A DNA stretch of 64,000 bases from Callorhinchus milii (Eukaryota): assembly GCF_018977255.1 (NCBI RefSeq), contig NW_024704742.1:128404001-128468000 (forward strand). Direction: 5' to 3'. The stretch's first letter is position 1; every line of letters begins with the position of its first letter. Below, piece after piece: positions 1 to 64,000 of this stretch. Below the pieces are notes generated by a model. The model had not been told where the DNA came from and ran no database searches. It saw only the letters and a program-made list of their open reading frames with translations. A program made the translations under genes and the position numbers.

Positions 1-56
1 TTTACAATCTCGCTGATGTGTTTCTGCTGTGCTGTATTGTGACACATGTAGCCAAA

Positions 57-291
57 GGCCTGAAATTACTCACTTTCTTAGTCTCAAGACTTAGTCTTAA
101 AATTTATGATGGTGCAAAATTTGGGAAAAAGAGTCTTAAATTTAGACACAGTTTGGAAGATGATATTCTGCAGTTCTTCTTCAGTGCTGAGAAAACCGAA
201 TTGAATTTAAGGTTGTTTTTCTAAAATCCTGCACAGTATTAAATTTTAAAGACAATGGTTTTAATCTTAGAGACTGTAAGGATTTCAGGCC
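57..291. mobile_element. Degraded palindromic MITE-like element
   Basis: 10-bp inverted termini GGCCTGAAAT / ATTTCAGGCC, plus further imperfect inverted similarity (AGTCTC-AAGA, GTCTT-AAAATTT). Confidence 0.45.
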
Positions 292-654
292 CTAGGTTGT
301 TCAACACTATACATTTATAAATAATGTAGTGAAAATCACAACTGTTCAAAGACAGTTTCCTTTTCATTCCTTTTCACAGTGAGTTCAATGACTGGGTCTT
401 TCCACTCCAAATGCTACTGCAGTGACTTAAGCCAATTAACTCCACATATTAATGCCGGAAGAATCAGAGAGAAAATAACATGAAATCTGGGCTATTCCAG
501 ACCTGCTTTTTAATAGGTTTAATTGTTTGTTTAATACTGTAGCCGCTGTGTGTGGGGGAAGGGTACTAACAGCTCCAGGGAGACTGCAGTTGAGTAACTG
601 CGTGGCATAAACAACACTCGGTATTTTCCATATGTTATGATGTACACGTTTTAA

Positions 655-1290
655 ACTTTACACCAGGCACAGAAGGAGGCCATTCAACCCATCGTGCCCT
701 TGCCAGCTCTTGAAAGAGCTAGCCAAGTTAATCCCGCTCTCCCCATAGCCTTGCGAATTTGTCCTCCGCAAATATCTGTCCACTTCTGTCTTGAAAGTTA
801 TTATCAAATCTGCTTCACCAACCTTTCAGGTAGTGCATTCCAGATCTTAACAACTCGCTGTGTAAAACAAATTCTCATCTCTCCTCTGGTTCTTTTGATA
901 ACTATCTTAAATCTGTGTCCTCTGGTTACCGACCCACCCGCCAGTGGAAACAGTTTCTCCCGGTTCACTCTATCAAATCCCCTCAGAATCTTGAACACCT
1001 CAATTAAATCTCCCCGTAACTTTCTCTGCTCCAAAAAGAACAAACCTAGCTTAACATAACATAACATAACATAACATAACATAACATAACATAACATAAC
1101 ATAACATAACATAACATAACATAACATGTAGAAGCAGGAGTAGGCCATTCGGCCCTTCGAGCCTGCCCCGCCATTCAATCATGGCTGATCTTCTAATCTA
1201 ACTCCAGCTAATAACCTGACCCTGCTTTATCCCCATATCCTTTAATCCCTTTTAGCTTCTCTAGTCTATCCACATAACTCAAGTCCCTCA
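655..1290 (-). mobile_element. CR1-clade LINE 3' fragment interrupted by a second CR1 tail
   Basis: The minus strand reads LGLFFLEQRKLRGDLIEVFKILRG...TRGHRFK...FTQRVVKIWNALP, the CR1 ORF2 C-terminus. Homology resumes after 1258. Confidence 0.88.
1053..1252 (-). mobile_element. Nested CR1 3' end with expanded (TATGT)n tail
   Basis: GGCTCGAAGGGCCGAATGGCCTACTCCTGCT tail motif on the minus strand; (ACATA)n at about 1053-1127; flanked by TAGCTT at 1047 and 1253. Confidence 0.8.
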
Positions 1291-1469
1291 TTCTTTGTGC
1301 TGTTTCCAATTCCAATGTTCCAAATGTATTTATTCCAACATCATTTGAACATCATTGCAATGTTCTTAATGTGTTTGTATAAGATAGACCAGAACAGATT
1401 TGGCTTTTCACTGTATTCATAAATGAGAGATTCTGTTTGTCTCTTTATTTTATCTATTTATATAATATA

Positions 1470-1799
1470 TAATAATAATAATATAATAATAATCCTTGCA
1501 TTTGATATAGCGCCTTTCACGTCTTCTTGATGTCTCAAAACACTTCACAGAATAGACTGTAAAGTGAATTGACCGTTTATTTGTGGGCGAAACGCGGCAG
1601 CCAATTGCGTACAGCAGTGTCCCACAAACAGTCATAGATTGAAAATGACCAATTTATTATTGTTTATTGTTTTGGAGGGATTATTATTAGGCGTGTGGAG
1701 TAAGGAAAGTTGCCCAAGGTTTCGCCCTGCCTGGAATTGAACCCAGGTGTCTCGCAAGCTTGCAAGGTGAGTGCTCTAACCATTGAGCTACAGGACTCC
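1470..1799 (-). mobile_element. tRNA-derived SINE, family A (internally deleted copy)
   Basis: Minus-strand head GGAGTCCTGTAGCTCAATGGTTAGAGCAC...GGGTTCAATTCC (pol III A and B boxes), then CCTTGGGCAA body and shared tail ...ATCAAATGCAAGGATTATTATT. Confidence 0.85.
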
Positions 1800-3756
1800 A
1801 CAATTTTCTATTTTCTCAAAACAAACATGCTCCAACAATGTATTTGGTCTCATTCCCTCCTCTCCCGATCTTTTGCTTTACTCCAAATATTTTAGAAGCA
1901 GAAACCATTACAGGGACTGGTTCAATTCTAAGGTTTTGCAAATTAATTATTTTTAATAATAATAATGCTAATAATAATCCTTGCATTTGATATATGATGC
2001 CTTTCTATTATGCCTTTCACATCGAGAAGACATCTGAAAGTGCTTCACAACATTTATTATGAAGTGTAGTAACTGTGTATTTTGTAGGTGAGCACGGCAG
2101 CCCATTTGCAAAAAGCAGTGTCAGCGCCTTGGGACATCCTTCCGATGTGAAAGACACTATATAAATGCAATTTGTTTTCAGAGTGTGGCTGTTGTTGTCC
2201 CACAAAATAGCCATGAATTAAATGACAAATTTTATCTTGGACACTTGGGGATGAACATTGGAAGAAAATCCCTTCTCATTCCGAATAGTGCCATTGGATC
2301 TTTGATCAGTGCCTTGGGATGTTCTCCTGATGTGAAATTAAATGTAATTTGTTGTTTGTTATTGTTGTTGTCACCCAGCAGACAGGACCTCGGTTTAACA
2401 ACTCATCTTCAGAAAAGATCCTCTAATCGACTAACAACCAGGTTCCTACTTACTACTACGTAAACAGAAGCTTGCCTAGTGTTTCGCCCCGCCTAGGAAT
2501 CAAACACTTCTCATTTGCGCTCTAACCAATATGCTACAGGACTCTGCAGGAGGGTCTTGACGCTGAACCAATTTCATCATTGATGGAAGCTTTTTACATT
2601 GAATATATTGGGAATTGAATCATTTTTAAGTGGTGGTGCTGAAACCCTTGGTTCCCCACCAATGTTAAAATCTAAAACTCCATATTTGTAACAGGGATAG
2701 GAAATAACAATTCAGAGTAGCTAAGATAATTTAAGATTGGCTTGGATGAAGAAGGTCCTGCAGCCCATCTGATCTCATTGTTCCAGAACACCACCCAACC
2801 ATTCTCCCATCAGAGCTGCTTTTTTAAAAATGAGTCTCATTGCCTTGGCCTCAACCACCTGGCAACCTGTAGTCTCTAACATTGATTCCTGCCTGTAACC
2901 AGAAATATGTCACACCGGCCTGTGACAGATCCACTGCAATCCGACCCACCTGCAGAGTGGAGACCTTTGAGATGCATTGCTGGCTCCCAGCAGAAATTGC
3001 TATTTGCGACTCAGTTATTATTCTATGACTCTGGTTACTCTCTGTCTCTTCACAAAAGTCACTGTTTACTGCCCTTGTGTGTATCAGGTAGACACTTTAC
3101 CAGTGTAAAGGAAAGCGTTGAGCACAGGGAGCTCTCTCACTGCTTTGAAACTAGTCTGTGAACAAATCACACTTAATTTTAAAATTCTCCTGCAATTTCT
3201 GGCACAAGGCTAGAATCATCTCTGCTGAGTTAAAATCTGACACCTTGTCAGGTCTGAGATGGCTGGGTACTTACAATTAGGCTGGAACCAGTGTACTGAG
3301 GTAAGACTCTTCATGCCATGGATCCAATGAGCTGTGGAGCACTGAGGTAAACCTCCTCAGCTGTTTACAAAGAGCCTCACTCCAGCCGCAAACATGTATT
3401 ATTTATACTATACAGTACCATGATAAAAAAAGGGATATTGTCTACATCAGCTAAAGACCTTTCTTTTCGACTGCGCCTTTGGTCACCTTCTTCCCCCTCC
3501 CCCTGGCTCGGCCCCGGGATTCGTTACTGTGAAGCGCTCTGAGGCGCCGTCCGGCGTGGAGGGCTCTATATAAATCCAAGTTGTTATATATAACTTGACT
3601 AAGAGCCTTCACTGCATATGCAACTGACATTTAGTGGCATTTCAAAAATAAGCAGAATTCAAGACAGGCTACAAAATGGTACAACAGTGAAGGATACACA
3701 GCAGAATATGCCAGATGTGCTGGGAACTTGCAGATGCTATTTCCAAAAGGAATAAG

Positions 3757-4195
3757 TTGGCCTAGTTCAGTAAGGAGCTCGCTTGCCTCCGAGTCAGATG
3801 GTTGCCGGTTCAAGCCCCAAATCTCATGCCGGGACTTTGAGCTCACAATCTAGGCTGACACTCCAATGTAGTGCTGGGAGTTGTCGGAGGTGCTGTCCTT
3901 CAGATGACATATTAAACAAAGGTCCTATCTGCCTCTCCAGGTGGACATTAATGATCCCATGGTACTATTTGAAAAGGGAGGAGGGAGTTTCTTCTGGTTT
4001 TCTAGCCAACAATCGGCCAAATGAAATTGGTCATTCACTTCATTGTTGCTTGTAGGATATTGCTGTACAAAAAATGGCTGATACATTCACCTGCAAATAC
4101 ACAGTCATTTCACAATAAAATTCTGTGAAGCACTCTGATATTTTTTGATGACGTGATAAGGAACCATATGAAATACAGGGATTATTTTTATTATA
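3757..4195 (+). mobile_element. tRNA-derived Deu-domain SINE, family B (near full length)
   Basis: tRNA-like head (GGTTCAAGCCC), CTAGGCTGACACTCC, then TGTCGGAGGTGC..CTTCAGATGA...CAGGTGGACATTAA..GATCCCATGG core recalled from Deu/AmnSINE1-type SINEs, and an L2-like tail. Confidence 0.75.
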
Positions 4196-6105
4196 ATATC
4201 CCTCGGTTGTTTACCAAGTACCTTGCAGCCTTTAAGATATTGATTCAGATTGAGACGGAGAGCTTGTCACTTGCACTGTGCCTGAAGAGGAAGCGAGCTG
4301 CCATGTTTGGGTTTCACATGTGCACCTGTTACCATAGTGACTGTAGGCTAAGATTGGATGTGTCATCTATTCTTGCAACAGTTTAAAAGGTTATGGCTGA
4401 GCATTGCAGCTAACCAGACTAACTGTCTGGGACTGTGCATCCAATTATCTTGCAGCTATGATTTAATATTGGTTTGGAGAATAACAGGCTTGAATCGTGA
4501 TTAGAAAAAAATCATGTCCTATGATGCTGGAAATTCAATAATTATTTGTTCTTTCGTTTGTCATGTTTTTGATACCAGTAGCTTTGTTTTGAGGTTCAAA
4601 AGTATTAGTGTTGTAAAAGTGCTTCTTTCTATTGTGAAAAAATTAGCTAGCTTAATACCAGGCTGCTCCATTCGCTCAGCTATCAGGTTTGTGTCCCCTG
4701 TTTACCGTGCCCCATCAGTGGGTGAGCCTTCAAGCAATTTGCATCCGATCTCTGGAACTCCACCTTGGAGTCTCTCCGCCTCATCCCCTCCCTCCCCACT
4801 TATAAAATTTGCCTCAAGACTTACACTTCTGACCAAGCTTTCCGCATCCTCCTCCCACCCTTCCCAGCTAGTAGTATAAAGCGCTTTCAGACATCCCCCC
4901 CCACACGTGAAAAGCGCTGTATAAATGTAAATTGTATTAATAAAACAATAAAGGTTCATTAAGACCTATTTCCTTTTGAACACCGTTCCCACACAGCTTC
5001 CGCTCAAGCGTTGGCTCACAGTCAGCTGAGCAAAGTAATTTGAGACATTCTCTACATGTGAAAGGCTCTGTAGAAATGAAAATTGTTGTGGTTGCATTAC
5101 AGATCAAGCTTCTAATTGAAAAAAGAATATTGAATGAGAATAGGGCACCTATAGTACCGGGCGGTAATAATCCCCTGAAAAATAATTTAGTCACTCAATC
5201 CACGACTGTTTGTGGGACACTGCTATGCACAATTAGCTGCCGCATTTCGCCCACAAAATGTACAGTTAATTCACTTTAGTATTCTATATTCTGTGAAGCA
5301 CTTTGAGACATCTGAAATGTGTGATCATGCGCTATATCAATTGCAATGATTCTTATTAATATTATTATTATTATAATGTTTATTATAGGACTGAGACTGT
5401 AATTCTTAATTACTGAGTACTAATACAGTACTCCCTGTAAAATGTAAGTCTACATCACTTCTGTATTGAACGCACCACCAACCCAAGGATTCTATTTCAT
5501 TCCAATCTTTTACTAGAAATAGAATGGTTCATCTTAATCCATTTAAAGAAGCTTTGGCTTGGAGGAAAAATTATGCTTCCTATCTTTTAGTGTTTGTCGA
5601 AAAAGCACAGTTATGGCTGGTCCAAGGAGAAAAATAAGCCATGTAAACTGGGGGTGTACAATGTAGCAGCATAGGAAGTTTAGCAGGAATTTTATTTTAC
5701 ACAAGGAGTCCTATTGCTTAATGGTTAGAGCACTCGCCTTGAAAGCAAGAGGTCCTGGATATGAATCCAGGGTACATAAGAGGCTGTCCACAGTTTCCAG
5801 TCCTTGGCTCAAAAGAAGGATGAGAAGGAGGAGGGGGAGGTGACCATAGGCACAGTCAAAGAAATATGGTCTTAAGGTAGGATTTTAACATAGATAAGGT
5901 GGGGGGGGGGAAGGTTTGTGAAGCAGAGGGATTGAGGCAGGGAGATCCAGAGGTTTTGGGGTGGATGAAGGCAAAGTCACAGATGGTGGCATGGAGGGGT
6001 CGGGGAATGAGCAGTAGGCCTGTATTAGCTGAGAGAATTGGGTAGGTAGAATAGTGGGGTATGAGGAGATCAGAGAGGTAAAGAGGTGCTAGAGCACGAA
6101 GGGAC

Positions 6106-6370
6106 TTGCTCCAAGACAGTAGAACAAGAGGGCATAGGCCTAGAGTTACAAAGGACAACTTCAAGACAGACACCAGGAAATATTTCTTTACCCACACGGT
6201 AATGAATGAGTGGAATAGGTTGTCAGGAAGGGTGGCTGAAGTCAGAACATTGGACTCATTTTATAAACGACTTGATGCTGTGGTGGGAAGAAGGTATGGT
6301 GGATATTCTGGAAGGATGAGATCAGTTGAGCCAAAGGGCCTTCCAGTTCTAATTCTCTTATGTTACCTGT
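6106..6370 (+). mobile_element. CR1 3' fragment
   Basis: RTRGH...RKYFFTHTVMNEWNRL motif and CR1-type tail. Confidence 0.75.
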
Positions 6371-7159
6371 TAGATCATATGTTGGTGACCGATACTTATA
6401 GGAGTAAAGTTCCTTCTCTTTTTCTTGTATAGGTCTGAATGTCTGATTCTTGGGCATTGTGAATAAGAGCCTTAATTTACCACCAGTGAAAAGTTAAGAT
6501 GCTATGAATTAAGAGTGTTAAGAGTTGAATGCTACACACGTAATGGACCAAAAATAATATCACATGCCATATTCCTTTCTGTCCCCACCCATCTTATCAC
6601 TAGAGAACTGTCCAAAGTAGTTTAAATTCTGAGTGAATACTCAGTTTTATTTTTAAAATTACTGTGCTGCATCTGAATGTTCCCCCAATGGAATAGATTT
6701 AGCGCAGATAAAATGTACAGCAATTTTGCTTTCAGTTACATAAGCTAAAAAAATCCCTGTATGATTGACAGTAGGAATTACAACGTAAATTTATGCTGTA
6801 TATATATCACTACATAACAGCTCCCTCTGTTGGATCCTGTGTGTATAAGATTGACAGAAATATGGATCATAGAAAACAGGGTAACTGACCATTTAATTCC
6901 AGATTATTAATTGTACATGTCTAGAGACATACTGTACAATGTGTACACTCTGAATGAGCCTGCATTCATGTGATGGTAATAAAAATTCTTGCATTTGATA
7001 TAATGCCTTATCATATTGTCGAGACATCTCATTGCACTTCACAGGATTTTAACTGTGAAGTGTGGTGACTCTATTTGCAGGTGAATGTGGCAGCCAATTT
7101 CCATACATCAATGTCCCACAAACAGCCATGAAGTGATTGTCCAACTTTTATCTGGAAGA

Positions 7160-7457
7160 TTTGTAGCAGCTTGCCAGACAGTGATATCAACGGCAAGCGA
7201 TACGGTTTTAGCTGGTTAGACTTCAGCAATACCCCTATGGACACTCTGTGGTCCTTAAGCCTTAACTCTTGCCAACCTGCACTTAATTCTTTCCGGAATT
7301 AGGTTAAGCGGGAAGTGTCCCTCCAGGGAGAGTGTGCACATTTCATTCCAACAATCTATCTCTGGGATTTTCATGCGTAGGTGGGATGCATGGAATTCTC
7401 ATTTTGGTTTGGATAGTATGGTGATGGGTTTCCACATATGTCAGACACCGGCTGACC
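7160..7457. repeat. Unclassified dispersed repeat, copy 1
   Basis: Reverse-complement similarity to about 49105-49410, e.g. GGTTTTAGCTGGTTAGACT, CCAACCTGCAC, ATTCCAACAATCTATCT. Confidence 0.7.
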
Positions 7458-8344
7458 AAAAAATAACAGGACACTGGGAAAAACCCTTCTTCCTTCAAAT
7501 AGTGCCTTGGGATCTTTAATATCCATCTGAACAGGCAGACAAGACCTTGGTTTAATGTCTCATCTGATGAACAGAAATCACTAAATGCCATCTTATATCT
7601 TACCTGTTTTTGGGTGCCTAATGTTATTCTAGTGGGAGCGAGGCTGTTTGATTTAAGAAGCTATAATGCTATTTGAGTAGTGCCCAGGGACAGGAATGGA
7701 GCTTAAATGTCTGTGTTTTATTGCACAATCAGAATGTTGGGATCCATTAATAGAAAAGTAGAAGACTACCTTATATCATCCAGTAACTGTTTGTCAATAT
7801 GTGCAGGTCACCTTCACTGATGAAGTCGCAGTGACAAGGTACTACTTTGCTGATGTACATCCATCTGCTCTCTGCTGAGGAATCTGAACCCAGGAAATCC
7901 AAAAATAAGCATTAATGACAAAGCACATAAATAGCCAAAATAAACTAGAACCACAACTGTGTAAGGAACAAGTAGGGAGACTGAAACACACTGACCTTCA
8001 GTTGCTACTGGGATATCAAAATAATAATAATATAACAATCCTTACCTTAGAGAAAGTACCTTTTACATCGGGAGGATATCTCAAAGCGTTTCACAGGCTA
8101 TATAGTGTGATATGAACTCTCATCTGAAGGATGAAACACTCCAATTGTTCGTATTTGAATCAAAGAATATACTTCTGTGTTTTAGGCATCACCAGGGGAG
8201 GTTACAGGGACAAAAGTTATCAGGTTAGTCTTCAATGCAAGGAGTGGTGCAGGAAGAATAGGAATCATCATTGCTATTGGCTAGGGTGGCCCCATTGGTT
8301 TATTTTATAGAGTTGCAGTTTATGGTTTGATAAAGGGAGATTAA

Positions 8345-8620
8345 ATTGGTCCCAGCCAGGGTTAGGGAGGAGTACACTGGACTAGGTGTCGGTTCCTGGG
8401 TCCATCTACTTGTCATGTATTTGTGTGGCAGCCAGGTGGGGAGATGTCAAGCTCAACTATGACACACCCTGTAATCAAATGGCCTACTGACATGCACTAC
8501 TAAGGCTCACACATGAACAGTGGTCAGCGCCTTGGGATGTCCTCCCGACGTGAAAGGCGCTTTACAAATGTAATTTGTTGTTGTTGGGTGGGGTACCAGA
8601 AGGAAATGTAAGCCAGGAGG
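8345..8620 (+). mobile_element. AmnSINE2-like relic containing an inserted L2 tail (about 8524-8587)
   Basis: AGGCTCACACATGAA..TGG...GGTACCAGAAGG matches my recollection of the AmnSINE2 body; not database-checked. Confidence 0.45.
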
Positions 8621-10139
8621 AAAACAGTAGTAGAGGAGTATATCACAGTGACATATCTCTTTGGACCATCTGATCTCATACTTCAAGAATGCCCATCCTT
8701 CCTTCCTCTCATCAGAGTATCAAACTAATTTTTAAATAAGTCCAGTGTCCTGGCCCCAAACACTCTTCCTGCCAACCTGTTGCAGTCATTTGTTAGTTAT
8801 ATTTATTCTCCACTGATTGTGTGTTTTGCAGTGTATCCTGTGTATCCCACTGGCCAGCCCCCTTCTGTCGCAGTGACTGAACTGAATGTAATGGCCTACT
8901 TCACTGCTTTCTGAAAATTAACAGAAACTGCCTTCGATAAATTGAGATTTTTGCTGCATCTATGTTAAATATTTACAGTCATGTTAAACCCTTGTTCGAA
9001 TCTGCTAACTAGTCTTATTAGTACATTAGTACCCCTCGCACAATGCTTTAACTCCCATTCTAAACACAATGGCAAGCCAGTGTTATTGTTGGCTTGCAAC
9101 TACTGTATTGACGGACAGGATATTTGCCCTTTAGAAATAGTCAGCGACAATTACTCTGTTTGAGAAATGTTCTCTAATGGAATTTGTTCTGAATTGTGAA
9201 ACAGCGTGGTAGAATGACCTTCTAAATATCTAGTTAAACGCTTTGGGGTGAATTATTTTGTTCAATCATGACACCATAAGCAGATTTGTTTTCATGAACT
9301 TTCAACTTTTCCATTCAATAAAGTTATTTAGTACGATTGCTTAATTCAAATGTAACAATATTCTGCAGGCTTTACACTTTATTTGTACACTATTTCCACA
9401 TTTTATTTTTATTACCAGAATGCGCTGTCTCAGACAATTTTGTACATAAGTGTGAGACTGCACTGCAAATATTAATTTGGCAATTTTGCAAATATTAATT
9501 TAGATGAGATTCAACTGAATACAATATTTTTGCAATAATCATAAAACTAATTTCACTTCCAAGTCATTAGCTCCAACTGACATCCCATTAAAAAGATCCA
9601 TATAATAGCCAACTCCATTTGCTTTTATTTAGAGATTATTCTTAACTGCTTGTGGACTGAATGCCTTTTGCCTCTTTGGAGAAATGCATAGGGTTTATAT
9701 AGTATTTAAAAGAATGTCTCTTCACTATAACCTCAGAATGACCATTACTAAACAGCTTTGTGATAACATGCACAAGGCATGTTAGGTTCAACATATCTGG
9801 ATGTACAGTGTTGTGAAGTTACTGCAATTAACTGCTTGTTGGCACACATAGTCTGTGTGAAATATCTTTTGTAACATGCTGCTTGCTATTGGGCTATTCT
9901 TTGACGTTTTCCTGACTGTAAAATTACACTGATAAATCAAATGATTGACTGCAGACTTCAAAAGAAAAATCAATTAATGCAAGCTTTTATAGAGCAGCGG
10001 AATGTTACCCTGTCAGTAACTGAGACTCCTACCAAATCTGCTATACCTGCATCTGGATGTGAGAAATGCACTTGCAGAACAAAGAGAGCCTAAACTTTAC
10101 CTAAATAGTTGTAATGCTTTGTTGTTTCTCTAAGAAGAT

Positions 10140-10940
10140 TTATTTTTCATTGGCAGGTGGGTTGGCAACCAGGTGTCATAGATTCAAGATAATTAGCAAA
10201 AGAACCAGAGGGGAGATGAGGAGAATTTTGTTTACCCAGAGAGTTGTTATGGTCTGGAATGCACTGCCTGAAAGGATGGTGGAAGCAGATTCAATAACAA
10301 CTTTCAAAAGGGAATTGGATAGGTACTTGTAAAGGAAAGATTTTCAAGGATACGGGGAAAGAGAGGGGGAGTGGGACTGATTGGGTAGTTCTTCCAAAGA
10401 GCCGGCACAGGCTGAATGGCCTCCATCTGTGCTGTAAAATTCTGTGATTCTCTGATTCTAAGAAAGCTCCAGCCACTACTAATTTAAAGCTAATTTAACG
10501 AAAGGGAAAGAAAGCAGTACAGTAATAGAAACATGGGATAGAAACTACGTAGCTAATTGATACAAAGTGCTGATGCAATTGTACAGCATTGGTATTGCAA
10601 TCTAGAATGTGGGTTGGGCTATTTCCACTGGTAGGGGAATCAATGACTTGAGGCTATAGATATAAGATAGTTACAAGAAGAGCAAATGCAGAGCTTAAAG
10701 AGAATTTTTTTTCGAGCAGAGTTGTTGGGATGTGGAGTGCTCTGTCAAATAAGTCGGTGGATAGAAAGTCCATTGCGGATTTCAAGAAGGAAACAGAAAG
10801 GTATTCGAAGAATAGAGGTTTGAAGGGGTATGAGGATGGGGCAGCCAGTGGAATTGAATGAAAACCTTGCTTTGAGAGTTAGTGCAGACTCGATGTGCTA
10901 ATTGGCTTCCGTCTGTGCTGTAAATTTGAATGATTCTATG
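10140..10940 (+). mobile_element. Two CR1 3' fragments (about 10140-10460 and 10615-10940)
   Basis: TRCHRFKI...FTQRVVMVWNALPERMVEADSITTFKRELDRYL; both fragments end in TGGC(C/T)TCC.TCTGTGCTGTAAA...ATTCT tails. Confidence 0.8.
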
Positions 10941-12999
10941 AATAACCCATGGGCTAACCATGTTCACATGCATGCAGATGCACTCAAATCGGTGATGAAT
11001 TAATGAAAATAATTACAAAATCACTTGTAATTCTTTTAATTTGTGCTTGATTCATCCCAGGGCCATTAGCCCAATCACACATTAGCTTGTTTTGAAATAT
11101 GCTCAGGGTTGATCTATCCCATTGTACTGTTGGGACCTTCCCATCAACTAAGATTTTGTCTTAGTTGATAGGTTAGAGGACACATCCATAACTTCGCCTC
11201 TCATAGATGAGTCAGGCAACCATCAAAAATGGCCTGGATTTTGAAAATGTAAAGCACATCTTTTCTGAAAGCTAGTTAAACAATGTCAAATCCTTCCTTT
11301 TCTCCAATGAGAATTTACATTGACTGAGTGTTCAGTTTATTGTGCATTAAAGCCCCACTAGTCTAGGCTGACACTCCAATGCTTGGAGTGTGCTCATTGC
11401 TCGAGGGGCCATCTTTCAGATGAGACATTAAACTAAGGCCTGTCTGCCTGTTCATATGGACTTTAAAGATCCTATCACACTCTTTAAAAAGATATGGAAG
11501 TTTCTCCTGGTGTCCTGGCCAACAATGTCAATAAAATTGATAAATTACTTTATGCCTGTTTGTGAGACATTGCCGTGTGCATGTTGGCTGTAGTGTTCGC
11601 CTACAAATACACAATTCGCGCAATTTACAATAAAATCCTGTGAAGTGCTTTGAGACATCTCAATGATGTGATAAGGTGCTATATCAATTGCAAGGATTAT
11701 AATCATTAGTAGTATAATTGTGACTTTCATTTTATGATTGCGGTCAGCATTTTGCTTTTGAGCCTTTTCTAAGCCAGATTTATTTACTCACTTTGGGACC
11801 ACAAGAGAAGTTTGGGTGAAGAAAGTGTTTTGACACATTTGATCTATGTTTCCAGATTACCCACCCAAATATCCATCCATTTTATAATTAAGCTGTTTCT
11901 AAAAAAAACCTGAATAAGCTTGGGAGGGATGTTTTTAATATGTAAAGATTATCCCTTCTAAGATGAAATCCAATATGATGGCATGCAGGCTTTTCAGATA
12001 GGTTTGGGTGCTACCTTTATTCAGAACAACAACAAATTACATGTATATAGTATTCTTCACGTCGGGAGAACACCCCAAGATGCTCAAATCAGAAGTCAGC
12101 AGTGGTGGACACTTTTTAATGAGACATATCAATAGGGGGTGGAATGTGGTTAGGGTTACTGCAATTTTGATCCCTATTTGCAAGCTCAATAATAACATTA
12201 CAAGGGCTCAAAGCTCAAATAAAGTATACACTGCAATTGGATATGAAATAGTCACAGCCATTCAGATGAGACATTAAGCCGAGGTCTTGTCTGCCTGTTA
12301 AAGAACCCATGGCACTTTCAAAACGAGAAGGGAATTTGTCCTGGTGTTCTGGCCTACAAACACCCAAATAAAATCTGTCATTCACTTCATGGGTGATTGT
12401 GGGACACTACTGCACCCACATTGGCTACTGAGTTCACCTACAGAAAGAACAGTCACTGCACTTTATTGTTATTATTATAATGTTGATCCCTATTTGATTT
12501 CTGAGAAGATACAATAACATGCAAATGATCAATAAATACATTACATGGGTTCAAAGCTCAGATAGAGTTTACACACGGCCGGCTTGGGTCTTCTGCATGA
12601 CCCTCAATCACTCTGCTCCACCATTGGCGGTCGTGCTTTCAGACACTAAGTCCCAAATTCCATGTCTTAATCCCTCTGCCTTGTCCCCTCTTTGCCTGTT
12701 TTCAGATCGCACCGGTAGACTTTTCTCTTCACCCATGCCTAGCTTCCCTTTCTCAGCATCAAACTATGCCATTGTTCGGCGCTCTGAGACTCTTACCAGC
12801 ATGAAGGGCACTATATGAATGCAAGTTGCTGCTGTACCTCGAGGTTGGGATGACTGATAGGCAAAGTCCTCCAGCCTTTCTAACTATATTCCTCCAAACT
12901 TCCACTCAATCTATAATGTGATGATTCCCTCCAAGGTGTTGATCTTTTTATTTCTAATTTGCATTCGCCTGCCTGTCTACCTCAAATTAAAGCCTCTAA

Positions 13000-13206
13000 C
13001 CTAGGAGTGTATATTGACCCTTATGTTGTAGCACAATGCAGGCTCTGTCTGGAGCTGCACAGCAGTCAATCAGCTGGTTGCTGGGAAACTCACTTTGGCA
13101 AACACACATGCTGTAGCTCCAGTGCCTGCCACTACAATGTGGTATGTAGCAGATCTCATCAGCATTTTACACTTCTTTTGTCCGTTTCGCTTTTGGTGAC
13201 TACATC
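13000..13206 (+). promoter_or_regulatory. Probable RIT2 5' UTR / proximal promoter region
   Basis: Repeat-free sequence directly upstream of the start codon, with no AG acceptor adjacent to the ATG; E-box CAGCTG at 13071. The TSS cannot be determined from sequence. Confidence 0.4.
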
Positions 13207-13306
13207 ATGATGGATGTTGAAAACGACTCGATCAGCAGCAGTCCTTCAGGAGCATCGAGAGAATATAAAGTTGTGATGCTCGGAGCTGGCGGAGTTGGGA
13301 AAAGCG
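13207..13306 (+). CDS. RIT2: RIT2 (Rin) small GTPase, coding exon 1: [33 protein letters not shown], includes G1/P-loop
   Basis: ATG at 13207 (second ATG at 13210). The GAGGVGKS P-loop is preceded by SREYKVVML as in Rit-family proteins. Donor G|GTAGGT follows 13306 (phase 1, 100 nt). Confidence 0.93.
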
Positions 13307-15971
13307 GTAGGTTTGAAATTGACCAATTTATACAACTAACTTGTGTGTCAGTAACATTGGAAATCCATTCAGAAATCTCTCTAGTGAGTTGGCTTTGCTG
13401 CCGTTCGCTGTGATCGTCTCTCAATGGCTTAAAAGAGATAATCGATAACATAGCCACCAAAATGGTAATGCCTCTATTAAAGTTCAGTAAATAAGTAGAT
13501 CAGTGATTGAGCTGTCAAGAAAGCCGATTACAAATACAAGTATGTACTATATATAACAATCCACCCCACTAGTGATACAGCAATGACATTTCAGCTATTT
13601 ACTTGCTTTAAAATGATTGCTCTCTATTGCTTGAATACAAGAGCGCTAAAAGTATTTTGACAGTGCTTAATGCTGATGTTTAGAAAACGAGGAACTAGTT
13701 GGTTGCAGACTTTCTGACATTGTAAACATTGCCACCTGCTAAGATGCTCCTGTACTGCTGGTACAATACTTTAGAGAGAAAATATATATAGTAATGGTAC
13801 TTAATAGCATACACTTATTGTGCTATTTTTACCCTCTGTATATTTATTATGGAAAACTTGTATTTGTCAACAAAAGGAATGAGTTTGAAATTAAAGAGAA
13901 AAAACACTCATTAACATTACCCGAGGGATGGCAGAAAGGAAATGGTTTAAATTTTATGAACGGAAAATCCGTAAAACAAATTAGGAACAATTATTCCATT
14001 TTGCTTTTTAATGACAGTACATATCTATTACAGTACATGATGTTTATTACAGTACTTAAAAGACATCTCGTGTACATCACATTGCAACTGTAAGCATGGT
14101 AATACTCTATATTACAAAAACTTCCATATTTTGCCAACAATTAAATAATTCTAATCATCTACATGGACAATGCTGCGGGAATGATTACTTAAGACGCACC
14201 TCTTTGACCATGCTTCAGGCATCTTTCCCTTCCCTACCATTTTCGATTCCCAGCTCCAGTTTGGGTGCCCACCCAGCAGCGTCAAGTGCTTTGAAACGTC
14301 CTCCCAATGTGAAATTCGCTAAATAAGTGTGTATTGAATTGTGATAAGCACATTTATCAGACTAAGTTTCATTGTATCCTAATTTTCTTAGGTGCGGACT
14401 ATAAACAAGTCACTTTACTTTGATGTTTCTTTAAATTTTTGATGTCTTTGGTGTTTTAGTACTAAACCGTAATTCACAACATATGGCGTATGGATATTAA
14501 TTGTGTCTTTTCTTAAAAATCTATCAGTGGAAATCTTGATTTGCTGGCAGACATGCAAAACATGAAAGCCCATGGCCTTTTGCGTTTTTTCATTTTATTC
14601 ATTTTGCACTTTGAGACGATCCTCACGACATGAAAGACGCTTAACAAATGTAACTTGTATTGTATTTCTTGGTGCTTTTAACTTGCCTCTGTTTGCTTTT
14701 GTTGATAGCTATTTTTATCTGTGTCAAAGATGTCCAAGGTGCACAGTTTTGATTGCAAGAATGCGAATCATTCTTCCCGATGTGAGTCCTAAGTGCCCAG
14801 TTTTTGGCAATAAGAGACAAAAGACTCTCCGACTTCAACTGATTGACCCTCACTGTTTTTTATTTAAGTGGCCCTGTGGCCATCATATCTCTGGTGTCTT
14901 AGGACATTTTCCCAAGGGTGAATTCATTGCCCTTGTTCTTTGGATGCTCCCTATAACATAGGGGAGACCATCGAAGGATTTGGTGTTTAGGGTGAGGATC
15001 TTGAACTCGATCCACTGAGGGATGGGGAACCAGGGAAGCGGGGTAAGGATAGCAATGATAGGTTTGTGGAGCCTATCACATACTTTGGTGATGTTAACCT
15101 CAGCAATATACTCGCCTGACAATTTCACTGCTGCGCTAGGCTGGAATGATAGAGTGATAGAGCTTCATAACACAAAAAGAGGTCATTTCTCAAACTAACT
15201 TGGTGCGAGAGAGCTTCTGTGTATCCCTAATGCAAGGCTTTGAAAAAGGTGCCAACTTGAGCAGCAGTGGCCCACGGAGATGGCGCTTGTCAGATTCTTG
15301 ATTTTTTTTGGCAACTGTCGTTAAGGTTTGGGATCTCGGTTTCCAGTTTTTCAGCGATGCTTTACAAGACAATGATTTAACTAAATAAAAATCCTACAAA
15401 GCAGTGCCTAATTCCACTTCAGTAACAGGGTCTAATATTGTGGACCCTAACATAATTTCAGAACTTACTGCTGCAGAAAGTCATCAGTGCAGAATCAATT
15501 GAGGGATATGGCTAGATACTTGGGGAAAATATTGGGGTGAAAACTGTGAAGTTTTCATAATAGATTCAAAAACCAATAACCCACAGCAGCAGATTTCTTG
15601 ACCCCTGGTGCTATTCTTACACAATATACTGCAATGCAGTTTATATCGCTACAGCAACAATTTGCATTAACTTAACAGCTCTCACGCAGTGCCATTCACG
15701 TCGGGAGGACATCTCAAAATGCTTGACAGTGCTGTCTGTGCAGCTGAGCTGGGGGTGGGGGCCAAGGGGGGTGGGGAGGAGAAAGGAGAAACATAAGATA
15801 TGATTCTTACACTTTTGTCATTCTCACACCATGAATTATTCTCTTGGGATATTAAAGGGCAACATTTAACATTTGTTTCAAACACTCAACATGTGGGATT
15901 GTGGCTGTTAACTTAAAAAAAACACGTCAGAGTATCCTGGAAGACAAATGCACAGCCCATCTTCACTAACA

Positions 15972-16297
15972 ACCTGTAGCACATTGGTTCACAGGCAAGA
16001 GGACCTGGGTTTGATTCCCAGGAAGGGCGAAACGTTAGACAAGTTTCCTTACTCCTATATGCCTTGGTTAACCAAGCAGTAAGTAGGAACCCAGTTGTTA
16101 GTCGATTGGTGGATCACTTTTCCAGGGGATAATAATCCCTTCAAAAGAAAATAATAATAATAATTTGGTCACTCAATTCATGACTCTTTGTGGGACACTG
16201 CTGTGCGCAATTGGCTGCTGTGTTTTGCCCACAAAATATAGTCATTTCACTTTACAGTATATTCTGTAAAGTGCTTTGAGACGTCTTGAAGACATGA
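15972..16297 (+). mobile_element. SINE family A copy split by the full-length L2 (its 3' end resumes at 19998-20033)
   Basis: The body ends ...GAGACGTCTTGAAGACATGA and resumes ATAAGGTGCTATATCAAATGCAATGATTATTATT after the LINE tail. Confidence 0.85.
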
Positions 16298-19200
16298 AGC
16301 TCCAGTCGGGGAGCGGCGGCAGGACAGCGCGGGGAGGAGCCTGGGCCTACCTACCCAGGTATTTAAACTCGACGCCGGAGCGAGATCAGCTAGGGGGGGC
16401 GGGGGGAGGTGTCGGGGCGGAGCGGGGGAGCCGCTGACTTCATAGATTAGTTTTCAGGTGCGTGCGCACCCAATAAAAAAAAAACCTCTGCGCCCCCCCC
16501 AACCCCCCCAGGGCTCACATCAGAGCCCACTATGGTCCTGTTGGGTTCGCTGCCCCAATCTACGGGATAATGCCATCCACCTGACCGCTCGCTCCCGGTC
16601 CCCGCGTGCGCACTATGGCTGCCGCTTTGACCCGAGCCCCCTCACCCCCTCCCTCCCTCCCCCCTCCTCTCTCCCCCCAAACCCTCCCCCTCTGCATCTC
16701 TCCCGCTCTGTCCTCCTCTCTCTCCGTCCCTCTCGTCTTCTATCCCCACTTGACCCTCCCACAACCTCCCTCTGTTCCAGCCTGGGAATCCTCCGCCGGG
16801 CTCACCGTGGCACTCGGCGTTGGCTGTCCAGCAGCAGCCACACCGACTGCCCCATTCCCCACCACTCTCGCCAGCCACCCCGGACACAGACCCGGGGAGC
16901 CAACCTCTCCTCCCTTATCCCCATCCCCCCCACCCCTGCCTCACAACCTGGACCCCCCTCCCCTCCCACACACCCTTCTGTCAACCGCTCCCTCCACATC
17001 GGACTGCAAAATGTCCGCTCCCTCTGCAACAAGGCCCTGGTCATCAACGATCTCATCCTTGATGAGAACGTTGATATCATGGCCTTAACAGAAACCTGGC
17101 TCACCCCAGGCGACACCTTCCCCCTCACGGAGGCCACACCACCCGGCTACACCTCCCACCACATCCCCCGCCCCAACCGCCGTGGCGGTGGTGTTGCCCT
17201 TATCTCAAGGACACCACTTGCCCTATCCCCTACTCCACTGGCTCTTTCCCCTCCTTTGAGCACCTCACCCTCTCCCACCCCTCATTCCTCTCCCTTAAAA
17301 TCCTCCTCCTCTACCGGCCCCCTAAAACCTCTCCCACCTTCATCTCTGACATTTCAACACTCCTCACATCTCTTTGCCTCTGCTCTGATCGCCTCATCAT
17401 CCTGGGCGACTTTAACCTACACTTCACCCCCTCCTGCTCCATCTCCACAGACTTCTCTTCCCTGCTCTCCTCACTCAACCTCTCCTTACACATAAACTCC
17501 CCCACTCACAGTCACGGCCACCCACTCGATTTGGTGATCACCCGGGGCCTCAGTGTCTCGGATGTCACTATTACCGACAAGGCCATCTCTGACCACCACT
17601 TCATCTCCTTCACCACCTCCACCCCCCTCCCCACCTCCACCAGACCCACCACCATCTTCTACCGCCCTTGGAAGAAGTTACCCCCACAATCCCTAACCGA
17701 TGCCTTGGAGTCCTCTGAACTCCTCTCCCTCTGGCCTTCAACCCTCACCGACCCCTCTTCTCCTCTCTCCCTCCTCCACAATACCCTCTCCTCCACACTC
17801 GATACTCTTGCCCCCATCACTTCCCGCACTGTCTCCTACTCCCGCTCCTCCCCCTGGTACACCACCCACCTCCGCTCACTGAAAAGCCAGGTGCGGGCTG
17901 CTGAACGCACCTGTGTCAAAACGGTCCACCGACAAATCTGGCTGGACCTCCTCAAAATTTACCGCTCCACTCTAGCCTCGGCCAAGTCGTCCTTCTACTC
18001 CAGGATAATCCTGGAGGCGAAGAACAACCCCAGGCTACTGTTTTCCACCACAACCCGACTCCTCCGTCCCCCCGCCACCCCGCGCAGGTCATCTCCTCCA
18101 ACCTTCACTGCGAGGAGATGCTGGATTTCCTTGAATCCAAGATCAAGGGAATCCGCTCCGCGGTCACTTCCCCTCCAACATCCACCAACCCCCCACCCCC
18201 TCCCTCCCACACTCCGACTCCTACCCATCCTCCCCTACACACCTTCGTACCCGTTTCCCCACCCTCTGTCACCAAACTCATCCTATCCCTAAAACCAACC
18301 ACCTGCTCCCTTGACCCCATCCCCACTCCACTCCTTATCTCCCAGCTCCACTTTCTTGCCCCACATATCACTGACATCATCAACCTGTCCCTCTCCTCTG
18401 GCTCTGTCCCCATTCCCTTAAAAACTGCCACCATCACGCCCACCCTGAAAAAACCCTCCCTTGATGCGTCGCAGCTATCAAGCTACCGGCCCATCTCCAA
18501 CCTCCCCTTTCTCTCCAAGGTCCTGGAAAGAGTTGTCGCCTCCCAACTGCGCTCTTTCCTTTCCACCCATTCTCTTTTCGAACCCCTTCAGTCAGGTTTC
18601 CGTGCTGCCCATAGCACAGAAACTGCCCTGGTCAAGGTCACCAATGATATCCTGACCATCTGTGACCAGGGCTCCCTCTGCCTCCTCGACCTATCGGCAG
18701 CATTCGATACGGTCGACCACGCTATCCTACTCCACCGCTTGTCCTCCCACCTCAACCTTCAAGGCACTGTCCTTGAATGGTTTAGGTCGTACCTTTCTCA
18801 CCGTCTTCACTTTGTCTCTACGAATGGCTTCTCCTCCACCCCCCGCACTGTCTCATGTGGTGTCCCTCAGGGCTCTGTCCTCGGTCCCCTCCTCTTCACC
18901 CTCTATATGCTCCCCCTTGGTGACATCATCCGCAGACATGGAGTTAACTTCCACATGTATGCGGATGACACCCAACTCTACCTTTCCTCCTCTACTCTCA
19001 ACTCCACGACCACCGATGTCCTGACAGCTGCCTGTCTGAAATCGAGTCTTGGACGAGAGGCAACTTTCTTCAGCTCAACGTGCGAAAAACCGAGGCCCTC
19101 CTGATTGGCTCACATCAGCGCCTCCGCACCTCAGGCGCCGACACCATCAGCATCCAAGGCTGCACTCTCCACCTCTCAAAGCCAGTCAGGAACCTCGGCG

Positions 19201-19997
19201 TTTTGTTCGACCCTGAGCTGTCCTTTCTCCCTCACATCCGCACCACAACTGGCACCGCCTTCCATCACCTCCGGAACATCGCCAGACTACGGCACTACCT
19301 CACCCCTCACGCTGCTGAAACCCTGGTTCACGCCTTTGTCACCTCAAGGCTGGACTATGGGAACTCTCTCCTCGTCGGCCTTCCCGCCACCTCCCTCCAC
19401 AAGCTGCAGGTCATTCAGAACTCTGCAGCTCGTGTACTGTCCCGCACCAGGCTTCACGACCACATCACTCCCACCCTCGCTCGCCTCCACTGGCTCCCCA
19501 TCCCCCAGAGGATTGATTTCAAGATCCTCATCCTCACCTACAAGGCCATTCACGGCCTTGCTCCCTCCTACCTCTCCAACCTACTATCCCCCTACCTACC
19601 TGCCCGTACCCTCCGTTCCTCTGGCTCCGGTCTGCTCCACGTCCCCCGCCCCAACCGCCCTACCATCGGTGGTCGGGCCTTCAGCCTCTCAGCCCCAGGC
19701 TCTGGAACTCCATCCCCCAGTGCCTTCGCCTTGCTTCCTCCCTCTCCTCCTTCAAGGCCGGTCTCAAAACCTTTCTCTTTGACCGAGCCTTCAGCTCCCC
19801 TCTCGACTCTCTTCCCCCTCCTCGCTCCCTCCCTTCCCTCCCTCACCCTGACCATTTCCCCCTCCTCGCTCCCTCCCTTTCCTCCCCTCACCCTGACCAT
19901 TTCCCCCTGCTCGGGTCCTGACCCAACTGTGCAGCGCCTTGGGACGTCCTCCTGATGTGAAAGGCGCTTTATAAATGGAATCTTGTTGTTGTTGTTG
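16298..19997 (+). mobile_element. Near full-length L2-clade LINE with a single APE+RT ORF broken by frameshifts
   Basis: APE motifs (LQNVRSL...DIMALTETWL), RT motifs ([46 protein letters not shown] at 18958-18969) and the C-terminal LHWLP motif. 3' stem-loop tail ends in (TTG)n. The element interrupts a SINE. Confidence 0.95.
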
Positions 19998-21269
19998 ATA
20001 AGGTGCTATATCAAATGCAATGATTATTATTATAACATCACCACTGAGAATCGTGTTTAGTAGTAAGGATAGCCGGCCACCTGACCTTGGGTAATTCCTA
20101 ATCAACATATTATGAATATCTAAAAGTACACTGCACATGAGGCCCTGTTAAATGATCGAGCAACATCTCGGACAGGAACGGTCTTGAGTGATTGATTCTC
20201 ATTTAATGCCACCTTGTATTTTTATGCTCGGCAGTGATCTATATTGATGTATATGGGTGCATCAGAAATCTTTTTAAAGGTTCCGAAGGGGCTTGTAAAC
20301 ATTTCCTAAAGCTGCTCAGAATTGTGAAACGTGATGATGAAAAACATTGCTAGAAATGCATCATGTATTGCTCAGCATAAAACATTACTGACATTTGATA
20401 TCACTTGTTTGGAACAAAATTCTACCTTCTTCCACCTGGGTCAAAATTTACTCTATTTTTTAACATTTCAGAACATCCAAAATTTGGCAAATTGTCAAAT
20501 ACAGTCTGAACTCTTATGCCCTATCTTATTCTTATTCCTTATGTTATTATTACACCTTATCTAATACTCCTTTATACTAGCCTGATTCTCCAGACCAGTG
20601 CTGAGGGGAAGCGATGTTTTGTTGAGGTGCCATCCTTCACATGAGATGATATACTGAGGTCCTGTCTGCTTTTCTAGTGGTTATTAAAGATCCCATGGCA
20701 CAAATCAAAAAGATAAGGGACTTTCTCCGAGAGTCCTGGCCAACCATTCCCCAATAAAATTTCTTATACACTTCATGGCTGTTTGTAGGACATTTCTGCA
20801 TGCAACTTGGCTGCTGTGTTCACCCACAAAATAAACAGAGACTACATTTTTGTGTATAATCTGTGAAGCACTTTGAGACATTCTCCCGATGTGAAAGACA
20901 CAATATCAAACGCAAGGATTATTATTATCATTGTTACTTGTATCTTATTATTGAAACTAGTTTCCTGTAGTCATAAGCATTTACAGAAAGTAGGCAAAAT
21001 TAAGACTGTATTTAAGAATTTGCTAAATCCTACATGTTCTGAAATGTTAATTAATTTTAGACCCAAGTGGCATTTCTCACCTCTTGTCATGTGGTAAACT
21101 GGCAAAGCATGAATTCCCACAATGAGTCCACCTGAACGGACAGAGGGGACCTCGGTTTAATGTCTCATTAGAAAGACGGCACCTCTGACAGTGCAGTACA
21201 CCCGCACCATTGCATTGGGCTCAAAGTCCTGATGTGGGGCTTGAACCCACAACCTCCTGACTTAGAGGT

Positions 21270-21866
21270 TTCATTACATCGAGGCTTGACTATGCAAACT
21301 CATTGCTTGTCGGCCTCCCCAGCTCCTCCCTACACAGGCTGCAGATCATCCAGAACTCTGCAGCCCGTGTCCTCCCGCACCAGGCTCCATAACCCTATCA
21401 GCTCCATCCTTGCTCGACTCGAGTGCCTTCCCATCACACAGAGGATACAGTTCAAGATCCTGGTCCTCACCTTCAAAGCCCTCCATGGCCTTGCTCCCCC
21501 CTACCTCTGCGACCTCCTAACCCCTTACCATCTAGCTCGCTCCCTCTGCACAGCGGGTTCCAGCCTGCTTTACATTCCCTGTCTCGCCTGCCCCATCATC
21601 GGTGGGCGAGCCTTCTGTCACTCTGACCCCACCCTCTGGAACTCCATCTCGCAGTCCCTCTGCCTCACCCCCTCCCTTGCCTCTTTCAAGACCCATCTCA
21701 AGACCCTCCTCTTCGACCGTGCTTTCGATCACCCTGTTTCCACCGCCTGCCCTCCACCCTCCCCGATCCCGACCGCCATCTCGGGTCCAAAACTCTGTCT
21801 GTCCAGCGTCTTGGGATGTCCTCCTGATGTGAAAGGCGCAATACAAATGTAATTTTGTTGTTGTTG
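21270..21866 (+). mobile_element. 5'-truncated L2 inserted in a minus-strand Deu SINE, with TSD
   Basis: ORF2 C-terminus (RIQFKILVLTFKALHGLAPPYL) and (TTG)n tail; TTAGAGGT at 21262-21269 and 21867-21874. Confidence 0.88.
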
Positions 21867-24124
21867 TTAGAGGTGAGAGTGCTACAAACTGAGCCAGACT
21901 GACACTAATAGCAATAATGATTAGGTGATCACAGGTGATCAATTAATGGGTGATTGATGGATGGATGTTGGTGAAATTGAATGAGGAAGGAATATTGACT
22001 AAACATTGGGAAAATTCACACAACAGACTTTTAGCCGAGTTTGAAGAGGGTGCTGGAGGTGGAGGGAGTGGTGGTCAAAGAGATTGGTCTTTAAGTGGGT
22101 TTATAAAGGGAAGGGTGGATGGGAGGGACAAGCAGTGGAACTCTGGAATGGCGTTCCAGAGAGCGGAGATTGAAAGCGTGAAAGCTCGCTCACCGATGGT
22201 GGAGCAGAATGGTCACAGCAGGTCACAGAGGTAGATTGGAGCAAGACTGTGGAGAGAATTTATAGCACAGAAATTGTCTTTCATTTCTACTTCTTAAAAG
22301 ACTTCACTTTATCACTGTAAAGTGCAGTGACTATGTATTTTGTAGCCAAACACAGGAGACAATTTACCCATAGCAATGTCCCACCAACAACCATGAAGTG
22401 AATGGACAATTGTATCTGGGGGACACTGGGAGAAACTTCCTTCTGTTATCAAAATAGTGTCATGTGATCTTTAACATCCACCTGAACAGGCAGAAAGGAC
22501 CTTGGGTTAGGCTCTCATCTAAAGGGCAGCCCTTTCAACAATGCAGAACACCCCCAGGACTTCACTGGAGTGTCATCTCCGATTATATAAATTAAGTCCC
22601 TGTTAAGATTCATCGCAATTTTTGACCTTTAGGTGTGCATCAAAGAAGCTTTAATCATTTACCATGTTCGTCTCATGGATCTTAAAAGAATCCACAGCAC
22701 AAAATGGTGAGGACCCAGGCTCTTATTATCTTTGAAGTGTTTATTTCTCCCTACAACTTTATCTTATGATAAGATGAAGTTTGTAATGTGGTGCTGAAAT
22801 ATATTACTGCTGACTTTATGGGACACTGAAACCACTCATCCCTGCTGACTTATTCCAATATCCTCAGTGCTTCGACTCTTTGGTTCTGAACTGGAGGAAT
22901 TTGTCAGCCGGAAAAATGACTTGAATAATTATGTGAGTGCCAATCAAGGTTAGCCCAAAGGGCTGCCACCTTAATAGAGGAGGAGACTGTCAATGGGGAC
23001 ATCTGCTAGAAATGAGATTGCCTGATTTATCAGGATTGATTTTAATATGGTTGTTTGGTCCATTGAAAAAATGCATCTATTAAAGTATGGCAAAATTAGC
23101 GAGATCCACATGAACTGTAGTCAGCTTGTCTTTGGATAATCGGGTGTCTGACACATCCACAAACCGATCACATTGCTTATGAGTATCCAAACCAGACTAA
23201 AAGTTCCCCACTTCACATTGAAATTTTCCGGTGTGCGGAATGGAATATGCAGTGTTTCCTTGAAGAAATACCAACATTTCTATAAATCTCCAAAAGAATA
23301 GATAGGAAGTGAGTGGTTGAATTTAGCTGTAAAAGCATAGGGAACTTTATCACTGACAGCAACCGGAATGGTCAGATGTTACCAGAAAGGCAAATGATAC
23401 CTGCATGACATATGCCTGATACCAGGTTAATCATAAATATCTAATATCCATCAGCTATTAGCAGTGGGACCTAATGACATAACTGTTCCATCACACTCTG
23501 GTAGCACAACATCTCCCTCTCCAACATCAATAGGACCAGTCAGTGAGTTAATTATCACCACATTGTTAATTTTGCTGCATCTTAATTAGCACTATTGGTG
23601 TTATGTTCTGACTATGTTCTTTTAAACATTTGTTCAAGTCTGAATGGTGGGTGAGTAGTAATGCAAAAACATTTGAGTGCAAATATGCAAGTGCAGTCTT
23701 GAAAATGCCATTTTTCGTCCTTATTGTAATGTCCATGAAAAATAAGCGAATCTTGCTACTTATATTTTATTTATAAAAATGCATGGTTTTGTAGCAGATA
23801 AATATCACACTGAATCAGATATGAAGCATTGTATTTTCATGTCATATACCATAGTCTTCTAACCATGAAAAACTAGAATGATTATTGTATTACAAGTTGC
23901 TTATATTCTCACCAGTGAGAATATCCAACAACAAAAAATAAGAATAATGTAATTTATAAATAATAATTTATATGGCACCTTTCAGATTGTTAGGGTATCT
24001 CAAAGTGTTTCAACTTGAGTTGTGGGAGGAATGGGGGGAGATGAACTGTGAAGGGATGGAGAAAGGTGGCTAAAAGCACGGTGTAAGGTTACAAGGCAGG
24101 CTTTGAAGACAGAGAGGAAATGGA

Positions 24125-25380
24125 CAATAACAACAACTTGCACTTATATAGTGCCCTCTATGCAAAGTAGCGCCTCAGAGCACTTTACAGTGGCAGAGCC
24201 TGACTCCGAGACGGCGGGGGGGGTTGAGTTGGCGGTGAGTATGGTAGAAGAGGAAGGTTTTCACACGGGACTTAAAAAAAGGAGGGGGCGGGGCAAGGCG
24301 GTGGGATTGATAGATTTTTAAAAACTAAATGGATTAAGGGATATGGGGAAAGGGCAGGTAAATGGAATTAGGTTAGAAGATCAGCCATGATCTTATTAAA
24401 TGGTAGAGCAGGCTCTAGGTGCTGAATGGCCTACTCCTGCTCCTAATTCTTATGTTCTTATGATTGAGGGAGTGTGGCTAAAAATGCAACCTCCAATGGT
24501 GGGGCGGAGGGTGCGAGGGATGAGCAGAAGTCCGAAATCCCCGGGTGGTGGAATGGGGAGTGAGAAGGTCGGAGAGGTAGGGAGGTGCCAGAGAGTGAAG
24601 GGATTTGAACACGAGAGTGAGGATCTTGAAGTCGATCCATTCGGTGATGGGGAGCCAGTGGAGCCTGGCCAGAACTGGTGAGATGTGGGTACCCCGTTTG
24701 GTCCAGGTCAGTATGGGGCGGCAGAGTTCTGAATGAGCTGGATCTTTTGAGCTGGGGAGACCGGCGAGGAGTGCGTTTGAGTAATCCAGGCAGGAGGTGG
24801 CAAACCCATTCACGAGGGTTTCGGCTGCAATTGGGGTAAGGTACGGTCGGAGGCGGGCAATGTAGCGGAGGTGGAGGAAGGTGGTCCTAGTCAGGGACCA
24901 GATGTGAGGGAGGAAGGCTGCACTGGTTTGGTGAGGCTGAGGGAGAGCCCAAGGAGGTTGAGGAGTTTAGATCCGCAGGAGTGAAGATGTTGATGGGAGC
25001 CAAGGAGTATGGCTTCTGTCTTGTCCATACTCAGCTGCAGCCCTGATGTCTGCCAGACAAGCTGATAACATATCGGCGGACCTGGAGTTGGTACTGGAGG
25101 AGGCAAAGTAGATTTGTTTGTCTTCCGCAAACATGTGGACGTTTACCCCGTGTCTGCGGATGACATCACCCAGAGGGAGCATATAGATAAGGAAGAGAAG
25201 AGGGCCAACGATGGAGCCCTGGGTACCCCGCAGGTGACCAGGTGGGGATGGGAGGAGAAACCATTTGCCGAGATGAAGTGGAGGTGGTTGGTTAAGTTGG
25301 ACTCGAACCATGCAAGTGCAGAACCACTAAGGTGGATGAGGGAGGAGAGGTGGTGGAGGAGGATGGCGTGGTAGATGGAC
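24125..25380 (-). mobile_element. Degraded L2 fragment (RT to tail) with a + strand CR1 tail nested at about 24320-24461
   Basis: [34 protein letters not shown] and LARLHWLPI on the minus strand. Confidence 0.85.
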
Positions 25381-26847
25381 AATGTAGATGGACACCAAGA
25401 CAGAGTTCTAGAAAGCAGGGGCAGAAGGTGACTGGAGGTGTTTGAAAGTGAGTTTGAGAATCCTGAATGCGATCTGCTAGAGGATGGGGAGCCAGTGGAG
25501 CCAAGCGAGGATGGGGGTGATGGGCTTTCAAAGCTTGTTGTAGGACAGGATGCGTGCTGCAGTGTTCAGGATGAACCATTAAATATAATAGATCTTGTGT
25601 ATGAAAATTAATTCCATATTTTTTCTAATTAGCTACGAGCATACAAAATTGTGAACTTCATGCCAACCCCAACATTTGCAACAACCCTTTGATGTGAGGA
25701 TTTCACACTACATTTCATATAGCATTTTATCATGTTGTTGAGACATCTCAAAGCGCTTCACAGGATATGTTGTAAAGTGGTGTATTTGCGGGGAGAATGT
25801 GCTGCCAATTTGCACACAGCTGCAGAGTGAGTGACCAATTTCATTTGAGGGATTGTCAGGACACCATGAGAAACTCTCTTCAATAGAGCAATAAAGAGAA
25901 TGTTGCAATGTTGTATACAAGGATCACATAAAAAATATCCCTTTCAATTTGTAATATCAAAATCAATATTAACTTCTCAGAATGTTATCCTTAACTCGTG
26001 TGGTAAACCAAAAGCACATTAAGATGAAACAGATATTCTGCTGGATAAAGGAACAACAGTAAATGTTTAGTGCTTTATTTTATTTCACAAATATGATTGC
26101 AGTGGAGTACACACATGCTTTAGCGCCAATGTTTTCTGTAACATTGTTTGATCGATTGATGGACTCCTCGTAAGAAGAGCCATTTTTATTTAAAAAACAC
26201 ACTTTATTGTTGGCCTGCCAATAAATAACAATAAATACCATAAGAACATAAGAATTGCTAGATGAAAGAAAACCAAGGCCCATCCAGTTCGCCTTTCACC
26301 ACCCTGATAGTTCCATGCACTTGTCATGTCCCAAACTGTATGCTGGTATTCCATAAAATGTCAAAACTTCCACAATGCTTTTTGTTTGGCTTAGAACAGG
26401 CTAAATTAACTAAGGCTTGCGTATCACAATATTTAAATGATCACATAAGTATCCTAATTGTAAGGTATCGGCTTGGCTCACTTGGTACACTTTGAGTCAG
26501 AAGGTTGTGGGTTCAAGCCCCACTTTTTTACATCAGGACTCTAAGATCATTGTCGAATTCTGACTTGAGGGAGAACTGTGTTGTTGAAGGTGCTGTTCAG
26601 GTGGATATTAAACATCGCATGACACTATCCAAAAAGAAAAGGTAGCTTCTCTCAGTGTTCTGAACAAAAATCCTCCATATAAAATTGTTCATTCACTTTA
26701 TAGCTGACTGGGTGACATTGCTGGTGTCAAAATGGCTACCCTGGTCACCTGCCAAAGTACACACTTTAGAGTAAAACCTTTGTAGTACCTTGAAACAAAC
26801 AATAACATAAAACAAAGGTGTTTTATCAAATGCAAGGATTATTATTA

Positions 26848-27300
26848 CAACAACAACAACTTCGGGGCATAGTTGCTGAAGGCACGGCCACCGAGGGTAG
26901 AGCGGAGGACTCGGGGGACGAGGAGGAGGCCAGACCCGGAGGAACAAAGGCAACGGGTACTGTTTTGAGGAGAGAGGTCAGAGAGGTAGGGGGCTGCAGA
27001 GGAATGGAGGGATTTGAATACAAGGATGAGGATCTTGAAATCGATCCTCTCTGGGATAGGCAGTCAGTGCAGTCTGGCAAGGACTGGGGTAATCGGGGAG
27101 CAGAGTTTGGTGCGGGTGAGAATGTGGGCGACAGAGTTTTGAATGATTTGGATTTTATGGATGGTAGTGGATGGGAGACCGGCGAGGAGGGCGTTAGAGT
27201 AGTTCAGCCGAGAGGTAACAAAGGCATGGACCAGGGTTTCAGTGGCTTTTGGAGTGAGGATTTGGCAGAGACGGACGATGCGTTGGAGGTGGAAGAAAGC
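26848..27300 (-). mobile_element. L2 3' fragment
   Basis: ETLVHAFVTSRLNYSNALLAGLP on the minus strand; (CAA)n at about 26848-26860. Confidence 0.85.
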
Positions 27301-28260
27301 GCATACATTGTATATTTTTATCATATACATCGTATTATTAGCATACACATCGTATATTTTTATATATAATATAAATAGGCATTTTATGTTACAATGAAGT
27401 TTGTGCTTTACATAATTATATAATTTAAAGGACAATAAAACTTTCTTGTGTGCAAGTTTTTGAAAAATATTTTCATTTTTATATATTTTTTCTTTACAGA
27501 TGATTGTGCTAACTGACCTTTTTAATAATTCAGCATCTTAAATCATAGGAAGGTATCAGACCATTGCAGCCCACCTTTCAAGAAAATAACCCTACACTAT
27601 TATATCTTTCATACACCTGAATTGATTTCTTTGCTCAATAGCTATCTAATTTCCTCTTGAATCTGCTGACACAATCTATTTCCACCACCTCTCTGAATAG
27701 CCTTTTCCACATATTCACCACTTTCTGTGAAACACAGTTAAATCTATCTGAACTGCATTTTCATCTTCCCTCTTCTTCTAAGATTCAGTCTGTGGCATCT
27801 TATAGATTCAGACAATGCCTCATGTACCTGAGTAACCCAATTGGGCTTGGTGTCTTGTTCTCTTTTAATGCCTTTAGTCTATCTGACACCAATTTACTCA
27901 CCATATTGAGTGTTTTGTTTGTGAGCGAGGTTAGGCCTGCTCACCCCCATTAACCAAATTAGACTGAATGCATTCCACTGGGGAACCAAGCTTGTCCCCG
28001 CAGACAAGCCTCAACCCCCCCCCAAACACTTCTAAGTCCCAAATTGTCAAAGGATAATGTGGAGCTTGCTGTAGTTTAGTCTATGCTGTCTACTTGCTAA
28101 TATGGTGTTGAATTCAGGATTGCACTAGATGCAGTTCAAATTATGTCCACTCCTGATTGTTGCTGCATCCTTTGCTGAGTGTAGGATTAAACCTCTTGCC
28201 TCTGAATCAGAAGGCTGTTGGTTCAAGCACAAATCTGGGCTTTGAATTCAAAGTCTAGGC

Positions 28261-29024
28261 CAGGATGGTCCAACCGATTGGCTGCTGAGGTCCGTACGCT
28301 GGATTTGAGAAACTTCTGCGGACCGCATAATCCATATTTTGATAGTTTCCTTCAGAAACATAAGCTGTAAGAATCATATTAAAAATCCTATGTTTTAAAT
28401 TGTGCAACTGTGTTACTTAATTTCACGATATTTTAGTTACAATACAAACTTTAAATAGACAATTCCTACACATTTTAAAACAATAATAATAATTTATTAC
28501 TAAAACAATAATAAGCCAGCGGCGAGCTATCTGTCCCTGTGTCTCTCTGTCTCTGTGACTTTCTCTGTGTATCTCTTTCACTTTCTCTGGGTGTGTCCAG
28601 CACTTTAGGACGTCCTCCCGACGGGAATGTAATGTTGTTGTTGTTGTTGTCTGTACCTCTCTCTGTCGGTTTATGTGTGTCCCGATCTCTCTCTCTCTCT
28701 GTCTTTCCGTGTGTGTGTGTGTGTGTGTGTGTATGTGTCTCTCTCTCTCTCACTTTCTTGTATTAGAGAGAGATCCAGTGACTCCATCACTCCGAGACAC
28801 CGTCTGCCGTAAAGGGCGCTATATAAATGCAAATTGTTGTTGTTGTTACTGGTTTGAAAGTGATTGACAGGTTCTGCTGCTAACCAACGCTTTGCCCTGT
28901 TGTTTTTCCCACTGGGTGAGACCAAGCTTGGGTTCTGAACACCGAGTGCGACTGTGTTCGCAAGCCAGATTAAATTATCTCCTGGGCCAGATATGACCCC
29001 CGGGCCGCCAGTTTAACCATCCTG
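28261..29024. mobile_element. Non-autonomous hAT-type DNA transposon (MITE)
   Basis: TIRs CAGGATGGTCCAAC / GTTTAACCATCCTG (12/14 match), subterminal GGGCCG motifs and a degenerate 8-bp TSD GTCTAGGC / GTTGAGGT. The host SINE resumes after 29024. Confidence 0.75.
28686..28751. repeat. Compound (TC)n/(GT)n microsatellite inside the hAT MITE
   Basis: Read directly from the sequence. Confidence 0.9.
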
Positions 29025-31362
29025 GTTGAGGTTAAAACTGCAATACAGTGCTGATGGGACGCTACGCTGTCAGAGGTGCCGTCCTTCAACTGAAATGATA
29101 AACCAAGGTCCTGTCTGCCTGTTCAGGTGCATGTTATCGATGCTACTACATCATTGGAAAAGAAAAGGGAGTTTTCCATTGTCCTGACCAAAAATTTCCT
29201 GGGGAAAATTGGACATTCACTTCATGACTGTCTGTGTACAAAATTGGCCGCAGTATTCTCCTACAAAATACTTATTCACTGTACTTTATAGTAAATCCTA
29301 TAAAGCACTTTAAGACGTCCTTCTGACATGAAAGGACAATATGAAATGCAAGAATTATTATTCTGTGCACTTGGCAGAAACTGGTATGAAGGATGTGGCC
29401 TCATAACACTTAGGTAGTGTTAATGAGGCAATGTATTTCTTCCTACCTCAAAGATTGTAACCTTCTCACTCCCTATGATAGTATCTCCAGGTACTTCGCT
29501 CTAGGAGATCAGTATTCACAGGGTAAACATCAAAATAAAAAGGGAAACCAAGTGCAATTTTAGCCGGCATAGGAGATGCACAAAACATGTTTACAGCATT
29601 AAGCCATGTCTCATTTGCAATAACTCATCTGTCCGTACAGAGTTTCAAACTGCCAAAGCCTGCGGCTTCCGCACAGAGTGATTTACTGAAAATCATATGA
29701 GAGGCCAATTGATTAGAACAGTAAATTCTGTGAGTGTCCATAAAATGTGAACAATTTAGCTCCTATTATCTACCGTTTTTAAGAAATGCACTGAAATGTT
29801 ACTCGTGGAAACGTCATTTGTGAGTTGTCCTAAAATTATTTGTGCCAAAGGTTTCTCTCTGTAGTTCACATGGGGTTCTAATTCATAATAATAGTAATAA
29901 TAATCCTTACATTTGGTATAGTGCCTTTCACACTGGGAGGATGTCCCAAAGCTCTTTACAGCATATACTGTAAAGTGCAGTGACTGTTTTTGTGGGTGAA
30001 TGAGGCAACCAATTTGCAAACAGTAACATCCTCCAATCAGCTATGGAGTGGGTGACCAATTTTATATGGCGTTTGTTGGCCAAGACACTGGGAGAAACTC
30101 TGTTCTCATGGCATCTTTAAGATCCAACAGAACCAGCAAACAGGGTCTTCGTTCAATGTCTCCTCCAAAGTACGGCAGATCCAACAATGCAGAACATTGG
30201 TGTGTTGTCATAAACTATATAAGTTCTACATTATCCAATTTGTGCAAACAAGTAGAGTGGTCCTAGCTGGAGCAGCTGCTGGAAGCTCTCATTGTCAAGC
30301 TATGTGGTTTTGCTTGGTTAAACTCCAGCAGTACCCCAACTCACGCCCCTGTTTATCTAGCAGTAATTAGGAACTCAGTTGTTAGTCGATTAGCGGATCG
30401 CTTTCCTGGGATAATAATCCCTCAAAAAAAAATTGGTCAATCAATCCATGACTGTTTGTGGGAAACTGCTGTGTGCAATTGGTCACCATGTTTCGCCCAC
30501 AAAATATACAGTTAATTTTCCGATATATTCTGTGAAGCACTTTGAGACATCTCAACGACGTGATAACGTGCTATATCAAATGCAAGGATTATTTACTATA
30601 TAATTATTACAGACACAGGGAACATCCCATGTGTAGGAGGCACACATATGCGTGACACATGGTTAGTCTATATGCTATAGATCTGCACACTTTGTTTATG
30701 ACCATGTTTCACTGTTTTTGGCAAATCTGGCCTAATATTGTGATATTAAAAGTGTGAAGTTACTCAGAAATAAGCATTGCATTGCAGGAGAAGATTTAGA
30801 CTTACAGTGTGTTTGTTGACTGATTTGATAGCACTCTTGCCTGAATCAGAAGGTTGTGGGTTCAAGCTCCTCATTAGGACTTTCAAATCAGTCTGGGCTG
30901 ACCACCCATTAAAAGGCTGAGGGTGTGCTGCATTGTTGGTGTTAGAATTTACACTTTTTGTATAATGTTAGAATCATAATACATGTTGCGAACGGGTTAA
31001 CCTTTAAGTTAAGTGTGGGGGGCAACTGGACTGACACTCATGATTAACACTCAACAGCAACAAAAGGCAACTCTCAAGAATAGCAGCTAACGAGCAAATT
31101 GCTTAAACTGGAGGACCTTGGTACCATCCCGGGATACTGATAAGAAATAACCAGTCACTTAAAAGGAATGTACTAATGATCCCACCTTACAAAATAATAA
31201 GCCTCAGATAACAGAGGTCTTAAGGACAATGTGTATGTGTGCTGAGGCACGTACACCCCATGAGGTGTTCACGTGAACCCAGCATGATTTCGACCAGGTG
31301 ATCTAATGTCCGCACCATGATTGGACAAGCATCGGTATAAAAGTTCCGATAACTTTGTGTAC

Positions 31363-31677
31363 GGGGCCGTCCCGGGTTGCGGAGACAAGGGTACGGGAGA
31401 TGGGGCCGTCCCGGGTCGCGGAGACAAGAGTACGGGAGATGGGGCCGTCCCGGGTCGCGGAGACAAGGGTACGGGAGATGGGGCCGTCCCGGGTCGCAGA
31501 GACAAGGGTACAGGAGATGGGGCCATCCCGGGCTGCGGAGACAAGGGTACGGGAGATGGAAGACTGAGGATATCAGATGGGGCCATCCCGGGTCGCGGAG
31601 ACAAGGGTACGGGAGATGGGGCCATCCCGGGCTGCGGAGACAAGGGTACGGGAGATGGAAGACTGAGGATATCAGAT
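31363..31677 (+). repeat. 39-bp GC-rich tandem array (7 units plus two 21-bp spacer units) inside the LTR
   Basis: Unit GGGGCCGTCCCGGGTCGCGGAGACAAGGGTACGGGAGAT starts at 31363, 31402, 31441, 31480, 31519, 31579 and 31618; GGAAGACTGAGGATATCAGAT at 31558 and 31657. Confidence 0.97.
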
Positions 31678-31974
31678 GGAAGATTGAAAGCTGTCAGCAA
31701 GAAGACTGAAAGCATGAAGAATCAAGCTTGTGTGCTGTAAAGACACAGTGTTGAACTCGAGATATCTACGGTGGTATTGTCCTGTTATACGATCTGTTGA
31801 TTGTACTGGCCTTTGGTCTGACCCATCGGGATATTGGGGAATAACGAACGAATAATAATAAAACAGTCAGATATCTGGTTGCAAACGGATTATGGCTGAT
31901 TTTATTTTCTAACAGATTGGCGTAGTCGGCAGGATACTCTGAATTAATACACTCAGCAGTTGACGTGTTTGTGA

Positions 31975-32147
31975 GTCCGGTACGACGGTAACTAGTAAAT
32001 AGTTGGGACGGTGGCCGTGGCACTCGCAGAAATTAGGAGTCCGGTACGACCGTAACTAGTAGATAGATGGGACGGTGGCCGTGGTACTCGCAGAAATTAT
32101 GTGTCCAGTACAATCGTAACTAGTAGATAGTTGGGACGATGGCCGTG
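31975..32147 (+). repeat. 64-bp tandem array (about 2.7 units) in the 3' part of the LTR
   Basis: Unit GTCCGGTACGACGGTAACTAGT...GGGACGGTGGCCGTGG..CTCGCAGAAATTA starts at 31975, 32039 and 32103. Confidence 0.95.
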
Positions 32148-33394
32148 CCTGAGGGCAATTAACCAAGTGTATTAACCCATTGGGATTCTGAGTATTAAAG
32201 AACCAATATAATCCATTTGAGCGAGTGTCTCTTATATGGATTTTCTTACATTGGAAAACACCTTCAGATGAGGTGTTTTTTTCTGTCCAGGTGGACATTA
32301 AAGATCCTATAGCATGACTTGAAAAGAAAAGGGAATTTCTTCAGGTGCCCTGGCCAACAATACCCAAATGAAACATGGAGGTTAATTTGTACCCAAAAGC
32401 CATGAAGTGATTGACGAATTTTTATCTGGGATATTGTTGGCGAAACAGTGTGATGTTCAGGCACATTTCACGGACTCGACTACTGTTATTTGTTATTTCT
32501 GGGGGGTTAAATGTAAAGCTCTGGATGTAAGATCAATCATCAAGCACTCAATTTGTGGGGATTGAGACCCATGGCAGTGAAGTGGCAGTATATAAGAAGC
32601 GCCATTAAATAAGGAATTGAAAGTGGATCAGTGGTACATTTAACTGCTTCATAATCTGAGAGTGAGAAGTTGATAGTTATTGTAACCTCAAAACCTTAAG
32701 AGTGTGTTACAGCCTTGAGCACAGTCCCAAGCACCTGAAGCTTTAATCAGCTATATATCTCTACTTCTTCTGCGTCATAATCACTCGTAGATAATCTCTC
32801 CTGTTGAAATAGAATTCTTAAGATGGTCATTGTGTGCGGTCCCTTTACAACGTGGGTTTAACATTGAAATTAGGTTCTTAATAAGTAGGACTGTAGGGAA
32901 TTGCTGTAAACTCACCAGCCAAATGGATATTTCATTAATTAGATAGGAATCAGTATTAAACTAAAGCTGGCGATTTCAGATGTACGTTTCATCATTAACA
33001 TTCATCTGAATCGGACCACACATTATACCTTGCCAGATGATCACAAGAGACAGCTTGAGTGCAGATATTTTGTGTGGTAACTCTTTAGCAATAGCAATGC
33101 TGGGACGAAAGGTCGTGGCCCCTGATGTGAGGATTATCACTGGCAATAATGGCATTGACCAAAAATGCAGGCCAAAAGTGTCCTTTGGTTATTGACTGAG
33201 TTCATCACAGTAGTTTTGCCTAGTCACCCAAAGCCTCAGGGAGCCACTGTTGTCATCACCGATAATAATCATCACATTACATATCACGCTTCTCCCTCTT
33301 TCCCCAAACCCCCCCCCACTCTATCCCCATCCCTATCCCTTGGATTTTAACTCCAACAGTACCGATAGGGATCTGTTCACTGGGAAATATATAA

Positions 33395-33612
33395 AATCAT
33401 AGAATTATACAGCACAGAAGGAGGCCATTCAGCCAATCGTGTCAGTGCCGGCTCTTTGAAAAAGCTGTCCAAATTAATCCCACTACCCCACTCTCCCCAA
33501 AGCCCTGCAAATTTGTCCTTCCCAAATATCTATCTTCTCTCTTGAAAGTTGTTATCGAATTGGCTTCCACCCCCCTTTCAGGCAATGCATTCCAGATCCA
33601 AACAACTCGCTG
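33395..33612 (-). mobile_element. CR1 3' fragment
   Basis: Same tail as the 655-860 copy (CACAGAAGGAGGCCATTCA.CC.ATCGTG). Confidence 0.8.
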
Positions 33613-34234
33613 AAAAGCACCTCCAGGACTTCAGGACAGGAATCAATATTTGTGCATTAGAATGTTGTATTTTCCACATTCAATTTGGCATTCCTCATAA
33701 ATAAACATTGCTCGGTGGAATTTGGAGATCATAATAGAATACAATACAAGATTACATTTATATCAGGAGAATGTCCCAAAGCGTTTAATGGTACTGCCGG
33801 GCACCCGAGCTGAGGGTGGGATAATGTCTACATCACAAAATACAGAGTCACTTACACATTATAGTAAAGCTTATTGAAATACTTTGAGATGTACTGTTGA
33901 TGTGAAAGTTGCTGAATTAAATGTAAAGATTATTTTCATTATTATTATAATAAATATGGTATATTTCTTGTTTTTCTGGTAGGTGTTTTTGTAATAAGTA
34001 TAAATCTCCACAAAAATAAACCTCTAATGGTATTGATAGCATGGAAACAATAAGTATTCTAGTGCAGTGCAATACAATTTATATTTATATAGCACGTTTC
34101 CTGTTAAGAGGACATCTCAAGGCGTATTACTGTCTTGGCACCCGAGCTACGGGTGGAGACGAAAGGAGTAAGGAAGCTCTCGATGACCAAAGATGCGGTC
34201 AATGAAGAATTTCTTAAAAGTCCACCTGCTCATG

Positions 34235-34593
34235 ATAATAATAATCCTTGCATTTGTTATCATGCCTCATCATGCTGTTGAGGCATCTCAAAGTGCTTCA
34301 AAGAATATATTATAAAGTGGATTGACTGTATTTTGTGGGCGAAACACGGCAGCCAATTGCACACAGCAATGTCCCACAAACAATCGTAGATTGAGTGACA
34401 ACATTTTTTTGAGAGGGATTGTTACCCCCGGAAAGTGATCCGCCAATCAACTAACAACCGAGTTCTTACTTACTGCTTGGTAAACAGAGGCATATGGAGT
34501 AAGGAAACTTGCCTAAGGTTTCTCCCCACCCAGGAATCGAACCTGGTTCCTCTCACTTGCGAAGCGAGCGCGTTACTCACTACGCTATGGGCC
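34235..34593 (-). mobile_element. SINE family A, full-length copy
   Basis: tRNA-like head with B box GGTTCGATTCC, body GCCTCTGTTTACCAAGCAGTAAGTAAGAA, and (ATT)n tail. Confidence 0.85.
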
Positions 34594-37500
34594 TGATGGT
34601 GAGATGGATAGGGTGGGGAACGTGAAGCAGGACATTGTTTACTGAGCAAAGATAGCAGCCTGGTCAGTAGGATTGAAGTTGATTGTGGAGGTAGAGTGGG
34701 GCGACGTTGTGGAGAACTTGAAGATGAGAACGAGGTTTCGACTGACCAGCATATAAATGTAGGGAGCAGTGGTATTGTAAAGCACAGTGTTCCAAGGCTG
34801 TATTCTTCAACAGCAGACATTCAGACAAGGCAACAGTCAATGTTCATTTAATACAAGGCATTGTGCTCATTACTGTGTTTTTAATGAGCTATTATACTGA
34901 AACAGGAAACGTATTCTTTCAAGAACAAGAAAAATATTGGAATTGTACTTTAAGACTTTAAATGCTAAAGCAAGTGTTTGGTTCAGCCAAGCAGTAAACG
35001 GTTAGCAAGTGGCATTTTTGCAGATGAATTTACTTTAATTATTCGACAGCTCAAGTGACACTAAATAGAACAAGAGGAGTAAATCTGTTTGAACCGTCTG
35101 TGTAATGATAACAACACGGGCAGTTTGGCTATCACTTGCAAAGCTGTGTGCCCTATTTCAAATATGCTTTTAATTGAACCTTTAAAGTGTGAATTTTCTT
35201 ATGTGGTTCAATGGATAACTTTGCTGTCTGGTATAGTACTGAGCCATGGAGGTCCCTGGATCAGTTTCTGGTTCATAACAACAACAACGTGCATTTATGT
35301 AGCGTCTTTACACAGGATGGCATCTTGGAGTGTTTCAATGAGCTGAGACAGGAGTAAAGGGTGCTACAGGTGGCTTCATTGCCCCCGGACTAGGAAAGAT
35401 TAAACATTTTAAAAGTCAAAAGTTTTACTCTGGATCATGTTTTCTAAGACTGTATAATGAAGCGTTTTGTCTATTTTTAAAACATTTTTTAAACAAGAAA
35501 GATAATTGTGAGTTGTATTCACAACCAGAGTCCGAGGTGACGCTTGCTTTTTCCCCCTACAGATAGCTTTTGTTTGAAGTTTATCTGACCTCTGTTTACC
35601 TAGTTGTGAGTAGGAACCAGGTTGTTAGTCGATTGGCGGATTGCTCTCCAGGGTAATAATCCCTCCCCAAAAGAAAATGTGGTCACTCAATTCATGACTG
35701 TTTGTGGGACACTGCTGTGCGCAATTGGCTGCCACGTTTGCACCCACAAAATACACAGTCACTCCACTTCACAGTATATCCTGTGAAGCGCTTTGAGACA
35801 TCTCAACGACATGATAAGGTGCAATAACAAATACAAGGATTATTATTATTACTAAAATATATAACTCCTGGTCGTGGCACAGGAACTCAGTTCAAGATGC
35901 ATGTGCCTGGTCATCAGGTAAGAACAAGATTGGTTTTGTCTTTGACGTATTTTTTCCTATCGCCAACAAACCTTTCGGAGATTCCACATTTCAGACCAAT
36001 ATCAGCCTGCCTAAGTTGTTTGCACTCTTGCCTGGAGTTTTGCCTGATTTAGCTTTGAGTGACCTAAGGTAGGAACAGATTTGATTGCTGAACATTTTGT
36101 TCTCATTCAATGCTTTCCTATGTTCTTTTTATTTGTGCCATGTTGATTCAATTTGTAGCTCATGCCCCTGAGTCAGAAGGCTGTAGTCCAAGTCCCACAT
36201 CAGACCTTTTATCTCATAGTCTAGGCTGACACTCTGGGGGAGCACTGCATTGTCAGAGATGCCATCCTTCAGATGTGATGCTAAACCAAGATTCTGTCTG
36301 CCTATTCAGGTGAATGTTGACGATCCCACTGACACTATTTGGAAAGAGAAGGAAGTTTCTCCTGATGCCCTGGCCATCGACTCCCAGATAAAATTGGTCA
36401 TTCATGTCACAGTGGTTTGTGGGGCATTGCTGTGGTCAAATTGGCATTTTATACAAAACACTTATGAGGCTCTTTGAGATGACAAATCAAATACAAGGAA
36501 TGTTATTATCGCTTTCTCATCCACAATCTGAAATGTGCCAGTGCAGCCATTCTAATAAAGCATCTCCTCCCACTGCTGCCCTTCCTAAAATCTATTGCCA
36601 TAATAGCTTGGCTCAACAAGGTCAGGGCTTCCACTCGAGGAAGGAGGAGGTTTTATTACTGAATTCTGTCTAACTACCCACATTCAGGCACAATGCATAC
36701 AATAGTCAGCCTGTTTTTGAGAACACCCATTGGCATGAAGTAAGAATTAATTAATTTTCTGCCAGAGACTGATTTGAAACTCTTTGCAAACTTTAGAATT
36801 TGATTTTCTTTCAGCTATCTTGAAAGTTGCTTTTCAAGCAAACTACTAGAGACTTGTAAATAGGTGATGTAAGTAAAATGAGCCTTTCTTTTTATCCCAT
36901 GCTGACCTGCTTCATATCCCCTGCCCTATCCGCCCCACCATCGGTAGGCAAACTTTCAGCCATTCTGCCCCACTCTCTGAACACCATCTCAGATACCATC
37001 CATCTCATTCCCTCCATCACATTCAAAGAATGACTCAAGACTTACCTCTTTGACTGCACTTTTTGTCATCTCTCCTGTCTCCACTTTTGTAGACTCCCAC
37101 CGCCAGCTCTGGTTCTGAGTCAGCAGTCTGAAGTGCTTTGAGATGCGAAAGATACTGCATAAATGCAATTTGTACTGTATTGTAAGCGAAAAACACGCAA
37201 TGTTAATACTGGCTGAGTCATGTTGCAGTCCTTATTAATCTTTATTGAGTCAGTGAGTCTGATTTTACAATGATTAAAAAGGAAGTGAACAAAAATAGAT
37301 TTCTTCTTTCCTCCTCCCTTGTTACCAATGTTGTGAGTATTCTAACTGAATTCATTTGAGTTACCACAGCCTGCAGTGCCTGTGGTTGAATCTCACATCT
37401 GCATGTTAATGAGATGGAGTTCTGGCAGAGGCTGGCAGTCCCACTCACCTCTGATCATTGTAATGAGCTGTCAGCGGAATTGCACACATATGTTCAAGCT

Positions 37501-38679
37501 TTCTACAACAAAATACTGCAACTTTTATCCTCCATGGCACCGAGGGGAAATGGTCAATTGCAGCATTACTGGTGCTTCAGTCCATTGTTTAATGTTGTGT
37601 TTGCTTGAGAGAAGACATCTCAATGGGGAACCTAGTATAAGTATATAACATTTTAAATTGGATTGAAAAAAGTACTTTAGGATGCACCAAGGCAGCAGAA
37701 CAAGAGGGCATAGGTTTAGAGTTGCGAAGCTCAATATCAGAACAGGCACAAGAAACTTTTCCTTTACTCAGAGGTAAATAACAACAACAAATTACCTTTG
37801 AATAGTGCCTTAATAACAACTGGGAACAGGCTGCCAGGAAAGGTGGTTGAGGACAGGCACTGGATTCATTTGAAAAGCAGCTTGATACTGTGAGGGGAGG
37901 ATGGTTGGGTGGGTATTCTTCAAGGATGAGATCAGATGAGCCAAATGGCCTTCTTTATTTAACCTTGTATTTGTAGGATCATTTTTCATTCACGTTCAAT
38001 GGGTTTACCATTTTCATCTCAACCACATCAGACAGGAAAGGTTAGTAGACCTTATTCCCTGCCTTTGTCTTGCAAATGGAATAAACTAAAATGACTGGAA
38101 TTCTCATATGGCATTCAAAAGAAGTGAAAGAAGCATTGAATGCAGGAGAGTTCAGTTTGATGCAGAATTGCGGTTAACAAGAACACACAGCAAAAATCCT
38201 GTCATAAAATTAATTGACATAAAATTAATCATTCAATCCGTGGCTGTTTGTGGGACACTGTTGTGTGAAAATTAACCAGTTTAATCTGGGTGATTGTTGG
38301 TCTGGAAACTGGGATAAACTCCCCAAAAAACAAAAAAGAGGTGTTTTCTGGATGAACGCGGCAGCCAAGTTACGCACAGCAACTCCCATAAACAGCCATG
38401 GAGTGATTTACCAGTATTGTCTGGGGGATTGTTGGTCAGGATACTGGGAGAAACTGCCTTCTCTTTTTGAATAATGTTATTCAACTCTTTCAACTCCACC
38501 CGAACAGGCAGACGGGATCTCAGTTTAACATCTCATCCAAAGGACAGCACCTCCATCAATGCAGCACCCCGCCCCCCCAACTTTCATGAGAGAATAGAGT
38601 GCTTCAATTATTTGTGAATAGAGTCATGTGAACTTCCATATTATTAATACATGATTGCTTTTAGCCTGCAAATCTCGCA

Positions 38680-38978
38680 CTCAGCACTCGCTTTACAAGC
38701 GAGAGACATGAGTTCAATTCCAGGCAGGGCGAAACCTTGGGCAAGTTTCCTTACTCCACACGCCTAATAATAATCCCTCCAAAAAACAAAACAATAATAA
38801 ATTGGTCATTTTCAATCTACGACTGTTTGTGGGACATTGCTGTGCACAATTGGCTGCTGCGTTCGCCCACAAATATACAGTCAATTCACTTTACAGTATA
38901 TTCTGTGAAGCGCTTTGGGACATCTAATAGACGTGAAAAGCACTATATCAAATGCAAGGATTATTATTATTATTATTT
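38680..38978 (+). mobile_element. SINE family A copy with the same internal deletion as 1470-1799
   Basis: The CTCCACACGCC|TAATAATAATCCCTCCAAAA junction is shared with the minus-strand copy at about 1670-1700. Confidence 0.8.
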
Positions 38979-40149
38979 TATAATCTGGGTTATGCTGGTA
39001 AGATTTTTCCTCTACCAAAGTGAGATTGGTAGCGTAACAGGAGACTATGTGTAATCAAGTTACATATTTCCGCTAGTAAGGATTAATTATTAGATTTGGA
39101 GATGCCCTGGTGTGTTGGATAATAAGGTAGTTGCAGTTTCCATATGGGAATAACAGTCCAGACAGTATTAAAGTCGCAGTCAGAATGAGAAAGGCTGATT
39201 GTAATGTGTATGGTGATCAAAACTGAGCAAAGTAATCTACATTGTGAATCTTTTAACATAATGTCTGTGGATGGACTGTATATGGAACTCTTCTAGCATT
39301 CTATTAGCAATTTTAATTGCTTCATCGCCTTGTTCGGACATTGACATTGACATATCCAAACTCCCAGAAGACAGACTTTCAGTTAATGGGTTGTACAAGA
39401 GGTTTCTCAAACGTTAGATTTGTTAATTATTCATGTTTTTNAATTATTCTTCCACAGCACATACACATCTATTTTTGATGCATTGGATGGAAATGTCCTC
39501 AACCAATTTCCACACATAAATTGCTGAAGGTATAAATTATCAATATATTATATATACATATTTCTGAGTAAGTCTAGGGTGTCATTCATGATATGTCATT
39601 AAACCTGATGAGCGAAAAGAATGAAGACGTTTCATCACACAAAGGGTTGGGAAAATGTAAAATACACAACTCCAGAAGGCACAGTGGTAGAATCAATATT
39701 GTAGGTGCTGACCTTCGGATGAGATGTTAAACTGAGGACTTGTCCAGCTGTTGAAGGCTGATTTTAAAGAAGGTGTTTCACCCACAAAATATACAGTCAA
39801 TTCACTTTACAGTATATTCTGTGAAGCACTTTTAGAATGTCTCGAAGATTGTGACAAATGCAAGGATCATTATTAATATTATTATACTTATAATCATTAT
39901 TATTATTATTCTCATGGCAGTATTCAAAAAGAGATGGGAGCTTATCCTGGGGTCCTGGCCAAATATGCCCTAAGTAAAATTGATCATTCTCTTCATCATT
40001 TATGGGACCTTGCTGGGTACAAATTGCCTGCTGCATTTGCCTACAAATACATCGGCACTACTCTTTACAGTAAATCCTGAAAAATTCTTTGAATCAACTT
40101 CCCAACATGGAAGGCGCTTTGTTAAATGCAAGGATTCTTTATTTTAAAA

Positions 40150-40492
40150 GGAGAGGAAATGGAATTAAGAGATCTGCCATGATTCAGTACATTTGTGGAG
40201 TTGGTTAAAGGGGCAGAACAGCCTTCTGCTTTGCTATATTCCTATTCTTCTATACATTCCTATGAACACTGTGTAATAATCATAGAAACATAGAAACAGA
40301 ATTAGGCCATTCAGCCCCTCGAGCCTGTTCCACCATTCTATTAGATCATGGCTGATCTGTATCTCAAGTCCAATTACTGCCCTTGCTTCGTATCCCTTAA
40401 TACCCTGACCTAATAAATCTCTATCCACCTCAGTCTTGAAAATGTGAATAGATTCAACATCCACAGCCTTTCAGCGGAGAGACTTCCAGATT
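40150..40492. mobile_element. Two CR1-type tails arranged tail to tail (+ 40150-40250; - 40280-40492)
   Basis: The minus strand reads [23 protein letters not shown] with the GGCTCGAGGGGCTGAATGGCCT tail. Confidence 0.7.
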
Positions 40493-41559
40493 TGAAACTC
40501 TCTACCACATAGATAATGTAGAATACATCCCCCCCATTCCCATTCTAAGTTATTGAGACAAACCAAACCAAGACCTCCCCCCCCGCCCCCCCACACACAC
40601 ACACATGTGCTTAATCACAGACAGCCATTTTTCTAATCAAAATTACAGCCTGGATTAGTAACTAGAAGGTAAATATGGAGACTTCGTTTACAAACTGCTT
40701 AACATTTCATTCATCCCCCCTGCTGCATGGTAATCGTGTATTCATGGTGCTCTACTCCAAAGTAAATCTGCTCTATTATCAGGTTACTCACAGTTCTGAT
40801 CTAAAGACTGATCGAGCAGCTCGGATTGCAAAGGATTAGCTGCTCTCAAGATGCTAATTTACCTGTCTTATCATTTCATAGTAGGCTTTACATTGATTAT
40901 CTGTAAGAATTCCGTAATCATATTTAACTGCCTTCTGCAATAAAACATCACGTTAAGAAATTACACAAACGTCACATTTGCTTTGTGAGTTTCTGTAGAA
41001 GAAACAGGAATGATTCCTGAAAATAACTTCCATTATATATAATCGACCCAGGACTGATCAACGATTAACCTACCTTTCTTTTTCAGATACTGATCACCTC
41101 CTTTTACACCTCCAGCATTTTCTGTCAGTACTGCATATCTGTGGTTACTTCAGGCAGTGATGGTATATGCATGCATCTGAACTATTTTTCCTATAACAAT
41201 TATTAGATCAGATTATTTGTTTTGCATTGCAAGGCAAGCATTGAAATAATTCTAGGAATTCATGCTGCAATACAAAATAAAAATCATTCCCTTCACTTGC
41301 CACACTGAGTTTGTACTGCATTTGTTACATATACAGTACATAAAAACGGTATGGTTCATTTTATTTCTGTAGTACAGTATACTGTGTGCAAATTATGTAA
41401 CTATCCAGAACATATTAAGAACTATTGTATTCATCACAAGGCTTAAGCAGAGCCACAAATATGCAGTCAATTCACTTTACAGTGTGTTCTGTGAAGCGCT
41501 TTGAGACGTCGAGAAGACGTGAAAAACGCTATATCAAATACAAGGATTATTATTATTAT

Positions 41560-42295
41560 TATATAGCACCCTCCACGCAGTGTCTTAGAGCACTTAATAG
41601 TGACGGAGCCTGACTCCGATCCGGGGGTGTGGGGGGGGGAGATGGTCGTAAACACAGTCGAAGAGGAAGGTTTTCAGGCGGGACTTGAAAAAAGGGAGAG
41701 AGGGGGCAAGGTGGAGGGATTGAGGGAGAGTGTTTTACAGTTTTGGGGTGTAGTGGCTGAACGTGTGATCTCTAGTGGTGGGCAGAGGGTGTGAGGGACG
41801 AGCAGGAGGCCGGTGCCAGTTGAGCGGAGGCGCCGAGTGGTGGATTGCGGAATGAGGAGGTCGGAGAGGTAGGGAGGTGCAAGAGAGTGAAGGGATTTGA
41901 ACACGAGTGTGAGGATCTTGAAGTCGATCCGTTCGGTGATGGGGAGCCAGTGGAGCGTGGGCCAGACCTGGTGACATGTGGGTATGGAGTTTGGTCCAGA
42001 TCAGTATGCGGGTGGCAGAGTTCTGAATGAGCTGGATCTTTTGAATAGTGGAGCTGGGGAGACCAGTTTGAATAATCCAAGCAGGAGGTGACAAACGCAT
42101 GCACGAGGGTTTTGGCTGCATTTGGGGTAAGGTACGGTCGGAGGCGGGCAATGTAGCAGAGGTGGAGGAAGGTGGTCCTGGTCATGAACCGGATGTGAGG
42201 GAGGAAGGACAGCTGAGGGTCTAACTGGACGCTTAGATTGCGCACTGGTTCAGTGGTCTGATGGAGAGCCCAGAGAGGTTGAGGAGTTTAGATCT
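41560..42295 (-). mobile_element. L2 3' fragment abutting a + strand SINE tail
   Basis: LSFLPHI...IARLRPYLTPNAAKTLVHAFVTS on the minus strand; same subfamily as the 24125-25380 copy. Confidence 0.85.
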
Positions 42296-42669
42296 GCAAT
42301 TTTCCAAGTCATATGTAGGGTACATTTCATTTTATTATTATTATTATTTAGAGTGCAGAGGGCAACAAGTTGCAGGCTTCTTACACGTCACAATGTGTAC
42401 AGCCTTCCAATGCTTTGTGCTACGTGGCTGCTCCCAGACAGGCTGAAGCTTTCACCAAAAAAAAATTCACCTCTTATTCCATCCCACTGCAGTGATTACT
42501 TGTTTTGTAAAGTGTAGGAAAGGTTTCTGTAAAGTGCCCCTTTTATTTTAAACACTTGCTCAGCTTATTGCAGTGCGTACGAACCAAATGTCATGTTTTC
42601 ATTTCAATAGAGACAATTCCATTAAAATCTATCAAGAACTACTAAAATTGTCCCTTTGTCCTGTTACAG

Positions 42670-42726
42670 CAATGACAATGCAATTCATCAGCCATCGTTT
42701 CCCTGACTACCACGATCCTACAATAG
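42670..42726 (+). CDS. RIT2: RIT2 coding exon 2: (A)MTMQFISHRFPDYHDPTI(E), effector/switch I region
   Basis: Pyrimidine tract plus TTACAG acceptor at 42669 and G|GTAAGC donor after 42726. 57 nt, phase 1-1. HDPTIED is the Rit/Rin effector signature, and PDY matches RIT2 rather than RIT1 (PED). Confidence 0.95.
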
Positions 42727-43849
42727 GTAAGCTACAAAGCTGCTTTATTAGTTTCTTTTCTTCTGAACAGTAATGGTTTTGTTTTATATTTTTGATTGCA
42801 GCTCTGTGCCCAGGTGCCTCAGTGTTTTCTTTTCCAGTTCTTAAAGTCCAAATTAATGGGCTCGAATTGTGGTTTTGCAAGAGGAGGAAAGCGATTCATT
42901 GCCGGGAGCTTCAGGGAATACATGGGGAATTTTCTGCGAATCAAGACTGTCAGTAACCCAGGGGTCTATTTAAAAACTAACAATACTTAGCAGTGTAGGT
43001 AGGCAACTCTCACTTTAAAACTATCCAACTAAATCGCAGTTCTCCGAAAACAGAAATAGCCCCTCAAAATCTCTGGGCCAAGGGATTTTCAGTTTTGCCA
43101 AACTGCTGGGACTATATAATTAGAGCTGAGTTTCACTTTCCTGCTTAATATCACAAATCATACAAATTCCCATTATGTAGTCACCAGTGCAGCAGTAAAA
43201 ATAGCGCAGCCTAATAGCACAAGTATCTAGATCTTTGGGGCACAATAGTCTAATGCAGCTCCTTATGGCCTTTCAGTCCATCTCACTCTAAGCAGGTTCT
43301 GACATCTCCTTTGTTACCGGATTCAGATACAGTGCTAGACGCAGATGGATAAACATGAAGGAGATCATTAAGACACAGAAAAGTAGATTATCAATCAGTG
43401 TGGCTCGCCTGGAAACTCCACAAACCCTTAACTGGGCCTGTTTCAGTAGGCTCCACAATGCAAAGCAAACGACAGCATAACTCATTATTTGTGTATCCTG
43501 CACAGTCATACCTTAAGTTACTCATAGGCTACAATTCAATTTACGTAGTGGTTATATACATGAAACTAAATAATCACACTTGGTAATACTTGGTGACGTT
43601 TATGTGAGAAAAGGGAGAAAGGGTCAGGCAGTCAATGGGTAAATAGCTTGTGTCTACCATTCAAAGGTCTTTCAAACCCCTGTGTGATTATACTAAGGGA
43701 TAACAACTTTTGTCAAGTCCAAAATTGAACCATAGTAAGTTACAAGCAGAAGAAGGAAAGGAGAGAACAAGATTATTTACAGTACAGCAAAATATGTGAA
43801 CCCCAAATCTTCTGCGGCCATAGAAAACCACATGCAGAAGGCCATTCAA

Positions 43850-44076
43850 CCTTGCTTCCTCCCTTTCCTCCTTCAAGGCCGGTCTCAAGACCTTTCTCTT
43901 TGACCGTGCCTTCAACTCCCCTCTCGACTCTCTTCCCCCTCCTCGCTCCCTCCCTTCCCTCCCCTCACCCTGACCATTTCCCCCTTGTTCGGGTCCTGAC
44001 CCAACTGTACAGCGCCTTGGGACGTCCTCCCGACGTGAAAGGCGCTCTATAAATGGAATCTTGTTGTTGTTGTTGT
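43850..44076 (+). mobile_element. Young 5'-truncated copy of the full-length L2 family
   Basis: Nearly identical to about 19729-19997, including the ATAAATGGAATCTTGTTGTTG end. Confidence 0.92.
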
Positions 44077-47000
44077 AGTGTCTGTTGTTTGTTCTTTTAA
44101 AGAATAATCCTTTCATTCTCATTTACCTGTCTTTTCCCTATGCTCCTTTAGTTAATCCATTTTAAATGTCTATCTAATTTCAATCGCAGACTTCACATCA
44201 CGGTCTCTAGACATTTCAAAAACGCCTTTCTAACCTCAAACCAAACAGAGCATTTTGGGGAATCAGATAATTGTACTCTGATACCATCCCCTTCAACATT
44301 CTCCAGGAGTTCACTGTGAGGACAAGGAGGGATGGATGATCTTATGAGTAAAGCTACTCTCAGACAAGATCATAAGCATGCAGCCTCCAATTGTTTGCTT
44401 AGCTCCCTGGTTGTGCTTTGTCTATGTAACTTGTGTAACAGAGTATTTAACACCTTAAACATTTTCTTCCTTACCAAACGACATGATTTAAATTACTAGA
44501 CGTGCAACAGAATGACCAAACAATCGGCCATTCGTTTCATGGTTCTTTGTGGGACATTGCTCGGCATACACTGACTGCTGTGTTTGGATGCACAGTGATT
44601 ACGCTATACAACAAAAAGCTCGGGTAGCACTATAAGATGTCCTGACGATGTGATAAGGCACTACATGAAATGCAAGGATTATTATTAGTCTCCTTTGGAA
44701 GGCCAGGTGAAGAATTTACAACTCTACAAGATATCACTACACGACTAATGTCCTTTGGATGAAATGTTAAATGGCTGTTCAGGTGGCCATTAAAGATCCC
44801 AGGGCACTATTCGAAGAGTGAAAGGAGTTTCTCCCGGTGTCTTGGGCAACAATCCCCAAAATAAAATTGGTTATGCACTTCATGGCTGTTTGTGGGCACT
44901 GCTTTGTTCAAATTGGCTGTTGCGTTTGCCTAAAAAATAAATAGTAATGACACTTTACTGTGTATCGCTATCCCTCGTGAAGGGCACTATACAAATGCAA
45001 GTTGTTGTTGTATCGCGTGAAGAGCTCATAAAACCATCTTGCAACATGATATCAAATGTAAGGATTATTTATTATTTACAATAACTGAGCAAAACTAATA
45101 GAATAAATAATTAACTACCAGCACTATTGATTTTTGAATGTGTTTTTTAAAGTCTGAAAAGCATGTGGCATTAATAAGAATTTAGAAATTATTTTTCAGA
45201 GGCTTTTTTGTTCCTTTTTGACCCACATTCAGTATACAATGCATTTGATAATTCACTTGGTGGTTTTCAGACAAAAGGCCCCACTTGTTAAAGGAGGGGA
45301 AAAGGATTAATTTTCTCAGGTCACAATGGTGAGAGAAGATTCCAATATTCTGTTTAATTAAATCCAACCAACCTTAACTGAATCAGCGAAACCACTAGAA
45401 TTTGTATTTCCAATGTAAAAATAAGTGGAAACTGATTCATTTGTTAATATAGAAAATAGCAGGCACACAAATCAACCCAGTTATACCATTTAAGGTTACT
45501 TAATCTTAAAATGTAAGATTGTTGAAAATTATGACCAATTATGACCAATGACCAAGGCTATTAATAATAGTAATAATAATAATCCCTCCCTTTGATATAA
45601 TGCCTTTCATATAATAATATAATAATAATCCTTGCATTTGATATAGCAAGTAACATCTCATAGGACCTCACAGGATTTTAATGTAAAGTGCAAAACATTG
45701 TATTTACAGGTGATAATTGGAACAATACGGAGTATAAGGTTTGATTTTGGAGGTTGTCATTCGCAATAAATGAGAATAATAATAATCCGTGCATTTGATA
45801 TATAGCCTTCCATGTCAGGATGGCGTTTCACAGGATATACTGTACTATAAAGTATGGTAACTGTATTTGTAGGTGATTATTGGAATAATATGATGTATGA
45901 GGTTTGGCGTTGGAGGTTTGTTATTCATAGTAAATTATATTTTTGGTCAGAATGAGACTAACCACCACCCTCATATAGCAAATTGCTTTCACATTTCAAA
46001 GCTCTGTACATGGCAACTGTACTAATGGTTAATTTGTCGGACTGGATTCCAATCATTTAGTATGGATTCTAAGAAAAAGCCGGGAATATTGACATCAATT
46101 TGTATTTTCCTTAAAACAATGTTAAAGTGCTGGCATTGACTAATTAAGAATGTAATGGGCTGGTTAGGTGCTCATTGATGGTGGTCTCTTGATGACAAAG
46201 ATTGGAGATCTGGTACCAAATGTTAGCTTGAGCCATGACTGATACAAAACCAATACTATTTCAGAAAGCACGGTGACATGATGGTCAGTCTTTGATCATG
46301 TGAAGAATATAAAGGAAGACAGTTTTGTGAAGTTCTAAATAGCCACAATGAGTACACCTTACAGATTTAATGAGAATGTGCTAGAGGCTAAGTGTAATGA
46401 TGGTGATGGTAACTATAGCAGTAATTTGTCTTGACCCTGAAGCTACAGTGGTTGTCATGGCTGCAACAATTTCTTGTGAATTAACAAAGAATATGAAGGC
46501 AGAGTTGCAGTTTCCTGAAACTCATTCTCAGTTCCTTAATTTATGACAAGGGATAATTAATTAATTATCCCTTGCATGCATGCATGCATAAACAAACAAA
46601 CAAACAAACACACACACACACACACAAACAAACAAACAACACTTGGATTTGATACTTGGCTTTTCACGTCAGGAGCATATCTCAAAGGGTTTCACAGGAT
46701 TTACTGTAAGCTGCGATTGATTGTGTTTTTGTGTAGGCGAACCCAGCAGCCATTTTGTACACAGCAACATCCCACAAATAACCCTGAAGTGAATGACCAG
46801 TTGTGTCTGGGGGATCTCTAGCCAGGACACCAGGAAAGTCTCCCTTCTCTTTTCACATTTCAATGAGTAAGAACCACTTTATCGACTGGAAACTTAATGA
46901 AAAGTTTAGGACTGAACACCAGCCTGGCCTCAGGAAAGGATGATTTCTCCCCTTCACATAGTGAATTTGGTCATTTTGGGGTTGAATCTCCATGCACTAA

Positions 47001-47748
47001 CATTATTAATGTTAAATAAGATGTGTGGTGTAATTTGGAGAGTTACGAAATCTGCAGCGCAGAAGTAGGCCAATTGGGTACCCACTGGCTCATATACCAG
47101 GGCACATGTGGAGTATAAACACCAGCATGGACTCGTTGAGCTGAATGAAAGCGTTATCTTTCTATGTAATGGATAGTTAAGTTTCAAGGCACGTTTGTAA
47201 CATTCACAGTAATGGGTGTTCATGACAGAGTGCACAGTCAATACACTTTACAGTGGATCCTGTGGTTCAGTAATCCTGAATTCTTTAAAAGTTTCCAGAT
47301 ACGTGTACGTCAATAGCTGTGTGAAGCACATTGAGGTCTCCTCCCGACATGAAGAAGCATTATCTGAATGTTAATTATTGCTCTTTTTGCTTTATTGAAA
47401 AGACTCTCCGATATTTGTAATTTTATTTTTTATTGCTGTGCAGCTGTGGCCCCCTTGTTTTATTTTATTGTAAATGATTGTAAGAAAAATTTAGATCCAG
47501 ATTTTCGAAACCCATTACAATTTTAAATATCTTTATCATATTCCCACTCGGCCTTTACTTCTCAAGTGAGAAAACTCAATCCTTACTGCATCCTCTAATA
47601 ACTGTGAAGCTCCAGGAAGGGAACCCACTGGGGATTTTACGCCAGGCTGAGTTTTCCAGAGCCAAAATATACAAAATGTTTCAGAACAACAGAACATAGT
47701 TTAACTATTGCAATAGTTATACACACCTTATGCTTTTTGCCCCTGCAG

Positions 47749-47822
47749 AAGATGCTTACAAGACTCAAGTGAGGATAGATGATGACCCTGCATATTTGGA
47801 CATTTTGGATACTGCTGGACAG
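47749..47822 (+). CDS. RIT2: RIT2 coding exon 3: (E)[25 protein letters not shown]3 box
   Basis: CCCTGCAG acceptor at 47748 and CAG|GTAAGT donor after 47822. 74 nt; the three exons total 231 nt = 77 codons in frame. KTQVRID and PAYLD are RIT2-type residues. Not present in the supplied ORF track. Confidence 0.95.
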
Positions 47823-49089
47823 GTAAGTGATAGTAAAACCTGAGACAACTCAAATTAAGACAATGGTTAAAAGGCTAAGAAGATGAGAAGAGAGCTGGGA
47901 AGACAGGGAAACAGCTGGGAAAATGGAAATAATATTAAAAAGATGATGTAGAAAAACAAGCACTATAGCACAACAGACACACACACAATCCACTCCATAA
48001 ACACATACACTATAGAACAACAAGCACTACAGACACGATATAATAATAATAATAATCGTTGCATTTGATATAGCGCTTTTCACGTCGGGAGGACGTCCCA
48101 AAGCGCTTCATAGAACACACTGCAAAGTGAATTGACTGTATATTTGTGGGCAAATGCGGCAGCCAATTGCGCACCCCCATACTTACATACTGATATTTTC
48201 TATGATTCTATGAGGAACTTTGGGCCACTGGTGAATAAAATTTGAAACAAGAAAAATCTTTTGGTAAATTAGATAAATCTTTTGGTAAATTAGATATGCT
48301 GACTTGCCAAAAAGTCAAAACACATTTTATATATGTGCAAGCTAATTTTGAAATAGATTTCCAGCTAGCCTTTAGCTGATTAAGTAAGTTAGCTTCTGCC
48401 ATTGGCAAATTAAACATTCAAAATAATGGGACTTGTTTAAAACAACTTAATCACTGTTTTATCCAGACTTAAACCTGCGTAAATCTTGTTAGGAGAAGAT
48501 TAAAAGGCTAGAGGGTTTATTGCCTACTTGTAATGCTTGTACACCGTGATGAACGATACTGTAAAAAATAACAAAAAAATTAATGCTTGCATTTGATTTA
48601 GTGCTTTATCACATACAAACATACAAAGAGGAGTAGGCTATTCAGCCCCTCGAGCCTGTTCCGCCATTCTATAAGATCATGGCTGATCTGTACCTCAGCT
48701 CCAATTATCCGCCCTCGTCCCGTATCCCTGACCTAACAAAAAGCTATCCACCTCTCACTTCACGAGATACAATGTAAAATAAGATCACACACACAAAAAT
48801 GGAAAATTCTTAAATCCAGTCCTAATCTTAAATCTAGTCTTAAATCTAATTTGGAAATCTACTCTTGTAATGAACTGCAGAAAACCTGATTCCAAATTCG
48901 GACTGAAGCTTCACTCATCAATGGTGGGGACAGAGCTGGTGGGGGACATGAATTAGGCCGATGGGATGAGGCCATAGAGGAATTTCAAAGTGATAATGTG
49001 AATCTGGAATTTGATCCGCTGGGGAATGGGGAGACAGTAGAGACAAGCGAGGATAAGCAATGGGTTGCAGATCCTGGTGCCAGACAGGG

Positions 49090-49530
49090 CATGGATTATT
49101 TTGTTTTGTCAGCTGGGTGTTTGACACGTGCGGAAACGCATCACCATGGTTAAGAGTGTCCAAACCAAGCTGAAAATTCCACGTATGCCATCTAAATGTG
49201 GAAATTCCAAAGATAGATTGTTGGAATGGAACGCTGGAGGGACGCAGTCTGGTTACTTAATTTCGGAAAAAATTAGGTGCAGGTTGGAAGAGTCAAGGCT
49301 TCGCGACCGCAAAGTGTGTGTTGGGGTGCTGCTGCAGTCTAACCAGCTAAAACCGCATAGCTTGCCATTGGTATTGCTGTCTGACAAGCTTTCCTGCTGC
49401 TTGTCCAGCTAGGACCACCCAAACCTTTAGGGCTTTGGCTTGCAGGGTTAACAGGAAATAGGGGGGATGCCTCCCTGCCTCCAGTGACTGGTCTGCCTTT
49501 CCAGATCGCGCAGCTAAACCAGGCTGGCTA
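49090..49530. repeat. Unclassified dispersed repeat, longest copy, nested in a minus-strand L2 fragment (about 48920-49640)
   Basis: Inverted similarity to 7160-7457; L2 sequence on both sides (GGGGAATGGGGAG upstream; TTCTGGATGATCTTCAGCTTG downstream). Confidence 0.65.
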
Positions 49531-49859
49531 TGCTGTCATGAGCAGTGCCCTGGAATACTGCGGATCTGCCTATTCTGGATGATCTTCAGCTTGTATATGG
49601 AGGAGCTGGGAGTGCAGTGAGCAAGGCGAATGAAGAAGGTGCTAAAGGTAGAACATTAGTGTGGATTGAAAAAAATGCATAAGTCTATTCAAAGCCCACT
49701 TCCTTTTTATCACCGTGACTAATATTGAGAACCCAGATAAATGTCTCCCTTTGTCAGGAATGTATAAATCCATAATGGTAAAGTTTCCTTTTCTGCAAAA
49801 GTAATAAATCATGGCAAAACCACATCAGGCATAACTTTAGGCTGAATGATTGTTCTAAC

Positions 49860-50260
49860 AAAGCCACCAAGCGACTCAGAAACCAAGAAAATAGTAATTT
49901 ATAGACCAACCACTTCTTCTTGAGCAGACATTTCCTAAAAAATAATTACGCAAGCAGAAAAAAAGATTACAATGACCTTTGAGATCAAAGGAATAAGAGA
50001 TGCTATCAATGCTCATCTAAAGAGCAGAGTTCTATATAGAATAGCCAACATGAGCTTTATAAGCAATAAGTCACCTCCCAGCTACTGAAATTCTTCAAGG
50101 AAGGAACTAAACTCTACATAAGAGCCATTCAGTGGATGTCATTTAGGTGGATTTTCCTGAAGACTATATGTCATTATAAGATTTTTAAAGGAGAAAACTC
50201 GTGACATGAATTGGAAACTAACTCATTGGATTGGAAACTGGGTAAGTGAAGAAAAGCTGA
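49860..50260 (+). mobile_element. Highly degraded CR1 RT fragment
   Basis: Remnants of the YRP, Q(H)GF, EFF, VDVI.VDF and WIGNW motifs, with stops and frameshifts. Confidence 0.55.
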
Positions 50261-51019
50261 AGGTGATTTTAACTGGAAAAAAGTTCTATCTGAGTGTCTG
50301 TGACTCTGTGAGTTGTCTGTTTTTTTCAATGCTCACCATTCAGAAATTACTTATGAAGAGAGGACTTCTGGTAATATTAAAATATTTACAGCTGACAGCA
50401 TGTATTGTTGCCAATACGGAAGCGACAAATTATAGATAAGAAGATCTGGGCCATTTAAGTAGATGAACCAAGAGAAATCAGACAGATTGTACCATTCCTG
50501 ATCAGAGGTAATGTATATCGGAATGAGCAATAGCAAGTGTGTATACATACAGTTGCTTTTTCTAAGGTGGTCCATAAAATTTCAACCCGCCTTATACTAT
50601 AATAGGGGTGATCAAGGAGAGGAAATTATTTTCCTTATTTACTGAAGGTTGATTTATGATGTTCACTAAAGGCTTCCAAACACTGTGACCCTGTTGTAAA
50701 CAATGCTTACCAAATACCAGGCATTTGATACTAGCCATCTTCTCTACTACCATCTATACGAGGGAGCTCTGGGACTCCTTCACCAATACTCTTTCTTTCC
50801 TAACGCAATCAGCATTGTTCAAATGCCACAACTGGAAATAAATCAAACCTACATATTTAGATTGACTGATAATTGATCAATTGGGTATTCTCCCTATTGT
50901 GTTTATAATCGTTGAAGAATTCTGACTTATGAGTACTGTGAAATTGATTCCACATAAGACTCTAAAGCTAGACGAGGTGTAGCTTTTACACATCAACTAG
51001 TGTAAATTATATTGCATTA

Positions 51020-51330
51020 GAGAGTGAGTAATAAGAATGAATTAGTACACAGTCTTTTTTCTCTTCGCAACGGGTTCAACTCCAGGCCAGACTGGTGATA
51101 TGAGCCTCTTATCTTTCTGGAGAGTGTGAGGGCTCAAAGCAGGGGGGGCCTAAGCAGGTTGAATTAAGGCAGCTTTAATACTGTTCCCATTGCACATGGG
51201 TCCCCTGTACAGAACTGTTCATAATTCAGACTAATTAGGACTGAAATAGCAGTCTCTCCCAGAGAGGCCACAAAAAGGTTTGGCAGGTGTGGGAAATGGA
51301 AATGTCACACTTGTATAGTCTGGTGCTTTC
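51020..51330 (+). mobile_element. LF-SINE-like relic
   Basis: B box GGGTTCAACTCCAG, then ACTAATT.G.AC...GCAGTCTC..CAGAGAGGCCA, resembling the recalled LF-SINE core; not database-checked. Confidence 0.5.
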
Positions 51331-52459
51331 TCTCTCTCCTGAGATTATGATGAACCAGTAAATGTGGATCTCTACCCAGCATTTTACATACACTGTATCT
51401 TACCTATCAGTGCTTGATGTAAACATCAGGTGCAAAAAGAGAATAAATGTTCCAATTCCCAGCAGGGATGTCTTTCACATTCATGACTACTCAATTCAAG
51501 CAAACCTGCAATGCAACATGAAAAAACATCTCACCACAGGGTTTAGAGAAATGTCTGCTTGAGGCTTGATTGATTGCACTATCAGTGGAGCTAATTGAAC
51601 AAACTCAATGGGTTCAATGGCCTCCTCCTGTTCTGAAAGCACTGGTTTGCTGTGTTTTTGAGCAACGTCACAAGATAACAAGAGAGTTTGGGATATCAAA
51701 TCAAGAATGAGCAGGAATGAGTAATTGAATGATGTAATGATAATGAACCAATGATTGCTTGATTGGACCTCTAATTTTATAATAATAATAATCATTGCAT
51801 TTGATATAGCGCCTTATCATATCGTTGAGACCTCTCAAAGCGCTTCACAGGATATACTGTAAAGTGCTCTGACTGTATGTAGTTTGTGGGAAACGTTTCT
51901 CCTGATACAAAGGGCAAAAACAATTGCTAAATCAAGATTGTAAAATAACCTAAATACTCTGTCATCCCAACATCACTTGGAGGCTTGGCCACCTTTTAAA
52001 ATAAACATAATGGAACATAATGCTCAGGCATTTCCATTTTATTGATCGTTATTGTCCTTTTCCCCCATGAGTAGTGACTACACATGGCAGCTGGAGCTGC
52101 GTGGAGCCTCTGTCACATTAGCATGCGCAATAAATGTCAGGCGAGAAGGGGGGGCGAAATACGATAGTGTGTGCCAGAATATCAATACAATGGTGCCCTT
52201 TATTTTGTGATTGCAGTAAGAGCACAAAAAATTTCCTCTATTCTCTTCAACGTTGACACAAAGAACTTGTTAACCTTTGCTCATCACCTTTTGGTCTTAG
52301 TCCGTGATTGGGGAAAGCTGAAACCAACAGAGTGAACAAGCTGCACATTACTGATTGATTTTTGATACAAGGAGTTAAATACTGTATCTTCCACATAGTT
52401 ATCTTGAGGTTAGCTCAGATAATGGAATATTTCTAACAGGTCGGCCCCTCCACTTTTGC

Positions 52460-52870
52460 AGGCTCACATAGTAGCACTCATGCCTCTAAATCAGTAGGTT
52501 GTAGGTTCAAGGCCCACATTGGAACGTTGAGCTCATAGCTTAGGTTCGCACTACAAATACATTATTGGTGAAGGGTTACATTGTTGAAAGTGGCGTCCTT
52601 TTGATGAGATATTAAATCGAGATGTAATCTGACTGTTCAGGTGATCATCAAAGATCCCATGGCACGATTCGAGCAAGAGAAGTGAGATTCTCCCAGTGCC
52701 TTGTCCGACAATCCCTCAAATAAAATAGATCATTCACTTCAAGGCTTTTTGTGGGACATTGCTGTGTGGAAATTGGCTGCCACATTTGCCTATAAAATAT
52801 TGTCACTGCAATTTACCATAAATCCTGATATCCCCCTGAAATGAAGCACGCTTTAATTAAATGTAAGGTT
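52460..52870 (+). mobile_element. Deu-domain SINE family B, near full length (other copies at about 11355, 12260, 20595, 22290, 26470, 36155, 44745, 53050, 58680)
   Basis: GGCTCA...GGTAG-type head, GGTTCAAG B box, GATGAGA..TTAAA, GATCCCATGGCAC and TTTGTGGGACATTGCTGTG motifs. Confidence 0.75.
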
Positions 52871-53427
52871 AGAGTGGGAAAAGCAATCGGGAGCAGCTAT
52901 GAGGCACTGTAAAGTTTAGATGTTGCTTCTCCAATAGAAGCCATTTTCACAATGGAGGTAAGAATAAAATGGATAAATAATAGTTTGTAAGGACATGAAT
53001 TATAGGTGGCTAAGGACATTTGAATCCATTTTGGAGAATAAAGTAACAATAAAAGTAATATTTGCACTTGATATAGCATCCTCACATTCAGAAGACATCT
53101 CAGAGCACTTCATATGATTTATTAAAAAGTGTCATGACTGTGTATTTTGCACCCGACAATTTTGCGCTCCGCAGTGTCTCAATAGCCATGAAGCGAATGA
53201 TAGATTTTATCTGGGCAATTCTTTGTCATGGAAACTGATGCAATGGGACATTTAGCATACAACCTAACAGGCAGATAGGACTTCTGTTTTACATCTCATC
53301 TGTCGTACAGCGCCTCTGACAATGTTCTGTTCCAACACATTGGTGTGTCAGACATTGTTGTGTTTGTAGACTGTGAGTTCGAAGTCCTGATGTGCAGCTT
53401 GAACTCACACCTTCTGACTCAGAGACG

Positions 53428-53990
53428 AACAACAACGATAGCAAAATTACATTTGTAAAGCACCTTTCATGTCGGGAGGACGTCCCAAGGTGCTGAACAG
53501 TCAGGGATCAGGACCCGAGAGTGGGGGAGGCAGGGATGGGATGAGAGAGGGCAGAGGGGGTAGGAGGGTGGATGAAAACATGGTCAAGAATTAGGGTCTT
53601 GAGTCGTGCCTTGAAGGAGGCAAGAGGCGGAGCAAGGCAAAGGGATTGTGGGATGGAATTCCAAAGAGTGGGGGCAGAGAGGCTGAAAGCCTGGCCACCG
53701 ATGGAAGGGTGGGTCGGGCGGGAGACCTGGAGGAGGCTGGAGCCTGCTGAACGGAGCGAGCGGACAGGTTGATAGGGGGTCAGCAGGTCAGAGATGGAGG
53801 AGGGGGCAAGGCCGTGGATGGCATTGAAAGTGAGGACAAGGATTTTGAATTATATCCACTGAGGGATGGGGAGCCAGTGGAGCCGGGCGAGGGTGGGGGT
53901 GATGGGGTCACAGAGCCTGGTGCGGGAGAGGACACAAACTGCAGAGTTCTGGATGATCTGCAACTTGTGGAGGGAAGAGTTGGAAGAGTC
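53428..53990 (-). mobile_element. L2 3' fragment
   Basis: SLHKLQIIQNSAVCVLSRTRLCDPITPTLARLHWLP on the minus strand, with the GGGACGTCCTCCCGAC tail. Confidence 0.88.
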
Positions 53991-55873
53991 TAACAAACTG
54001 ACACCTATGATATGATGGTTATTGTAGAAGGGGTACAATGGGACAGGAGTAGGCAGTTAAATTTAATTTTATTAATTCATGTTTTGTTGACTATTTTTTG
54101 ACTCTTGCGCATGTTTTGTTTTATAAAGATAAATGCCATGCAGAATTTTTTACACTGACAAACTCTTAATATTCTGACATTAACTTTTCTGCCTTCCTGA
54201 CAGAATTTTGTCCATTGGTACATGTGTTTGATCAGAAGGTCTGAATGTTCACGTCATGGCTGAAATCTTGACATTTAAAAGGCACGAGTGGGGTCTAAAC
54301 AATAAGTGTCTGTGTATCCCGATGTAAAATCAATGCAATCCCACTTGAATGCAAAAGTGCTCAAAGTGCGCAAATGTCCTTGTCTGAATTGAACCCACAG
54401 TCTCTTATAAATTATACTTGCAATAGCTTGGAGAACTGTGATATAGCACTTTTTTTTTGCTTGGTACAACAATATGTATAGAGTAATAGATGAGCCAGTG
54501 TGAATTGTAGATGTATGTCTGGTTCTCAAATGGTTTTAATGCTGCAATGTTCATGGTTCGATGCACGCACAGATCTAAAATGTACTGAGGACTCCATAAC
54601 CACCTGTAATTCATGTCCTTACAATCTATTATTTTGTGTGATAAATGGGTACATTTTCTTCTTACCTCCACTGTGAAAAATGGCTTCGAACACATCAGGG
54701 TGAGTTGAGAGCACAGACAATGAGGCTGTTAATTGTCTCTCCTTTCCTTTCTTCTACTGCTGGATATGCTGACTCATGTTGGTACATGTCCTCTAGCATT
54801 TTGCCCCAGGGCTTTATTCTGCACAACTTTTAACAGTGACCTATTTGAGTGAGGGGAAGATCCAGTGAAATTACAGCTAAATCGTGATCCTTTCTTCACA
54901 TATGTACTTTTTAGATCAGAAATATGAGAATTTGGATTGATTTGTTTCTTCCCCAACGTGGCAGCCAATTGCACACAGCAGTGTCCCACAAACAGTGGTG
55001 GATTGAATGACCAAATTAGTATTTTTTTGAAATGATTATTATCCCCATAAAAGCAATCTACCAATCGACTAACAACCAGTTTCCTACTTATGTGTGGAGT
55101 AAGATAACATGTCTAACTTTTCGCCCTGCCCGGGAATGGAACCCACGTCCACTTGTTTGCGAGGCGAGTACTGTAACCAATATGCTACAGGACTCTACAT
55201 TTGCCTACTGTGGAAAACATTAATTATGTGGAGCACAAGTAATAAGTAAAAATAATAATTCTTGCATTTGATATAGTGTTTTCTCGAGACATCTCAAAAT
55301 GCTCCACAGAATTTTACTGCGAAGAGTAGTGACTGTGTATTTTGTAGGCTATGTAACAAGCTGCTAAATGCGTTAAATTACAAGAACAAACTGTTAATTA
55401 ACACATGGAATATTTTATGAAACACTGCAAGTTTTACCTCACTGTTGATTTTCACTGAAATAAGAAAGTCGGTATTCCTACTGATGTTGAAACAATGGAT
55501 CAAGTAATATAGAAGCAGATTTAAAATGAACAAACAATTTCTGATATTCTTGACTTAAATTGCTCACTCCTCTTCTCAAGTAATGAAAGTGATGTATCTC
55601 ACATTCATTATATTACGCCAATAATATCATGCTCAGTGATCACATAGGGACTTTGAACTCATAGCCTAGGCTGACACTCCTGTGTAGTGCTGGGGGAGCA
55701 TTGCATTGTCAGAGTTGCAATCCTTTGGATGAGATGTGAAACCAGGATCTGTTTGCATGTTCAGGATCCCAGGGCACGAGTTCAAAAGAGAACATAGTCT
55801 CTTTCAATGTCCTGGTCCACAAATTGCCCAAATAAAATTGATCATTCACTTTGTGGTAATTGTTGGACATCGT

Positions 55874-56085
55874 GAAGTCCTGTAGCTCAGTGGTTAGTGC
55901 ACTCATCTCACAAGTGAGAGTATCTGGGTTCAATTCCAGGCCGGGCGAAACGTTGGGCAAATTTCCTTACTCCACATGCCTCTGTTTATCTAGCAGTAAG
56001 TAGGAACCCAGTTGTTAGTCGATTGGCGGATCGCTTTCCTGGAGGTAGTAATTCCTTCAAAAATAAAGTATTTGGATACTCAATC
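55874..56085 (+). mobile_element. SINE family A 5' half; its 3' half resumes at about 57685-57830 after an L2 insertion
   Basis: GTCCTGTAGCTCAGTGGTTAG (A box), GGGTTCAATTCC (B box), and body up to ACTCAATCCA. Confidence 0.8.
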
Positions 56086-57620
56086 CAACAACAACAACAA
56101 GATTACATTTGTAGAGCGCCTTTCATGTCGGGAGGACGTCCCAAGGTGCTGGACAATGTACAGCATTTCAGACCTGAGCTGGGATCAGGGAGGGAGAAGG
56201 GAGGGGAGGGAAAGGGGGGAGACCGATGACATGGTCAAAGAGGAGGGTTTTGAGGTGGGACTGAAGAAAGTTAAGGAGGGGGCGAGGCGGAGTGATTGGG
56301 GAATGGAATTCCAGAGGTTGGGGCAGAGTGGCTGAAGGCTCTCCCACCAATGGTGGGGCGGGTGGGTCGGGGGACGTGGAGCAGGCCGGAGTCGGCTGAA
56401 CGGGGGGAACGGGCGGGTTGGTGGGGGGTTAGGAGGTCACAGAGGTAGGGTGGGGCGAGACCATGGAGGGCTTTGAGGTGACGACCAGTATCTTGAACTG
56501 GATCCTCTGAAGGATAGGGAGCCAATGGATTCGGGCGAGAATGGGGGAGATGGGGTCACGGAGTTTGGTGCAGGAGAGGACACGGGCTGCAGAGTTCTGG
56601 ATTATCTACAGCCTGTGGGGGAGGAGTTGTGAAGGCCGACAAGACTATGTGCTTGCATAGTCGAGCCTGGAGATGATGAAGGCATGAACAAGAGTTCCAG
56701 CAGCCTGAGGGGTAAGATAGTGGTGAGTCGGGTGATGTTACGGAGGTGATGGAAGGCAGAGTGGGTTATGGCTTTGATGTGGGGAAGAAAAGATAGTTAA
56801 GGGTCGAACAAGACACCTAGATTCCTGACTGGCTTGGTGAGTTGAAGTGTGCAACCTGGAGGTTGATGCTGCCAGAGCCTGAGGTGCAGAGGCGCTGGTG
56901 CGAGCCAATCAGGAGGGCCTCAGTCTTGTTCACATTCAACTGTAGAAAGTTTGCCCTCAGACAGTCTGTCAGGACAGCAGTGGCACTGGAGTTGAGGGTG
57001 GAGGCAGAAAGATAGAGTTGGGTGTCATACATATGGAAGTTGACCCCATGTCTGCAGATAATGTCACCCAGGGGGAGCATGTAGATGTTAAAGAGGAGAG
57101 GGCCAAGGACAGAGCCCTGGGGGACGCCAGATGTGACAGTGCGGGGGCTGGAGGAGAAGCTGTTAGAGGCAACAAAGTGGAGACGTGAGAGAGATAGGAA
57201 TCGAACCAGGCAAGGGCAGGCCTGCGGCGGTTAAGTAAACAGGAGAGGCATCTATGATGGAGTGGTTGACCGTGTCGCAGGCGTTAGAGAGGTCGAGGAG
57301 GACAAGGAGGCAGAGGGAGCCTTGATCACAGGTGTTCAGAATGTCATTGGTGACTTTGACCAGGGCTGTTTCTGTGCTGTGGGCAGCACGGAAGCCGGAT
57401 TGGAGGGGTTCAAAGGGGTAATAGGGAGAGAGAAAGGAGCGGAGCTGGGACGCAACAACTCGTTCCAGGACCTTGGAGAGGAATGGGAGGTTAGAGATGG
57501 TATGGTAGCTGGAGAGGAGGAATGGGTCCAGAGAAAGTTTTTTCAGGATGGGAGTGATGACGGCTGTTTTTAGTGGAGTGGGAACTGAACCGGTGGACAA
57601 GGAGAGGTTGGTGACATCGG
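56086..57620 (-). mobile_element. 1.5-kb truncated L2 (RT to tail), pseudogenised
   Basis: [42 protein letters not shown], and HMYDTQ (one YADD-region deletion) on the minus strand. Confidence 0.92.
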
Positions 57621-60029
57621 ACAGGAGAGGGGTCAGAAGGTGGCTGAATGTATGCCCTCAATTTTGTATTTGAGGAAGTCCAGCAACTGTTGTGCACAAT
57701 TGGCTGCCGCGTTTCGCCCACAAAATATACTCAATTCACTTTACAATATATTCTGTGAAGCGCTTTGAGAGATCTCAAAGACCTGATAAAGAGCTGTATC
57801 AAATGCAAGGATTATTATTATTATTATTGCAGTGCTCAAATTGGCTACTATTTGCCTTCAAATAGAATCTCTGGATTTTACAGTAAAATTCTGTGAACCG
57901 CTTTGAGACATCCTCCTGACATGACATGCACTATATCAAATGTAAGGATTATTATTTTGTTATTAATTGGAATTACAGACTAAGACTGAGTGGAATTTTG
58001 GGACTCATAAAAACTTCATCTGGTAAATAATTGTGGGTGAATGATGTAACTGAGACATCCTGTACAAAGCATCCTCTTCCCTTAATGAGATTAGCTTCAT
58101 TATCTAAACTGAATCTAAATCTCTGTCTATGTATTGTCATCATTTCTCTGTAACTAACAGGGAAAATATCAGGACAATAAGGATGGCCTAAATACATAAG
58201 CATAAAATGACATGACAGCTGAGAAAGATTCACAGTAATTAAGTGGAAAGAAGAATGAGTAATCCATTGAAAGGAATGACTTCACCACAGGGGCTTGGTT
58301 TTGCTTTGAGCAGGGCAACATTTACAATCCAGCTGTACACAGCAATCCCTTGAAAGGAAGAGCCCCACTGTTATCTCCCAAAAGGATTTAATTTGTGATG
58401 AATTAAATCCCCAACTCACCATCTCAGAATCTGATCTCTTTGCTAATTAATCTTGACATAGTATCTGCCTTTACACTATCATTAAAATGCACCTTTCTGG
58501 TTTTACATTAGCTCTTTCAGAGAGGCCAGACTCACAGAGCACTGCTGGGACCTCATCTCAGTTTAATATCCTTTGCTGTGGATTATTTTAATAAGGTTGC
58601 AAATGGTATAAATTTGAGCAGCTTTTGAAAAAAACATATTAATTTTCTTATGAGGTTTACATCATCATTAAAAGAAAGTAAATAACAATTGACCTTGAAT
58701 TTGAATTTTTATCACATCATCAAAATTTTTCTAAGTGTAGCAACTGTATATTTGTAGGTGAAATCAGCAGCTAATTTATACACAGCAAATTCCCAGAAAC
58801 GGCCATGAAGTGAATGATCAATTTTATCTGAAGGATTGTTGGTCAGGACACTGGAAGAAACTGCTTTCTCTTTTTAAATAGCACTGTGGGATCTGTAACA
58901 TCCACCTGAACAGGCAGATTGGACCTTAATTTAACACCTCATCTGAAGGACAGTGCCTATGATGATGTAGCTCTTCCCCAGCACTGCACTGGAGTGTCAG
59001 CGTAGACAATGAGCTTCAAGTCCCAATATGGGATTTAAACCCATAACCGTCTGACCCAAAACAATACTGTCAGATGCACCAAGACAGCAGATTAGGTTAG
59101 CAGAGGACTAACAGGCTCAAAATTCCTCTCTCTGAAAATCTACGATTGCGGAAAATTCGTAAATTAATTACAATACAATACACAGTTACTACGCTTTACG
59201 GTAAAATTCTGTGAAGTGCTTTGAGACATTCTCCTCTTGTAAAAGGTGATAAATCAAATGCAAGGATTCTTCATTATTATAAATTTGGTCTTATTTTCGA
59301 AGCAAGCGTTTTTTATTACGAACCGTGTGGAAAGCCAGTTTCCAAATTGCAACTGAATTTAAGAATTTCCCACAGTCTTGAATTTTAAGACAAAATGGAC
59401 TTGCAGGCTAAGACTTGGTGAAATTTCAGTTCTCGGAGTCTGCATTGCAACTCATCTGGGATTCGACAGAGCTCTCCTTAACCCAACTAATGAGATTTTG
59501 GAGCGATCAACAAATATAAATAAATAATAGTAATTATCCTTGCATTTGACAAAGCGCTTTTCACGTCGTCTCAAAGCGCTTCACAGAAATGTACTGTAAA
59601 GTGAATTGACTGCATATTTGTGAGCGAAAGGTGGCAGCCAATTGAGCACAGCACTGTCCCACAAACAGTCGTGAATTGAGTGACAAAATTATTTTTCTTT
59701 AAGGATTATTATATTAAATGCTATTTGTTTCCTGCTCCTAATCACCTTACTGCTCTCAGCAAACTTAAAGCAAGGCACTAGAAAGAAGCCAAGCAGTATA
59801 TACCTGAGTGTGGCTTCCTGAGTGCGGTCTTGTTTTGAAAGCAACACAGCAAGTCAGAAGTCAATTCAATTCATATTGTTGTAGTACATGCAAAGCTAGA
59901 GTGATAGATTTTTTTTTCTTGCTGGTGGAGATATGATTTTACTAGAATCAGACTGGTTAGAATCATGTTTCAAGTTAAGTACAAATAAATGTTCACCATA
60001 AGCTGGTGGAGCTTGATGCTGAGCCAGGC

Positions 60030-60425
60030 ATAGAGAGTCTGTAGGCACGGTCAAAGAGGAAGGTCTTCAGGTGTGATCTAAAGACAGTTAAGGAGGAGGC
60101 AAGATGGAGGGATTGATCGAGAGAGTTCCAGAGTTTCGATATGCAGTGGCTGAAAGCACCAATCGCTGATAGTGGAGAAGACGCAGGCATAAAAGGCCAG
60201 AGCCAGTTGAGTAAGGAGGTTGGATAGAGGTGTGGTGCGTAAGCAGGTCGGAGAGTTAGGGGAGAAGTACTGGGACATTAAGTTATAAGTAAGCGTGAAG
60301 ATCTTGAAATTGATCTGTTCTGCAATGGGGAGCCAGTGGAGGTTGCCACGAATTGGGGTTATGGGTGCGCAGAGTTTGGCATGGATCAGAATACTGGTAG
60401 CAGAGTTTTGAATCTGTTGGATTTT
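60030..60425 (-). mobile_element. Old L2 3' fragment
   Basis: KIQQIQNSA...LHWLPIAEQINFKI on the minus strand. Confidence 0.8.
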
Positions 60426-62854
60426 ATTTTTAACTGGAGGACACTCGAAAAATTGGGTAGGGAGGTGGCGAAAGCAGACTGGCCTCGAACCTAACCGTGA
60501 CTGTTGTCGAAGGGCTGCACTTGTAGTATTTCGTAACAAGTTCAACAACATATCAAATCCATTAAGTAACGTGACAATTTTCACCCCATTACAAAGCATG
60601 TTTAAAAACAGATTTCATCCTTTTTGAATGGTTTCTTAAACGTGCGATTGTTTGGGATTTCTTAGCGTCAACACTGTTGACATACATATAGCTGCAGTTT
60701 GCCAGCTGTGTTGTTCTGCCCCATCACCCTTGACTCCCAGAAAGAATTATGGGCCCACTTATGACAAAATAAAGAATGCATCTGAGGTAGTCATCCACAA
60801 TAATGTCTTTTTAAAAATGATGTTCACCTACGTTTAGGGGCTGTTGAAAACCGCAGCTATGAATCAATCCCAGGAAATAATTGTAATTAAGAATCATTAA
60901 AATATATGGCTTGTCATTATGAACTGGTTGTGGTGACATTTGTCTTCACGGTAATGATCCATTAATCGCATCTGTGCAATGACAATGTCTGAGAATGGGT
61001 TGAAGCTTGACACATTCCATCCAAATAAATAAGAGGTGAATGAATTGTGAGGTTACTTTATGTTTATTCTACAAGTGTAGATGACCCCACCACCTATAAT
61101 TCATGTGAGACTAAGGCTTAAGCATGTAATAATAATAATAATGTAGAGTGTAGTACCCTGTTCAGCTCTTTATTAATCCCTCTGCACTATGCAAACAGGC
61201 AGTAATGAGTAAAATTATGATAACAATAAACCCTGCATTTGACAGAGTGTGTAATATAAATGCAAGTTGTTGTTATCACATTGTCGAAATGTCTCAAAGG
61301 GCTTCACAGGATTTAACATAGAGTGTTGGAGGTGAACAAGGCAGCCAATCTGCTCATTACCTCAGTTCCCCAAATACAACCATGATGTGAACGACCACTT
61401 TTTATCTATGAGATTTTTGGACCGAAATTAGAAATATATTGATCTGAATTTCTTCTAGTTTCTTTTCAGATCTGAACTTGTGACATTTGTTCAGGAGGGT
61501 GGGGGAGGGAAAGGGGAAAGAGGTAAGCAGAGTCTCTCTGAGCGGAGTTGGCTCCAAAGTGACGTATGAAATCAAATGGACCAAAGGGTCAAGAGAAAAG
61601 CAACATAACACTCTGTGATGGACTTGGAAGTTCTGTTCCTGAGCCAGACAAGTTCACAGTGCTCCAAGGCATCAATGATGATGTTGCAAAAACACATGAA
61701 TGTTGCCATCCACACACTTGCATTGGTCGACCTACGGACATAAGGTGGGATGGGTCAGCATTTGATTTACAATCTTGTCGTCGCAGTAAGAGTAACTGTT
61801 CAATTATGCTTGAGATTTACTTCCAAAATGCTATAATAGCTACGTTCGCATCAGAGAGCTCATTTGTTAACAGAGTGCTCTTATAAAGTGAAAACAGCTT
61901 ACTATATTTAACCACGGATTGCTGAAGCTTTTTATGCTGTCAGGTGGAAGATGCTGAAAAAACTAATGCCGCATCTCAAACAGCAGCGGAGATTAGCTTT
62001 GTGAATGCTAAATTTCCTTCCCATCTTTCGCATGATGCATTTCCTGATATAACAGCTGCAAAAATATCATTCTAAAAATATCCCGCTTTTGTGAAGTGTG
62101 CATGACCACAAAGATTTCATCCTTAGCAGTGGGTTCAATATAAAATGAATATTTATAAATCTGTGGTCCTTTGTTGCCACAGAAGCTCCGTAATGTCTTT
62201 AGTTGAAGCGACCCTTTTACACCACCTGTGAGCCATATGTGGCCCGGTCTGGTGTCTGCACTTTCCCACATGGGGACGTCTGATTTCAGCCGAGCTGCTG
62301 GGTTGCAGTGGGGCCTTCACTCTCCCAGCTGTCGTGCTACTCTGAGGGCTGACAGATTAAAGATCAATACTGAATCTGCGGCGATCAAATTGACACGTTG
62401 TCATTTACTCCAACAATAACGACAACAATAACAACAACAGAATTACATTTATGTAGAGCCTTTCACATCAGGAGGATGTCCCGAGGTGCTGCACAAGTAA
62501 GGGTTTGCACTCGAGCTGGGGGTTGGAATCAAGAGAGGCGGAAAATAGGGGAGGTGGGAAGTGGGCAAAAGCACGATATAAAAAAAAATTCTCACTAAAA
62601 CCACGATTGTTTGTGGGTCTCTACTGTGTGCAATTGGCTGCCGCATTTCGCCCACCAAATATACAGTCAATTCACTTTATGATATATTCTGTGCAGTGCT
62701 TTGAAACATCTCGACGACATGATAAGGCCCTATATCAAATGCAAGGATTATTATTATTATGAAAGTTGCATCAGACCAGGCACTGGGAACTGCACATGAG
62801 AATTTCACAGACAGGAGTGCAGAGTCAGCACAGCAGAAAAGGAATACATTTGTT

Positions 62855-62945
62855 AAGAATTATTATTTTATTATCTTAACATAATGCCATAATATCTGGC
62901 ATTCACTGCTTGGCATTATGTTAAGATAATAAAATAATAATTCTT
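62855..62945. repeat. Perfect inverted repeat with 35-bp arms and a 21-nt loop
   Basis: 62855-62889 AAGAATTATTATTTTATTATCTTAACATAATGCCA is the exact reverse complement of 62911-62945. Confidence 0.97.
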
Positions 62946-64000
62946 CGTAATCCTAAAAGGCAAAAATTGACCAGTATAATCCCAATTATTGTGAATAGAA
63001 TGGTAATATACACTAAATAATAATCTAACGTATAAACCCTTCAGAAAAAATAATTTGGTCACTCAATCCACAACTGTTTGTCGGACACTGCTGTACGCAA
63101 TTAGCTGCCGCGATTTCCTACAAAATATACATTGAATTCACTTTACACTATATTCTGTGAAGTGCTTTGAGACGTCTCGAAGACGTGATGAGGGGTATAT
63201 CAAATGCAAGGATTATTATTATTTCAATGCAAAGACAGACACTTTTCTACTTTTGCTTTCGGTATTGGCATCTAACACCCCTAGATAATAATTTGATGTA
63301 GCACCTTTTGTGTCAGTTGTACATCTCAAAGCGTTTCACAGGATTTTCTCTAAAGTGTAGTGACCGTGTAATTATTTTGTAGGCACCCGAGAGAAGTACA
63401 TGCGGAACAGCCTAGGGTGAATACAGACAAATACTTTCATCCAGCAAAAAAGGCTATGTATGATATGTATAATTGGTGCCTAAAATTAGCAGCTGATACC
63501 GCAATAATTAATTCCTTCGATAAATTAGCTGATTATGTTAGAGAACAGATTTGGCCGGAATTTAAATGCAGTTATAAATAGTATGAATTTTAAATTAAAT
63601 TAACAAATATTGCTTCAGCAGATTAATTTATGTCTGTGTGTATGGGGGTGAGTGGGGGGGAGATAGTTAATCAAGCACTAAGACCTCAAGGGTTAACATG
63701 TTTTGATCATTGAAATGATCTGAAGACCCTCTCTTTTTTAAATAAATGACAGGATATTAGGGTCTAAAAGCAATGCTCACAATGGGATTGACTGATCATG
63801 ACAGAGTAACTAACGGGGATTCCTGACACTAACCATGAGCAATCCATGGTAGACTCGCTCATACCCAGTGAATTTGCTAATGAACAGTCCCCTAAGGGTT
63901 AAATGGCACTGGAATATAAAGACGAGAGGGTTATTTATTTAGAAAAGAAACACACTTTGTGTCTGGCAGTGATAACTGAATTGAATAACACTATAATAAT

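Follow-up and report, generated by a model that had tools for sequence, protein, structure and literature searches.

A composite insert of LTR, primer-binding site, leader and second-type LTR end in the first coding intron of a RIT-family gene of Callorhinchus milii

The DNA analysed here, a stretch of 64 kb referred to below as the window, carries an insert of 1311 bp (30940-32250) between two copies of TTGG. Inside this pair the order is a complete long terminal repeat (LTR) of one type (A), a tRNA-Ser primer-binding site (PBS), a leader, and an R/U5 end of a second type (B), all within a continuous SINE (Table 1). The insert is genuine: a retrovirus-like element has left a non-coding scar in the intron of a RIT gene. 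This relic of an LTR retroelement is a member of a multi-copy family, lies in the orientation of the host gene, and is a patchwork that goes beyond a plain U3-R-U5 LTR. As the best explanation, on which our confidence is evenly balanced, we propose that the insert arose in reverse transcription as a composite extended LTR and was afterwards reduced to a solo copy.

Table 1. Features of the insert, its target site and the host gene (positions in the window).
Feature	Position	Strand	Remark
RIT-family coding exon 1	13207..13306	+	holds P-loop; 17.6 kb upstream of insert
First coding intron (intron 1)	13307-42669	+	contains insert
Host SINE, 5' part	30800..30939	+	start approximate; 55-66% identity to other copies
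Left target-site duplication (TSD) copy, TTGG	30936..30939	+	4 bp, flanks insert on 5' side
A-type LTR, complete	30940..31914	+	975 bp; perfect 8/8 terminal inverted repeat, 30940-30947 / 31907-31914
Inferred U3	30940..31360	+	U3/R boundary inferred from TATA spacing
TATA box TATAAAA	31336-31342	+	in U3
GC/CpG-rich tandem array, 39-bp units	31363..31679	+	inferred R; 5.1 copies, 93%
Poly(A) signal AATAAA, A-type LTR	31857..31862	+	57 nt before LTR end
PBS, tRNA-Ser (AGA/TGA/CGA group) 3' end	31918..31935	+	18/18 complementary; 3 nt past LTR end
5' leader	31936..32147	+	tandem array inside; candidate splice donor 31971
64-bp tandem array	31973-32147	+	x2.7; within leader
B end, diverged relative of LTR R/U5 end	32148..32250	+	about 100 bp; left boundary approximate
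Right TSD copy, TTGG	32251..32254	+	flanks insert on 3' side
Host SINE, 3' part	32255..32440	+	end approximate
RIT-family coding exon 2	42670..42726	+	starts with in-frame ATG; 10.4 kb downstream of insert
RIT-family coding exon 3	47749..47822	+

Boundaries and parts of the insert

An earlier note on this DNA had described the insert as a solo LTR with U3-R-U5 layout. Its observations on the ends hold: TG is found at 30940 and CA at 32249-32250 with an inverted match of 7/8, TTGG is repeated exactly on both sides, and TATAAAA and AATAAA are where the note had placed them (31336 and 31857). The flanking 5-mers differ, which limits the match to 4 bp. A combination of TG..CA, an inverted match of at least 7/8 and a 4-bp direct repeat at a distance of 300-2000 bp occurs 21 times in the window, and the pattern of termini plus TSD is therefore by itself at chance level.

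The U3-R-U5 layout stands up to 31914, where the perfect inverted end is found, and fails for the PBS, leader and B end that follow. A retroelement relic is retained from the earlier description; a simple solo LTR of 1311 bp is not, the true LTR having 975 bp, and since PBS and leader sit between the TSDs the insert is not an ordinary solo LTR. The PBS, the two tandem arrays and the composite right end are absent from the earlier note. The locus illustrates how annotation as a solo LTR can place the LTR boundary wrongly.

Sequencing-run contigs were used for comparison with other copies. Position 31914 is the exact point at which at least three of the listed contigs from other copies diverge (X2 records 12 and 14, X3 record 22), and in X5 record 25 the match begins exactly at 30940, preceded by 161 unrelated letters; the termini at 30940 and 31914 are thus shared with other copies. 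The match of one X2 contig ends at 32250. Exact contigs cross both junctions: one from X1 at the left, with 27 letters inside the insert, and one from X5 at the right, with 18 letters, both fewer than the 31 needed for bridging. No empty-site joint was found among the 15 listed of 247 joints in these contigs, and the insert has no further copy elsewhere in the window.

The PBS string is identical to one in a human tRNA-Ser template oligo (PMC3299991), 57 of 60 loci were called tRNA-Ser, and the match is unique in the window (0/100 shuffles). Amplified PBS variants that are two letters short are present in X1-X3 contigs. Viral contigs gave 0 matches when searched with the tRNA-Ser pattern and with the PBS; the 96 matches obtained with the first 15 nt are ascribed to chance, because none of them is longer than 33 nt. 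Folding was not unusual for the leader (z -0.06) or for the 39-bp array (z -0.13), which also has a higher-order period of 99 bp (x2.1, 97%). At 31341, G is found in most relatives aligned to the TATA box. No polypurine tract, and no purine run of 7 or more, was found in 31915-32250. No retroelement open reading frame was found in the insert, 8 of the 15 listed frames having been scanned without a retroelement-family match, and Rfam gave no match for the insert. An 86-aa frame assigned to LRRCT was rejected as spurious, as no stretch of the match passed.

The B end resembles the A-type LTR in two places: 32175-32212 aligns with 31821-31859 (30/38, 0/500 shuffles), and its last 11 nt are identical to the A end at 10/11 positions. 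Apart from these two ends, a search of the window's sense strand gave a single near-match to the terminal 11 nt, at 20455. With the last 11 nt fixed, the global similarity of the A and B ends is non-significant (p 0.17-0.45). In one X2 contig of depth 20.4, identified with record 15 from equal depth, the B end is followed by a shortened PBS-like stretch and then by the same leader, with 32250 joined to 31926 via 9 letters; 32250 would therefore be a natural U5 end. This arrangement was found in one contig from one of four runs. An X1 contig (depth 25.4) joins 31177 to 32127. Summed contig depth is higher for the A-type LTR and the B end than for the leader, a weak hint, as depth is no copy number. 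X5, a run that may or may not be RNA, has zero cover of 31980-32201 and its depth is concentrated in 31388-31757; the contigs give no starts, ends, strand or level. Pairing with the post-PBS leader was calculated as -16.3 kcal/mol for the B end versus -7.9 for the A end, with shuffles as good in 19/1000 and 722/1000 cases, respectively (a post hoc comparison); among 1278 unrelated windows, the B end is surpassed by at least 8.

The earlier note had taken the many retained CpGs as a sign of youth. CpG o/e of the insert is indeed high (0.89), the top value when windows of 1311 bp are taken at 200-bp steps (median 0.40). However, 48 of the 64 CpGs are concentrated in the repeat array and the leader, U3 reaches an o/e of only 0.52, and of the 37 positions listed for the element, 20 are such that at least 90% of the X1 depth differs from the insert copy. 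The insert is younger than the host SINE, yet not brand-new.

That the SINE rejoins across the insert, as had been noted, is seen in pairwise alignment, where 15 of 16 copies span the junction; in BLAST of the joined empty site, 0 of 20 hits span it. The spacing between two anchors is 13 nt in 5/5 of the other SINE copies matching both, whereas here it is 10 nt if TTGG is collapsed and 14 nt if not, and the spacing does not establish a reduction to one TTGG. SINE profile scores are flat (127-133 bits) on dropping 0-10 letters. Sequence comparison shows that, at the insertion site, no more than about 3 nt of the SINE are gained or lost.

Origin of the composite structure

For the composite extended LTR, the following course is proposed. 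A- and B-type RNAs could be co-packaged, because PBS and leader are common to both. Minus-strand synthesis would be primed at the B-type PBS and about 100 nt of U5/R copied, whereupon the strong-stop DNA would jump into the leader of the A-type RNA at about 32148 and not into the 3' R, i.e. an aberrant first-strand transfer. Alternatively, the same product would result if the RNA was chimeric beforehand and was primed at a second PBS lying downstream. Copying would proceed via leader, PBS, U5 and R, followed by the normal jump at R and copying of U3, and both LTRs would become 1311 bp long, their left end being of type A and their right end of type B. Integrase would act on these ends with a 4-bp duplication, and LTR-LTR recombination would remove the interior, leaving the solo copy.

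Evidence for this course is found in the LTR end at 31914, at which three listed contigs from two runs diverge, in the perfect PBS, in the homology of the B end to the R/U5 end, in the X2 contig with the B end ahead of a PBS-like stretch and leader, and in the position of the leader/B-end junction within the R-homologous part; the depth and pairing figures given above are weak hints in the same direction. On the other side, a full-length copy with two LTRs of 1311 bp was not seen among the contigs. In HIV, R/U5 junctions from aberrant first-strand transfer account for 61/395 deleted proviruses (PMC12657518), and first-strand transfer may be intermolecular (PMC3187697). The HIV models predict products without 5' U3; to arrive at the full U3 here, one has to suppose a second jump and, after it, a template switch. 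One aberrant jump and common events would suffice, and would explain why the TSD is matched and why the sequence stops exactly at a CA end. A deletion after integration would yield an identical final sequence, and the 4-bp match has a 1-in-256 chance.

Such a deletion is the core of the next explanation, which we consider a tenable possibility of less than even probability: a full provirus integrated and then lost its interior from the leader to the last bases. LTR, PBS and leader are the normal 5' end of a provirus, and for XtERV-S deleted copies that keep PBS and leader are described, as are LTR part-replacements (PMC8278194). In one form of this internally deleted provirus, the 3' LTR would have been of B type via inter-molecular plus-strand transfer, pre-integration recombination or gene conversion. 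Elements with unlike LTRs and a flanking TSD have been proposed in rice (10.1101/452573), but two uncommon events are called for, unlike LTRs and then a multi-kb non-homologous deletion. In the other form, the B end would be a native internal duplicate and the deletion would have used its 10/11-nt terminal microhomology with the 3' LTR. That terminal match exists, and both the shortened PBS after the B end (X2) and the two-letter-short variants (X1-X3) are expected of an unused internal passenger, the progeny PBS following the tRNA (PMC4549124). Against this form, recombination would have taken place over 11 bp despite 975 bp of LTR homology on offer, and one would expect no less leader than B end, while the weak hint from depth is opposite.

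We regard it as unlikely that the 1311-bp unit is the LTR of a replicating lineage, which would have absorbed its own old PBS and leader, while a sister subfamily supplied its new integrase end. The X1 joint of 31177 to 32127 and the amplified PBS variants are compatible with further copies but no proof of them. If this were true, the RNA of the lineage would have two PBSs and be primable from either, and nature would have recorded in the germ line how LTR boundaries and subfamilies come into being. As a single locus, the insert is a piece of retroelement debris whose structure is instructive; a replicating extended-LTR lineage, or a transcript tie to RIT2, would raise its importance if true.

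It is improbable that a deletion fused two separate insertions, a provirus of type A and an LTR of type B that were nested or adjacent, and that the TTGG match is coincidental. Termini with a TSD are frequent by chance in the window, as counted above, and the spacing in the SINE agrees about equally well with an absent (+1 nt) and a present (-3 nt) duplication. The continuity of the SINE within about 3 nt nevertheless means that both elements must have inserted at essentially the same base, and the TSDs would be expected not to match after recombination of independent insertions (PMC1950507). A plain U3-R-U5 solo LTR of 1311 bp with an incidental PBS-like stretch would account for the TG..CA ends, the matched 4-bp repeat and TATA followed by AATAAA in order, but is hardly credible in view of a perfect inverted end at 31914 that is also the end of other copies and is followed 3 nt on by an 18/18 tRNA-Ser complement.

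The host gene

The top solved-structure match of the host gene is RIT1; from diagnostic residues, we take the gene to be RIT2. The earlier placement of the insert, in sense in RIT2 intron 1, is borne out as to the first coding intron of a RIT-family gene on the + strand, the assignment to RIT2 itself depending on these residues.

Independently of origin, it is possible in principle, reading from sequence motifs, that the sense LTR starts a RIT2 transcript or truncates transcripts at its AATAAA, although we hold a real effect of this kind to be improbable. Orientation agrees with the gene, and TATA, AATAAA and a donor-like site are all there; the donor at 31971 would splice to exon 2, which an in-frame ATG opens, giving a protein without the P-loop. 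A Ras-family GTPase needs the P-loop to work, and because it belongs to exon 1 a product started in the LTR would lack GTPase function. As to truncation, intron 1 already has 19 sense AATAAA, 9 of them upstream of the insert, and 17 TATAAA. The relic is non-coding, and its effect on the host gene is most likely small.

Comparison with known elements

The data point to an abundant tRNA-Ser-primed family with 4-bp TSD and at least two LTR types in the genome. Candidate families are class I endogenous retroviruses (ERVs), foamy-like elements or Gypsy, with no pol present to assign by. Gypsy/Ty3 LTR retrotransposons are compatible with a 4-bp TSD and a Ser PBS. On the class I side, zebrafish ZFERV has leader tandem repeats resembling the leader array of the insert. 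In the literature covered, which left most subscription journals outside, we found no shark or fish family combining a Ser PBS with a 4-bp TSD and no natural LTR extended via its own PBS and leader; the nearest published case is a canine solo LTR that is extended by 8 bp (PMC6407205).

XtERV-S/ERV-S (class III; PMC8278194) has the same tRNA-Ser(AGA/TGA) PBS and TGT...ACA termini, many solo LTRs, and deleted copies retaining PBS and leader. These copies, however, retain two LTRs and mostly the polypurine tract (PPT), unlike the insert, and XtERV-S has a 5-bp TSD and a 705-bp LTR as against 4 bp and 975 bp here; the ERV-S pattern is excluded because the TSD is 4 bp. Class I (gamma/epsilon-like) ERVs share the 4-bp TSD (gammaretroviruses: PMC5210030), TG..CA ends and a full 18-nt PBS; the elephant-shark CmiERV lineages II/III of this class (PMC4422223) were set beside the insert by description, the insert being without pol and env. 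Fish foamy-like ERVs also have a 4-bp TSD and a long LTR, but their reported PBSs are of Lys, Thr or Asn type where that of the insert is Ser; PBS type is not strictly conserved among them (PMC5210030, PMC5512871). TRIMs such as animal Helenus (PMC10886601) are likewise short and non-coding with a PBS after the LTR and, in animals, a 4-bp TSD, whereas the insert is without a second matching LTR, a PPT and small-RNA-derived sequence in the LTR. TRIM identity was ruled out by the missing second full LTR and the lack of a purine run of at least 7 in 31915-32250.

Complex or abnormal LTR retrotransposons of plants (PMC1950507; 10.1101/452573) are, like the insert in the course proposed above, TSD-flanked chimeras of two related elements that arose before integration, but they are full elements with three LTRs or swapped LTRs, while the insert consists of LTR, PBS, leader and a partial second end. 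Defective proviruses of the HIV-1 reservoir share with it a 5' LTR end, PBS and leader joined straight to a partial R/U5 end (PMC12657518); the integration ends were not sequenced in that study. The insert differs from them in being a germ-line fossil whose U3 is complete, whose 4-bp TSD is matched and whose right end comes from a diverged subfamily, and is likely the germ-line counterpart of a reverse-transcription error documented mainly in somatic HIV proviruses.

Anatomy of the insert

The 1311-bp insert at 30940-32250 is a real LTR-retroelement relic whose anatomy had been mis-read. The earlier note took it for a plain 1.3-kb U3-R-U5 solo LTR, which is contradicted by a primer-binding site (PBS) inside it, an exact complement of the tRNA-Ser 3' end. 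This PBS lies three bases past a perfect 8/8 inverted end at 31907-31914 that had been overlooked, and together the two indicate an LTR of 975 bp (type A, 30940-31914). The 18 letters of the PBS are identical within a human tRNA-Ser template oligonucleotide (PMC3299991, excerpt), and there was no PBS match in 100 shuffles of the window. Among 109 metagenome loci with 15 PBS letters and a T-loop motif, 60 were examined and 57 were called tRNA-Ser.

Features of the insert downstream of and including U3
Feature	Position	Strand	Basis
U3	30940 to ~31360	+	end inferred from TATA box
Tandem array, 39-bp units	31363-31679	+	tandem-repeat count
AATAAA	31857, 57 nt before LTR end	+	motif
PBS, tRNA-Ser	31918-31935	+	exact 18-letter complement
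Leader with 64-bp unit x2.7	array 31973-32147	+	after PBS

The motifs reported earlier are all present: TG at 30940 and CA at 32250 with a 7/8 inverted match, TTGG on either side, TATAAAA at 31336 and AATAAA at 31857. The termini-plus-TSD (target site duplication) pattern is weak as sole evidence, because it occurs 21 times in the 64-kb window; the sense strand of the host intron holds 17 TATAAA and 19 AATAAA hexamers. No polypurine tract was found in the insert, no retroelement ORF in the 8 of 15 listed frames that were scanned, and no Rfam match for the insert. U3 also carries an imperfect 28-bp palindrome (31259-31286), about 50 nt 5' of the TATA box.

The last ~100 bp (32148-32250), here called the B end, is a diverged relative of the LTR R/U5 end. 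Of 38 aligned positions between 32175-32212 and 31821-31859 in the LTR itself, 30 agree (0 of 500 shuffles as good), and the final 11 nt are 10/11 identical to the LTR end; similarity between these two blocks, with the last 11 nt fixed, was non-significant (p 0.17-0.45). In a post hoc comparison, pairing with the post-PBS leader was stronger for the B end than for the A end (19 versus 722 of 1000 shuffles as good), and some unrelated windows out-pair the B end. The B-end pairing resembles the U5-leader stem named in PMC1865047 (excerpt). An interrupted inverted repeat with a perfect 10-bp core (31934-31953 / 32166-32196) flanks the 64-bp array on both sides and may fold into a stem of that type.

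Other copies in public sequencing runs

Contigs of four public runs (X1, X2, X3 and X5) were matched to 30500-32700, with results from 32 of 86,149 pieces. Among the matches listed, X2 records 12 and 14 and X3 record 22 match to exactly 31914 and then continue with 102-180 unlike letters, while the match of X5 record 25 begins exactly at 30940; both ends of the 975-bp LTR are thus common to other copies. One X2 contig (depth 20.4), which from its equal depth we infer to be record 15, joins 32250 to 31926 via 9 letters. Record 15 contains 141 nt of leader with 12 differences and 63 letters over, a remainder that fits the 9 joining letters and 54 nt of B end. The joint and this content indicate, in one contig of one run in four, that the B end elsewhere is followed, like a U5 end, by a PBS-like stretch in shortened form and then by this same leader.

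Summed depth was ~8-14 in unique flank, 1,900-25,600 in the LTR, ~200-375 in the leader and ~1,000-1,170 at 32218; depth is no copy number, and the contrast is usable as a hint only. An X1 contig (depth 25.4) in which a single letter separates U3 position 31177 from 32127 reads as another internally deleted copy. X1-X3 contigs (depth ~160-215) without two letters across spacer and PBS (31915-31923) apparently represent an amplified, imperfect PBS. Nearly all relatives have G at 31341 (6252 of 6292 in depth, X1 contigs), so the TATAAAA of the insert is nearer the canonical TATA box than the form usual in the family.

Retained CpGs had been read as a sign of youth. The CpG o/e of the insert, 0.89, is indeed the highest among 1311-bp windows sampled across the window (median 0.40), 48 of its 64 CpGs lying within the repeat array and leader. 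However, at 20 of 37 positions listed in the element, the insert disagrees with 90% or more of the X1 depth, which indicates that the copy has aged and that its youth is relative only.

Insertion site and host gene

The host SINE was said to rejoin across the insert, and 15 of 16 other copies do align to the joined flanks right through the junction (55-66% identity), so no large flank piece was lost; the SINE has decayed too far to serve as proof of the TSD. Anchor spacing was 13 nt in 5/5 two-anchor copies versus 10 (TTGG collapsed) or 14 (uncollapsed) here, and profile scores were flat whether 0 or up to 10 letters were dropped. Old SINE copies are dense in the window (e.g. 30499-30604) and include two or more related tail types.

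The insert sits within the first coding intron (29.4 kb, 13307-42669) of a plus-strand RIT-family GTPase gene. RIT1 is the best match of exons 1 and 3 among solved structures; we tentatively take the gene to be RIT2, from residues that differ between the two. Sense orientation, the TATA box, AATAAA and a candidate donor-like site at 31971 make transcript initiation or truncation possible. Exon 2 starts with an in-frame ATG, and an LTR-started product would be without the P-loop of exon 1. A measurable effect of these predicted signals on the gene is improbable.

The same intron holds a near-full-length, frameshifted sense LINE (16446-~19980, +) with APE endonuclease (PF03372) and RT (PF00078) Pfam domains; fragments of its family occur on both strands of the window. 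A perfect 5-bp tandem repeat of 15.2 copies lies at 1052-1127.

Origin and relatives of the composite insert

Both LTRs of a new provirus derive from one strong-stop DNA (PMC3187697, excerpt), so the pairing of a type A left end with a type B right end within one TSD needs explaining. The reading we favour, with about an even chance of being right, is that first-strand transfer was aberrant. Strong-stop DNA, primed on a B-type RNA, would have been transferred to the leader of an A-type RNA packaged with it, and synthesis would then have copied the A-type leader, PBS, U5 and R. An ordinary jump at R would yield LTRs of 1311 bp, which would integrate and later be reduced to a single copy by LTR recombination. 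In HIV, R/U5 junctions in 61 of 395 deleted proviruses were ascribed to aberrant first-strand transfers, but the models lose the 5' U3 (PMC12657518); it is intact in the insert, so that extra steps must be assumed, a point against this reading. Plant chimeric TSD-bearing elements are precedents for pre-integration chimerism (PMC1950507, 10.1101/452573, excerpts). A second point against the favoured reading is that none of the contigs listed showed a provirus carrying two extended LTRs. It is unlikely that the extended LTR represents a replicating two-PBS lineage; if it did, the insert would be of greater interest than a single relic.

The main rival, somewhat less probable than aberrant transfer, is a post-integration deletion, either in a provirus with unlike LTRs or by way of a native internal B end and its 10/11-nt terminal match; the shortened PBS that follows the B end in the X2 contig fits the second form. 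A fusion of two separate insertions, with TTGG matching by chance, would require both to strike the same few bases and is very unlikely. A plain solo LTR is scarcely credible given the PBS.

As to family, our guess is a class I-like ERV first and Gypsy second, for an insert without pol. The TRIM layout, as excerpted from PMC10886601, fails for the insert. XtERV-S has a Ser PBS and TGT...ACA ends, as here, but was rejected because its TSD is 5 bp against the 4-bp TTGG (PMC8278194, excerpt). Sharks are known to carry ERVs of both epsilon-like and snakehead-like lineages (PMC4422223). The excerpted reports on foamy-like fish ERVs give Lys, Thr or Asn PBSs in contrast to Ser; these elements and gammaretroviruses share the 4-bp TSD of the insert (PMC5210030, PMC5512871).
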